Assembly: GCF_006345805.1 (NCBI RefSeq)
Contig: NC_042997.1
Location: 209,064,001 to 209,128,000, forward strand
Source: Octopus sinensis
Taxonomy: Eukaryota
DNA: 64,000 bases
Direction of reading: 5' to 3'
Shown here: piece by piece, positions 1-64,000 of the stretch
How positions within the stretch are numbered: position 1 is the first letter of the stretch
How the letters are laid out: every line of letters starts with the position of its first letter
The notes under the pieces: generated by a model
Databases searched by the model: none
Told to the model about the DNA's origin: nothing
The model's input: the letters and a program-made list of their open reading frames with translations, nothing else
Position numbers and translations under genes: made by a program

Positions 1-420
1 CTTGCCATGGCATTATTTTGAACTTATTGTCTGCACTTTGCAACACACTCATCTGATGAGCTTCCACTTATTTCCCACCTTCCAAATTTCATATCCACAC
101 CTCTGAAAGCAGACACCTACCAGTGAGATTGAACCAGCAACTGATGGCTGTTGAATAAACTTTCTTCTTGACAAGAAACAGCCATGACTGAGCTCATTTA
201 TTATAACAGATCTGGTTTGAATGTCAACAGGAGGATTAGTTATATTGTTGCTGGTGGCTGTTGTAGATGTTTAGTAGGTCAGTGACTTAGTACTGTTAAC
301 TTAGTAGAATAAATGAACCAGTTGTCAGTTTTGTGCAGGAGAGCAAGAGGTAGAGGCCCACCTCTAAACTACCAATTGCATCATTGTTTCCCAACCCTTT
401 TAATCTTAATATAGAATCCA

Positions 421-645
421 GTGGCGAGCTGGCAGAAACATTAGCACGCCGGGCGAAATGCTTAGCAGTATTTCGTCTGCCGTTATGTTCTGAGTTCAAA
501 TTCCAAGGTCGGCTTTGCCTTTCATCCTTTCGGGGTCGATAAATTAAGTACCAGTTACACATTGGGGTCGATGTAATCGACTTAATCAGTTTGTCTGTCC
601 TTGTTTGTTCCCTCTATGTTTGGCCCCTTGTGGGCAATTAAGAAA
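421..645 (+). mobile_element. tRNA-derived SINE-C
   Basis: GGCGAGCTGGCAGAA head, GAGTTCAAATTCC B box, CTTTGCCTTTCATCCTTTCGGGGTCGATAAATTAAGTACCAG core. Confidence 0.85.
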
Positions 646-1021
646 TAATCTTGATATAGAACCCTTAAGATATAGTCCATGTCTTGTGGAACTTTCACAT
701 AATTAGATCTTTTCTTGCTGTCTCATAAAAATAAACCAAGACCTTTTAAAGTGTCTTTAAAAGGTTTTGCTGTGCTAATAAAAATAACTGCCACTCCACT
801 GGTAATAACAACGAATGTTCCAGTTGATCCGGAGAGCAGAACAATCTGCTCGTGAAATTAACATACAAGTGGCTGAGTATTCCACCCTTAACGTAGTTCT
901 TGGGGGGATTCAGTGTGATAAGGCTGGCCCCTTTGAAATACAGATCAGGAGTGGTCTTAGATGGGTTGATATCATGAGGGTTAAACAAGACCTTATTGAC
1001 CAAATTTCCTTACAATTCCAT

Positions 1022-1260
1022 TTCATCATCATCATCATCATTTAGCGTCCAAAGGCTACACCAGACTCCAGTTTGATTTGGCATGGTTTTTTTGTGCCAC
1101 CAGCATGGGTGCCATTTGCATGACACTGGTATCTGTCACGACTAATTTTGCTCAGCTTGATGGGTCTTCTTCTCAAGCAAAACATAATGCCAAAGGCCTT
1201 AGTCATTGCATCCATGAGGCCCAACACTAGAAAGAAGCTCAGCCACTTTGCCTCCATTTA
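1022..1260 (-). mobile_element. RTE-type 3' end
   Basis: (CAT)n tail on +, followed by degenerate RTE 3' sequence. Confidence 0.45.
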
Positions 1261-1784
1261 GATATAACAGCCTGCACTATGAATATTCTGACAGTGGGTT
1301 TGGTTTGTGTTCAGGGCCAGTCTCGCTCCCTCGTCCTTCAAACTTGTATTGGTCAACTGCAGCAAGTGCTACAAAAGCTCAATAGCTGTCTGGATTCGGG
1401 ATTTGCATGGAGTGCCCTTCTCTTAGATGAGCAGCTTAAGAGCCTCATCTCTCTTGAGTCCTTTGAGGAGTCTGTGAGTGACCTTCTTCTGGAGGCAGTT
1501 CCATGAAATGCTAATTAGCTGAGACCTTAATAGGTCTGAGCAGACCCAGGAACAGAAGTGGCCAAGGGATGGTTCCACACTCCTCAAACCCTGAAACTCT
1601 ACCCAGGACAGGCATTTGCATATAATTAGTTTATATGTATAGTACTATGTCTTGTGGCACATTAAGCAGCCTCTCTCAGATTTTTAGGGCTTAGGTGAAG
1701 CCCCAGTTGGGAGACATTGATCTACCCCAAAGATGCATTTCAACCCTGATGATGACTACACAGTTATACCTATTTCTTTACTAC

Positions 1785-1980
1785 CCACAAGGGGCCAAAC
1801 ACAGAGAGGACAACCAAGGACAGACAAGCTGATTAAGTCGATTACATCAACCCCAGTGTGTAACTGGTACTTAATTTATTGACCTCGACGGAATTTGAAC
1901 TCAGATCGTAACGCGGTAGACGAAATACCGCCAAGCATTTCACCCAGCCTGCTAACGTTTCTGCCAGCTCACCGCCTTCT
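1785..1980 (-). mobile_element. SINE-C
   Basis: Reverse complement, internal deletion. Confidence 0.8.
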
Positions 1981-3462
1981 ACACAGTTAAACCACCTCTG
2001 TAAAATCTGTGATGTGATATATTCAGCTGTAACATCTGCCTCTTCTGTTGACACATTGACAGACACATCCCAAATGCCATTAATTATAGAATTTTGATGG
2101 CTGTGTTTCCTTATTGTCCCTTTCAAAGCTGGAATACCAGAAGTCCCTGTTTCTCACAGCCATTGTTGGGTTTTACATCCTCGCTCGGGTTGTTGTCACT
2201 GTTTGCTTCAAGGAACCTGGGAAGCCCTAGTATGAATCAATTAAATCAGCCCCAGGATTTGATCTTCTGGAAGGATGAGCCATAGGATTTGAACTCTAAC
2301 TATAACTAAGTGCTACACACCCACAACTCTGCCAATCTACCCCTTTTCAACATTGTCAATTAGGAAGATTGTAACGACCCTCACCAGGGAAACACTGATC
2401 AAGTAAAACCTAAAGACACAGATGACAGTGAGTGATTTGAGGGAAATTAGGCTGCTATTTCTCGATAGGTTGTGCGAACACACAGAGGTTCACATGTAGG
2501 CTTATAGATATTAATTATTTGGTGTTATTTGGTGCAGAGTGCAGAAAATCTGGGACAGATTAAGTGATAAATGCAGAAGCTGCTAATTGATGTTAAAAGA
2601 GATAAACAGAATTTATGAGGGGGGGGGGGCTACTTGGTTCCCTCTTCTTGTTAAACATTTAATGTTTGATAATAAATTTGATCAAATAACAATGGAAACC
2701 ACTTGCTAATGAGGTTAATACTTTGATAACTTGTTAGCAAGGTTAATAATAATAGTTAAATATACTGTGAGATTAAACTAATTGAAACGCTTAGCACAAT
2801 TGGCATATCTACTTCAGATTGTGTGTGTGTATAGGCATAGTTTATAACCACTGTAGGTGCAGTGGGGTCAAATAGTTAAGTTCGCTTTACAACCATAAGA
2901 TCTCGGGTTCAGTCACATTCTATGGCATCTTGGGCAGATGTCATTTTCAGCCTTTATCTCATGAGTGAAATTCTGTTAGTGGAAACTGTAGAGAAGCCCA
3001 CTGAGCAAATTGTAGCTTGTAATTCAAAAGATAGAGCTTTATCACTGTGTTTTGCTGATTCTGCCTAAGAATTAAGTTTAAGGCTACATGTATCTGAAAT
3101 ACTCAGCCACTTGCACAACTGAATCCTCTTCACTTTACAATGGAGGCCCACCATTCCCACCACCATCACTACCAAAGAGGTTCCAATGACAGTTCCTGTT
3201 GACCATTTTAACTATGTTTTTTTTTATACTATAAACTTAAGTGATACCTGTCATATGCCAGGTGACTTTTTCCACCATGGGTAATATTGAGTGGTGCCAC
3301 GTATAAAGTTTGTTTCCCAATCACAGGGTTCTCGGTTCATTCTCAGTGTATGGCACCTCCTTGAGCAAGTACCTTCTACTATAGACCCAGGCTAACCATG
3401 CTTTGTGAGTGGATTTGGCAGAGAGAAACTGAAGAAGCCCATCATATGTGTATATATTGAAA

Positions 3463-3872
3463 TCAAAATGGAAATTGTAGTTGTGGCCAATACCAGTCTC
3501 CCCTGGCTGGTGCCAGTGGCACGTAATGAACACCATTCAAGCTTGGGCTGATACTAATGTCGCCTGACTGGCTTCCCGTACCAGTGACATGTAAAAAGCA
3601 CCATCCAAACATGGTAAATGCCAGCCCCCCACCAACTAGCTCCTGTGCCAGTGGCACATAAAAAGCACCATCCAAACGTGGTCGATGCCAGTGTCACCTG
3701 ACTGGCTCTCTGTGCTGATGGCACGTAAAAAGCACCATCCAAATGTGGTTGATACCAGTCCCCCACAAGCTGGCTCCCAAGTTGGTGGTATGTAAAAAGC
3801 ACCCACTACACTCTCGGAGTGGTTGGCATTAGGAGGGACATCCAGCTGTAGAAACCCTGCCAGATTGGAGCC
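3463..3872 (+). mobile_element. RTE 3' UTR copy with ~5 internal tandem units
   Basis: Repeated TGGCACGTAAAAAGCACCATCC units followed by GGCATTAGGAGGGACATCCAGCTGTAGAAA. Confidence 0.8.
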
Positions 3873-4334
3873 CATGCCTTTCAAACATCTGGGAACTCCG
3901 AAACAGATTTTCAAGGCTTTTGCACCCTCCTCTTTCATGTGCTGGCCCTACAAAGTCATTTCACGAGTTTAAAATACAGTTCCAGTTCCCCTTGGTCTTC
4001 GAGAAGACCCGATGATTCGATCCTCTCTTTGGAGATTTGGTTGCAAGTTCTAGAAAAGCCAGTGATTACGTAGAAGCTCCCTCGTGATGTGCGTACTGGA
4101 GCACAGATCTTTACTAGATTGTGTGAGGATATGTGAGTGTTCAGCTATGCACTGAAATTGTGAGTGTGTATGCTTGTGTGCACTGGGTACCATCTAATCC
4201 CGGCATGGTGTAATTTGAGGGAATTTGGTTCCTATTTTAAGCAGGCCGAACGATCACATAGGAGGTTCTTCGCTGGTTTATTCGTTTATGTCTGTGAAAG
4301 AGAGCTGTTATTGTTTAACCCCGAAAGGCGACGG

Positions 4335-4535
4335 GTTGGCAGTATCATTAGCACGCCAGACAAAATTCTCAGCGGCATTTACTCCGTCTTTACATTCAGA
4401 GTTCAAATTCCGTTGAGGTTGACTTTGCCATCATCCTTTAAGAGTCAATAAACTAAGTACCAGTCGAGCACTGGGGTCGATGTAATCGAGTAACCCACCT
4501 CCTCCAAAATGTCAAACCTTTGTGTCTATAATAGA
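4335..4535 (+). mobile_element. SINE-C, diverged
   Basis: Same motifs. Confidence 0.7.
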
Positions 4536-4632
4536 AAGTATTATAGTTTAAGCACGGGTTAACTATGATGATAGGCGTCCCTGTAGTGACCATCCAGTCG
4601 ATTCATAAATCAAGGAATTATAATAACCAGTC

Positions 4633-5040
4633 TGTGCCGGTGGCACGTAAAAAGCACCATCCGATCGTGGCCATTTGCCAGCCTCGTCTGGCACGTAAAA
4701 AGCACCCACTACACTCATGGAGTGGTTGGCGTTAGGTAGGGCATCAAGCCGTAGAAACATTGCCAGATCAGACTGGGCCTGGTGCAGCCTTCTGGCTTCC
4801 CAGACCCAGTTGAACCGTCCAACCCATGCCAGCATGGAAAGCGAACGCTAAACGATGATGATGATGACGATATATATATGTGTGTGTGTGTTTTTGGTGT
4901 TAGGAAGGGCATCCAGCTATAAAAATCCTGCCAAAACAGTCACAGAAGTGTGGTGCAGGCATCTGCCTGGCCGGCTCTTGTCAAACCATCCTTCCCATGC
5001 CAGCATGGAAGGCAGGCATTAAACGATGATGATGATGATA
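4633..5040 (+). mobile_element. Two adjacent RTE 3' UTR copies
   Basis: Each ends AAACGATGATGATG (about 4870 and 5040). Confidence 0.8.
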
Positions 5041-6671
5041 ATCTGTGTGTTTGTCTCTGTTCCCCACCACTTCTTGGACAACTAGTATTGGTTTGCTTAT
5101 GTCTCCATAACTTAGTGGTTCAGCAGAAAGAGACCGGTAGAATAAGTGCCAGGCTTAGTCAATTCATTTGACTAAAACATTCAAAGTGGTGCCCCAGCGT
5201 GGTCGCAGTCTAATTATGATTTAACTTTTGACGAATCTCTTCTTGTACAAAATGATGAAATAAATCCTCCTTGTTTGTACTCCATCCAACAACCACTCCG
5301 TCGTTTGTACCTCATCTCTCTCTCGTCACACTATGGTTCTTTCTCTCTCCTCATCCCTGCATCTCTTCCGTTAGTTCTCTCTCTCTCTCTCTCCCTCCTC
5401 CCCTCTTTATATAATGTAAAGTGTGACTGGCAAAACCAATTAATATTTGTATCCAGTTGTTATAGAGATTTAGTTCTAATGAGGTCATTATAACATTGAA
5501 ACAGGTTCAGAGTTATCTCCTACTCACCAATAAACTGAAAATACTCATTAACTTGTATTGTTTTATTTATTTCTAGTTATTCTCTTCTCTTCTATTTCCT
5601 GTATGAACTAGGTTAATGCTAACTTACCTATTGTTCAAAGTATTGTTTTTAACTGGTTGTTTAGTACAAAACACTTGTGACAGTCTCCTCCTCTTCTTCT
5701 TCTTCTTCTTCATGCGATGGTCAAATATTACCGTTTTTTGACCAGAGGCTAGCAGTGGCAGCACCAGGTGTGCTTGTGTACACAGAATTAGATTTTATGA
5801 AGCTTACATCCTTATGACACCTTGTTAATTAAACCACTTCACAAATTAATTAAGTCACTTCATGATATAAGATGTGTTAGCTGGGTGGCCATGGGAGGGT
5901 TCTGCACACTGTGGGGGAAGACAGAGAGAGAGAGAGAGAGCAAAGCTTAATTGAAGGAGAAATCCAAATGTCACCATTGTTGTTATTTCACTACCCTGTT
6001 TCAGCAGTGGGGTGGAGTACCCTGACAGACAGACAGACAGACAGTCATACATATATCCCTGTGCATTCACACACACACACACTGACCTCGTGCATGTGTA
6101 CCCGTTAAACATACACTTGCACAATAATCACCTCTGACTATACACAATAGCATTATACACCCCCTCATACACCCACCTTCGTGAACTTTAATACATTCAC
6201 AGCTCTGTACGGAGTCTGTGAGGAGGCACAGTGAGCTAATAGTTGCGGGCTGACCTAAAATATTTCACTGATAAACTACTAACCACTCTACTACTACTAC
6301 TACTACTGGTGGCAATGGTGGTGGTGGTAGTAGTAAAAACAGCTGTTGTAGTTTACTTTACGAATCTATATATGGTTGTATATAGAGAGTGAAGGTTGAA
6401 TGTGATCGATCTTACAAACCTATATATTTCTCTGTGTGTGTGTGTGTGTGTGTGCTTACCATAACTTGTTGACTGGAAAATATCAGTTGTATAAATCTAT
6501 ATATTATTATGTATGTAATTTTTGATGGTTGAATAAAGCTATTCATACATATATGATATATATTAGTGTTTGTACATGACTGTGTGTATATGTGTATATA
6601 TATATATATGTGTGTATATGTATATATATATATATGTGTGTATATGTATATATATATATATATATATATAG

Positions 6672-6888
6672 ATCATCATCATCGTTTAACGTCTGCTTTC
6701 CATGCTAGCATGGGTTGGACAATTTTGACTGAGGGCTGGCGAACCAGATGGCTGCACCAGGCTCCAATCTTGATTTGGCAGAGTTTCTACAGCTGGATGC
6801 CCTTCCTAATGCCAACCACTCTGAGAGTGTAGTGGGTGCTTTTTACATATGCCACCGGCACAGGTGCCAGTAAGGCGACGTTGGTAAC
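6672..6888 (-). mobile_element. RTE 3' UTR copy
   Basis: CATCATCATCGTTTAACGTC..GGATGCCCTTCCTAATGCCAACC. Confidence 0.85.
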
Positions 6889-6944
6889 ATATATATATAC
6901 ACACATACATACATATGCGCACACACACATACATTTACTGAAGG

Positions 6945-7235
6945 CTCATGGCTTAGTGGTTATGGGTGTTGCACTCACAATGGCAAGATTGTGGGTTCAG
7001 TTCCCAGACCAGACATTACGTTGTGTTCTTGAGCAAAGCACTTCATTTCACGTTGCTCTGCAATCATTTCAACACCTAACGTGTGGCACCCAGAAGCACC
7101 TGTACAGGTAATGTTGATTTGATGGAGGGAGTCAGCTTATGGGAACACAAACCTTTGATCACTATAAGCAGATCATCTGTTTGGCTGTTCAATAAAGAAC
7201 TTGCCGAACGCTCATACATCATCTAACGATGGGAG
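6945..7235 (+). mobile_element. tRNA-headed SINE, diverged
   Basis: TGGCTTAGTGG A box, GGGTTCAGTTCCC B box, TTGTGTTCTTGAGCAAAGCACTT core. Confidence 0.6.
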
Positions 7236-7395
7236 AGTCCATTATTATATATACTTGTATATAGAATATTGGGTTTGGTTCACTTGTGATCTAAATGAAC
7301 AGGTATGTGCTATATAGCAGGTCAACCGTTAGGTTCCAAGGTCAGAGCTAAGGCTGGATATAAGGATCCATGTTAGGGTTCCATTATAACCTGTA

Positions 7396-7544
7396 TATAT
7401 TATGAGGAAAAATGAAAACCAAGGCAGAACAAGTATCTCAAGTCATTTAGAATGATTTAATTGAAATTCACCTTACCCTAATTAAATTATTCTAAATGAC
7501 TTGAGATGATTGTTCTGCCCTGATTTTGATTTTCCTCTAATATA
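7396..7544. mobile_element. ~150-bp palindromic MITE-like element
   Basis: TATATTATGAGGAAAA..GGCAGAACAAGTATCTCAAGTCATTTAGAAT mirrored by ATTCTAAATGACTTGAGATGATTGTTCTGCC..TTTTCCTCTAATATA. Confidence 0.7.
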
Positions 7545-7578
7545 ATTTGTGTGTGTCTGTGTGTGTGTATAGGTGTGT

Positions 7579-7794
7579 ATAGGGGTGAGTGGATGGTTAA
7601 GTTTACAAGATTGCAGAAGGTGAGTGGGAGATGATGCGAAGGGAAATGCAGGTGGAGGGAGGGATTGTTAGGAAGGTATGTTGTGGGCAAGAAGGAGCTG
7701 TGTCAAGTTACTGGGAGGTGTGTACAAGTGAAGTGGTACATATATACAGACCCCCTTATGTACCTCTGGAGGAAGGGCATCCAGCTACACAAAG
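7579..7794. repeat. 216-bp direct duplicate of 11607-11822
   Basis: Two substitutions seen between the copies. Confidence 0.92.
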
Positions 7795-7832
7795 ATTGGA
7801 AAAGACCGGTTGTATAAATTTAGATATTGCTC

Positions 7833-7863
<31 letters not shown>

Positions 7864-8544
7864 GCACACCAGTGAGAGTAAAAACCAAAGTAGCCCTCAA
7901 TATATTTACTATCAGTTAACAAGCAAGTGGCTGAGTACTTCACAGGCAGTCATGCCCTTAACGTAGTTTTCGGGGAGATTCAGCATGATACAGAATGTGA
8001 CAAGGCTGTTCCTTTAAAATATGGGTACAACTTGTTTCTGCCAGCTGAGTGAACTGGAACATTGTGAAATAAAATGTCTTGCTCAAGGACACAACACCAC
8101 TAAATATCGAGCTTATGACCCTACGATCATGAGCTGGATATCCTAACCACTAAGCCATACACACTTAAGGTTTCATGAGTATAGCATATGTCCACATCGT
8201 CAGATGTTTACAGAAGAGTGGAGAGAAATTAAAAGAATTTTAAAATGGCTTTTAGGTGAAAGTATTTCACCCTCCTTTAGTTGCTAATATAGGTAAGCCA
8301 ACCACATGGCTTTAGCTGACCAATGGAAGCCTAAATACTCTTATCTAAAGCCATGTTTAGTTTCTTTTATATCCCCTGCATTTGAATATCTGATGATATA
8401 GACATGTCCTGCACCAATGAAACTTTAAATAATGTGGAATTGAAACGGGTGTGTGTGTGTTTTATCATTTTAATGTCTGCCTTTTTTTCATGTTTCAGTT
8501 AAATGAAGGTGTGTATGGTTCAGTGGTTAGCATATTCAACTCAT

Positions 8545-8983
8545 AATTGTAAAAAGCACCATTCAAGTATGGTCATTGCCGGTGCCACCTGACTGGCTGC
8601 CATGCCGGTGGCACGTAAAAAGCACCATTCGAGCATGGTCGTTGCTGGTGCCACCTGACTGGCTGCCACGCCGGTGGCACGTAAAAAGCACCATTCAAGC
8701 GTGGTCGATGCCAGTGCCAGCTGACTGGTCCCGTGCGGGCGGAACATAGAAAACACCATTTGAGTGTGGTCGTTACCAGTGCCACCTGACAGCCTCCTTT
8801 GCTAGTGGCGCATGAAAAGCACCCACTACACTCTTGGAGTGGTTGGCGTTAGGAAGGGCATCCAGCTGTAGAAACCTTACCAGATCAGGTTGTAGCCTGG
8901 TGCAGCTTTCTGGCTTGCCAGTTCTCAGTCAAACCATCCAACCCATGCCAGCATGGAAAGCAGATGTTAAACGACGATGACGA
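8545..8983 (+). mobile_element. RTE 3' UTR copy with ~4-5 tandem units
   Basis: Same motifs as the 24655 element. Confidence 0.85.
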
Positions 8984-9354
8984 TTGTAGAGTTATGAGTT
9001 CAATACTTGGCAGTGCATTGTGTCCTTGAGCAAGACACTTTATTTCACGTTGCTCCAGTCCATTCAGCTAGCAAAAGTGAGTAGTACCTGTATTTCAAAG
9101 GGGCCGCTCTTGTCACATTCAGTATCATGCTGAATCTCCCTTAGATCATTAAGGGTATGCGTGTCTGTGAAGTACTCAAGAGCAGGTTGTTCTGTTGATT
9201 GAATCAGCTGGAACCCTTATTGTCATAACCAATGAAAAGCCAAAGCAGGGTAGATGAAATTTATTGAGGCAGGATTCTCTTCCTGTATCAACCCTCACCT
9301 GTTTTTGAGCAACGTAATATTTTCCATAGTCCTCAGAAGAAACAAATAGTACAA

Positions 9355-9725
9355 TGGCCAGGTGTGGCTGTGAGGTAAGAAGCTTGCTTCCCAACCACAT
9401 GGTTCTGGGTTCAGTCCCACCGTGTGGCACCTTGGGCAAGTGTCTTCTACTAAAGCCTCAGGCTGACCAAAGACTTGTGAGTGGATTTGGTAAACAGAAA
9501 CTGAAAGAAGCCTGTCATGTGTGTGTGTGTGTCTGTGTTGTCCCCCACCATCACATGACAACCAATGTTGGTATGCTTACATCCCTGTAACTTATACTAT
9601 TGGTCTCTTTTGCCGAGCTGCTAAGTACTAGGCTTACAAAGAATAAGTCCTGGGGTCAATTTGTTCAACTAAAGATGGTGCTCCAGCATGGCCACAGTCA
9701 ACTGACTGAAACAAATAAAAGAATA
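9355..9725 (+). mobile_element. SINE-B
   Basis: Same head, core and tail. Confidence 0.8.
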
Positions 9726-9919
9726 CATTTCATGGGAGATTGCATACAAAAAACACCATTTATATGACAGGCATATTTGTTAACAGTTAGCAATGATATA
9801 CACACACACACACAATAGGCTTCTCTCAGTTTCCATCTACCAAGTCCATTCACAAGGATTTGGTCCTCTTAGGGTTCTAGTTGAAGACAATAGTTGAGGA
9901 TGATGTACAGTAGGACTAG

Positions 9920-9964
<45 letters not shown>

Positions 9965-9965
<1 letters not shown>

Positions 9966-10356
9966 GCATTACTGGCACTTGTGCCCCGTGCTAGTAGGGT
10001 GCTAAGAGCACCATCCAAGCGTGATAATTGCCAGAGCAGCTAACTGGCTTCCATGCCAGTGGCACGTAAAAGGCACTGTTCAAGGGTGATCATTACCAGC
10101 GTCGCCTTACTAGCACGTCTAAAAACATTTGAGCGAAGTCGTTGCCAGTACCACCTGACTGGCCCCCATGCCAGTGGCACGTAAAAGCCCCCACTACACT
10201 CTCGGAGTGGTTGGCGTTAGGAAGAGCATCCAGCTGTAGAAATTCTGCCAGATCAAATTGGAGCCTGGTGCAGCCATCTGGTTTGCCAGCCCTCAGTCAA
10301 ATCGTCCAACCCATGCCAGCATGGAAAGCAGACATTAAACAATGATGATGATGATG
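9965..10356 (+). mobile_element. RTE 3' UTR copy
   Basis: Same motifs, (GAT)n tail. Confidence 0.85.
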
Positions 10357-10941
10357 ATATATATATACACACACATATGGTGACGTGACAGCTGAATGGA
10401 GCTATTCATATATTTGTGTATAAACCTGTGTTTATAAACACAGTGACTTTTGAAAGCTGAATAAGCCTATTCATGCCATCCTCCTCCTATAAGCTTCTCT
10501 CTTTCTTTCTCTCTCTCTCTCTTTCCCTCCACCCCCATGCACACACACACACACAATGGTATTTGAATGTTGAATGGCAGCAATCGTTTGTTTCCTTTCG
10601 ATCTCATATGAAACAGTGTTGCTACTGTTACCTGTCAGTGCAGTAATCTTGGTTTAGAATCGTTTAATTAAAGATAGCTTAGGTTGTTATTTGATTAGTT
10701 TTCAGACCAACTAATCAACGGAAATAAGACATTCCACATATGGCCATCCTGTTTGTCTCCCCACCCTCGGACACAGAGCTACATTACCCAACGTATCCGA
10801 TTATTTCTAGCTAATCAAGCTACTGCATAAAGGCTCCTCCGTTGGCATTCGTAGACAGACAAGGACAGAAATAACCAAAAGGAAAAATAGTCTTTAGACT
10901 AAATGGTAAAGAGGAATTGTGAGAGGGGGAGGTAGAAAAGG

Positions 10942-10981
<40 letters not shown>

Positions 10982-11149
10982 CATTGTCATGTAATATTGT
11001 CTGCCTTCCATGCTGGCAAAGGTTGGATGGTTTAAGCTACACCAAACTCTGTCTGCTTTGGCATGGTTTTTAGGGCTGTTGTTGTTGTTAAGCAACAAGA
11101 CGGGTAAGTGTGATTAGATGATTAGGGACTAGGGCTTAGGGGCGGGAGA

Positions 11150-11800
11150 CCCCAGACCTTGGAAAAAAAAACTTTGGTCGTCCTGTTGTAGTCAAGGGCT
11201 CTTCATTGACAACGGACACCACTGGGAGGTGGCCCTCGAAGTCGCTGGAAATGGAGATCTCCAGGTCCAAATTCTTGAACGGCTGGTTTCTAGGGCTGGG
11301 GGCCCTTCCTAACACCAACCTTTTTACAAAGTGTACTAGATGCTTTTTTTTACGTGGCCCCAATGCCAGTGAGGTGACCAAGTCATTTGCAAGACAAGAC
11401 CCCCCCCCGTAAATGAGGTGGGGGAGTAGTATTGAGTGGGGTGACTTTGTGTCAAGTGATGAGAGGTTAGTGTATGAACAGAGGAGGAGAAACAGATGTC
11501 CTGCACTAAAGAAGATACCTGGCTACCTCAGTTGGGAAAAGAGAGAGAGAGAAAGTGGTGCAGAAGTTACAGAGGGGTATATTAATGAAGTGGTACTAAG
11601 GATAGAATAGGGGTGAGTGGGTGGTTAAGTTTACAAGATTGCAAAAGGTGAGTGGGAGATGATGCGAAGGGAAATGCAGGTGGAGGGAGGGATTGTTAGG
11701 AAGGTATGTTGTGGGCAAGAAGGAGCTGTGTCAAGTTACTGGGAGGTGTGTACAAGTGAAGTGGTACATATATACAGACCCCCTTATGTACCTCTGGAGG
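11150..11800 (-). mobile_element. RTE-type 3' UTR variant
   Basis: Pyrimidine-rich segment followed by GGCCACGTAAAAAAAAGCATC..GGTGTTAGGAAGGGC, similar in organisation to 60900-61500. Confidence 0.5.
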
Positions 11801-11896
11801 AAGGGCATCCAGCTACACAAAGCATGTCAAAGCTGACCCTGGAGCTCAGTGTGGCCCTGCAACTCACCAGATTATGTCAAACCATTTAACCTAAGT

Positions 11897-12272
11897 TGTT
11901 GTATTTAGGAATGGTCATTTTGCCAGTTTTGCCAATAAAAACACACGCACTATACACTATATATCTGGTGTTACTTTGCTTCAGTGTTATTTATTTTTTA
12001 CATTAATCTTAATCTTATTTCGACCAGAGTTCTTTCGTCACACTTCTGTGACCTCATCAGTGGTCCTTTGCTTTCTTCTTTCTTATTTGTGTGTCTCTCC
12101 ATACACAAATGATGAGATCACAGAAGTGTGACAAAAGAACACTGGCCGAAATAAGATTAAGATTAATGTAAAAAATAAATAACACTGAAGCAAAGTAACA
12201 CCAGATATATAGTGTATAGTGCATGTGTTTTTATTGGCAAAACTGGCAATATGACCCTTCCTAAATACAACA
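11897..12272. repeat. Foldback with ~163-bp arms, each carrying a hammerhead copy read outward
   Basis: 11897-12059 is the reverse complement of 12110-12272 with a few substitutions; 50-bp spacer. Confidence 0.92.
12022..12065 (-). ncRNA. Type I hammerhead ribozyme (Penelope-like pLTR type)
   Basis: GACCA-CTGATGA-g-GTCACA-gaag-TGTGAC-GAAA-G-aa-CT-C/TGGTC: complete core, 5-bp stem I, 6-bp stem II, minimal stem III and a CUC cleavage triplet. Confidence 0.72.
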
Positions 12273-12717
12273 TCTGTTTCAACACACGACTTCACATCAA
12301 GAATCTTGCAAAACAAATATATAAACATAACATTTAACCTGTGCCAGCAGGAAAAACACATTAACCGTTTAGCATTCGGATTTCTTTGTCAAATGTCTTG
12401 CTTTTTTATTCACATTGTTTTGAATTAATCATGGATTATTTTGTAGCTTCAGATTTCCAATATTGTGTTTCTGTATTTTTAGAATGGCATTGTAGGGTAG
12501 GTGTGAGGGGTTAGACGGAGTCAGTTTTAACAACATAAAGCAGGTGGAATGTTTGGGTCTAGATGTGGTGGGACTAGATGTTAAAGAGTTTGTTGATGAT
12601 TTATATATACACAAGCCTTGAAAGTCTTTGAACTGGTGACATTATTAAGACATGTTTTGCAAAATAACACTAACAGGTAATGCGTTTATATATTTTATAT
12701 ATATATATATATATATA

Positions 12718-12886
12718 GGCGCAGGAGTGGCTGTGTGGAAAGTAGCTTGTCTACCAACCACATGGTTCCGAGTTCAGTCCCACTGCGTGGCACCTTAGGC
12801 AAGTGTCTTCTACTATAGCCTCGGGCCGAACAAAGCCTTGTGAGTGGATTTGGTAGACAGAAACTGAAAGAAGCCCGTTGTATATA

Positions 12887-12917
<31 letters not shown>

Positions 12918-13135
12918 GTGTGTGTTTGTGTGTCTGTGTTTGTCCCCCTAGCATTGCTTGACAACCGATGCTGGTGTGTTTATATCCCCGTCACTTAGCA
13001 GTTCGGCAAAAGAGACCAATAGAATAAGTACTGAGCTTACAAAAGAATAAGTCCCGGGGTCGGGTTGCTCGATTAAAGGCGGTGCTCCAGCATGGCCGCA
13101 GTCAAATGACTGAAACAAGTAAAAGAGTAAAAGAG
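12718..13135 (+). mobile_element. tRNA-derived SINE-B (near full length)
   Basis: A-box-like TGGCTGTGTGG, B-box-like GAGTTCAGTCCC, GGCACCTTAGGCAAGTGTCTT core, central (TA/TG)n, tail GACTGAAACAAGTAAAAGAG. Confidence 0.85.
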
Positions 13136-13754
13136 AGTAGGTAATATCATGTCTCTTTTGGCTTTGAGGCTGGGGGAAACGAAAAACATGAGACAAAGCC
13201 AGAGGAGATTGCTTAATTCAGGAAAAGAAAGGGGAAGACGAGGGCCTTGTGTGCTTGTAGAGAGAAGGAAAGAATAGAAGCAAGCTGGGACCTCACTTGC
13301 TTGAGTGTTGGAAAGGCTTGTGGATGTAATGACAGAGAATTGTCAGTCAATAGCTAGAGACAGGGCAATGGAATTAGATGTGTAAAGAGTTATATGAGAG
13401 GTGTTACGGGGATTTGAAAGGTCAGCTTAGATTGTGTAAGCTAAGAAAGAGGTTGAGTGCTGTTATACAGGAATTTAATTAGAGGTTGGTATTTGGAAGA
13501 CTGAAGCATTTCAAGTTTGCCAACAACCTGCTGTCGTTATTTTGTCGTTATTTTGCAGCAAGCTGCAAGAATTGTTAGCATGTCAGACATGTCATGTTTG
13601 GCAGCATTTCTTCTTCTGACTTTTTATGTTTTGTGTTCAAATTCTGCTGCAGCCAACTTTTCATCCCTTCAGGGTTGGTAAAACAATAATCAGTTGGGCA
13701 CTGGGGGTTGATGTAATTGACTTACTCTTCCCTCCACACACAAAAAAAAACAGT

Positions 13755-14066
13755 TCAGGCCATGCTCGAGGAGACCTATTGAGTCAAGTACATCAAATGG
13801 AAATTGTGGTTGTGATCCCCGTGCCAGTGGCACGTAAAAAGCACCAACCAACCATGGTCATTGCCAGGCCCCTCTGGCCCCTGTTCTGGTGGCACATAAA
13901 AAGCATCCACTACACTCTCGGAGTGGTTGGCGTTAGGAAGGGCATTCAACTGTAGAAACTCTGCCAGGTCAGACTGGAGCCTGGTGCAGCCTCCTGGCTT
14001 CCCAGACCCCAGTCAAACCGTCCAACCCATGCCAGCATGGAAAGCAGACATTAAACGATGATGATG
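13755..14066 (+). mobile_element. RTE 3' UTR copy
   Basis: GAGGAGACCTATTGAGTCAAGTACATC..AAACGATGATGATG. Confidence 0.85.
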
Positions 14067-14292
14067 TGTCTATAGGGGAAAGGATTATCAGAAATTAAGG
14101 TGACCCTCTGATAGAATTATTAGTATTAGTCAAACAAAAGGCTTAGCTGTGTGTGTTTGTTTTTTTTCTTTTTCCAGCTCTTTACATTCTGAGTTCAACT
14201 TTACCTTTCACGGGTCATGTGATCGACTGACCCCCTCCCACTGGAAAGTTTGAAACAATTATCAGAAGTTTCCCCCTCAATAACAACTTCGA

Positions 14293-14653
14293 CCCTTTAG
14301 CATTCACACTACTCCATCAAATGTGAGGCTTATTTATTCAGATTATCTTAAATTAATCATGCATTGTATGTCAAAGCTTCCAGATTTTGATGATGTGACT
14401 ATATTTTTAGAATGACATTGTTGGGTATGTGTAAGAAGCCAGATCTGGCCAGTGCGAACATAAAACATGTTGAATATTGGGCCTGGATGAGGTCGACTTT
14501 GCCTTTCATCCTTTCGGGTGTTGATAAATTAAGTACCAGTTGCATACTGGGGTCAATCTAATTGACTGGCCCCTCCCCAAAAATTTCAGTCCTTGTGCCT
14601 AGAGTAGAAAAGAATATTTGGGCTGGATATGGATAGTTTAAATGCTTAAAGGG
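14293..14653. mobile_element. piggyBac-type MITE with a nested SINE-C fragment (~14490-14615)
   Basis: CCCTTTAGCATTC..AATGCTTAAAGGG|TTAA; related partial copy starts at 12365 (TTAA|CCGTTTAGCATTC). Confidence 0.65.
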
Positions 14654-14784
14654 TTAAAACAGTCAGCGCCGTGGTAAGTCTGGAAGCAACAGGAAAAAAA
14701 GACCATTTTCCAAAGTTAAATTCTTTATATATTTCATTTTTTCTTTTCCCATTTTTTCTCAATTTATTTTATTTCTCGTTGCAG

Positions 14785-15970
14785 TTTTCTCATCTGCAAG
14801 AACCCGTGTCACTGTGTGAACAAGCATCAGTTTTGTCGTTCCTGCGTCACCGTATGGTCGGGAAGCGGGGATTCTGAAAACCACAACAAATGCCCCGTGT
14901 GCCGTGTGAGCGGCTACTATCTACCGAGTGGTGCTATTGCAGACAACCTCAACAACAGGCAGGTGCGCTGCCTCCTCCGCTCCTGCATTTGGGTCGGTCA
15001 GCTGAAAAACATTCACAATCACCGTCATGTGCTCAACAAAAAACTACATCACGAAGACAATTACAAGACGAATAAGTCATGCAACCACAACAACAACAAT
15101 AATGATAGCAATAACAATAATTTGAATCTTAGGGACAGATGCTCTGAAATAACGGAGAGAGTTTTAGCGAAGGAACCCTCGTCAGCAGCAGCCCTCCTTC
15201 AAAGAATCCGGAATGAGAGGAAAGAAGCCAACTTGTCTTCAAATAATTTGTTCACCGAGGCCACCGCAACCACCACCACCCAATTGTCCCCTTTGTTAAC
15301 AACCCCTCGTACAGGGCTCAGTTCTAGAAATGTTTTATCTTCTAGCAGTTCAACACCAGTAACTAATACTACTACTAATAATAATAATATTACTGATAAT
15401 AATAATAGTAGTAGTTCTTTAGTTAGTCTTCAGCGCCACCACCCAACGCTTGACAACAACAACCGTGTGAATGAGAGAGCAAACGAGTCTATAGAGAGTG
15501 TCCTTCGTTCCTTCCTTCCTGCTACTACCACACATCCAACTCCTGTAAGTCGCCTTAATAATAATAATAATAGTAGTAGTAATAGTAGTAGCCTTTCTAG
15601 AAATGCTCTTCAAGCAAACACCACCCCACCATCCTCTGCTCCACCGGTTACTGAGCCCGATAATGTCACCACCAACCCCAACAATTCCAATCGTGTCGGT
15701 CCTATCCACCATCGCTCTGTAAATCGCCGAACTGGCCCCAAGGAATACGAACGGCTACGGGCTCGCATGAGGGAGACCCGTCTTCGACTGGAACAAATGG
15801 AGACCACTCGCCGCGAATTGGCTTCTTTCCAGGAGAGACAAAGACTCCAGCATTTGGTCGAGGTGCGAGAACTTGGTCGGCAGCTGAACGAAGTGACATT
15901 CCAAATCCGGCGCCTGCTTAACCAGATGAGTGCCAACGAGGATCATCCTCCCACCCAACTCGTCAATTAA
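14785..15970 (+). CDS. Terminal coding exon of a RING-HC (C3HC4) E3-ligase-like protein with TRAF/SINA-like Zn-finger remnant, N/T/S-rich linker and C-terminal coiled coil
   Basis: Polypyrimidine tract plus ttgcag acceptor at 14784. The frame reads (T)-FLICKNPCHCVNKHQFCRSCVTVW..CPVCRV, then VRCLLRSCIWVGQLKNIHNH, and ends with a heptad-like YERLRARMRETRLRLEQME..RLLNQM; TAA at 15968-15970. The first RING Cys pair must lie in an upstream exon that I could not locate. The ORF-track GTG start at 14816 is an artefact. Confidence 0.88.
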
Positions 15971-18490
15971 TTAGGAAATAAGAATCAAAGTGAATACCCA
16001 AACAGCTGTTAGTTTCTCTTCATTTGTACAATTATAGCCAGCATCCTTTAACAAGACATTCTTCTTCGCTACCCCCAACATCTACTTTTACATTGAGCTT
16101 ACTCCACTAATTCTCATCCTCATGAATTTTTATTTGCTTATCTCACATTTTCTTTCTCTAGGGGACAATTGTAGTTTTATTTTCTTCAGAATTTATGAAG
16201 CCATTTTTTTCTTTTTAAAAAAAAAAAAAGCGTTTTTTTAAATTCCTTTCGTCAGCTAAAACATCCCTCACTCCCCCCCCATCATGTCCAGGAACTCCCA
16301 ACCTTATGAATATTTTAATATTTTATTTCATTTATATATGTGTATGTATATATACATATATACATACACACATGCATGCACACGTCTTTTTTTACTTCAT
16401 CAAAATCAACATTTACAGGAAATACTCATTTTGCAAACTTTTATTTCATGATACAACCTGATACAAAGTAGAAATGTCTATTTTTCTGTTCCACATTTTT
16501 CGATTTCTTTGAATTTTCCTGTCAGTGTCTTCCATTTTAGTTTGAATATTTGTTTTCTCAAAATATATGCAAATCTTTCGGTTTTTAAAATAATTTTTAG
16601 AAAAAGAGGGGTCTGACTGGGGTTTCGTGCACCCCAGGACCACCTCGCTGTCGTTTACTTACTTTGGGGCAGATGGGGATTGAGGTCCCCACCAATTTTT
16701 TTTCAGTTTTTCTCCATTTGGGGCATTTCATTATTTTCGTCTTTCTCTGGGTCCCTTATGATCAGAGAAGGGATTTCTAAAACCAAAGGGAGGGAAAAAA
16801 AAAAACTCTAAAGTAAGTAAAAAAAAAATATTGTGAAGTATTCTTTTTTGTTTTTTTTTTACAATTAATGTATTTTAGAAATTTGTGATGTCTGCATATT
16901 AATTGTTAATGAAGTGTTTGTCTTCATAAGTCACAAACACTAGCGCCACCTACAGTCTTCTCTACTGATGGGATCAGATGTAGATGCTGTGTCCGTATGC
17001 AGACAGCTCTGATGTTAAGACAGTGCTGTCTACATCTATAAACAACTGTTGTCTATAAATGTAGACAGCTATATATACATGTGTGTGTGTGTATGTGGAC
17101 AACATGCCCCTTGGTGTACAGTGTTATTTTCTTGGTGTTCTCTTTTCTCCCAGTAATCCAAGCTCCTCCTTTTGACTTGCCTTTCTCTGCCTTGTGGCCC
17201 TGAGAGAGAGAGAAAAAGATCTGAGAAAGATCCATTAAGAATTTACTTCACTGTTTATCAGAAGAAAGACAAATCTTCACAATATTTTTTTCGATTTCAA
17301 TTTATTCTGAGGAAGTCATTGAAACAAAAGGAAATGAATTTAGGGTGGAGGAGTATTTCCTGAAGGATTAAATCGGGAGTTTAATAGAATTTTAATTTTT
17401 TTTCTTTCTTTCTTTTAACTGATTTTAATCTAATATTAATTCTTTTTTTTGTCCTCCCCATTGTCTACCACTGCTTTTATTAATGTTTTTTGTTTGTTTT
17501 ATGGTTAAAAGCATGAGGTGAAAAGAAAATAAGAAAGGCCCTGTCCCCATAGATGTGTTTCTGGAAAAAAAAAACTCTCAGCTTACCTCAGTCCCCCAGT
17601 TATTGACCTGTGTCTGTTGGCCGTTATTAATCAGATATTGATTGCTTTACAAACCTGATTTGAACATTTATGAAATGATCAACATTATCAAAGACTTAAG
17701 CAATACAAGAATTTTTATTATTTTTCATTTTATTTTCAGTTTTTTTTTTTTTGTGTATTCATGTTACTAAATAACTACCATCCCTGACCAAGTACTGCAA
17801 CAGCATGTCTATAATTATGTATGTGTGTGTATTACATTTATATCCAATTTTTTCTTTTTTTCCCTTATTTAATTTTTGTAAACAGAAAATGTTCATGTAT
17901 AAAAAAAAAAAGAAAATTTCATCTCTAGTCAAATGGTTTTAACAATTGGTGTTATTACCAGTTCTGGAATCTCAGATATGACGATGCAGTAAAAAGACCC
18001 CACCACCCCCACCAGCACCTCCACTGCATTTTTCTCACCCTAATATCACCTTTGGTTATGGTAATTTCTCCTGCATGAGAAAAGCCAGTTATCCCAGCCC
18101 CCTCCGTTCCCTCTCCCGCTGCTCTACTTCCATCTTTTCTATGAAGAAAAAGTCTTTCTTGAGACGAGAATCAGCCTCAGAACAATCTTTTCATCTTTAT
18201 CTCTTCCAATGCATGATTTTTATTCATTTTTTTTTTTCTTTTTTAATTTTTTTATAATCCTATCTTGATAAATGACTGATATAATCCATAATCGCCCCAC
18301 CCCACCCTTAACTGTGTGATATAAAATAACCCTCAGTTGGAGATTATATTTATGTTACAATATATACAGTATTGTGAACTATCTCTTTAAAATCAATGAT
18401 GTGTTACCAAGTACTTTATCATCCTCGGTACTTGATTACAAAATTTATAAAGCAATTTTAATAGCAAATAAAAATGAATTTTTTTTAAAA
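15971..18490 (+). other. Probable long 3' UTR of the RING gene
   Basis: About 2.5 kb of T-rich unique sequence free of the SINEs that saturate its flanks; AATAAA at 18467-18472. Confidence 0.35.
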
Positions 18491-18746
18491 TCTGTTTCAT
18501 CGTAACTGTACGACATTGATTAGTGTGAACATCTCTTGACCATCAAGGAACAATCCCACTGCAGCCAGCTCATGGCCAGTGAAAGCATACAGTCCTTGCT
18601 ACCAGCCAGTGACTGGCCTTTGTATTTCCTCACCATCTGCAACAACAAATGTTCTGGCTAAGGTTTCCCCTGCAGTGAAAGACGCGGCTGACAAGAGAGC
18701 AGAGCTGCATAGATCTGTGTGTGTGTGTGTGTGTGGAAAGCTTTAG

Positions 18747-18967
18747 CCCTTTCGATACCAACCCAGCTGAAACTGCCTTTGGCTCCGAATACAAATGTCT
18801 TGTTTTCATAAGTTCTGAATTAAAATCTTCCACCAAACCTTAGTCACAATTTATGTTCCTGATACTAGCTGAATGATAACTAAGTTATGTTACTAAATTC
18901 TTTGTTATATTTAAAATTAATTGAAAGAAACACAAAATATTTCAACAGAAATATGGTAACAAAAGGG
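18747..18967. mobile_element. piggyBac-type MITE
   Basis: TTAG|CCCTTTCGATACC..GGTAACAAAAGGG|TTAA. Confidence 0.75.
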
Positions 18968-19399
18968 TTAACCAACCTCAGCAGCTTCATGTTGTCTTGT
19001 CATCTCAGAAAAGTGGTTTAACTAAACTAGATAGAGGAGTTCTGGTTGTCAGTTCAACTGTTCTACTTATCTAGGGGGTCACCAGTTCAACTATCGAGAT
19101 CAGTTAATTTAAGCAAATAATGTCTTGGTGCAACAGCTCCGCAAGGTTTTAATTGAAAACAAACTGAGTATGTTGTGTAGATATATAACTCAGAGTATAC
19201 ATCAACTTTGAGTAGTTAACAGAACAAGCACTATCACGTACAAAAAGATCATTTGCATTATTTTGATCAATTATTTTATAGAGATAATTGCAAAATATAT
19301 ATATCAGGAGTAATTCTCAAACTGTTCTCTTGAAGATTAAGCCAAAGCAATGGAATGAAAGACATTTTCTAGTTCTTTCCCCACCACTAAAAATAACTT

Positions 19400-19778
19400 C
19401 TCTTTTACTTGTTTCAGTCATCTAACTGCGGCCATGCTGGAGCACCGCCTTTAGTCGAGCAAATCGACCCCAGTCCTTATTCTTTGTAAGCCTAGTACTT
19501 ATTCTATCAGTTTCTTTTGCCGAACCACTAAGTTACAGGGACATAAACACACCAGCATCAGTTGTCAAGCGATGTTGGGGGGACAAATATGGATGCACAA
19601 ACATACACATACATACATACGACAGGCTTCTTTCAGTTTCCGTCTACCAAATCCACTCACAAGGCTTTGGTCAGCCTGAGGCTATAGTGGAATATACCTC
19701 CCCAAGGTGCCACGCAGTAGGACTGAACCCAGAACCGTGTGGTTGGTAAGCAAGCTACTTACCACACAGCCACTCCTC
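19400..19778 (-). mobile_element. SINE-B
   Basis: Reverse complement of the same. Confidence 0.85.
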
Positions 19779-20942
19779 TCATGAAAAGATAAGAATAAAA
19801 TTCCTTAACTTATTCAAAGTATTCTAAGGAAACGGTTTCGATAAATGATTTAAGGTCATAATAGAGAATAATGCCATGTCTATTACGTTAGTGTCAGAGA
19901 CATTCCAACACTGAGACACACAAGGTTGTGAGTGACATAGCTTCATGAGGACAGCGTAAATGTCGCTAAAAACATGGAAAAAAATTGTGGTTTTTATAAC
20001 CTTCATTGGAAATTTCTAGAAGCGTCCAGAAACAATCTTTTGGAATAGTTTTCAGTCAAAAACCAGGACGGCTTTGGCTAGTATATTTCTCAGCCAATGA
20101 AATGAGTCCTTTCAAATTAAGTTTGCTTTACTCGCTAATTACCATCAAAAGAACTTTCTTATGAACCAACTCTAGAAATTTAATATTTCTATTTTTTGTG
20201 ATCAGTGAATTTACTTCACTGAAAGTGTATATGTTTACAAGGCCTGGACAGGTGTCTGCAGCCAACTAACAGGTCATGCAACTCCAGACTGATGACGACC
20301 AAGACTCAGAAACTAGTCCCTGGGTGCAGGCTTTGCTGGGTGGGGGTGCTTGTCTCCCCCTTGTAAACATAGAAATGAGTTAAGGCCGACAGGAAGCGTT
20401 GATGCTTCCTAGGGCTAAATAGCAGTGGTGTGATTCCCTTTATGGGACTGTCATGTTAAGCTGACAGTATACAACTACTCTATCATACCACTACTGCTTA
20501 CATCTCTCTCAGATATTTAGAAACTTAATATTTCTTTTTTTTTTTTAACTCTAGTTTATTTTCCTTCAATAATACTTTGCTAAAATGCTTTTTGCTGCAG
20601 TGTGTAGAGATGAGTCACTTCGGCAGCTTGGCTAGAATATGGAAGTAGAATTACTCTTCTGAGCTTACCCTATGCACACCACTGTTTCTTAATCTGTTGC
20701 CCTTCTCTACTCCATCCCCTGTAATCAGTTCACCACCCTCATACATTCACTGTTACGGTAGTCCTTTGCCTGTCCTCTTTACTAGATACCCTCGACATGC
20801 AGCATCAATGATACACATTCTCAAGTTTCTGTCAACCATCAAAGTAAGTTGAGGCTTTATGAAAGGAAAGCTTTGATATTACGCAGACCATGTGAAAGAA
20901 GGGTCAACGGAAAGTCTGAAAACCAGCATCAACATTTAGGAC

Positions 20943-21275
20943 ATCATCATCATTTAACGTCCGCTTTCCATGCTAGCATGGGTTGGACGATTTGACTGAG
21001 GTCTGGCAAACCAGACTCCAGAGTTTCTACAGCTGGATGCCCTTCCTAACGCCAACCACTCAGAGTGTAGTGGGTGCTTTTACATGCCACCGGCACGAGG
21101 GCCAGTTTGGTGGTACTGGCAACAGCCATGCCCAAATGGTGCTTTTTACGTGCCACCTGCACAGGAGCCAGTCCACCTGCACTGGCAACGACCTCGCTCG
21201 AATGTCTCACGTGCCACCAGCACAAGTGCCTGTAAGGCAACGTGATGACGATCACGCTCGAATGGTGTGCTTAAT
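20943..21275 (-). mobile_element. RTE 3' UTR copy
   Basis: Same motifs, reverse orientation. Confidence 0.85.
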
Positions 21276-21419
21276 GTGCCAAACTTCTGAAAAGTTCTTT
21301 GGACAGGCAAAGAGTTCAAAGTATTTATAACGTTTATTATGACCATCTAAATTTAGCATTAAAAAATCAAAACGATAAGGAAAATAAATCTAGCAAAAAC
21401 TAAAGAATTTCTTTCAACA

Positions 21420-21715
21420 GGGCTATGGCTCTGTGGTTGAGTTGCTCGTTTTGCAACCATTTGGTCTGGGTTCAATCCTATTGTGTGGCACCTTGGGCTG
21501 TCCCAAAACAACCAATGCCTGTGAGTGAATTTGGTACATGAAAGCTGGGAATCCATGTGTCCTTGACAACCAGTGTTAGTTTATTTGCATCCCCCATAAC
21601 TTGCATCAGATTTTTATCAAACCACTGAGTACCAGACTTAAGTGCCAAGGTTAATTCATTCAATACATCAAGGCGATGCTCCAGCATAGCCACAGTCCAG
21701 TGACCGAAACAAGAT
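21420..21715 (+). mobile_element. SINE-B, degenerate
   Basis: Diverged head, core and tail. Confidence 0.65.
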
Positions 21716-21934
21716 TTAAAAAAAAAATTTCCTCACCAGAATTATCAATTTTCTGCTGAAGTACATGGCTTTGGTTTCAATTAAGATAATTAACATTAAA
21801 CTGGTGTTTGGGGCAAATTAACAATTGTTGATGGAATGTTTTAATTAATGTCACATTAAAACAGTTTGCATCATAAATCCAGAGGTGATCTTGGACAAGA
21901 TGATCCTGAAATGGTCAAACTTCTAGCACAATTA

Positions 21935-22290
21935 CCATGTAATTTCTGTTTTTCTTGCTGGCATGGGTTGGATGGTTTGAGAGGATCCAGTGAATGACAG
22001 GGCTGTGCCAGGGTCCAGCATCTGCTTTGGCCTGGTTTCTATGGTCAGATGCCCTTCTTAATGCCAACCATGTTAAAAATGTGCTGTGTGCCTTTTCCAT
22101 GGCACCAACTCGAGTGAAGTTGGCAAGTAGCTTGCAAGACAGAACAAGAGAAAAACCCTCACTCCTAAGTGGTGGAGTATGAGAGAGGGAGATGGCTTTG
22201 TGCTAAGAAGTACAACAGAGGGACCAGTACAGGGGTTTTGCAGTTGAGGAGATACATGGCTACCCCTGCATTATGTTAAGGTGTGCAGGA
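21935..22290 (-). mobile_element. Older RTE-type 3' end
   Basis: GGCATGGGTTGGATGG..GATGCCCTTCTTAATGCCAACC, more diverged. Confidence 0.6.
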
Positions 22291-22342
22291 AAGAAAATGA
22301 AAAGATAGATATAGGCTGGTGTGTGTGTGTGTTTGTTTGTGT

Positions 22343-22617
22343 TCTACCAGTGCCGCTGGACTGGCTCCTGTGCAGGTGGCACATAAAAAAAACCCATTTG
22401 AGTGTGGCCGTTGCCAGTACCGCCTGACTGGTCCTCGTGCTGGTGGCACATAAAAGCACCCACCACACTCTCGGAGTGGTTGGCGTTAGGAAGGGCATCC
22501 AGCTGTAGAAACTCTGCCAGATCAGATTGGAGCCTGGTGCAGCCTTCTGGTTCACCAGTCCTCAGTCAAATCGTCCAACCCATGCTAGCATGGAAAGCAG
22601 ACGTTAAACGATGATGA
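22343..22617 (+). mobile_element. RTE 3' UTR copy
   Basis: Same motifs. Confidence 0.85.
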
Positions 22618-23461
22618 ATTGACCAAACCATAAGTTGCAGGTTTCCGGAGTTTTGTTAGCCTCAAACCAGCTTCAGTTGAGGTGGTTGATTAACAGCATT
22701 CCAGCCATGACCATCCTGTCTGTCTTTTCAGGTAAAAGTCTACATTAGGCTACATTATCTAGTTTTTAAACAGCAAAAAAAAAACTGGTTTGTAAGAAGT
22801 TTTCTGAGTTGTTTGCAGTGGAACTCTTTACTCTTTTATTTGTTTCAGTCATTTGACTGCAGCCATGCTGGAGCACCGCCTTTAATCGAGGAAATCAACA
22901 TCAGCACTTATTCTTTATAAGTTTTTATACAGAAAAAAAAACTGGTTTATAAGAGGTTTGGCTGTTATTGCTAGCATATCAAATGACTACATAGAGGCCC
23001 TCTCATTGACTTAATCTGCAACATGTATTTCAATAATTTAATTGGCCCACTGGGAATTACCCGATTAGAAATACAATAGGTTTATTGGCCCATGGCCAAC
23101 CGAATCCACATCGGCAACATTTGTATCATCTTGTTTCCAACTTTCCTCCCCACTGCCAGGTTATTCACACAGAAAAATGTGTTTAGAAATATTGCCAGTC
23201 ATTCGTTGAAGTAATTTATTCCCAGGACAAACAAGAATTTCATGAATAAATTTATAGATAGAAAAGGTCGGCTTGGGAACTAAAACGACGACGTCTGTGA
23301 GGACATGCTGGAGCAGTTTTGGATAATTAATAATTCAAAGAAAACATCTCTATGTATAACAGAAATGTTTGTTAATTCGTGTGGCAAGCATTAAAAAAGC
23401 TAATTAGAAATAATTGTGTGGTGGGCATGGAGGGAACATTGGATGCCTGTCTAATATTTTA

Positions 23462-23815
23462 AGTGGTAAGTAGCTTGCTTACCAACCACATGGTTCTGGG
23501 TTCAGTCTAACTGCATGGCACCTTGGGCAAGTGTCTTCTACTATAGCCTCAGGCCAACCAAAGCCTTGTGAGTGGATTTGGTAGATGGAAACTGAAAGAA
23601 GCCCGTCATATATGTGTGTGTCTGTTTGTCCCTCCAACATCGCTTGACAACCGATGCTGGTGTGGTTATGTCCCCGTAACTTAGCGATTTGGCAAAAGAG
23701 ACCAATAGAATAAGTACTAGGCTTACAAAGAATAAACCCTGGGGTCGATTTGCTCAACGAAAGGCAGTGCTCCAGCATGGCCGCAGTCAGATGACTGAAA
23801 CAAGTAAAAGAGTAA
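23462..23815 (+). mobile_element. SINE-B
   Basis: Same motifs. Confidence 0.85.
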
Positions 23816-24199
23816 ATATGGGAGATAACTCCAGATGTGTCCTCAGGCCAATTTGTTCGACAAAACCCTTCAAGGTGGTGCCCCAGCATGGCCGTCAGTC
23901 GATTACAAGGTGTGTATACATACACAGTTCTTGACAATGAGAGAGCATTCCTTAGTTGTAGAGGAATCTTCTCTGCTGTCCAGATATAAGCAGCCTGGGT
24001 GTTCCTAAAGAAATGCGGTGAAATACCGCTTAAATCATTTAATCTCAAGCGCACGCGGTGTTTAGAGCTGAGCCTTGAGTGCGAGATTAACAGAAAAACA
24101 AAACTAAAAGGATTTAAGTTGATCTGTTACGGTCAAAGGGAGATAACTGAAAGATTTTTAATTTTTTTCAATTTTTTTGTTATACAATATGTCTTATGC

Positions 24200-24600
24200 G
24201 GCGAGCTGGCAGAATGGTTAGCACGCCGGGCGAAATGCTTGGCGGTATTTCGTCCGCCGCTACGTTCTGAGTTCAAATTCCGCCGAGGTCGACTTTGCCT
24301 TTCATCCTTTCGGGGTCGATTAACTAAGTACCAGTTATGCTCTGGGGATCAATATAATCGACTTAATCCGTTTGTCTGTCCTTGCTTGTCCCCTCTTTGT
24401 TTAGCCCCTTGTGGGCAATAAAGAAATAGGTATTTCGTCTGCCGTTACGTTCTGAGTTCAAATTTCACAAAGGTCGACTTTGCCTTTCATCCTTTCAGGA
24501 TCGATAAATTAGGTACCAGTTGCATACTGGGGTCGATCTAATCAACTGGCCTCCTCCCCAAAAAGTTTGGACCTTGTGCCAAGAGCAAAAAAAAATATTC
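24200..24600 (+). mobile_element. SINE-C, dimeric form
   Basis: The monomer restarts at AAGAAATAGGTATTTCGTCTG (~24421) and ends with an alternative tail. Confidence 0.85.
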
Positions 24601-24654
24601 TATATGTCATTCTACTTTGTTGGAATGTGAAATGACTTGACACATTCTAAACAC

Positions 24655-25311
24655 TCATCATCATCATCATCGTTTAACATCCGTTTTCCATGCTGTCATG
24701 GGTTGGACAGTTCGACCGGGGTTGGGAAGCCAGGAGGCTGCACCAGGCTCCAGTCTGATCTGGCAGTGTTTCTACAGCTGGAAGCCCTTCCTAATGCCAA
24801 CCACTCCATGAATGTAGTGGGTACTTTTTTACATGCCACTGGCACAGACGCCAGTCAAGGCGTCGCTGGCATCGGCCACATTCGGGTGGTGCTTTTTACG
24901 TACCACCGGCACAGGTATCACAACTACAATTTCCATTTGATTTTTATTTTGATGTTGATGTACTTGACTCTACAGGTCTCCTCAAGCACAGCAGGTCACT
25001 CTACGATCCAAGGTAAGCACAGCATGAACTGACTTCATTTGCCAGGTCTTCGCAGTCACGGCATATCTCCATAGGTCTTGGTCTTTCGTCATTGCCTCTG
25101 TGAGACCCAACATTCGAAGGTCATGCTTGACCACCTCATCCCATGTCTTCCTGGGTCTACCTCTACCCCAGATTCCCTCAACTGTTTGGGAGTGGCACTT
25201 CTTTAAACATCTCTCCTCATCCATCTGTAGTACATGACCATACCAGCGCAAACGTCTCTCTTGTACGCCACATACAATGCTTCTTATGTCCAACGTTTGT
25301 CTGTTGTCCAT
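24655..25311 (-). mobile_element. 5'-truncated RTE-clade LINE: ORF2 C-terminus, 3' UTR and (GAT)n tail
   Basis: RRLRWYGHVLQM..GRGRPRKTWDEVV..LWRYAV runs directly into the GGCGTTAGGAAGGGCATCCAGCTGTAGAAA-type repeat and ends in GATGATGAT. Confidence 0.9.
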
Positions 25312-25424
25312 GCATATAAATTCTCATATAAATTACTCACAATTCAAAACTGAGCACAATACCAGAAAAGTCTAAAATGGTTGATTGAGTATTTTTGATG
25401 TTGATATATTTTTGAAATTGAATA

Positions 25425-25963
25425 GGCATAGGAGTGGCTGTGTGGCAAGAAGTTTCAGCCTCACTGCATAGCACCTTGGGTAAATGTCTTCTATAGCCTT
25501 GAACCAATCAAAGCTTTGTAAGTGGGTTTGGTAGACGGAAACTGAAAGAAGCCACTTTGTATGTGTGTGTATATGTATATAGGCACTGGAGTGGCTGTGT
25601 GGTAAGAAGCTTGCTTCCCAACCACATGGCTCCAGGTTCAGTTCCACTGTGGCACCTTGGGCAAGTGTCTTCTATTATAGCCATGGGCCGACTAAAGCCC
25701 ATTTGGTAGACGGAAACTGAAAGAAGCCCATAGTATGCCTATATATGTGTGTGTGTATGTATTCATTTGTGTGTCTGTTTGTCCCCATCTCCCAACCACT
25801 GCTTGACAACCGATGTCCGTGTGTTTATGTCCCCATAACTTAGCAGTTTGGCAAAAGAGATGACAGAATAAGTACAAGGCTTACAAAGAATAAGTCCTGG
25901 GGGGTCAATTCGTTTGACTAAAGGCAGTGCTCCAGTATGGCCACAGTCAAATGACTGAAACAA

Positions 25964-25965
<2 letters not shown>
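25425..25965 (+). mobile_element. SINE-B with a duplicated head (two 5' parts in tandem)
   Basis: GGAGTGGCTGTGTGG at ~25431 and ~25589. Confidence 0.8.
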
Positions 25966-25966
<1 letters not shown>

Positions 25967-26009
<43 letters not shown>

Positions 26010-26292
26010 TATATATATATACACACACACACATATATATACACACACACACATATATATATATACACACACACACACATATATATACACACACACACAT
26101 ATATATATACACACACACACACACATATATATATACACACATATATATATATACACACACACACACATATATATATACACACACATATATATATATACAC
26201 ACACACACACATATATATACACACACACACATATATATATATACACACACACACACACATATATATACACACACACATATATACACACACAC

Positions 26293-26327
<35 letters not shown>

Positions 26328-26500
26328 TATATACACACACACACACACATATATATACACACACATATATATATATACACACACACATATATGTATATAT
26401 ATACACACACACATACATATAAATAAAAATATATGCATACATACAAACATACATGTACGTACCTACATCTACATGCATATATACATGCATATATAAATAT
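25967..26500. repeat. Compound (TA)n(CA)n microsatellite
   Basis: Direct inspection. Confidence 0.97.
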
Positions 26501-26504
26501 ATAT

Positions 26505-26915
26505 ATGTGAGTACAGGACACCACAACTAGACGTAGAACTCATCGAGAAACGAAAACGGAAAAACAAGCATGGAACAAACCATTTTTTTACAACAGAAAA
26601 ACAGAGTACAAGACAAACTACACAAGGAAAAATCCCCTTCATCAGCTGTCCCTAGTTTGACTCTAGCATGTTTCGAAGGTAAGACAGAACACGACTCGTC
26701 GAAACTAGCCCTTCCTGCGAGGGAATTAAAATAAAATTACTTCGCAGAGGGGTAAAAACAAGAAAGAAAAAAATAAAATGTAACACAAACAAGACGTAAA
26801 AACGATACAAATAAAAATACAAAATAAATTACAAGATAAAAGTACATGTACAAGAAAACACAATACGAGAAATAAAAATAAACAAGAAAACAAACGAAAA
26901 GGCCTTTTTCTGGCT
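26505..26915 (-). mobile_element. Interspersed element within a microsatellite, carrying hammerhead-like motifs
   Basis: Unique-complexity insert between two (CA/TA)n tracts; see findings. Confidence 0.45.
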
Positions 26916-26917
26916 TA

Positions 26918-26946
26918 GACACACACACACACACACATATATATAT

Positions 26947-26993
<47 letters not shown>

Positions 26994-27161
26994 TAAATAT
27001 ATATTATATACATACACACACATATACATATATATATATATATATACATACACACACACATATACATATATATATATATATATCATCACCATTGTTTATA
27101 TATATATACACACACACACATATATATACACACACACACACATACATACATATATATACAT

Positions 27162-27192
<31 letters not shown>

Positions 27193-27251
27193 CATACACA
27201 CACACACACACATATATATATATACATACATACACACACATATATATATAT

Positions 27252-27314
<63 letters not shown>

Positions 27315-27336
27315 CACACATATATATATATATATT
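26918..27336. repeat. Compound (CA)n(TA)n microsatellite
   Basis: Direct inspection. Confidence 0.97.
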
Positions 27337-28140
<804 letters not shown>

Positions 28141-29039
28141 ATATATATTCCAACACCGCTTGGCAACTGGTGTTGGTGTGTTTACGTCCACATAACTTAG
28201 CAGTTCAGAAAAAGAGAGGAGAACAGACAAAGTACCAAGCTTTAAAAGAAAAAAGTACTGCAGTTGATTCTTTTGACTAAAAGTTCTTCCAGGCAGTACA
28301 TGCAGAGTACACAGAAGTACGTACAAGAAGATAAAGTGAACATTAAAGGAATCAGAATGAGGAAAGGATGAGCAGACATGCCAGAAGTAGGGTTGGTGAA
28401 TTTCAGGTAGGAAAGAATTTTTGAAGAATACAACAGTCTGACAGCTAACAACCAACAATTCTCAGCTTGAAAAGCGGTTTTCAAAAGTCATGGGTGCTAT
28501 GCTGCATTTTTTTAAGTGGCAGAGGTATTGAATATTGGACATTAACGTGTGTTTGTGGTAGGGGTGTGACTATGCGATTAAGTTCGCTTATATTAGGGCC
28601 ATGACAGAAAACTCCATGCCAAACTCTCTTTGACAAGTGGGCAAAGAGCAGCACCGAGGTATTCTTTAGTCCTGTGTCATGGAGGACTCGATAACCTCCC
28701 TAGTACTGGTGCCATGAAAAATACACCCAGTACACACTTTAAAGAGGATGGTAAATGAATGCGAAAACCATACGCCCTTTAAGCTTGTCATGTCCCTCAG
28801 CCCTAACTCCCAAAAACATAGATACCTCTCTGGTGCTGGTGCTGGTGCCTTGAGAAAATGCATCTAGTGCACAGTATAAACCGACTGCTGATAGGAACAG
28901 TATCCAACACGAAATGAGCAGCAGTTGATGAGAAGAGGGGCCTCCACCAATAAGTCCACCTACTGGAAGCTACTACACAAAGTACTTTAACTAACCATGA
29001 CCCCCACCAGCCGATGGAGATTGGAAAGTTCATTACAGT

Positions 29040-29420
29040 GGAACTCTTTACTCTTTTACTTGTTTCAGTCATTTAACTGTGGCCATGCTAGAGGACCACC
29101 TTTAGTCGAGCAAATCGACCCCAGTCCTTATTCTTTGGAAACCTAGTACTTATTCCATCGGTCTCTTTTGCTGAACCGCTAGGTTACAAAGACGTAAACA
29201 CACCAGCATCGGTTGTCAAGTGATGTGGGAGTGTGGGGGGGGACAGACAAATAAACACACATATATATATACATATAGACAACGAACTTCTTTCAGTTTC
29301 CATCTACCAAATCCACTCACAAGGCTATAGCAGAAGACACTTGCCCAAGGTGCCACACAGTGGGACTGAACCCGGAACCATGTGGTTGGAAAGCAAGCTA
29401 CTTACCACACAGCCACTCCC
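29040..29420 (-). mobile_element. SINE-B
   Basis: Same motifs. Confidence 0.85.
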
Positions 29421-29639
29421 CCAAAATGACACGTCGTTCAGATCTCAATGAATTTTGTTGTCTTCTCCTGTCAGAAAATAGTTTTTATAACCTTTAATGT
29501 TGTCTTCCCTCCAGCCTAAATCTCCTATATATCATGCCCTGCTGTCTTGAATAATGAAGGGATAAGAACCCTTTTGATACACCATTTCTGCTGAAATACT
29601 CCGCTGTTGTTTCATTAATTTTCAAAATAACAAAAAATA

Positions 29640-30005
29640 GGCGTAGGAGTGGCTGTGTGGTAAGTAGCTTGCTTACCAACCACATGGTTCCGGGTTCAGT
29701 CCCACTGCGTGGGACCTTGGGCAAGTGTCTTCTACAATAGCCTTGTGAGTGGATTTGGTAGACGGAAACTGAAAGAAGCCCGTCGTATATATGTATATAT
29801 ATATGTATGTGTTTGTGTGTCTGTGTTTGTCCCCCCAACATCGCTTGACAACCGATGCTGGTGTTTATGTCGCCGTAACTTAGTGGTTCGGCAAAAGAGA
29901 CCGATAGAATAAGTACTAGGCTTACAAAGAATATGTCCTGGGGCCAATTTGTTTGACTAAAGGCGGTGCTCCAGCATGGCCGCAGTCAAATGACTGAAAC
30001 AAGTA
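29640..30005 (+). mobile_element. SINE-B
   Basis: Same motifs. Confidence 0.85.
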
Positions 30006-31269
30006 AAGAAATTTTGACGGAAAGCTTAAATCTAGATAACTTTAAAACAGGAAGTCTGTATCATAGAATCGTGGGTCAGGTGGATTAACGTGGTTCTAGA
30101 CATACACACAACAACAAAAAAACGGGAGGGTCACGGCTGGATCAGAGTTTTAGCCCCGGCTGAAACACAACTGGTCCCAATACCCGTTTTCAATGTAAAA
30201 GAATTCTTTGCAACCATTTGACGCAAAGGTCACAGTTATCTCCCTTAGACAACTGGCGGGAAATAGCCGACAATTGCCCTCAAATTACAACCTACAAACT
30301 TCCAGAAAAAATAAAATACAGACACTGAATGGCTATACTTTTATTTGATTTCAGTCACTGGACTACGACCAGACTGGAGCACCGCTGTAAAGCGTCGATC
30401 TCAGTACTTTGTGGGGATTGACCTGCTGTTCGATAAATTAAACAGCAAATGTATCAGATTATATATAATCGAACTTTTGAAGGTTGTGCCCCAGCATGGC
30501 TACAGTTCAATGAAACTACTCAAATTATAAACAAAATCGTGATTATTTTATCGATTTTGAAAGAAAGAAAAAAAATCAGTCGAAAGTAAAGGGAGGTAAC
30601 TGAGTTATCAAAAGAAAATTACGATGGAAAAAAATGATTGGCTTCCATTGATTTTCTCACCCACCCGCATTCTACCCTTAAAGTTTTGTCTTCCAATTTC
30701 ATTTACACCAAGTATTTCTCTTTCGGAATATGATATCGATCGCAGTACTTTGCTGGTTCTTTATTTCTATTGATCCTGCCAGGATGAAAGTCTGAGCGAA
30801 CCGCCATACCCCCACCCGACTTTGTTTCCTCATAACTTCCAGAAAAATGGATATCTTTAAGTGAAATTTTATATAAATACGTTTCAGATAGTGTAAAGTC
30901 TGATTATATCGGAATTTGTAGTGAATTTTGTTTTCTTTTGGTAGGGGAGAGAAGTTTATGAAAATTCATACGAGTGGACTTTCAGTCTTCATAACTTTCG
31001 TCGGTGTTTTTTAATGAAATTTTCTATAAATAGCTTTCAATTGACGAAGATTACGATTATATCGGAAATTAATATAAAGAAGGAAACGATGGCCTCGCAT
31101 AATACACATTCTAACACACGTCACATGAAATGTCTATTAAAAAAATGTAATGCGTGTCCGTATGTTTGTATGCGAGCCCAATAATTTTATTTCTTATATT
31201 AAATTCCGATATAATCATAATTTACACCATCTGAAGCTTATTCGTATAAAATTTCATTAAAAAATACGT

Positions 31270-31552
31270 AGGCGCAGGGGTGACTGTGTGGTAAATAGCT
31301 TGGTTCCTTGTGTGATACTATAGCCTCGGGCCGACCAAAGCCATGTGAGTGGATTTAGTAGACGGAAACTGAAAGAAGCCTGTCGTATATATATATGTGT
31401 GTGTTTGTGTGTCTGTGCTCCCCCCTCCAACATCGCTTGACATCGGGGACGTAATCTAGCGGTTCGGCAAATGAGAGACCGATAGAATAAGTACTAGGCT
31501 TTGCTCGACTAAAGGCGGTGCTCCAGCATGACTGAAAATAGTAAAAGAGAAA
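31270..31552 (+). mobile_element. SINE-B with internal deletions
   Basis: Same motifs. Confidence 0.8.
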
Positions 31553-32139
31553 GAGAATTTTCTGGAAGTTATGAAGAAACAGGAGGTACACTTGTGTACA
31601 TATACCACTGGACCTCATTGTCATCAACACTTGGACAAGATTTTACCGGGTTTCCATGGCATGTAACTGACCGAATTCATCACATTCCATCGCAAAATGA
31701 CTCATTCACAGTTGCGTGAACTGGAGCGAAGTGAAATTAAAGTGTTCTTACTTAAAAACACAACGTGCCTCCGTCCAGGAAACGAAATCGTAGGATTGCA
31801 GTTTCGTTTCCTACGATTGTGAGTGCAACGCCCTAAGCATGAAGGCCATGCGTTTTCAAAAAGTGGACCACGACAGAATTTGAACTGAAAATGTAAGGAA
31901 CCAGATCAATTCTCCAACGATTCTGCTGATCCATCTCCTTTAGGTTGTATATATGAATTTAAATGCCCACAAGGGGCTAAACATAGCGGGGACAAACAAG
32001 AACAGACAAATGGACTCCAGTGCGTAACTGGTACTTAATTTATCGACCCCAAAAGGATGAAAGTCAAAGTCGGCGCGTGCTCACACTGACATACAGAAAA
32101 CGTGCACAGACACACACATACATATACCGGAGAGCACAA

Positions 32140-33370
32140 TAAAATTTAAAAAATAAAATAAAATAAATTAAATAAAAGATAAAATTAAAAAAATTTTTTT
32201 AATAAAATGAAATAAATAAAAATATAAAAAATAAAAAAAAAAAATATAAAAAATAAAATGAAATAAAAAGACAAAATTCAATAAAAATAAAATTTTAAAA
32301 ATAAATAAAATAAAAATTAAATAAATTAAATTAAATTTAAAAATAAATAAAATAAACTAAACTAAAAATAAAATTAAAAAATATAAAAACTTTAAATAAA
32401 ATAAAATTAAATTAAATTAAATTAAAATAAAAATAAAATTAAAAATAAATTTAATTTAATTTAATTTTTTTGTATTTTATTTTGCTTTATTTTTATTTTT
32501 CAAATTTTTTTTAGCTTTTTCATTTTATTTTTTAAATTTTATTTTTGTATTTTATTTTATTATTATTTTTTAAATTATTTAATTTTATTTTTTAAATTTT
32601 ATTTTATTTTAATTTTTTTCATTTTTTATTTTATTTTTATTTTCAAATTTTTACTTTTTTAAATTTATTTTTATTTCTTATTTTATTTTAATTCTTTGTT
32701 TATTTTTATCTTAATTTTATTTTTTCAAATTTTTTATTTTATTTCTAATTTTTGGTAATTTTAAAAATTTTTATTATATTTTGAAATTAAAATAAAATTT
32801 TAAAAAATAAAAAATAAAATTAAAAAAATAAAATAAAAATAAATAAAAAATAAAAATAAAATAAAAATAAAAAATTTTAAATTTAAAAAATAAAATAAAA
32901 TAAAAATTTAAAATAAAAATAAAATTAAAAAATGAAATTAAAATTTTTAAAAAAATGAAATTAAAATAAAATAAAATAATATAAAATTAAAATAAAAAAT
33001 AAAAAATAAAATATGAAATTAAATTAAATTAAAATAAAATAAATAAATTTTAAAAATAAAATTAAATTTTAAAAAAATTTTAATAAAAAATAAAATATGC
33101 AAAATATAGAAATAAATAAATAAAATAAAATATAAAAAATAAATAAATGTAAAAATAAATAAATAAAATATAAAATATAAATAAATAAAATAAAATAAAA
33201 TAATTTTTTTAATTTTTAAATAAAATAAAAAAATATAAAAAATAAAAAATGAAATAAAATTAAATTAAAAAATATAAATAAAATTGAAATAAAAAAAAAA
33301 AATTAAACTAAAATAATATAAAATCAAAATAATTTTTTTTTTAAATATAATAAAATAAAATAATATAACA
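32140..33370. repeat. Almost GC-free A/T tract built from AAATA/TAAAA-like units
   Basis: Only scattered G or C over ~1.2 kb. Confidence 0.95.
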
Positions 33371-33759
33371 TACATACATACATACAAACAAACAAACCCC
33401 CATGCAGGCGACGGATTGACACGAAACTGTAAGAACGCCAGACCGGGTGGATACCTTGTAGTATTGGGTCCAGCATTTTGATTTCAAACCCCGTCATGGC
33501 CAGCCTGGGTGGTGGACTTAATCGGCTACCCCGTTTAACACCACCACTCTCTGGCACTTTGGGTGTCTTCAGGCGAACATTGGGGCTGGGTTTTCGGTTT
33601 TTTATACAACTTTCAGACCATATTTGCATAACTACGACCGCGTAGTCAAGACCATGGAGATCCGGGTTCAAACCTATGGCGCGGATCTTCGGGCAAGCGT
33701 CTTCGACAGTCTCAATTTACTACCAACCTTGAAAGTGAAAACAGATAGATTGAATCTTT

Positions 33760-34085
33760 AACTGGCTCTCCGTCGGTTACGACGAGGGTCCCAGCTCATC
33801 CGACCAACGGAACAGCTTGCTCGTGAAATTAACATGCAAGTGGCTGAGCACTCCACAGACATGCATACACTTAACATAATTCTCAGGGAGATTCAGCATG
33901 ATACAGAGTGTGACAAGGCTGACCCTTTGAATTACTGGTACAACTTATTTGTGCCAGCTGAAGGATTGGAGCAACGGGAAACAAAACGTGTTGCTCAAGG
34001 AAAATGTGCCGCCAGGAATTGAACGCGTGACCTTATGGTCGTGAACCGAATATCCTAACTACTGAGTCACGCACCTTCACCAGAT
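33760..34085 (+). mobile_element. SINE-D 3' part (related copies at ~815-950, ~7910-8155, and ~9000-9235 partly inverted)
   Basis: Shared GAACAGCTTGCTCGTGAAATTAAC.TGCAAGTGGCTGAG.ACTCC..GTGTGACAAGGCTG. Confidence 0.7.
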
Positions 34086-34569
34086 AGAAGCTTATCGAGT
34101 AGGCGATATCTTGTTCTACAGGTAATGTTTCGGAATCCACCCACTTGCAAATGTGAAGGAGACGTGGCGTGGCATGGACAAGGCCACGGGAGCAGTTGCC
34201 CTCGATGTAAAATTCTTCGAAGTTCAAAATTTCGAGAAGGAAAGAAGAAACTCTCTCCCCGCAACAGTTACCCCACCTCGGCAGTGGCAACTATTACGGG
34301 GAGAACGGTTCAGCAAAAGATCCTGGTACCATAAGCACCAGTCTTAGAAAGTCCTAGAGTCGATTCATTCGACTAAAAAGGCGGTGCCCCAGCGTGACCG
34401 CAGTCTAATGACTGAAGCAAAATAAAATAATTTTAGGAATTTAATCTGTAAGAAATTCAAACATAGTGACGCGTGCTCACACTGACACACAGAAAACGTG
34501 CACAGACACACACATACATATACCGGGGAGCACAGTGAAATGTTTACCGTGTGGTAAGAAATTCAAACA

Positions 34570-34960
34570 TAGTGGCTGTGTGGTAAGTAGCTTGCTTACC
34601 AACCACATGGTTCCGGGTTCAGTCCCACTGCGTGGCACCTTGGGCAAGTATTTTCTACTATAGCCCCGGGCCGACCAAAGCCTTATGAGTGGATTTGGTA
34701 GACGGAAACTGAAAGAAGCTAGTCGTATATATGTATGTGTATATGTTTGTATGTCTGTGTTTGTCCCCACAACATCGCTTGACAACCGATGCTGGTGTGT
34801 TTACGTCCCCGTAACTTAGCAGTTCGGCAAAAGAGACCGATAGAATAAGTACTAGGCTTCTAAAGAATAAGTCCTGGGATATATTTGTTCGACTAAAAAA
34901 AAAGCCGGTGCTCCAGCATGGCCGTAGTCAAATGACTGACACCAGTAAAAGAGTAAAGAG
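34570..34960 (+). mobile_element. SINE-B
   Basis: Same motifs. Confidence 0.85.
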
Positions 34961-35181
34961 TTAGAGTATACTTTCCAGATTACCAGGAAAAAAATGTGAC
35001 AAGGAAGGAAAATGGTAACGTCTGTTACTAGTAATAATAATGGTTTCAAGTTTTGCCATAAGGACAGTAATTTTGGAAGAGGGGAGGAGTCGATTCCATC
35101 GACCCCAGTGTGTAACTGGTACTTATTTTATTGACCCCCAGAAGGGTGAAAGGTAAAGTCAATCTCAGCGGAATTTAGTCA

Positions 35182-35586
35182 TCTATATATATATATATAT
35201 ATAAAGCTGAAGTTGTCTATGTGTGTGAGGCAGGTTTGGTAGCCTTCAACTAGCACTATCTCCTCCGAGATCCTGTGGCGCAAGTTGACCAAAATTGAGA
35301 GTATGATAGAAGAAGGCTTGCTCTTACTTCCGTAGAAAAAAAAAATTCAAATCAGACCATGTTAACACCAAAACTTATTTACACCAAAAAGGTGCTTTTT
35401 TTCTATGAAAATCCCTATTTTTTACGATTTTTTGACTGCTGTGTCGCCATTTTTCGGTGTATTTCAACCAGAAAAATGTTCACTTAAAGAAAATAACAAG
35501 CTACATAATGCAAAGTTTTTACTTTTCAAAAATTCCAATTCTAAAGGGTCGAAACAAACCCGAGCAACGCCGGGCGATACTGCTAA
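35182..35586 (+). mobile_element. Non-autonomous Helitron, second body type
   Basis: A|TCTATATATA..AAAGCTGAAG; same 3' hairpin, ends CTAA|T. Confidence 0.75.
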
Positions 35587-36956
35587 TAATAATAATAATA
35601 ATGCAGTGTACACAACGGTAATTTTCCTGTTGCTTCGCCGCGAAACTAAGAACGATATCATGAAAATTGCTTGCCATCTGTTGATCATGCTAGATGTATA
35701 TACACTGTTACAAGATATGAAGCCGTGAAATTGTCAGAGATAAAGTTTTGTTTTACAATAAAAAACAGAAAGACCACGTACCGGCAATTCTCCATTTTGT
35801 TGTTTCACCAAGAAACGAAGGATGATTATTTCTGGCACATTGTGCCGCTCTCAATGTTTATGTCCCCTTCCTAAACCTGCGCGGTGCCAGTAATCAGGAA
35901 CTGGTTTGTAAATGGATGGGGAGTGTCTGCTTCCATGAATTTGCTTCCGTGAGTTTCGTTGGCCATCCATAGCACAGACGTATTCCTTTAAAAGAAAGAA
36001 AAAATGCATTTCAGCAATCCACTCCTTAAAAAAGCCGTTGTTATATAAAACTGAGATCTCTTGTGATTACCCAAATCCCCTTAATCTCTTGTGATTAACC
36101 AAATCCCCTTTGTTACAATCATCGAGCGTCCAACCAGCATCGAGCTTTCCATGAGAAAATTTTCCTATAGAATCGGAAGGAATCTTTCGCTTTCGATAAA
36201 AGTCTATGACGTTACGAGTGAATTTGTAACAGTTTTCCATCTCGATGTTCCGATTTTTATATAATTTTCTATTTTCCGCTTTTTAATTGTCGAATTTTTA
36301 ACCCCGATTTAGATTGTCACAATCGTTATATGTTGGAGTGTCCACGTTCGTCCCCTTCTATAGACAACAAAAGAAATTGTAACAGTTTTCCATCTGCTCG
36401 ACATAGGTGAAGTCAAATACACTCGCACACACATTCACTCCTGACTTATGTCATGTACCAATACCGAAGTAGGAACTTCTCTCGTGCGTAAAACCCCCCC
36501 AGAATCTCAAATTTTCAGTTTTGTATCGCAAAAGAACCAAAATGTGTGTCCTTAGCCTTCATTAAAAGGCGGACGGAAGAAGTTCAATCTTGAATTTGAG
36601 GCAGACGAGATGTTTTATGCTTCCAAAGCCGAGTATTTTTATAATCTTGGCAACATCTCCAAATACAAAAAAAGCTAAATTTTTCGTATTTGTACCAGTC
36701 TCGTGAGACGAGTGTGAATTTCTGATCGCTAGATTGTCGAAATGGTTCTCACTGCCTCATAGAGAAAGAAAAGGTCAAGGAACCGAGTGGCTGTTTTCTT
36801 TAAAGTTTTGTCCCCCCCCCGCCCCACCCACCCACAAAAAAAAAATGTTATATTTTTGCTCCCAAGTCAGTACCTTTCTCCAGTAAATACTATTACACTC
36901 ATTTCATGAAACGGGTGGATAAAAAATAATTACCATTATTCTGACCACATATTTCG

Positions 36957-37087
36957 GTAGAGAGAGAGAGAGAGAGAGAGAGAGAATAACCATATTTGCT
37001 TCCAACTGTTGAACAAGCAAAGGAATGCTGGTGTTCACAGGAGGACACCAGGACAAGACTTGTTCAACAGTTGTAAGCAAATATGGT

Positions 37088-37132
<45 letters not shown>
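36957..37132. repeat. Hairpin whose arms include (GA)n/(TC)n tracts
   Basis: (GA)n-ATAACCATATTTGCTTCCAACTGTTGAACAAG..CTTGTTCAACAGTTGTAAGCAAATATGGTTAT-(TC)n. Confidence 0.8.
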
Positions 37133-37909
37133 CATAAGTTTGTTGTATTGTATATTATTATGTGATACTACAAGTTAACTTCGATAGCCGTTAATAAGTT
37201 ATTTCCTGATGTAGCAGAAGTTATCGATAAACCGTTAATGTTAACTTTTATCATAGGGAAAAACAAAACAGTTCTTGCTCTAAAACTACCTTTCGAAAGT
37301 GTAAAAACTATAAAATCTGTGAAATTGAATTTAACAGAAGTTAATAAGTCCGATAATGCTTTCCAAAGTTAACTTAAAAGTTAAGATTCAAGATAAAATA
37401 TGCCAAACTACTGAGCAGCAAAATGCGGAGTTGTTGATAAGAGTGTCAAAGAGAAGTCTTGTAGAGCAACATCCGAAAGTTACGACGAGCGTTAATGAGA
37501 GTTAATGTATTGTGTGATCTCAGGTTGGCTGAAGAACGATTCTAGTCTCGGGATACACAGGAAACGGTTATCTATATGTTGATTTCTAGTTAGTAAACCG
37601 ATTGGAGATACATGCAATATAACAAGTTAGCGACATCTGTTACTGAAACACAAATCTACCAAAGTAAATTCCCAAACCTAGAACGAGGGGGATATGTAGG
37701 GGTCACAATAGCCTGGATTCGCGGTTATAGAGAAGATGTACCCAAGATAACACGCAAGAGAATCCAGCTCAGAACCACGTGGCTGAGAACAAACAAACCG
37801 TTTTTGAAAGCATCAGTTTTCCAGAAAGTGCGCTGCTGAAATTATGATGCGTCGAATACAATATCGATGCATCTTTTATGCAATCACATACGGTTACTAG
37901 TTTTTATAC

Positions 37910-38105
37910 GGGCGAAATGCTTAGCGGTATTTCGTCTGTCGTTACGTTCTGAGTTCAAATTCCGCCGAGGTCGACTTTGCCTTTCATCCTTTCGGGGTCG
38001 ATAAATTAAGTACCAGTTACGCACTGGGGTCGATATAATCGACTTAATCCGTTTGTCTCTCCTTGTTTGTCCCCTCTGTGTTTAGCCCCTTGTTGGCAAT
38101 AAATA
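37910..38105 (+). mobile_element. SINE-C, CpG-intact
   Basis: Same motifs. Confidence 0.85.
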
Positions 38106-39254
38106 AATATATATTCTTTATCTTTCAGTCATCTGACTGCGACTATGCTGGGCCGCTGCCTTGAAAAGGTTTTTTTAGTCGAATGAATCGACCCCAGAAT
38201 TTGTTCTATCGTTGTTTTGCCGAACCGCTAAGTTACGGAGATATAAACCAACGCCTGTCGTCAGCGATGGTGGGGAAGAAACACACACACATACATTTGT
38301 AACCGAGGCAAAATGTGTAATTGATGTTTCGTTATTTTCTCCTTACCTGTTTGAAATCATTCCATTGCAAGTATTGCATCAGTATTTCGTATTGTTGCAT
38401 CATCTTTAGGAGTAAAAAAATTGGTCAGCATAATTGTTGCTGAAGGTGAGTCAGTCCGAAAAAAAGTCAGGTGACTTTTTCTCTTCTAGAAATGCTTCCT
38501 TGACTTTTAACCCGATTATAATAACCGAGGTTGCTAATAAAAAAAAGCAAAAAACTGAATAATTTTGATATGTATGGATGTTTTCTGGAGAACTGAAGCA
38601 GAAAAATTAACCTTGTGTTGGTTTACTCATTTTGCCCCAGCCAAATTTCTCTTTTATACGGTCAAAGAGAACGGCAATAATTTTAGGAAATAGTGATCAG
38701 ATTAGATTGAATTGTTTTTTTTTTTGGGGGGGGGTTATAGCAAGGAGAGGACGCTAGATGAAGATAAAAGGTTCTGAGGTCACCATTTTGGTAGGTTTGT
38801 TGATACCATCACCTTAACGTTGTCCGTTGGTTATTAAGGTCGACAAAAGTTGTTCTCACGTCGGGTTGACTCCATGGTTGAAGATGGTGTCGGCGACGGT
38901 AGTTGTTGATAGCAGGGTGTGGTACACAGACGTCACCCACTGTGTTCGATAGCTGTGGGGTGATAAATAACAGCAACTCAGCTCTGTTCAATAAAGCTTT
39001 ATTCACAGCAGTGTGGGACACAGACGAATTGCCTTGCATAGAGATGTATGGTGTTTAATAAAGATGTCTCTGGTGTGTTAGCAGTGAATGTGTGAAGACA
39101 TTAATTGTGCTTTGTATATATATATAGAGAGAGAGACTTGAAGTGTTCCTTGTTAGCACGAGATAACGACATTGAGTCTGGTCTATTCTGCTGGAGCACG
39201 TGGAAGAAAGATTTTGTGTGCGAGACCAGCGTTAACGCTACAGAGCAAAACAAG

Positions 39255-39735
39255 GCGGCGAGCTGGCAGAACCGTTAGCACGCTGGGCGAAATGCGTAGC
39301 CGTTACGTTCTGAGTTCAAATTCCGCCGAGGTCGACTTTGCCTTTTATCCTTTCGGGGTCGATAAATTAAGTACCAGTTACGCACTGGGGTCGATGTGAT
39401 CGACTTAATTCGTTTGTCCCCTCGGTACTTGTATCGCAGAGTGGTCCCGGTTTGCGCACACGCGCGTCCGCGCTAGCCAGACGTAGGCAGTCGATCCTAC
39501 GAGCTGACTGGCGCATGCACGATATATACTTGTATCGATATATATGTGTATACGATATATACTTGTATATATATGATACAAGTATATATCGTGCATGCGC
39601 CAGTCAGCTCGTAGGATCGACTGCCTACGTCTGGCTAGCGCGGACGCGCGTCTGCGTGTGTGCGCAAACCGGGACCACTCTGCTATACAAGTACCGTCCC
39701 CTCTATGTTTAGCCCCTTGTGGGCAATAAAGAAAT
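39255..39735 (+). mobile_element. SINE-C interrupted by the 39424 MITE
   Basis: Head, core and tail are contiguous once the MITE and one TSD are removed. Confidence 0.85.
39424..39695. mobile_element. MITE, 272 bp, ~113-bp TIRs, 8-bp TSD
   Basis: TSD GTCCCCTC at 39416-39423 and 39696-39703; termini GGTACTTGTAT..ATACAAGTACC; interrupts a SINE-C copy. Confidence 0.92.
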
Positions 39736-41129
39736 AGCTATAGAGCAAAACTGAATGCCTGGAGTCCTTTTAGAAGCGAGACAAGGAACTCGGTTGAACA
39801 TGGCTGCGACTACATTATATAAGTGACAATCGGACGTAGCAGAGAACGCTTGCTCGAGGGATCCGGTCTATTCAGCCACACAGACTGAACAGAGCTGTAA
39901 ACCAACCGTGTCGTTTGAGCCTACTCTGAGATGCAAAAGTGCACGTTTCAAACAACTGCTAATAAACATTCTACACTTTTAATGCAGGTAAGGGGAGGCC
40001 ATTTTCTTAGCTGATATAGTTTTTGTAAAGTAAAGAATATATTTTGTCTCAAAGTCAAAAATGTAATTTAAAAAACCTCACCACCACTACCCGCCCATAT
40101 TTTATGTTCACACACACGATGGGCTTTCGGTTTCCGTCTACCAAATCATCTCACAAGGTTTTGGTCAGCTCTGGGCTACCAAAAGAAATATTTGCCTAAA
40201 GCACCATGAAATAGGACTGAACCTGGAACCATTTGGTTGGTAAGCAAACTTCTCAGCACACACCCGCCTATACATTTAGATATTTCCTTTAGCCTATGGT
40301 AAGTAAAGTAGAATTAACAGTTTTGTGCACAGACAAGACAGAAACCGAGGGTGCATTCCGAATTTACAAATCAAAGTATGAAAGAAAAAACCATGGTCCA
40401 CGCAGCTTCTGTTACTTAAAAGGAAGGATCTTTGTGGGGACAGATATTCACCTGAGAACATTCGGGGCTTAAGTGAAATAATGAGATATCAAGCAGGAAC
40501 CGAACGCTTCCTGTATCTCAACGGTTATTAATTTAGTGACAGAACTAATTAGCAATTAAGACTATTGAAATACACACATCGATATCTGAAGTATTTGAGG
40601 ACAGGAAATGCAGGTGATGGAAAACAATGGGAGAGAAAGACAAAGATTTTAAAGATTCACCGAAATTATTTCTTGTTCATACAATTGGGAATGTAGTGTT
40701 GAATATTGTGGAAGGTTTCGGTGAAGAAAGTAAAACAAATGTAGCGAAGGTTTTAAAATGTTGTCCACTAAAATTGTTATCACCGAGAAATCGTTGCTAA
40801 GAGTTTTGATTGCATTTTTGGGGGGGTTTTTTCGCCAGATTAGAAACATCTGGTTTTAAACTTAGTATAAAAAGAAAATCGATTCCAGTACTTGTCTGGT
40901 ACTTTATTTTAGATCAACGCCTGAAGGATGGAAAGTGAAGATGGACAAAGATGATCAAACAGTTGTAGATTAAGAAAAATGAAATGTTAAAATTCCTGTA
41001 AATATCTTCAGTGGAATTCTTTTCCAAACAATGAGGTGAGGTGTATGGAGAGAAGAACCCAAAATATCATACAAACTTTAAAAATAAAAGAATTCTGCCA
41101 AGTCCGAATTTGAAATTTATAGAAAATAA

Positions 41130-41516
41130 TCAAACGTCTTTTGGTTTGGAATCAAATTTCTTTGGTTCATCCTTACAAATATCATTGGCATCATGAACTG
41201 GCAACGGCAAGATAAATCGAAGCGACAATTTCCTGAGACGTGTTAGGCTGACATAACGAATGATCTTCTTCTCACAAGATTTCGGTTCAAATAACTTCAA
41301 CTTAAATTCTTCGATTGAAATTAAGCAAGAAATTTTTTGAATAAAAGAAGACACTTTTGAGTTTTGGAATTTCCGTCCATAGCGACGAACTATTCTGCTG
41401 GGACGATAACGCTTTGCTTTTACTACTCCTTTCGGTCTTGTTCGTCTTTTTAATTTAGCAGCACTGTTCAAAGATTTTCCTGTAGAATCTATTGGTTGCT
41501 GCTTCCGGCTGACCAT
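41130..41516 (-). CDS. Highly divergent histone H3-like ORF (128 aa, intronless, very basic); gene or frame-preserved pseudogene
   Basis: gaaATGG start. K4, Q5, S10, T11 and G12 sit at the exact H3 positions; GVVKAKRYRPSRIVRRYGRKFQNS versus H3 [24 protein letters not shown]; IRY~LRF; C-x4-KK-x4-PKDV versus C110-x4-KR-x4-PKDI. An upstream in-frame ATG at 41588 would add 24 aa. Confidence 0.6.
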   Translation of the reverse strand: MVSRKQQPIDSTGKSLNSAAKLKRRTRPKGVVKAKRYRPSRIVRRYGRKFQNSKVSSFIQKISCLISIEEFKLKLFEPKSCEKKIIRYVSLTRLRKLSLRFILPLPVHDANDICKDEPKKFDSKPKDV

Positions 41517-43677
41517 TTCTCTAAACTGACCACAAACCTTAACAGGATAACCTTGATAAATTTCGTATTTTTTTTTTTTATCAATCATTGAAAATCATTT
41601 AAATAATAAATCGTTGACATTTGAAGTTAGTGTTGATAGGGAAAATCCATTTGATGCGGCAGGAATAAATAAAATTTATGCAACTAAAGTGTACCTGATA
41701 AAAGAAAGGTTACGGTTTCGAACAAAGCAAAAGTTCTTGTAAGTAATTCGACCGTTTATAAAATAGCCTGAAGGTGGCGCTGAACATCAGCTGAAACAGG
41801 GAAGCAGCGGACCAAGTACAATTCAGATTATATAAACTTATATTATTTAAAATTTATATATGTATATATATATTTAACATGTAGACTAGCGCAGATATGT
41901 AAAATGATTTATTATACACAAAAATAAGTTATTTTTCCATGTTGTTGGCTGTGAAACGATCGTAACTTTATGGATATCAACTGGTGAAATATATATATAT
42001 TGATCTCATACCTCCAGACTTTCTTTATATTCTGTGTGTGTGTGTAATGGTTAATTCGACAAAAATATTTTTAAATATATTTTTGTCGAACTAAGGTTGT
42101 GAATTATCAGAATTGTTACCATGCCGGACAAAATGCTTTGCAGCATTTGTTCCGACTTTACGTTCTGAGTTCAAATGCCTCCGCGATCGACTTTGCCTTC
42201 CATCCTTTGGGGTCGATAGAATAAATACCAGGTGAGCATGGACACCAGTGCTTGACTAGTCCTTATTCTATCGACCCCCACAACGATTCTGCCAGCTCAC
42301 CACTTTAATACTACTACTAATAATAATTATTTCTTTATTGACCTCAAAGGGTTTACATTAAGAAAACCATGGAAGACGGCAGAGGGCAAAACACTGAGTG
42401 TGTCAGTGTGTCAGTGTGAGGGTTTTGTGTGTAAACAGGTGTGACAAAAAATGTTGTAATAATATTTTAACAATGAGTATTTCTCAGCAGGGATGAGACG
42501 TTTGAGGGCTGCTCATGGGGAAAACCCCACAGAACCACGAATGCCCTGATTTCTAGGGCAGGTACCTTCTTTTCTCAGTTCCTTATCTTCGATTTACAGG
42601 TGTATGCTCAGGGGACAGGCTCATTCATTCACACCTTGCTCGCCATTCTCATCCACCTTTCTACAAAATGGCTAGAAGACAACACCTCCCTCTCCACCCT
42701 TATAATCTTCTTCAAGTGAAACTTGAAGGAATTTATGAAGGGTTGGCCAAAAAGGAAAGTGTTCGCCTTCAACTTCTTCAGTGTCACCCGCCATGACCAA
42801 CAGGCATAAAGAAACCGCTCGGCCTTCCGGGTTAAAAGAAGGCGGCGGGGCAGTCTTCATGATGGAATCAGTTGATAGCCGCATCCGTCACAAACACCCA
42901 TAGGTTCTCCGTTTTTATGGAGGACGGATGGATCTCCGTCGCTTTTAGCGATGAAAATTCAGTTTTTCGATCAGCTGAATTATCTTCTCTTTGAATTAAG
43001 TATTTCAGCGGTTGAGTATTCCGCAGACACGTTTACCATTAACGTAGTTCTCAGCAAGCATCAACGCAACAAAGTGTGTAACAAGACTGTAGCATTTGAA
43101 TTGCAGGTATGATGCACCCGACAGGCCTAAGGCGACGCGCAGTGGGATCACGTCATAGCTGCGAAGCGAACTACTTAAACCTTGGGCCATATTGAGTCTG
43201 GACACTTACAGAAAAGCTCACTTCTCGGTGTTTTAACTAAGATCAAAGGCTAGTTAGCAATTTGGAAAACTGTAATCACGATACGTACATCTATTTTCTT
43301 GAGTCACAATCCATCTCTCTCACTATGTATATACTTTTTTAATCCTTTACAAGTTTGTTATTAGATTGTGGCCATGCTGGGGCACCGCTTTGAAGAATTT
43401 TAGTCATCGGTGTCTCTTGCCGAAACGATAAGTTACGGGGACGCAAACACACCAACACCGGTTGCCAAGCACACACACACACATGTATATATACATATAG
43501 TAGGAATTTACAAAAAAAAAAAACGAAGACGGGTGTGTAAACAACAAGCAGGTGTAGTAGTTTAACGCTCGGGAAGTGAGAAAGTCTTTTACATTTCGAG
43601 TCTACGCTCTACGACAGAAAGAAACAGAAATAAACTGGGAAAGAAAAAAAGGTTTAGTGGCTAGCGACCAACCATGG

Positions 43678-43679
<2 letters not shown>

Positions 43680-43762
<83 letters not shown>

Positions 43763-43775
43763 GTATATATATATG

Positions 43776-43806
<31 letters not shown>

Positions 43807-43807
43807 G

Positions 43808-43838
<31 letters not shown>

Positions 43839-43857
43839 GTATATATATATGTATATA

Positions 43858-43908
<51 letters not shown>

Positions 43909-43921
43909 GTATATATATATA
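43680..43921. repeat. (TA)n microsatellite with TG interruptions
   Basis: Direct inspection. Confidence 0.97.
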
Positions 43922-45474
43922 CTAGCAGTATCGCCCGGCGTTGCTCGGGTTTGTAAGGGAAATAACTATATAAGCATTTTTAGAGAGTTATAGCCAAAAA
44001 ATAGCAAAAAAATGCATTAAAAATTGAAAAAAAATTAAGGTAAATTTTTTTTTAAATCGTTGACACATCGTAGATATTTTTAGAGAGTTACTTCCCTTAT
44101 ATAAAAGCGAAAAAATGCATTAAAATGGAAAAATATGATGGTAATTTTTTTTAAAATCGTAGACTCATCGTAGACGCACGCTAATACCCAGAAGGGCTCG
44201 ATATGAATCACGACTGTAAGATACCCGCTTTTGGTTAAACTGCACCGCAAAATGTGGGAGTAGTTAGGAATCTAAATCGTAGTAGACAGACACACAACTT
44301 CACTCTTATATAAAGATGCTTTTTTCAGTCATAGAGTTAGATTTATGAAGGTCTTCAGTAGAAAATCCTTCGAATTCTGACTCGCTGCTTGATATAATGA
44401 AATTCGTATCCATTTTTCGTCAGAATTACAAATTTTGAAAACACAATAGGAACAAATTTCAGAAAAAAATCTCCCATAATTCACGGAATTAAAATTACAC
44501 TTCGATTTTTGTACAAAACTGTAGTTGAAGTGTTTACGAAGTATAATACGTGTTTTCACGAATGTACTAAAGAGATTTGCTCTGATATTCTCATTTAAAT
44601 ATGAATAGGTAAATTCGGGCGGCTTGGTAACTATATATAAGTGTCGTCTGTTTATACATAAACACTGTTTCATACTGCAATTATATATACATATATCTAT
44701 ATATAATATTATATAATAAAATATATACAGAGTAAAATAAAAACCAATTTACCTTTTCTGTCCGTCCGTGTGTCTTTGCAAATGTGTTGGAATGATAAGT
44801 GAGTTGAGTTTTGGCGCCTTTTTTACTAATAACAAACACACACGTGTTTGTATGTAGTTGTATGTGTATGTAGTTGTATATGTATGTGTATGCGTGTGTG
44901 TGTGAGCAATGACACACACACACTCACGCACGGACACATGTACATCAATGCTTTCGGAGTGATATGTTAAAATATTAAGTTTTCTCGAATTTTGTCTTAA
45001 TTCGTGGTAAAATTGAAAGAAATTTTTTACGGCATCACCCACTGAAGTACTCTGAAAAATCTTAGGTAAATTCTAATTGAAGAAATTGTGTGAGGAGTAA
45101 ATGGTTATGTATTTATTTGTTTCTGTTTGCTGTGTATTTTTATTTTTTGAGTAGTGGTTTAAATACTTTCAGTTTAGTCTTCCTCAAATCACTCTGTCGC
45201 TATTTACTTTCATTTTATTCGTTGCACACTGTGTGTGTGCGTTTGCGTGTGGTGTAAACCAGACTAAGAAAAGCATTTGACACACACACAAGAATGTGAG
45301 TTTTCTGTAAATTTTGCTTAATTGGAGTTTAAATTTTAAAAACTGGACCTGGCATGACGCGATGCATTCTACTCTCAAAAATGCTAGGTAAATTGTAATT
45401 GAAGAAATCGTATATTGTAGATTTGTATAACTCCCAAAGGGAGGCAGATAAAATCTGCCTTTTATAATAAGAGA
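43922..45474 (-). mobile_element. Non-autonomous Helitron, long form
   Basis: Inserted between A and T; 5' TC; 3' CCCGAGCAACGCCGGG hairpin plus CTAG; no TSD. Confidence 0.8.
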
Positions 45475-45487
45475 TGTATATGTATAT

Positions 45488-45563
<76 letters not shown>

Positions 45564-45579
45564 GTATATATATATATGT

Positions 45580-45613
<34 letters not shown>

Positions 45614-45644
45614 GTATGTATATGTATGTATATATATATGTATG

Positions 45645-45676
<32 letters not shown>
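45475..45676. repeat. (TA)n/(TATG)n microsatellite separating the two Helitrons
   Basis: Direct inspection. Confidence 0.97.
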
Positions 45677-45677
<1 letters not shown>

Positions 45678-47178
45678 CTCTTATTATAAAAGGCAGATTT
45701 TATCTGCCTCCCTTTGGGAGTTATACAAATCTACAATATACGATTTCTTCAATTACAATTTACCTAGCATTTTTAAGAGTACAATGCATCGCGTCATGCC
45801 AGGTCCAGTTTTTAAAATTTAAACTCCAATTAAGCAAAATTTACAGAAAACTCACATTCTGGTGTGTGTGTCAAATGCTTTTCTTAATGTGGTTTACACC
45901 ACACGCAAACGCACACACACAATGTGCAACGAATAAAATGAAAGTAAATAGCGACAGAGTGATTTGAGGAACACTAAACTGAAAGTATTTAAACCACTAC
46001 TCAAAAAATAAAAAATTTCTTCAATTAGAATTTACCTAAGATTTTTCAGAGTACTTCAGTGGGTGATGCCATAAAAAATTTCTTTCAATTTTACCACGAA
46101 TTAAGACAAAATTCGAGAAAACTCAATATTTTAACATATCACTCCGAAAGCATTGATGTACATGTGTGCGTGCGTGAGTGTGTGTGTGTCATTGCTCACA
46201 CACACACGCATACACATACATATACAACTACATACACATACAACTACATACAAACACGTGTGTGTTTGTTATTAGTAAAAAAGGCGCCAAAACTCAACTC
46301 ACTTATCATTCCAACACATTTGCAAAGACACACGGACGGACAGAAAAGGTAAATTGGTTTTTATTTTACTCTGTATATATTTTATTATATAATATTATAT
46401 ATAGATATATGTATATATAATTGCAGTATGAAACAGTGTTTATGTATAAACAGACGACACTTATATATAGTTACCAAGCCGCCCGAATTTACCTATTCAT
46501 ATTTAAATGAGAATATCAGAGCAAATCTCTTTAGTACATTCGTGAAAACACGTATTATACTTCGTAAACACTTCAACTACAGTTTTGTACAAAAATCGAA
46601 GTGTAATTTTAATTCCGTGAATTATGGGAGATTTTTTTCCGAAATTTGTTCCTATTGTGTTTTCAAAATTTGTAATTCTGACAAAAAATGGATACCAATT
46701 TCATTATATCAAGCAGCGAGTCAGAATTCGAAGGATTTTCTATTGAAGACCTTCATAAATCTAACTCTATGACTGAAAAAAGCATCTTTATATAAGAGTG
46801 AAGTTGTGTGTCTGTCTACTACGATTTAGATTCCTAACTACTCCCACATTTTGCGGTGCAGTTTAACCAAAAGCGGGTATCTTATAGTCGTGATTCATAT
46901 CGAGCCCTTCTGGGTATTAGCGTGCGTCTACGATGAGTCTACGATTTTAAAAAAATTTACCATCATATTTTTCCATTTTAATGCATTTTTTTCGCTTTTA
47001 TATAAGGGAAGTAACTCTCTAAAAATATCTACGATGTGTCAACGATTTTAAAAAAAATTTACCTTAATTTCTTTTCAATTTTTAATGCATTTTTTTGCTA
47101 TTTTTTGGCTATAACTCTAAAAATGCTTATATAGTTATTTCCCTTACAAATCCGAGCAACGCCGGGCGAAACTGCTAG
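45677..47178 (+). mobile_element. Non-autonomous Helitron, long form (inverted partner of 43922-45474)
   Basis: A|TCTCTTATTATAAAAGG..GCAACGCCGGGCGAAACTGCTAG|T. Confidence 0.8.
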
Positions 47179-47310
<132 letters not shown>

Positions 47311-47744
47311 AATGACTTCTTTCAGTTTCTCTCTGCCAATCCACTCACAATGCTTTGGTGCCACGCATTGAGGCTGAACCCGGAACCATGTGGTTGGAAA
47401 GCAAACTTCTTACCGCACACACACACATATAACCTCTGCCGTTCCCAACCTACCAACATTTAAATGACTAACAACAACACCAACAAGATAAACGACTAAA
47501 ATAAAAACAATGACGTGAGATAATGTGGTAACCGAGTGCGTTTTAAAAGTTGAATGAAATCTCTTTGATCTTGCAAATTAACAAGAACAATATAAACACC
47601 GCCGCCGCCGCCACCGTCCGACACGAAGACCAGTGCAATTAACACCTCCCACTGCCACCAGATTTTGAGCAACTTACTAGCAACAATAATACTAGTACTA
47701 ATAGTACTTTGTAAGTACTTGGTATTTCGTTATACAACCATAAT

Positions 47745-48490
47745 GTTTTCTTTTCTAATCTAGGCACAAAACCCGAAATCTGGGTGGAGGGGTGGGCCAG
47801 TCGATTAGATCGACCTCAGTATGCAACTGGTACTTAATTTAGCGACCCCGAAAGGATAAAAGGCAAAGTCAACCTCGGCGGAATTTGAACTCAGAACCTA
47901 GCGGCAGACGAAACACCTATTTCTTTACTACCCACAGGGGGCTAAACACAGAAGAGATAAACAAGGACAGACAAAGGGATTAAATCGACCCCAGTGCGTA
48001 ACTGGTACTCATTTAATCGACCCCCGAAAGGATGACAGGCAAAGTTGACCTCGGCGGAATTTGAACTCAGAACCTAGCGGCAGACGAAACACCTATTTCT
48101 TTACTACCCACAGGGGGCTAAACACAGAAGAGATAAACAAGGACAGACAAAGGGATTAAATCGACCCCAGTGCGTAACTGGTACTCATTTAATCGACCCC
48201 CGAAAGGATGACAGGCAAAGTTGACCTCGGCGGAATTTGAACTCAGAACCTAGCGGCAGACGAAACACCTATTTCTTTACTACCCACAGGGGGCTAAACA
48301 TAGAGGAGACAGACAAAGGGATTAAATCGATTACATCAACCCCAGTGCGTAACTGGTACTCATTTAATCGACCCCCGAAAGGATGAAAGGCAAAGTCGAC
48401 CTCGGCAGAATTTGAACTCAGAACGTAGCGGCAGACGAAATACGGTTACGCATTTCGCCTGGCGTGCTAACCATTCTGCCAGCTCGCCGC
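47745..48490 (-). mobile_element. SINE-C expanded to four monomers (176-bp period)
   Basis: GAATTTGAACTCAGAAC at ~47881, 48057, 48233 and 48409. Confidence 0.88.
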
Positions 48491-48519
48491 TGTGCAGCCA
48501 TATTATAAAGTATAGTGTA

Positions 48520-48604
48520 AGCGAAGGTAAAGAATACGCACACCCGGTGTTTAGGGTTAGGGTTACGCCGAAAACGGGTGGTGTGCGTATTCTTTACCTC
48601 CGCC
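48520..48604. mobile_element. 85-bp MITE with 9-bp TSD and internal TTAGGG repeats
   Basis: TSD TATAGTGTA at 48511-48519 and 48605-48613; TIR (G/A)GCG(G/A)AGGTAAAGAATACGCACAC. Confidence 0.85.
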
Positions 48605-49110
48605 TATAGTGTATTGTAGTATATTATGCTTGCACAACGAAACCCCACTTACCTAGAAATCATTAATATTTACCTACCGGCTCCAGGGGTGCGTCTAACA
48701 TGCAAATTGGTATATCCAATAATTAAACACCCCGTATGAGGTGGCTATATAAGTAATGTGTCCAGGGGTAAGAATGGGTTAGATGGGTGCTGAAGAAGGA
48801 GAGAAAAAAACCCCCTGGAATATGGCCTATACACTCATTCCCCATTTTTGTCTTCGATCTCATTGTTTGTTTACCTCTGACATCTCGATACGAAACGTTG
48901 TAGAAGAAATGAGTGCTGGCAATAAGTTCTACAGAATATCCGTAGAGACAAACCTTAACCAAATAATAATAATAGAATCAATATGATGGATGCCTGTCCT
49001 TACAAATGTCAATAGAATGTGGGGAGGTGGAGTAGGGTCTGGCGGCGATTTTATGGCTCAGAGGTGCAAGACGTGAAGTGTCGATGTCTCTGGTAGGCCT
49101 TCAAATAAAT

Positions 49111-49528
49111 TGTAACGTGAAAGGATCTATCATCGAAGCACTGGCAGGGTGTCGAGATCCTTTCTAGTCACATACAAAAATTCTTGTAGAAAACAAACAG
49201 ACGAAACTCAGGTTAAAGGTGAACAGACAACTTGGTTTATTGATTCATGGTTGTACGTTGTCTGATGGGGAAATAGACAGCCTCTGATATACTGCTGGTG
49301 TTGGTCGTTGAGGTTGGTTGAAGTTGGTTGAAGTTGGTGTGTGGCTGTCAGAGCCAGGAAAACCGTGACCGATCGCAGTGCTGTCTTGAGCCGAAGAGAG
49401 AGATTTGAGGTTCGCGGGCTCGAGAGATGTTTTCCCGCACATGCGCATGGGGAAGACTTCCGGTGGCCACCCGGAAGTAGTCCCATTCTGCGCATGCGCG
49501 CCGAACCCTACACTGTAGCATCACTACA
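49111..49528 (-). repeat. 3' LTR
   Basis: Direct repeat of 53745-54162. Confidence 0.95.
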
Positions 49529-49540
49529 GGGCTCCCCTCC
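49529..49540 (-). promoter_or_regulatory. Polypurine tract
   Basis: GGAGGGGAGCCC immediately before the 3' LTR. Confidence 0.65.
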
Positions 49541-49653
49541 GAGTGCGAAGTACGGCAACCAGAATATTGTGGTGGTGCTGCAGAAAACAGAAGGCTTGCC
49601 GATCCCCCAGAAGACTTGGTACATACTATTATACAATAAGAAACATTTTAAAG

Positions 49654-52600
49654 TTAAATGTAAATTGTTTTTGAAAGTTTCTTGGGCCAATGCACTGTTC
49701 TGCCCGATTTTGTAACATACGGTGTGCTCGGGGCACCCGTTGACGGCGAGGGTGGTGTTGTAGGAGCCGGTGAAGGTGTTTGTGCAGGTGAAGGCGTTTG
49801 TGCAGGTGAAGGCGTTTGTGCAGGTGAAGGTGTTGTTAAAGGTGCATAGGTGGGTGTGTCAAGGTTGTCATCAAAAGATGAAGACGTCTCAAAATGTGCC
49901 TTTTTTAAACGGTCCACGGAAACGGTCTCCGAACGACCATTTATCTCAATCGTGAAAACCTTTGGTGTGCGAGAAAGCACACGAAAAGGTCCTTTATAGG
50001 GAGAAACAAGTGGGCCCTTCACAGAATCGTCCCGAACAAAAACATGCGACCAGGTGTTCATATCCGGTGGAAGATGGGACGGTGGAGATTGCTTTCTGGG
50101 AAGCATGGGCGGAAGGTTTGAAAAATATTCCCGCAGTCTGGTGACATAGGTCGCCGGATCATGGGGCGGGGAAGTGTCTGGCACCAACATCGTACCGGGC
50201 AATGCCAGTGTGGTACCATACAGCAGCTCTGCAGCAGAAAACCCCAGGTCTGCCTTGACAGCAGTCCGACAGCCGAGAAGCACAATGGGCAGAAATTCGA
50301 TCCAGGACTGTGGGTCCGAAGAGGCACGAAGAGCGGCCTTGAGCTGTCTATGGAACCGCTCAACCAATCCATTAGACGCTGGATGGTAGCTTGTGGTGTG
50401 GATATGGTGCATACCCAAAATTCGCGACAATTCGCGAAATAGCGAGGCCTCAAACTGTCGTCCACGATCAGTTGTCAATCGGGACGGGACTCCGAAGCGA
50501 GAAATCCAGTTTGAAACGAAAGCTCGCGCAACAGTCTCAGCAGAAATGTCTGCTATCGGAATGGCTTCTGGCCAGCGGGAGAAACGATCGACACAAGTTA
50601 ATAGATAAGAGAACCCGCGACTCACAGGCCATGGTCCAACCAGATCGATGTGGACATGGCGAAAACGGGCCTCCGTGGGGGGAAATTGTCCAAGCGGGGC
50701 ACGAACGTGCCGTTGAATCTTGGATCGTTGACACTTGGAGCAGGTGCGTGTCCAACAAGTAATTGTGCGACGCATATTCGGCCAGAAAAACCGAGCAGTG
50801 ATTAGTTTGAGGGTGGCAGCGATGCCAGGATGTGATAAGGAGTGCAGTGCTTCAAACACTGAGCGTTGATGGGTCTCAGGCACCAGTGGCCTGGGAGATC
50901 CAGTTGAAGTGTCACAAAGAATGGTGCCTTCGGCTGACGGAAGCGGAAGGTAGGAAAACTGGCAACAGGAGAACTTGGGAGAAGTTAAATCTAACGACGC
51001 CAAAGGTGGCTGCTCCTGCGATATGGCAGCTAAGTCGATAGCAGCAGGAGACGAAAGGGCGCAAACTGGAAGGCGAGAGAGAGCGTCAGCAGGAACGTTC
51101 TCTTTTCCAGGTATGTGTCGAATGTTGCTAGTAAATTGAGAGATAAAATCCAGGTGCCGAAAAGCACGGGGTGAGAGTTTGTCCGTTTTTGAAAACAGGG
51201 CAAACGTAAGGGGCTTGTGATCCGTATAGATCACAAAATCTCGCCCTTCAAGTTGATGCTGGAAATGACGAACCGATAGATAGATCGCTAGGAGCTCACG
51301 ATCAAAGGTGCTGTATCGTCGTTCAGCTGGTTGCAGTTGACGGGAAAAGAAGGCTAGAGGTCGAACATGGTCATCCACTGTGTGTTGTAACACAGCGCCA
51401 ATGGCAGTGTCCGATGCGTCCACAGTCAAAGAGAGAGAAGCACCAGGAACTGGATGTGCAAGCAAAGAAACAGAAGCCAGCTCCTTCTTAATGGACTCAA
51501 AGGCTGTCACTGCCTCAACAGAGAGGGTGACTTGACTGTCCTTTCTAGGAGAGTCCTTTAACAGCCTGGTGAGAGGTAGCAGCTTATCTGCACAACCGGG
51601 AATGAAGCGTCGGTAGAAATTGACCATCCCTAGATAATGCCTGAGCTGGCGCAAGGAAGTGGGGGGTGCGATGCGTTGAATGGCATCGACTTTTGACGAG
51701 AGGGGGCTGATTCCAGTCGAATCAATATGATGCCCTAGAAAATCTAGGGAAGAGCGTCCGAAAACACACTTGTCGGGGTTTATGCGTATGCTATACGCGC
51801 GAAGACGCTGGAAGAGTTGAGAAAGGTGCCGGAGATGATTTTCTCGTGTGTCGCTCGCAATGAGTATGTCATCGACATAGGCAAACACAAAATCAAGACC
51901 GCGAACAACCTCATCAATGAAACGCTGGAAGGTGCTAGTAGCATTCCGCAAACCGAAACTCATGTACAAAAACTCAAAACACCCAAACGGGGTAGTGATT
52001 GCAGTTTTTGGAACGTCGGCTGGGTTGACCGGTATTTGGTGGTAAGCGCGTATCAGATCGACCTTCGAAAAAATGGTACAACCATGGAGATTTGCTGTAA
52101 AGTCCCGGAGATTTCTAATCGGATAGCGATCGGCTATTGTGACGGCATTGAGGCGTCGATAGTCTCCAACCGGGCGAAAATCAGACTCGCCCTTTCGCGC
52201 CAAATGAAGGGGAGATGCCCATGGGCTGGTGGAGGGGCGTATAATGCCAAGTTGAAGCATGTGCTCAAACTCGGCTCTGGCCGTTTTAAGTCGGTCTGGC
52301 GCTAGGCGCCGGGGGCGTGAGAATACAGGTGGCCCATTGGTGGTGATGAAATGGAGGGTCGAGTGGGTAGGATTTTCCGGTTTAAAGGCAATGTCCACTA
52401 GCTCCGGAAATGAAACCAAAAGAGAGTGAAATGGGTCTCCAGAGGTGGCAACAAAGAATGTCGGGCTAAGGACCGCAGTGGTGGAACTCCCAGTCGGTGT
52501 AGAGAGCGACGTCGTGCTATCAAGAAGCCTCCGACGCCTGACATCCACCAATAGGTTAAACCTATCCAGGAAATCAGCGCCGAGAATAGGATGTGGGATG

Positions 52601-52884
52601 TCAGCGATGACGAAAACCCATCGAAAATCTCGACGAAGGTTGAGGTTGAGGCGCAGCGAAACCTGACCGTAAGTGGTTATGGGAGACGAGTCAATAGCAT
52701 GCAAGACAATCGAAGAGCGCTTGGGCTTGTCTGCAGCCAGACGAAGGGGCCAGATGCTGCAACAGGAGCCGGTGTCTACCATGAAGAATGTCTTCGACAC
52801 CAGATCTTTTACATAGAATGCACGATGTTTGGGAAACGAGATGGAAGAAGGTGACGTGCTCACCTCCTCCGGATTTAGTTTTCC
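49654..52884 (-). CDS. pol: Pol polyprotein: aspartic protease, RT, RNase H, integrase
   Basis: FMVDTGS; FAYVDDILI; DAS..TDHKPL; HSLSH..CSKC with HIDL/TDRG/VERFH; no stops. It lies in the -1 frame relative to gag at GGAAAAC-TAA (52884-52875), so the ORF-track start at 52914 is not a real start. Confidence 0.95.
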
Positions 52885-53357
52885 GAGGGCTTGAAAGTGC
52901 ACGGCTGGGTACACCGATCTGCCCTTTTGGTAGAGCGACTACGACTGCGTTGTCGGCGCTCGATCGCACGGGATAGATCGTCGATTCGCCGCGTGAGCGC
53001 ATCAATCCGCTCGGCTAGTGAAATTTGCGCAGGGCCCCCTATACATGCACAGAGGCCTCGCGATGGAGATGGATTCGGAAATTCCAGTATTCCATCGGCC
53101 ATCGTGGCAATCTGAATATTGCTCTCCCCCGAACGTGTGTTGCGGCGGAGGATTTCTGCTTTCACAGACGCGTATGTGGCATCCGGGTGGGGACTTATTA
53201 TTAGATCCCTGATCGATGCGGCGAGTCGGGGATGTAAGCCGGAATATAGCAGGTGCAACTGCTGCTGTGGAGAAATGGCATGTGCATCAAAATACCACTC
53301 CACTTGGGCAAACCACAGGCCCATATCCCCCGTAAATGAAGGCAAACCTGAAGCCAT
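52875..53357 (-). CDS. gag: Gag (short, apparently internally deleted)
   Basis: [30 protein letters not shown]-terminal motif and RSRSRS..CTQPCTF tail; only 160 aa. Confidence 0.82.
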
Positions 53358-53732
53358 GCCTTTGTCGGAAGGAATCTGTGAGAAGGGGGCAGAAGGTATG
53401 GTCTAGAAGTGGAGAGAGAACACGTGGAACCGAGAAGGCAATTCAAAATTGTGTTTGTGTGTGCACCTCGTGGGTAGCAAAAAAAGGAATAGGTGTGTAC
53501 AAGGAAAACAAAATACAGAAAGGAAAAAAAATGAATGTGTGTGTGTTTTCTTTTTTCTTTGTTTTTTTTTTTTTTTTTTTTTGTACTGTGTGCGATGAAT
53601 AAGGCTATTTTACCCACCTCGCCGTGCTGAAAAGGAGAAAATAGGAAAATAAATGTGAATTTCCGCGCTCTTCGGCCCCAAAAAAAAACCTGTTCGCTGT
53701 GTCTTCTTCTATCCTGTTCTTTTTCTCAACTA

Positions 53733-53742
53733 GGGGTCACCA
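53733..53742 (-). promoter_or_regulatory. Primer-binding site complementary to the tRNA-Trp 3' end
   Basis: TGGTGACCCC begins 2 nt inside the 5' LTR boundary and matches the metazoan tRNA-Trp ...GGGGTCACCA end. Confidence 0.8.
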
Positions 53743-53744
53743 AT

Positions 53745-54162
53745 TGTAACGTGAAAGGATCTATCATCGAAGCACTGGCAGGGTGTCGAGATCCTTTCTA
53801 GTCACATACAAAAATTCTTGTAGAAAACAAACAGACGAAACTCAGGTTAAAGGTGAACAGACAACTTGGTTTATTGATTCATGGTTGTACGTTGTCTGAT
53901 GGGGAAATAGACAGCCTCTGATATACTGCTGGTGTTGGTCGTTGAGGTTGGTTGAAGTTGGTTGAAGTTGGTGTGTGGCTGTCAGAGCCAGGAAAACCGT
54001 GACCGATCGCAGTGCTGTCTTGAGCCGAAGAGAGAGATTTGAGGTTCGCGGGCTCGAGAGATGTTTTCCCGCACATGCGCATGGGGAAGACTTCCGGTGG
54101 CCACCCGGAAGTAGTCCCATTCTGCGCATGCGCGCCGAACCCTACACTGTAGCATCACTACA
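53745..54162 (-). repeat. 5' LTR
   Basis: TGTAGTGATG..CACGTTACA; no difference from 49111-49528 seen by eye, and the spurious ORFs over both LTRs translate identically. Confidence 0.95.
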
Positions 54163-54299
54163 AAATTATAGCCAAATACTACTTCATGCCAATGCATGTT
54201 GTCTTTGCTTTGCCCTCATGCTTTCCGAAATCCGCCGAAACTACACCTGAATATACGTACACTTTAGATGAGTTGTAGTGCACCTGAGCACTGTACACA

Positions 54300-54340
<41 letters not shown>

Positions 54341-54414
54341 CCCACCTCGATCCTTCTTCCTTTCATCGTCTCATTTTCAGAAATACGGCAACATATTTTG
54401 GTTGCTCTTAGACA

Positions 54415-55065
54415 ACAGGCGTGGCTGTGAGATAAGAAGATTTTCTCTCAACCACAGGGTCCCAGGTTCAGTCCCACTACTTGACATTTTGGGCAAGTGT
54501 CTTCTATTATAGCCTCGAGCTGACCAAAGCCCTGTGAAGGGATTTCGTAGACGGAAACTTAAAGCAACCCATCGTGGGTGACAAAGAGAGAGAGAGAGCA
54601 TGTGTCTTTGTGTCTGTCCCCCACCCCACTACTACTTGATAACCAGTGTTGGTATGTTTACGTCCCAGTAGTTTGGCAGTTCAACAAAAGACACTGGTAG
54701 AATAACTCTTTTACTTGTTTCAGTCATTTGACTGCGGCCATGCTGGAGCACCGCCTTTAGTCAAGGAAATCGACCCCAGGACTTATCTTTGTAAGCCTAG
54801 TACTTATTCTATCGGTCTCTTTTGCTGAACCGCTAAGTGACGAGGACGTAAACACACCAGCATCGGTTGTCAAGCGATGTTGGGGGGACAAACACAGGCT
54901 CACAAACATATATATATACAGATATACGACGAGCTTCTTTCAGTTTCCATCTACCAAATCCACTCACAAGGCTTTGGTGGGCCCGAGGCTGTAGCAGAAG
55001 ACACTTGCCCAAAGTGCCATGCAGTGGGACTGAACCCGGAACCATGTGGTTGGGAAGCAAGCTAC
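54415..55065. mobile_element. Two SINE-B copies tail-to-tail (+ ~54415-54705, - ~54706-55065)
   Basis: Same motifs in opposite orientations. Confidence 0.8.
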
Positions 55066-55124
55066 TTTATTTCAAAATTTTGCCATAAAGGCATACCATA
55101 TATATACGTTTCACTGTCATGTAG

Positions 55125-55670
55125 CCTGGCTGTTCACACACAGGCATCATACAGTCTACCTTTCACTCTAAAGGAGAGGCCCTTTGTTACCAACAGAGAT
55201 AGGAGCTCTCTGATCTTTGCCCAGCCTATTCTTATTCTAGTAGCTATGCTCTCAGAACATCCCCCTCCATTCCTACTTACTAAGAGTTTGTTTTTTGTTA
55301 GATTAGCCCCTTTGGTTCCAGACCTTGCTTCCACACCTGAAACTTGTTTCTCTAGTTCTGGTAGTGATTCAGTTATCAGAACAAGATCATCAGCGGAGGT
55401 CTCAGGGGTAGCCCATCTTAAATTCCTCTCTTATTGCCTGGAGGACTATGATAAACAAGAGGGGACTGAGGAATGATATTCTTGGTGAACCCCTACTTGG
55501 ACTCTGAAATCATCGTTATATTCATTGCTCACCTTCACCCGACTGACAGCATCCTTGCACATGACTTGAACAGCCCTCAAAAACCACTCCTCTATCCCTA
55601 GCTTCTGCATTGACCACCAGATTAGGGAGCAGGGGACTCTGTCAAAGGCTTTCTTTATGTCAACAAATGT
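55125..55670 (-). mobile_element. RTE LINE reverse-transcriptase fragment
   Basis: FVDIKKAFDRVP and GGGCSESIATRIRIGWAKIRELL..KGRLYDACV, with frameshifts or deletions. Confidence 0.85.
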
Positions 55671-55821
55671 GGAAAAATTATTTTGTTTGGAGACATGTGA
55701 GGGTCGTCAGCAGGAAGAGCATCCAACCATAGAAAATCTGCGTCAATAAACCCTGTCTGACCCATGAAGACATGGAAAAGTGAACGTAAAACCAACAACA
55801 ATAATGATCAATGAAGGAGGC

Positions 55822-56857
55822 AGCGAGCTGGCAGAAACGTTAGCACGACGGGCGAAATGCTTAGCAGTATTTCGTCTGCTGTTACGTTCTGAGTTCAAAT
55901 TCTGCCGAGGTTGACTTTGCCTTTCATCCTTTCGGGGTTGATTAAATAAGTACCAGTTACGCACTGGAGTCGATGTAATCGACTTAATACCTATGTCTGT
56001 CCTTGTTTGTCCCTTCTGTGTTTAGCCCCTTGTGGGTAGTAAAGAAATAGGTATTTCGTCTGCCTTTACATTCTGAGTTCAAATCCCGCCAAGGTTGACT
56101 TTGCCTTTCATCCTTTCGAGATTGATAAATTAAGTACCAGTTGCATACTGGGATCCACCTAATCGACTGACTCCCTCCCCCAAAATTCCAGGCCTTGTGC
56201 CTAGAGTAGAAATGAATATTTAAGGCCACAAGCTGGTTGAATTGTTAGCAGGCTGGATGAAATGCTTTGCAGTATTTTGACTGCCTTTACATTCTGAGTT
56301 CAAATTACGCCGACGTCAACTTTGCCTTTCATCCTTTTGGGGTCAATAAATTAAATACCAGTGAAACACTGGGGTCAATCTAGTCGACTGGCTCCCTCCC
56401 CCAAAATTTCAGGCCTTATGCCTAGAATACAAAACAATATTGTATTATTTGTAAGGTGGCGAGCTGGCAGAATCTTTAGCACACCAGATGAAATGCTTAG
56501 CGGTATTTTGTCTGCCGTTACGTTCTGAGTTCAAATTCTGCTTAGGTCAACTTTGCCTTTCATCCTTTCGAGATTGATAAATTAAGTACCAGTTGCGTAC
56601 TGAGTCCGTCTAATTCACTGGTTCCCTCCTCCAAAATTCCGGGCCTTGTGCCTAGAGTAGAAACAAATTATAGCAGAAACGTTAGCAAGCTGGACAAAAT
56701 GCTTTGCGGTATTTCGTCTGTTTCTGTTCTGAGTTCAAATTGCGCTGAGGTTGACTTTGCCTTTCATCCTTTCAGAGTCAATAAATTAAGTACCAGTTGT
56801 GCACTGAGCCCCCTCCCCCCAAAATTTTGGGCCTTGTGCATAGAGTAGAAAAGAATA
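55822..56857 (+). mobile_element. Cluster of ~5 co-oriented SINE-C monomers
   Basis: TTCTGAGTTCAAAT..TTTGCCTTTCATCC repeated five times with diverged tails. Confidence 0.85.
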
Positions 56858-56858
56858 A

Positions 56859-57165
56859 TCTTTATATATAAAATTGAAGTTGTGTGTGTGAGACTCTGTC
56901 TCCTCCGATTTAGATTCCTAACTACTCCCACATTTTGCGGTGCAGTTTAACCAAAACCGGGTATCTTATAGTTGTGATTCATATCGAGCCCTTCTGGGTA
57001 TTAGCGTGCGTCTACAATGAGTCTACGATTTAAAAAAATATTTACCATCATTTTTCCGCATTTTTAATGATTTTTGCTCGGGTTATATAAGGGGAGTAAC
57101 TCTCTAAAAATGCTTATATAGTTATTTCCCTTACAAACCCGAGCAACGCCGGGCGATACTGCTAG
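56859..57165 (+). mobile_element. Non-autonomous Helitron, short form
   Basis: A|TCTTTATATATAAAA..GATACTGCTAG|T; homologous to 46785-47178. Confidence 0.8.
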
Positions 57166-57659
57166 TGATTGATAAAGCACAACTCAATAATAAATAAGTC
57201 AAACGCAAACAAAGCACAACCACAAATTATTGGTATTTTATTTGATTTATTCAAATTATCCGAATTATTATTATTATTATTAATTCTCCTTCAGCATCTT
57301 TAATCAGCATCTTTGAACTCATTTCTTTCTCTCATTGACTCCGACAATTCCAGACATTACAAATTATAGTGTGTCTCAACTGATCAATCGGTCTTATTAA
57401 ATAAAACCTTATAAAAAATCGTTTAGATATTTTTTTTGTTCCAAAGTTAATTTTGAAATGTTCACTGTCTCCTTTTTTTTTTTGTATTTATTTGAAAAAA
57501 GGTAAAAAAAAAAACCTCAAACATTTTATACAACGAAAAGGAGCGAACGAAACCAACTTTCCATTCCAACAGAAGACAAAAGAATTAAGAATTAAGAATA
57601 ATATTCCAAAATATAAAGCAGAGAATATATTTAAAACTGTAAAAGATTAAAAAAAACTA

Positions 57660-57965
57660 TTACATGTGTATATATATATATATAAACATTGTTTTCACAC
57701 ACACACACACACTCATGTATAAATATATTCATGTGCATCTTTCTATGCACATTATATATATATATAAAACATACAGACGCACACACACACACACACATAT
57801 ATATATGTATACATGTATGTGCTTTAGACACACATATATATATATATACATACATATATAAACATACATGTATATATACATATATACATACATACATGTG
57901 TATAAATATATACGAGTGCTCACACACAGACACACACACATGCTTATATATACGTATGTATGTGT
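57660..57965. repeat. Degenerate (TA/CA)n low-complexity tract
   Basis: Direct inspection. Confidence 0.9.
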
Positions 57966-58038
57966 ATTGTATATTGAACCAAAAAGTACTCAGTATGGCA
58001 AGAACTAGATATCATTTAATGAACACAGAATTTATACA

Positions 58039-58322
58039 TGAACTACTTCAAGTTTCATGCTTGAATGATGCAGCAACAAGACAGGTGTATACAGTGTACC
58101 ATGCATGACCCAGCAATTGATCAGACTCAAATGACATAGGTACTCCATGAAAAAAATGAGTAAAATGTTTTTCTTGTGATACTTTTCTTGTTTCTTCTTG
58201 TATTTCCCCATGGAGTAAATGGTCGTCTGAGCTCAAATGATTGCCAGGTCGGTCATGCATGAAACAGTATACAGGTATGTCTTTTAAGTGCACTATCAGA
58301 GCATGAAACTTGAAGTAGCTCA
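58039..58322. repeat. Old imperfect foldback, ~110-bp arms
   Basis: TGAACTACTTCAAGTTTCATGC..TACTCCATG versus CATGGAGTA..GCATGAAACTTGAAGTAGCTCA. Confidence 0.75.
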
Positions 58323-58349
58323 AGGATGAATCCTGTGTTCATGAAATCA

Positions 58350-58506
58350 TCTGTGTGTGTGTGTATGTATGTATGTATATATATTTGTGTGTGTGTATAT
58401 GTATATGTATGTTTTTAGATATATATTATAGAAAGATTTACATGTGTATGTGCATATATAGATCTATATATTTATACATGTATATATATATATATACATG
58501 CACACA

Positions 58507-58541
<35 letters not shown>

Positions 58542-58621
58542 ATGCATGCATACATACATATATATATATACATGCGTACATACATATATACATGCACACA
58601 CACACACATACACATGCCTAC

Positions 58622-58656
<35 letters not shown>

Positions 58657-58735
58657 GCATATGCACACATGCAAGTACACATATATTTGCTTAATCTCAC
58701 AACATCCATGTCTATAACACACACACACACACACA
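58350..58735. repeat. Degenerate (TA/CA/TG)n low-complexity tract
   Basis: Direct inspection. Confidence 0.9.
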
Positions 58736-58949
58736 TTCTGTTTACAAATCAATATTTTCCATTCCATAATGTTGATGATATAGTTGTTGTTGTTGTTCTT
58801 GTTCTTGACCACACTTCAAGACTTTGGCCATTTTTAGTAATTCCATCGTGATGTTGTGGCCATCATTATCGGTCAAAGGATTCTGCATAGAGTGGCTGTA
58901 AGGAAGGTATTAAAGATGACCTCATTGTGACCTTTTTGTCAGTCAGGTC

Positions 58950-59009
58950 TCAAGATTTCTGGACAGTTAACACATTAAACTCGGTTCCTTCAGAGTTGGA
59001 CTTTATTGG
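58950..59009 (-). CDS. Terminal coding exon completing the CBM48 domain, followed by a stop
   Basis: Acceptor tcttgtctgttttccag; in phase with the 62638 exon; PIKSNSEGTEFNVLTVQKS* aligns without gaps to AMPK-beta PIVTSQLGTVNNIIQVKK. Confidence 0.82.
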   Translation of the reverse strand, partial: PIKSNSEGTEFNVLTVQKS

Positions 59010-59484
59010 CTGGAAAACAGACAAGAGACAGGTTTCTGTAGAGTTTCATACAAGATACTTGCTTTCAAACGAAACGATAAGTTACGGGGACGCAAACACA
59101 CCAACACTGGTTGCCAAGCACACACACACATGTATATATACATATAGTTGGAATTTACAAAAAAAAAAAGACAAAGATGGGAGTAAAGAACAAGCAAGTG
59201 TATTAGTTTAACGCTCGGGAAGTGAGAAAGTCTTTTACATTTTGAGCCTACGCTCTTCGACAGAAAGGGACACAGAAATAAACAGGGAGAGGAAATAGAA
59301 AAAGGTTTAGTGGCTAGCAATTTATCATACATACATACATACATATATATATACACACACACACACACGCACACAAATGACTTCTTTCAAACAAGAATAA
59401 ATGTCAATCATTGGGTTGGCAGGTGAGTAGTGGTGGGCAGCAGAAATCATGTGACACACACACACACATAAACATGTGAATTTA

Positions 59485-61565
59485 ATGCATAGCCAGGTGT
59501 TCACCAAGGCTCAGTCCTCAGCCCCCCCCCCCCCCGCCCGCTCATTCTTGTCTGACTATCCACAACAGAAGAATATAAGACTGGAAGAGCATGAGAACTT
59601 GTGATGATCGTGTTCTCATGACAGAATCTTTAACAGAACTAGAAAAGAAATTCCAGCTATGGAAGCAAAACTTGGAGTCAAAGGGACTTATGGTTAACCT
59701 CGCAAAGACCAAGGTCCCTGTAAGTAAGAAATCAAGCAGAACCCTACCCCTTTTTCGAACAGGGCCCATAACCCCTGTTCAATATGTAGAAAGGGCGTAA
59801 GCAGAAATTCCATTCGGTGTACCAAGGGAAAGCTATGGATACGCAGAGAAGGTAGTGTTTACATGTGGACGATGTACAGGTGCCATAAAGACTCTCAGAT
59901 ACATGGGAGACTGATTTCCTCAAATGTCTCAGAGGCTTTCTGGTGGATAATAATTACTGCTGACCTAATTAGGTGACCTAATTTGCAGTGAAGAGGATGT
60001 TCCAAAAGTGTAATTGCTAGAATAAGAATAGGATGGAGAAAATCCAGAGAAATTTTACCTGCATTGGCAATCAAAGGTCTCTCTCTGAGCAAAAAGAAGG
60101 TTGTACAATGCATGTACACAAACAGCAATGGAGGCACAATGGCCCAGTGGTTAGGGCAGCGGACTCGCGGTCGGAGGATCGCGGTTTCGATTCCCAGACC
60201 GGGCGTTGTGTGAGTTTATTGAGCGAAAACACCTAAAGCTCCACGAGCTTTTTGTCCCTGACTTCCTATGCAACCGCTGAGCCTGGATGCGCATTCACCC
60301 ATCCGTCGATGGTGTCGGGGGTTGACCTGCTTTCTCTTCTGCGGGTCTTACGAATAGCAAAGGACCTCGTTTCGGACTTCTCCCAAGGGATGAAGACCGC
60401 TCCGCTCAACAAACAAACAACAAACACAAACAGCAATTCTACATAGTAGTGAGACGTGAGCCTTGAATGCAGATGCTATGCAAAAACTAGATAGGAATGA
60501 AGCTAGTATCCTCCTCCATTAGATGTGAAATATCAGGATACAAGTGAGACAGAGAGTACAGGGAGAAAAGTTGGGCATAAGAGGAATTAGAAGCAGCGAG
60601 CGTGAGAGAAGACGGCACTGGTTTGGTCAAGGGATGTGAATGGATGAGGATAGTTGAGGGAAGTTCTGGAAGTGGGAGACCCAGGAAGACATGGGACAAA
60701 GTACTGAAGGCCAATCTCAAAATGCTGAGCCTTACAAAAGAGATGATAAAGGGCTGAGATATCTAGTGTTTTATTGTACTCAAGAAGACTTGCCCACCAC
60801 AGCAGAATTGTTATCCAGAAAACCCACCTTGGTAATGTTTGTCCATGAGGATTTTTGCTCCATTAACCTTCTTCCCCACCTGCATTTCATACCCTAAAAC
60901 CCATCACTTCCCCTATCCCCTGAGTGCAGAACAGGCACATACTACATCCCCTGGCTTTCTCAGTTATCTATCCTCCCACCACCACCAGTTACCTTTATTC
61001 CCCTGCCTACTGTCCCCATCAATCCCCTCCTTTCCCTTCCCTATACTGCCCTCCATCATCAACTCCTCGCTTACCTGCTAACATCCTCAATGCCCTAACA
61101 TATCTACTGCAACCCCTGCCCTCAAGCCTCTCCTAGGTTTCCCTCCATTATTTGCTATGGTCACCTCATCCTGCCCCATTCACCCAGCCCAAGCCTCTAT
61201 ATCACCACCCCAAATGTCCCTCAACGACATGCCCCGACACATCTCTGCCATCTTCTCTCTCTCACTACCACTCTCTTTATTTTACTCTCCAACTCATTCT
61301 CCTTTCTTTTCAAACTGGGATTTGAGAGGTTCTTGTCATGCAAGAAACTTTGGTGACCCTATTAGTGCTGATGCCATATAAAAAGCATCCAGCACACCCT
61401 GTACACTGGCTGGTATTTGGAAGGGTATCCACCCATAGAAACCATGCCACAACAGACTATGGAACCTGGCATGGCTCCTAGCTTTGCAAACTTGTATCAC
61501 ACTGCCCAACCCATACCAGCATGGAAAATGGACATTAAACGATGATGATGATGATAATGATGATG
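59485..61565 (+). mobile_element. Degenerate RTE LINE: RT remnant, C-terminus, long pyrimidine-rich 3' UTR, (GAT)n tail
   Basis: VHQGSVLSP, LTELEKKFQLWKQNLESKGLMVNLAKTK and GRPRKTWDKV; interrupted by a SINE at 60130. Confidence 0.85.
60130..60423 (+). mobile_element. Young tRNA-derived SINE (distinct family) with 14-bp TSD
   Basis: A box TGGCCCAGTGG, B box GGTTTCGATTCC, (AAAC)n tail; TSD ACACAAACAGCAAT at 60116-60129 and 60424-60437. Confidence 0.88.
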
Positions 61566-61746
61566 GCATATATATATATAAATTCAAATAAAGGTTAGAA
61601 ACCTCATTAAGGGATAGCAAAATCCTATGAAAGTACTGATTAGTTACCTATACAAAGAATGTTGAACATTACATTTGATACTCAACTGTAAGGTAACTAT
61701 ATAAACCGTGATTTATATTTATTTATTTATTTATTTATTATAATAA

Positions 61747-62076
61747 GATAAGAAAATAAAGAGACAATTAATAAGTTATTATTTATTAATTAAAAAAATT
61801 GACATTTCTTACAACTGTTTCAATCCTAGATCTTCAGAAAATTAATTAATAATATTTAAAATTATTTTGAAAGTCGAATCTCGTCAGAGGTAGTTTAAGA
61901 TATACAAAATATTTTGTCTATTTTAAGCTACCTCTGTTGAGATTTGACTTCCAAATAATTTTAAATTTTATTAATTAATTTTCTGAAGATCTAGAATTGA
62001 AACAGCTGTAAGAGATGTTGTCAATTTGTTTTAATTAATGAATAATAAACTAATAATTGTCTCTCTATTTTCTTAT
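61747..62076. repeat. Foldback with ~150-bp arms and hammerhead-like cores
   Basis: Arms ~61747-61898 and ~61922-62076; CTGAAGA..GAAACAGCTGTA at 61983-62010 and its mirror image in the left arm. Confidence 0.85.
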
Positions 62077-62109
62077 ATTATTGAGATATATGTATGTATG
62101 TATGTATAT

Positions 62110-62535
62110 CATCATCATCATCATCATCATCATCGTTTAGCATCCGCTTTCCATGCTAGCATGGGTTGGACGGTTCAACTGGGGTCTGGGAAGTCAGAAG
62201 GCTGCACCAGGCCATCAGATCTGGGTGTGTTTCTACAGCTGGATGCCCTTCCTAACGCCAACCACTCCGTGAGTGTAGTGGGTGCTTTTTATGTGCCAGA
62301 CGAGGCTGGCAAACGACCACGATCGGATGGTGCTTTTTACGTGCCACTGGCACGGAAGCCAGTTAGGGCGGCGCTGGCTACAGCCACGTTCAGATGGTTC
62401 ACTTATGTGCCACCGGCACTGGTATCACAGCTACAAATTCCATTGATGTTGATAGATTACGATTTTGATTTTGATTTTCTCTTGCCTCAACAGGTCTTCA
62501 CAAGTGGAGTTTTGTGTCCCAAGAAGGAAAGGAAA
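62110..62535 (-). mobile_element. RTE 3' UTR copy
   Basis: (CAT)n tail and same motifs. Confidence 0.85.
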
Positions 62536-62637
62536 TATGTATGTATGTATGTATGTATGGCCCTGTGTCTATAAGCGTCTAATTATCTATCTGTATATGT
62601 CTACATGAAAGGGAAAGTGCTTCTGCATACAACATAC

Positions 62638-62731
62638 CTGGTTCGTGTTGATCTTCCATTCATCATCGACAAGGAAGCGATATAAATATTCGCCAGCTTC
62701 AAGGTCAAGGTTGAGCATGAAAGCCTCTTCA
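62638..62731 (-). CDS. 94-nt internal exon encoding part of an AMPK-beta-type glycogen-binding domain (CBM48)
   Basis: On the minus strand, tttattgcag acceptor and CAG|gtatgt donor; reads (S)EEAFMLNLDLEAGEYLYRFLVDDEWKINTNQ versus AMPK-beta HNNFVAILDLPEGEHQYKFFVDGQWTHDPSE. Confidence 0.85.
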
Positions 62732-62869
62732 CTGCAATAAAGTTGAGAAAAAAACATGAAGTGAATAACAGATATAGGGAGACATAGCTTTTAACATATA
62801 TCTTTCTGTTCCTGTGTAACCCCAGGTCAGACATGAGCTGAACAGGCCGGGAAGATTAGAAGCACTGGC

Positions 62870-63070
62870 ATGGTTGGGTGGTTGAGAAACTTGTTTTACA
62901 GCCACTAGGTTTCAGGTTCAGTCCTACTGTGTGTCACTTTGGACAAGTGGCTTTTCTTATAGCCCCAGGCTGACCAAGGCCTTATCAGTGGATCTGGTAG
63001 ACAGAAACTAGAAGAAGCCTGTTGTGTGTATATATGTATGTGTGTATGCATGTGTGTGTGTGTGTGTCTA
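62870..63070 (+). mobile_element. SINE-B 5' half
   Basis: Diverged head and core. Confidence 0.65.
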
Positions 63071-63084
63071 TGAATGTTTCGATG

Positions 63085-63454
63085 CCAATGTCCCCTGACT
63101 GGCTCCCGTGCCAGTGACACATAAAAAGTACCATCTGAACATGGTTGGCAACAGTACCAACTCACTGGCTCAAATGCCGGTGGTATGTAAAAACACCATC
63201 CAAACATGGCCAATGCCAGTGCCTCCTGACTGGCTCCCGTGCCAGTGGCACATAAAAGGCACTATCTGAACATGAGCAATGCCTGGCCCACCTGACTGGC
63301 ACCTGTGCTAGTGGCACGTAAAAAGCACCCACTACAGTCTCGGAATGGTTGGCATTAGGAGAGGCATCCAGCTGTAGAAACATTGCCAGACCTCAGTCAA
63401 ATTGTCCAACCCATGCCAGCATGGAAAACGGACGTTGAAAGATGGTGATGCTGA

Positions 63455-63457
<3 letters not shown>
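63085..63457 (+). mobile_element. RTE 3' UTR copy with ~4 tandem units
   Basis: Same motifs. Confidence 0.8.
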
Positions 63458-63494
<37 letters not shown>

Positions 63495-63606
63495 TTATAA
63501 AATAGTATAAAATCTTTATAAGAATTTATCAAGTAGTCAGCATGAACAAAACCTCGAAAGGGAAAAATTATAATTATTCTCTTTAAAATATATTTATTTA
63601 TATTAA

Positions 63607-63752
63607 GGACATTACTACACTAGAATGCCTCACGCTATGAGGGACTATTAAAGTCAAAACTACCATAATAAATACATTTATTATTATTTATTATGGTAGT
63701 CTTAACTTTAATAGTCCCTCATAGCATGAGGCATTCTAGTGTAGTAATGCCC
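63607..63752. mobile_element. 146-bp palindromic MITE with TTAA on both sides and GG..CC termini
   Basis: TTAA|GGACATTACTACACTAG..CTAGTGTAGTAATGCCC|TTAA; ~68-bp arms. Confidence 0.8.
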
Positions 63753-63781
63753 TTAACACACACACACATATATATATATAT

Positions 63782-64000
63782 CATCATCATCATCATCATC
63801 GTTTAATGTCCGTTCTCCATGCTAGCATGGGTTGGATGGTTCGACCGGGGATCTGGGAAGCCAGAAGGCTGCACCAGGCTCCAGTCTTATCTGGCAATGT
63901 TTCTACAACTGGATGCCCTTCCTAACGCCAACCACTCCGTGAGTGTAGTGGGTGCTTTTTACGTGCCACCTGCACAGGTGCCAGGGGAGGCTGGCAACAG
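63782..64000 (-). mobile_element. RTE 3' UTR copy running off the window
   Basis: Same motifs. Confidence 0.85.

What the first reader, a model, noticed from the sequence alone, without database searches (positions are those of the whole stretch)
41130..41516. Extremely divergent histone H3-like intronless ORF
Seen: a 128-codon open frame in AT-rich DNA with good start context. K4-Q5 and S10-T11-G12 sit at exact H3 positions. There is a gap-free match to the H3 RYRP/alphaN segment (RYRPSRIVRRYGRKFQNS vs [18 protein letters not shown]), IRY for loop-1 LRF, and C..KK..PKDV with the same spacing as C110..KR..PKDI. K9 is D and K36 is V, loop 1 is longer, alpha2 contains prolines, and the end of alpha3 is lost to a stop. 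No histone stem-loop follows the stop. Known: H3 is among the most conserved proteins, and CenH3 variants usually keep the fold and lose the tail, which is roughly the opposite of this pattern. Inference: a lineage-specific H3-derived protein (germline or sperm chromatin variant, or tail mimic), or a pseudogene. An alternative frame inside alpha2 reads QE-IVASI-YL (H3: QE-ASEA-YL), hinting at compensated frameshifts.
Basis: partly seen in the sequence, partly recalled or inferred. Interest (0 to 1): 0.82.

Follow-up and report, generated by a model that had tools for sequence, protein, structure and literature searches.

The report
Conserved octopus orphan ORF, weakly H3-like
A 128-codon gene-like reading frame in the Octopus vulgaris genome is kept intact and under protein-level selection in a second octopod, but its likeness to histone H3 is confined to the first ~60 residues, is only borderline significant, and includes no detectable histone fold.

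Summary
The ORF is real. It lies on the minus strand, from ATG 41516 to TGA 41132-41130, and encodes 128 aa. The window is Octopus vulgaris chromosome OX597814.1.

One relative exists in about 5.8 billion proteins: a 146-aa ORF on a 1.6-kb Logan contig that is colinear with window 41834-40219. In that relative the frame, start and stop are conserved, and the only two indels are 3 and 6 nt. Amino-acid changes are fewer than expected from permuting the observed substitutions (30 against 40.7±3.1, P≈0.001), and only in this frame. dN/dS is about 0.3-0.5. It is therefore not a decaying pseudogene.

The H3 likeness is weak:
- Pfam gives no hit.
- PDB searches list only H3-family chains among the 60 shown, at E=0.03-0.1.
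- hhalign gives 18.6% probability.
- All the signal is in residues ~14-65 (H3 tail, alphaN, start of alpha1).
- The histone-fold half is at chance level (p=0.03 and p=0.7).
- Its landmarks (C110, PKD, the Y of IRY) and K4, Q5 and G12 are lost in the relative.
- AlphaFold2 gives no confident fold.

My verdict is a taxonomically restricted small basic protein gene. Descent of its N-terminus from H3 is possible (about 30%) but unproven. It is not a nucleosomal H3 variant.

The parts
41130..41516 (-). 128-codon ORF plus TGA stop (protein P0001). It is basic (pI 10.6, 35 K+R and 11 D+E). Start and stop codons are conserved in the relative.
   Evidence: selection tests
41322..41477 (-). Residues 14-65. 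This is the only stretch that aligns to histone H3 (H3 ~19-69: distal tail, RYRP, alphaN, start of alpha1).
   Evidence: phmmer and hmmsearch against PDB, E 0.03-0.1; hhalign columns 14-54; shuffle p 4e-5 and 4e-4
41403..41456 (-). Residues 21-38, KLKRRTRPKGVVKAKRYR. Two basic clusters about 10 residues apart, resembling a bipartite nuclear localisation signal. This is inference from the sequence only.
   Evidence: Sequence; nearly invariant between the two proteins
41133..41342 (-). Residues 59-128, the C-terminal half. It has no significant H3 similarity but is as constrained as the N-terminal half (omega 0.32 against 0.36).
41517..41588 (-). In-frame upstream extension to ATG 41588 (giving a 152-aa ORF). 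It is open in both species but only 70% identical, with no third-position excess (9/6/6) and a weak start context. It is probably 5'UTR. A 5-codon uORF starts at 41598.
41591..41834 (-). Conserved non-coding block upstream of the ORF (86-90% identity, above the synonymous-site level). It shows no codon periodicity (12/9/10) and has stops in all frames. It contains TATAAA at 41760-41755. Candidate promoter and 5'UTR.
40903..40908 (-). AATAAA 222 nt after the stop codon, conserved in the relative. Candidate poly(A) signal (inference).
40219..41834 (-). Whole block colinear with contig L001 of the second species (73% nt identity overall). It is bounded by an (AC)n run and a SINE-like repeat.

Best explanation
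This is an intronless, taxonomically restricted (octopod) protein-coding gene for a ~15-kDa basic protein. It is maintained by moderate purifying selection.

The protein has two halves:
- A highly basic, probably disordered N-terminal half (19 K/R and 1 acidic residue in 58) that carries a bipartite-NLS-like cluster.
- A mixed-charge C-terminal half with short amphipathic helices.

The most likely mode of action is inferred, not shown. The protein would enter the nucleus and bind nucleic acid or chromatin through the basic half, while the C-terminal helices would mediate protein contacts.

It is not a histone-fold protein and should not form H3-H4 dimers or nucleosomes. Its likeness to H3 is confined to residues ~14-65 and is statistically borderline. 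That stretch may be a remnant of an H3 tail and alphaN segment, or it may be a chance or compositional resemblance. The present data do not decide between these.
For: Shown:
- The ORF exists and was called as a 128-aa gene on O. vulgaris OX597814.1.
- One relative, P0002, is 73-75% identical. It sits on a contig colinear with window 41834-40219, flanks included, so it is the same locus in another species.
- Start ATG and stop TGA are at the same positions. The only indels in the 384-nt ORF are 3 and 6 nt. The flanks carry 22 indels, 17 of them not multiples of 3.
- Substitutions by codon position are 17/18/31.
- dN/dS is 0.32 by NG86, 0.38 by ML and 0.49 by LWL85.
- Re-dealing the observed substitutions over same-base sites gives 40.7±3.1 amino-acid changes against 30 observed. 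P=6e-4, or 1.2e-3 when conditioned on an open frame. The other two frames give P=0.21 and 0.78.
- Both halves are equally constrained.
- The upstream non-coding block is more conserved than synonymous sites and contains a TATAAA.
- No homologue exists elsewhere: the word-indexed search of 5.8 billion proteins was run twice, and the exhaustive HMMER search of 1.84 billion representatives once.

Against a histone fold:
- Pfam gives none at E<=10.
- The fold half is at chance level.
- hhalign aligns only columns 14-54.
- AF2 gives pLDDT 52.9 and pTM 0.17, with five short helices and no long alpha2.
- Foldseek finds nothing.
Against: - There is no evidence of expression or translation. I could not establish the library type or the species of the Logan runs.
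- The selection test rests on a single species pair. YN00 gave omega 0.74.
- Four upstream ATGs, including a short uORF, lie between the TATA-like box and the start codon. That would hamper scanning if the transcript starts there.
- The 90%-identity cluster of P0001 has one member. No near-identical protein from a close relative such as O. sinensis has therefore been annotated in the searched collection.
- The flanking non-coding DNA is about as conserved as the ORF. Part of the conservation may therefore be non-coding constraint.
- The proposed nuclear nucleic-acid-binding role is inferred from composition alone.
Confidence: 0.55

Rival explanations
1. H3-derived orphan. The N-terminal ~65 residues truly descend from a histone H3 gene (distal tail, RYRP, alphaN, start of alpha1). 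The source could be one of the many expanded canonical H3 copies of cephalopods. The histone fold was then replaced or remodelled beyond recognition, leaving a tail-and-alphaN protein that could bind DNA or H3-tail or alphaN partners. This rival is compatible with the gene being real. It differs from the best explanation only on ancestry.
For: - All 60 listed PDB matches in each search are H3-family chains. This holds for P0001 (E 0.099), P0002 on its own (E 0.033) and their profile (E 0.031, slightly better than either protein alone).
- A reversed control and two half-wise shuffled controls gave 0 hits, 0 hits and 1 hit at E=1.3.
- Shuffle p is 4e-5 and 4e-4 for the N-terminal part.
- KRYRPSRIVR, YGRK and SSFIQKISCLI are invariant between the two species.
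- At several sites where the two proteins differ, one of them carries the H3 residue: F/Y50, N/K52, S/P53, V/T55.
- The alignment is colinear from Met1, and length and charge distribution are similar: 128 against 136 aa, and 19 K/R with 1 acidic residue against 18 and 1 in the first 58.
- Canonical histone genes are expanded in cephalopods (PMC12210499).
Against: - No search reaches significance: Pfam none, hhalign probability 18.6%, and no H3 at E<=1e-3 in 1.84 billion proteins.
- The finding was selected because it looks like H3, so an E of ~0.03 is less impressive than it seems.
- Two incompatible N-terminal alignments both give 'matches'. With a gap, K4/Q5/S10/T11/G12 line up. Without a gap, SRK aligns to ARK9 and RKSL to RKQL. 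Chance matches are therefore easy in K/R/S/T-rich sequence.
- K4, Q5 and G12 are not conserved.
- No intermediate sequences exist.
- There is no stem-loop and no other histone gene in the 64 kb.
Confidence: 0.3
2. Non-functional chance ORF. The block 40.2-41.8 kb is conserved non-coding DNA (a regulatory element or lncRNA) that happens to be open for 128 codons in both species. The protein-level constraint is a statistical accident.
For: - The flanks are as conserved as the ORF: upstream 86%, ORF 83%.
- There are several upstream ATGs.
- No expression data are available and no annotated orthologue exists in other octopods.
- P(frame stays open) under neutrality is not tiny, at 0.045-0.19.
- YN00 omega is 0.74.
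- A genome of this size should hold thousands of chance ORFs of this length.
Against: - The deficit of amino-acid changes has P~0.001 and is specific to this frame.
- There is a third-position excess of substitutions.
- Both indels are in frame while most flank indels are not.
- Start and stop codons are conserved.
- The conserved upstream block shows no such periodicity, so the signal is not a general property of the region.
Confidence: 0.15
3. Decaying histone H3 pseudogene (an orphon or retrocopy) drifting neutrally.
For: It has weak H3-like residues along the whole length, is intronless, lacks the end of alpha3, and has an alternative-frame QE..AS..YL string.
Against: - The frame is intact in two species at dS~0.4, omega is below 1, and the indels are in frame.
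- Neutral decay to 27% identity would have destroyed the frame.
- Frameshift-tolerant alignment adds no score.
- The alternative-frame string is not conserved, and the differences are synonymous in the main frame.
Confidence: 0.03
4. Bona fide nucleosomal H3 variant (CenH3-like, or a germline or sperm H3) that still adopts a histone fold and pairs with H4.
For: Length and charge resemble H3. phmmer of P0002 extends a weak alignment to a Cse4 chimera through residues 9-113.
Against: - Pfam Histone gives no hit.
- The fold half is at chance level.
- Prolines sit in the alpha2 equivalent (LPLPV), and alpha3 is truncated.
- AF2 gives no long alpha2 and low confidence.
- The pattern (tail-like part kept, fold lost) is the reverse of CenH3.
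Confidence: 0.02

Closest known systems
Histone H3 (canonical H3.1/H3.2/H3.3), N-terminal tail plus alphaN
   Same: Both are basic proteins of ~130 aa encoded by an intronless ORF. Residues 14-65 align to H3 19-69. An invariant RYRP sits at the equivalent place, followed by R..R.(F/Y)Q(N/K)S and (F/L)I(Q/R)K(I/L). H3-family chains are the only matches among the 60 best shown in each PDB search.
   Different: - Identity is 27% overall and there is no Pfam Histone match.
- No similarity is detectable in alpha1-L1-alpha2-L2-alpha3.
- The ARTK and ARKS motifs are absent, with D at K9 and V at K36.
- Prolines lie in the alpha2 equivalent and the protein ends before alpha3 is complete.
- There is no 3' stem-loop.
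- Omega is 0.3-0.5, where canonical H3 is nearly invariant (general knowledge).
- It is not in a histone cluster.
CenH3 / CENP-A / Cse4 and other fast-evolving H3 variants (H3.Y, H3t, H3mm)
   Same: These are rapidly evolving relatives of H3 that can be lineage-specific. A Cse4 chimera is the single best PDB hit for P0002 (E 0.033).
   Different: Those variants keep a clearly detectable histone fold and vary the tail. Here the only H3-like part is the tail and alphaN region, and the fold is undetectable.
Taxonomically restricted (orphan) small protein genes
   Same: There is no homologue outside a narrow clade. The gene is short and intronless, the protein is low-complexity or disordered and basic, omega is moderate, and the structure prediction is poor.
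   Different: It shows a borderline resemblance to a known protein, which is unusual for a purely de novo gene. Expression is not yet shown.
Sperm nuclear basic proteins and protamine-like proteins of molluscs, and cellular or viral histone-tail mimics
   Same: These are small, very basic nuclear proteins. The mimics copy short histone-tail motifs (general knowledge).
   Different: Molluscan protamine-like proteins derive from H1 and are far richer in Arg and Lys. Known mimics copy ARKS- or ARTK-type motifs, which are absent or unconserved here. No tissue data are available.

Membership tests
Histone H3 / core histone fold (Pfam PF00125) | Significant match to the Histone profile | tested here: not met
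   hmmscan against Pfam-A gave 0 families at E<=10 for both the 128-aa and the 152-aa versions. The best PDB E is 0.03. hhalign probability is 18.6%.
Histone H3 / core histone fold (Pfam PF00125) | alpha1-L1-alpha2-L2-alpha3 histone fold | tested here: not met
   Residues 59-128 against H3 64-136 give shuffle p=0.03 (P0001) and 0.7 (P0002). AF2 gives pLDDT 52.9 and pTM 0.17 with only short helices. Foldseek finds no match. The structural part is weak evidence because the alignment has only 2 sequences.
Histone H3 / core histone fold (Pfam PF00125) | Conserved tail motifs (A1-R2-T3-K4, ARKS at K9 and K27, K36) | tested here: not met
   K9 is D, K36 is V, and there is no ARKS. K4/Q5/G12 are present in P0001 but are R/P/R in P0002. 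Only S10-T11 are shared.
Histone H3 / core histone fold (Pfam PF00125) | RYRPGT-alphaN segment | tested here: inconclusive
   RYRP is invariant in both proteins, 8 of 18 residues are identical to H3 40-57, and the N-terminal part gives p 4e-5 and 4e-4. Database E is still only 0.03-0.1.
Histone H3 / core histone fold (Pfam PF00125) | Heterodimerisation with H4 and nucleosome incorporation | not testable with these tools
This needs AlphaFold-Multimer or refolding with H4.
Replication-dependent histone gene | 3' histone stem-loop (Rfam RF00032) and location in a histone cluster | tested here: not met
   No RF00032 match in 39500-43000 at E<=1. tblastn finds no H4, H2A, H2B or second H3 in the 64 kb.
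CenH3 / CENP-A | Recognisable histone fold with a longer loop 1 or CATD, and a divergent tail | tested here: not met
   The fold is not detectable. The similarity pattern is the reverse: the tail and alphaN are kept.
H3 pseudogene | Neutral evolution (omega ~1) and disrupted frames in relatives | tested here: not met
   The frame is intact, the indels are in frame, omega is 0.3-0.5, and P~0.001.
Taxonomically restricted (orphan) protein-coding gene | No detectable homologue outside a narrow clade | tested here: met
   Only P0001 and P0002 were found in 5.8 billion proteins. Only the query's own cluster was found in 1.84 billion representatives.
Taxonomically restricted (orphan) protein-coding gene | ORF conserved with protein-level purifying selection | tested here: met
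   (one species pair only)
Taxonomically restricted (orphan) protein-coding gene | Transcribed and translated | not testable with these tools
   No RNA-seq or proteomics access. The library type of SRR11869384/90/91/94 is unknown.

The most novel reading that the evidence does not exclude
An octopod-specific protein under selection whose N-terminal ~65 residues descend from the histone H3 tail and alphaN, but which has lost the histone fold. It would be a free-standing 'histone tail plus DNA-entry-site helix' protein. Such a protein could compete with nucleosomal H3 for DNA or for tail and alphaN-binding factors. No histone derivative of this kind is known to me.
Probability: 0.25. Interest if true: 0.65.

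Novelty: new member of a known kind. Interest (0 to 1): 0.3.

Why it matters
If the gene is expressed, it adds a selectively maintained, lineage-restricted small basic protein to the octopus gene set. Standard annotation apparently missed it in related species.

If the H3 ancestry of its N-terminus were confirmed, it would be a rare case of a core histone giving rise to a non-histone-fold protein. That would bear on how the expanded cephalopod histone repertoire generates novelty.

As it stands, the main value is a correction. This is not an 'extremely divergent H3' in the structural sense, and it is not a pseudogene.

Tried and rejected
- **Pfam scan** of the 128-aa and 152-aa versions gave nothing.
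- **Exhaustive HMMER profile search** of 1.84 billion proteins, plus two word-indexed searches of 5.8 billion, found no further relatives and no bridge to H3.
- **AlphaFold2** on the 2-sequence alignment gave a low-confidence model. Foldseek against PDB on that model found nothing, and the result means little given the poor model.
- **Frameshift-tolerant protein-to-DNA alignment** to H3 scored the same with and without frameshifts (89 and 89). I therefore rejected 'compensated frameshifts'.
- **Other histone genes or a stem-loop nearby:** none found.
- **Rfam on the conserved upstream block:** only noise, snoR113 at E 0.86. Codon periodicity and six-frame translation show that the block is non-coding.
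- **Longer 152-aa ORF from ATG 41588:** rejected as the coding start. It has 70% identity, no third-position excess and a weak start context.
- **Species and library type of the Logan runs:** literature searches found nothing relevant.
- **TE-encoded ORF:** rejected. The locus is single-copy in the window apart from a terminal SINE-like fragment, and the protein has one copy in the collection.
- **Comparator caveat:** They are consistent with the PDB H3 chains that the searches returned.

Full report
**What is there**

The feature is on the minus strand. An ATG at 41516-41514, with G at -3 and G at +4, opens a frame of 128 codons that ends at TGA 41132-41130. The frame stays open upstream to an ATG at 41588, which gives 152 aa. 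Local GC is 0.34.

The protein is MVSRKQQPIDSTGKSLNSAAKLKRRTRPKGVVKAKRYRPSRIVRRYGRKFQNSKVSSFIQKISCLISIEEFKLKLFEPKSCEKKIIRYVSLTRLRKLSLRFILPLPVHDANDICKDEPKKFDSKPKDV. Its pI is 10.6. The first 58 residues hold 19 K/R and 1 acidic residue, much like H3 with 18 and 1.

Markov-1 simulations of the surrounding 14 kb expect 0.05 ATG-ORFs of this length. That is locally unusual but not meaningful on a genome scale.

**Source**

The identical 128-aa protein is a called gene on NCBI GCA_951406725.2, record OX597814.1 (225.7 Mb), at about 0.56-0.58 Mb. Papers that cite this accession identify it as the Octopus vulgaris chromosome-level assembly (10.1101/2023.05.16.540928).

**Relatives**

A word-indexed search of about 5.8 billion proteins found one relative. 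This is P0002, 146 aa and 70-75% identical, present on four nearly identical ~1.65-kb Logan contigs from runs SRR11869384, SRR11869390, SRR11869391 and SRR11869394.

Searching again with the two-sequence profile found nothing more. An exhaustive HMMER search of 1.84 billion cluster representatives found only the query's own cluster. The family is therefore restricted to a narrow clade, as far as these collections show.

I could not determine the second species or its library type.

**Same locus in another species**

Contig L001 aligns colinearly with window 41834-40219, flanks included, at 73% identity. It ends in an (AC)n run on one side and a SINE-like repeat on the other. Identity by segment is as follows:

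| Segment | Coordinates | Identity |
|---|---|---|
| Upstream block | 41834-41589 | 86% |
| In-frame extension | 41588-41517 | 70% |
| ORF | 41516-41133 | 83% |
| Downstream | 41129-40219 | 73% |

**Is it coding?**

Several independent signs say yes.
- The start ATG and stop TGA are at identical positions in both species.
- The only indels in the ORF are 3 and 6 nt. The flanks carry 22 indels, 17 of which are not multiples of three, and at about three times the density.
- Substitutions fall 17/18/31 on codon positions 1, 2 and 3.
- dN/dS is 0.32 by NG86, 0.38 by ML and 0.49 by LWL85. YN00 gives 0.74.
- I re-dealt the observed set of substitutions over sites with the same base. That gives 40.7±3.1 amino-acid changes against 30 observed, P=6e-4, or P=1.2e-3 when conditioned on the frame staying open. 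The same test in the two other frames gives P=0.21 and 0.78.
- Both halves of the protein are equally constrained, with omega 0.36 and 0.32.

The controls behave differently. The conserved upstream block has no codon periodicity (12/9/10) and has stops in every frame in one species or the other, so it is non-coding. The 72-nt in-frame extension shows no third-position excess (9/6/6) and has a poor start context. ATG 41516 is therefore the likely start.

Two candidate signals are conserved: TATAAA at 41760-41755 and AATAAA at 40908-40903. Their function is inferred. The pseudogene reading is thus contradicted.

The caveats are these:
- The test rests on one species pair.
- There are no expression data.
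- Four upstream ATGs lie between the TATA-like box and the start codon.
- No near-identical protein from a close relative sits in the same 90% cluster.

**Is it H3?**

The searches give weak and consistent results.
- Pfam-A gives no family at E<=10.
- phmmer against PDB lists only H3-family chains among the 60 best shown, with best E=0.099 at 16 bits, covering query 14-65 against H3 19-69.
- P0002 on its own also hits only H3-family chains in its list, best E=0.033. The two-sequence profile gives E=0.031.
- A reversed copy gave 0 hits, and two copies shuffled within each half gave 0 hits and 1 hit at E=1.3. The E-values are therefore not obviously inflated by composition.
- hhalign of the pair against a small H3/CENP-A alignment gives P=0.0013 and 18.6% probability, over 41 columns only.
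- tblastn of H3 against the window gives one colinear hit, H3 1-125, at 26.7% identity and E=4.9e-4 for 64 kb without composition correction. No other histone gene is present.

Splitting the protein locates the signal. Residues 1-58 against H3 1-63 give p~4e-5 for P0001 and 4e-4 for P0002. Residues 59-128 against the histone fold give p=0.03 and 0.7.

The fold-region 'landmarks' are not conserved in P0002. C becomes S, PKD becomes QKN, and IRY becomes IRN. Nor are K4, Q5 and G12, which become R, P and R. RYRPSRIVR, YGRK and SSFIQKISCLI are invariant.

At least one set of matches must therefore be chance.

Structure and nearby sequence add nothing in favour of a histone.
- AlphaFold2 gives pLDDT 52.9 and pTM 0.17, with five short helices and no long alpha2. 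Foldseek finds nothing.
- There is no histone stem-loop.
- Frameshift-tolerant alignment gains nothing.
- The substitutions that turn the alternative-frame QEIVAS into PEIVSS in L001 are synonymous in the real frame, AGG to CGG and TCG to TCT. Selection therefore acts on the real frame.

**Interpretation**

The best-supported reading is a taxonomically restricted, intronless gene for a small basic protein under moderate purifying selection.

By inference from composition, the basic N-terminal half targets the protein to the nucleus and binds nucleic acid. It contains KLKRR, then about 10 residues, then KAKRYR, which resembles a bipartite NLS. The constrained C-terminal half provides another function, perhaps protein contacts.

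It is not a histone-fold protein by any test available here.

Whether residues ~14-65 descend from H3 remains open. The match is consistent, colinear and slightly stronger with the profile. Cephalopods also have expanded canonical histone genes (PMC12210499). On the other hand the match is sub-threshold everywhere, and the finding was chosen precisely for this resemblance. I put H3 ancestry of the N-terminus at about 0.3, a nucleosomal H3 variant at about 0.02, a pseudogene at about 0.03, and a non-functional chance ORF at about 0.15.

**Novelty and score**

As an orphan small ORF with one-pair evidence of selection, this is a new member of a known kind and of modest interest. If H3 ancestry were proven, a fold-less tail-and-alphaN derivative under selection would be an unusual histone offshoot.

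Noticed in passing
window 44110-46991: A ~2.9-kb near-perfect palindrome. The outer arms 44110-45087 and 46014-46991 are 99% complementary. The inner arms 45137-45575 and 45576-46014 are 94% complementary with no spacer. A 157-aa ORF at 45494-45967(+) spans the centre and has no Pfam hit. It could be a foldback element or a long-read assembly artefact.
   Followed up: partly
window 49654-52914 (-): A 1086-aa ORF with RVT_1, RNase H and integrase domains. This is a Ty3/gypsy-type LTR retrotransposon pol. The GC-rich stretch at 48-54 kb matches it.
   Followed up: partly
window 40219-40272, 47376-47431, 29651-29697, 34574-34620, 19725-19771, 23463-23503: A ~50-nt segment is repeated at least six times at 81-85% identity, in both orientations. 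It also forms the end of the Logan contigs, so it is probably the end of a SINE-like element shared by both species. ARAGORN finds no tRNA in the window.
   Followed up: partly
window 41591-41834: A non-coding block upstream of the ORF is more conserved (86-90%) than the ORF's synonymous sites or the downstream flank. It contains TATAAA and two splice-acceptor-like motifs (tttcag at ~41796-41791 and ttttatcag at ~41700-41692). It could be a promoter and 5'UTR, or an independent conserved non-coding element.
   Followed up: partly
window 39500-39650: A TA-rich hairpin-forming repeat gives many miRNA-family hits on both strands, all below the gathering scores. I read these as a low-complexity artefact, not a miRNA gene.
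   Followed up: no
window 32001-34000 and 26001-28000: GC falls to 0.20 at 32-34 kb. There are strong skews at 26-28 kb (GC skew -0.36, AT skew +0.22). Simple or satellite repeats are likely. Overlapping ORFs on both strands at 25918-26526 fit a repeat.
   Followed up: no
window 14816-15970 (+): A 384-aa ORF, the longest outside the retrotransposon, has only a weak sub-threshold RING-finger match (E 0.0021, 18.3 bits against a cut-off of 21). It could be an exon or a repeat-encoded ORF.
   Followed up: no
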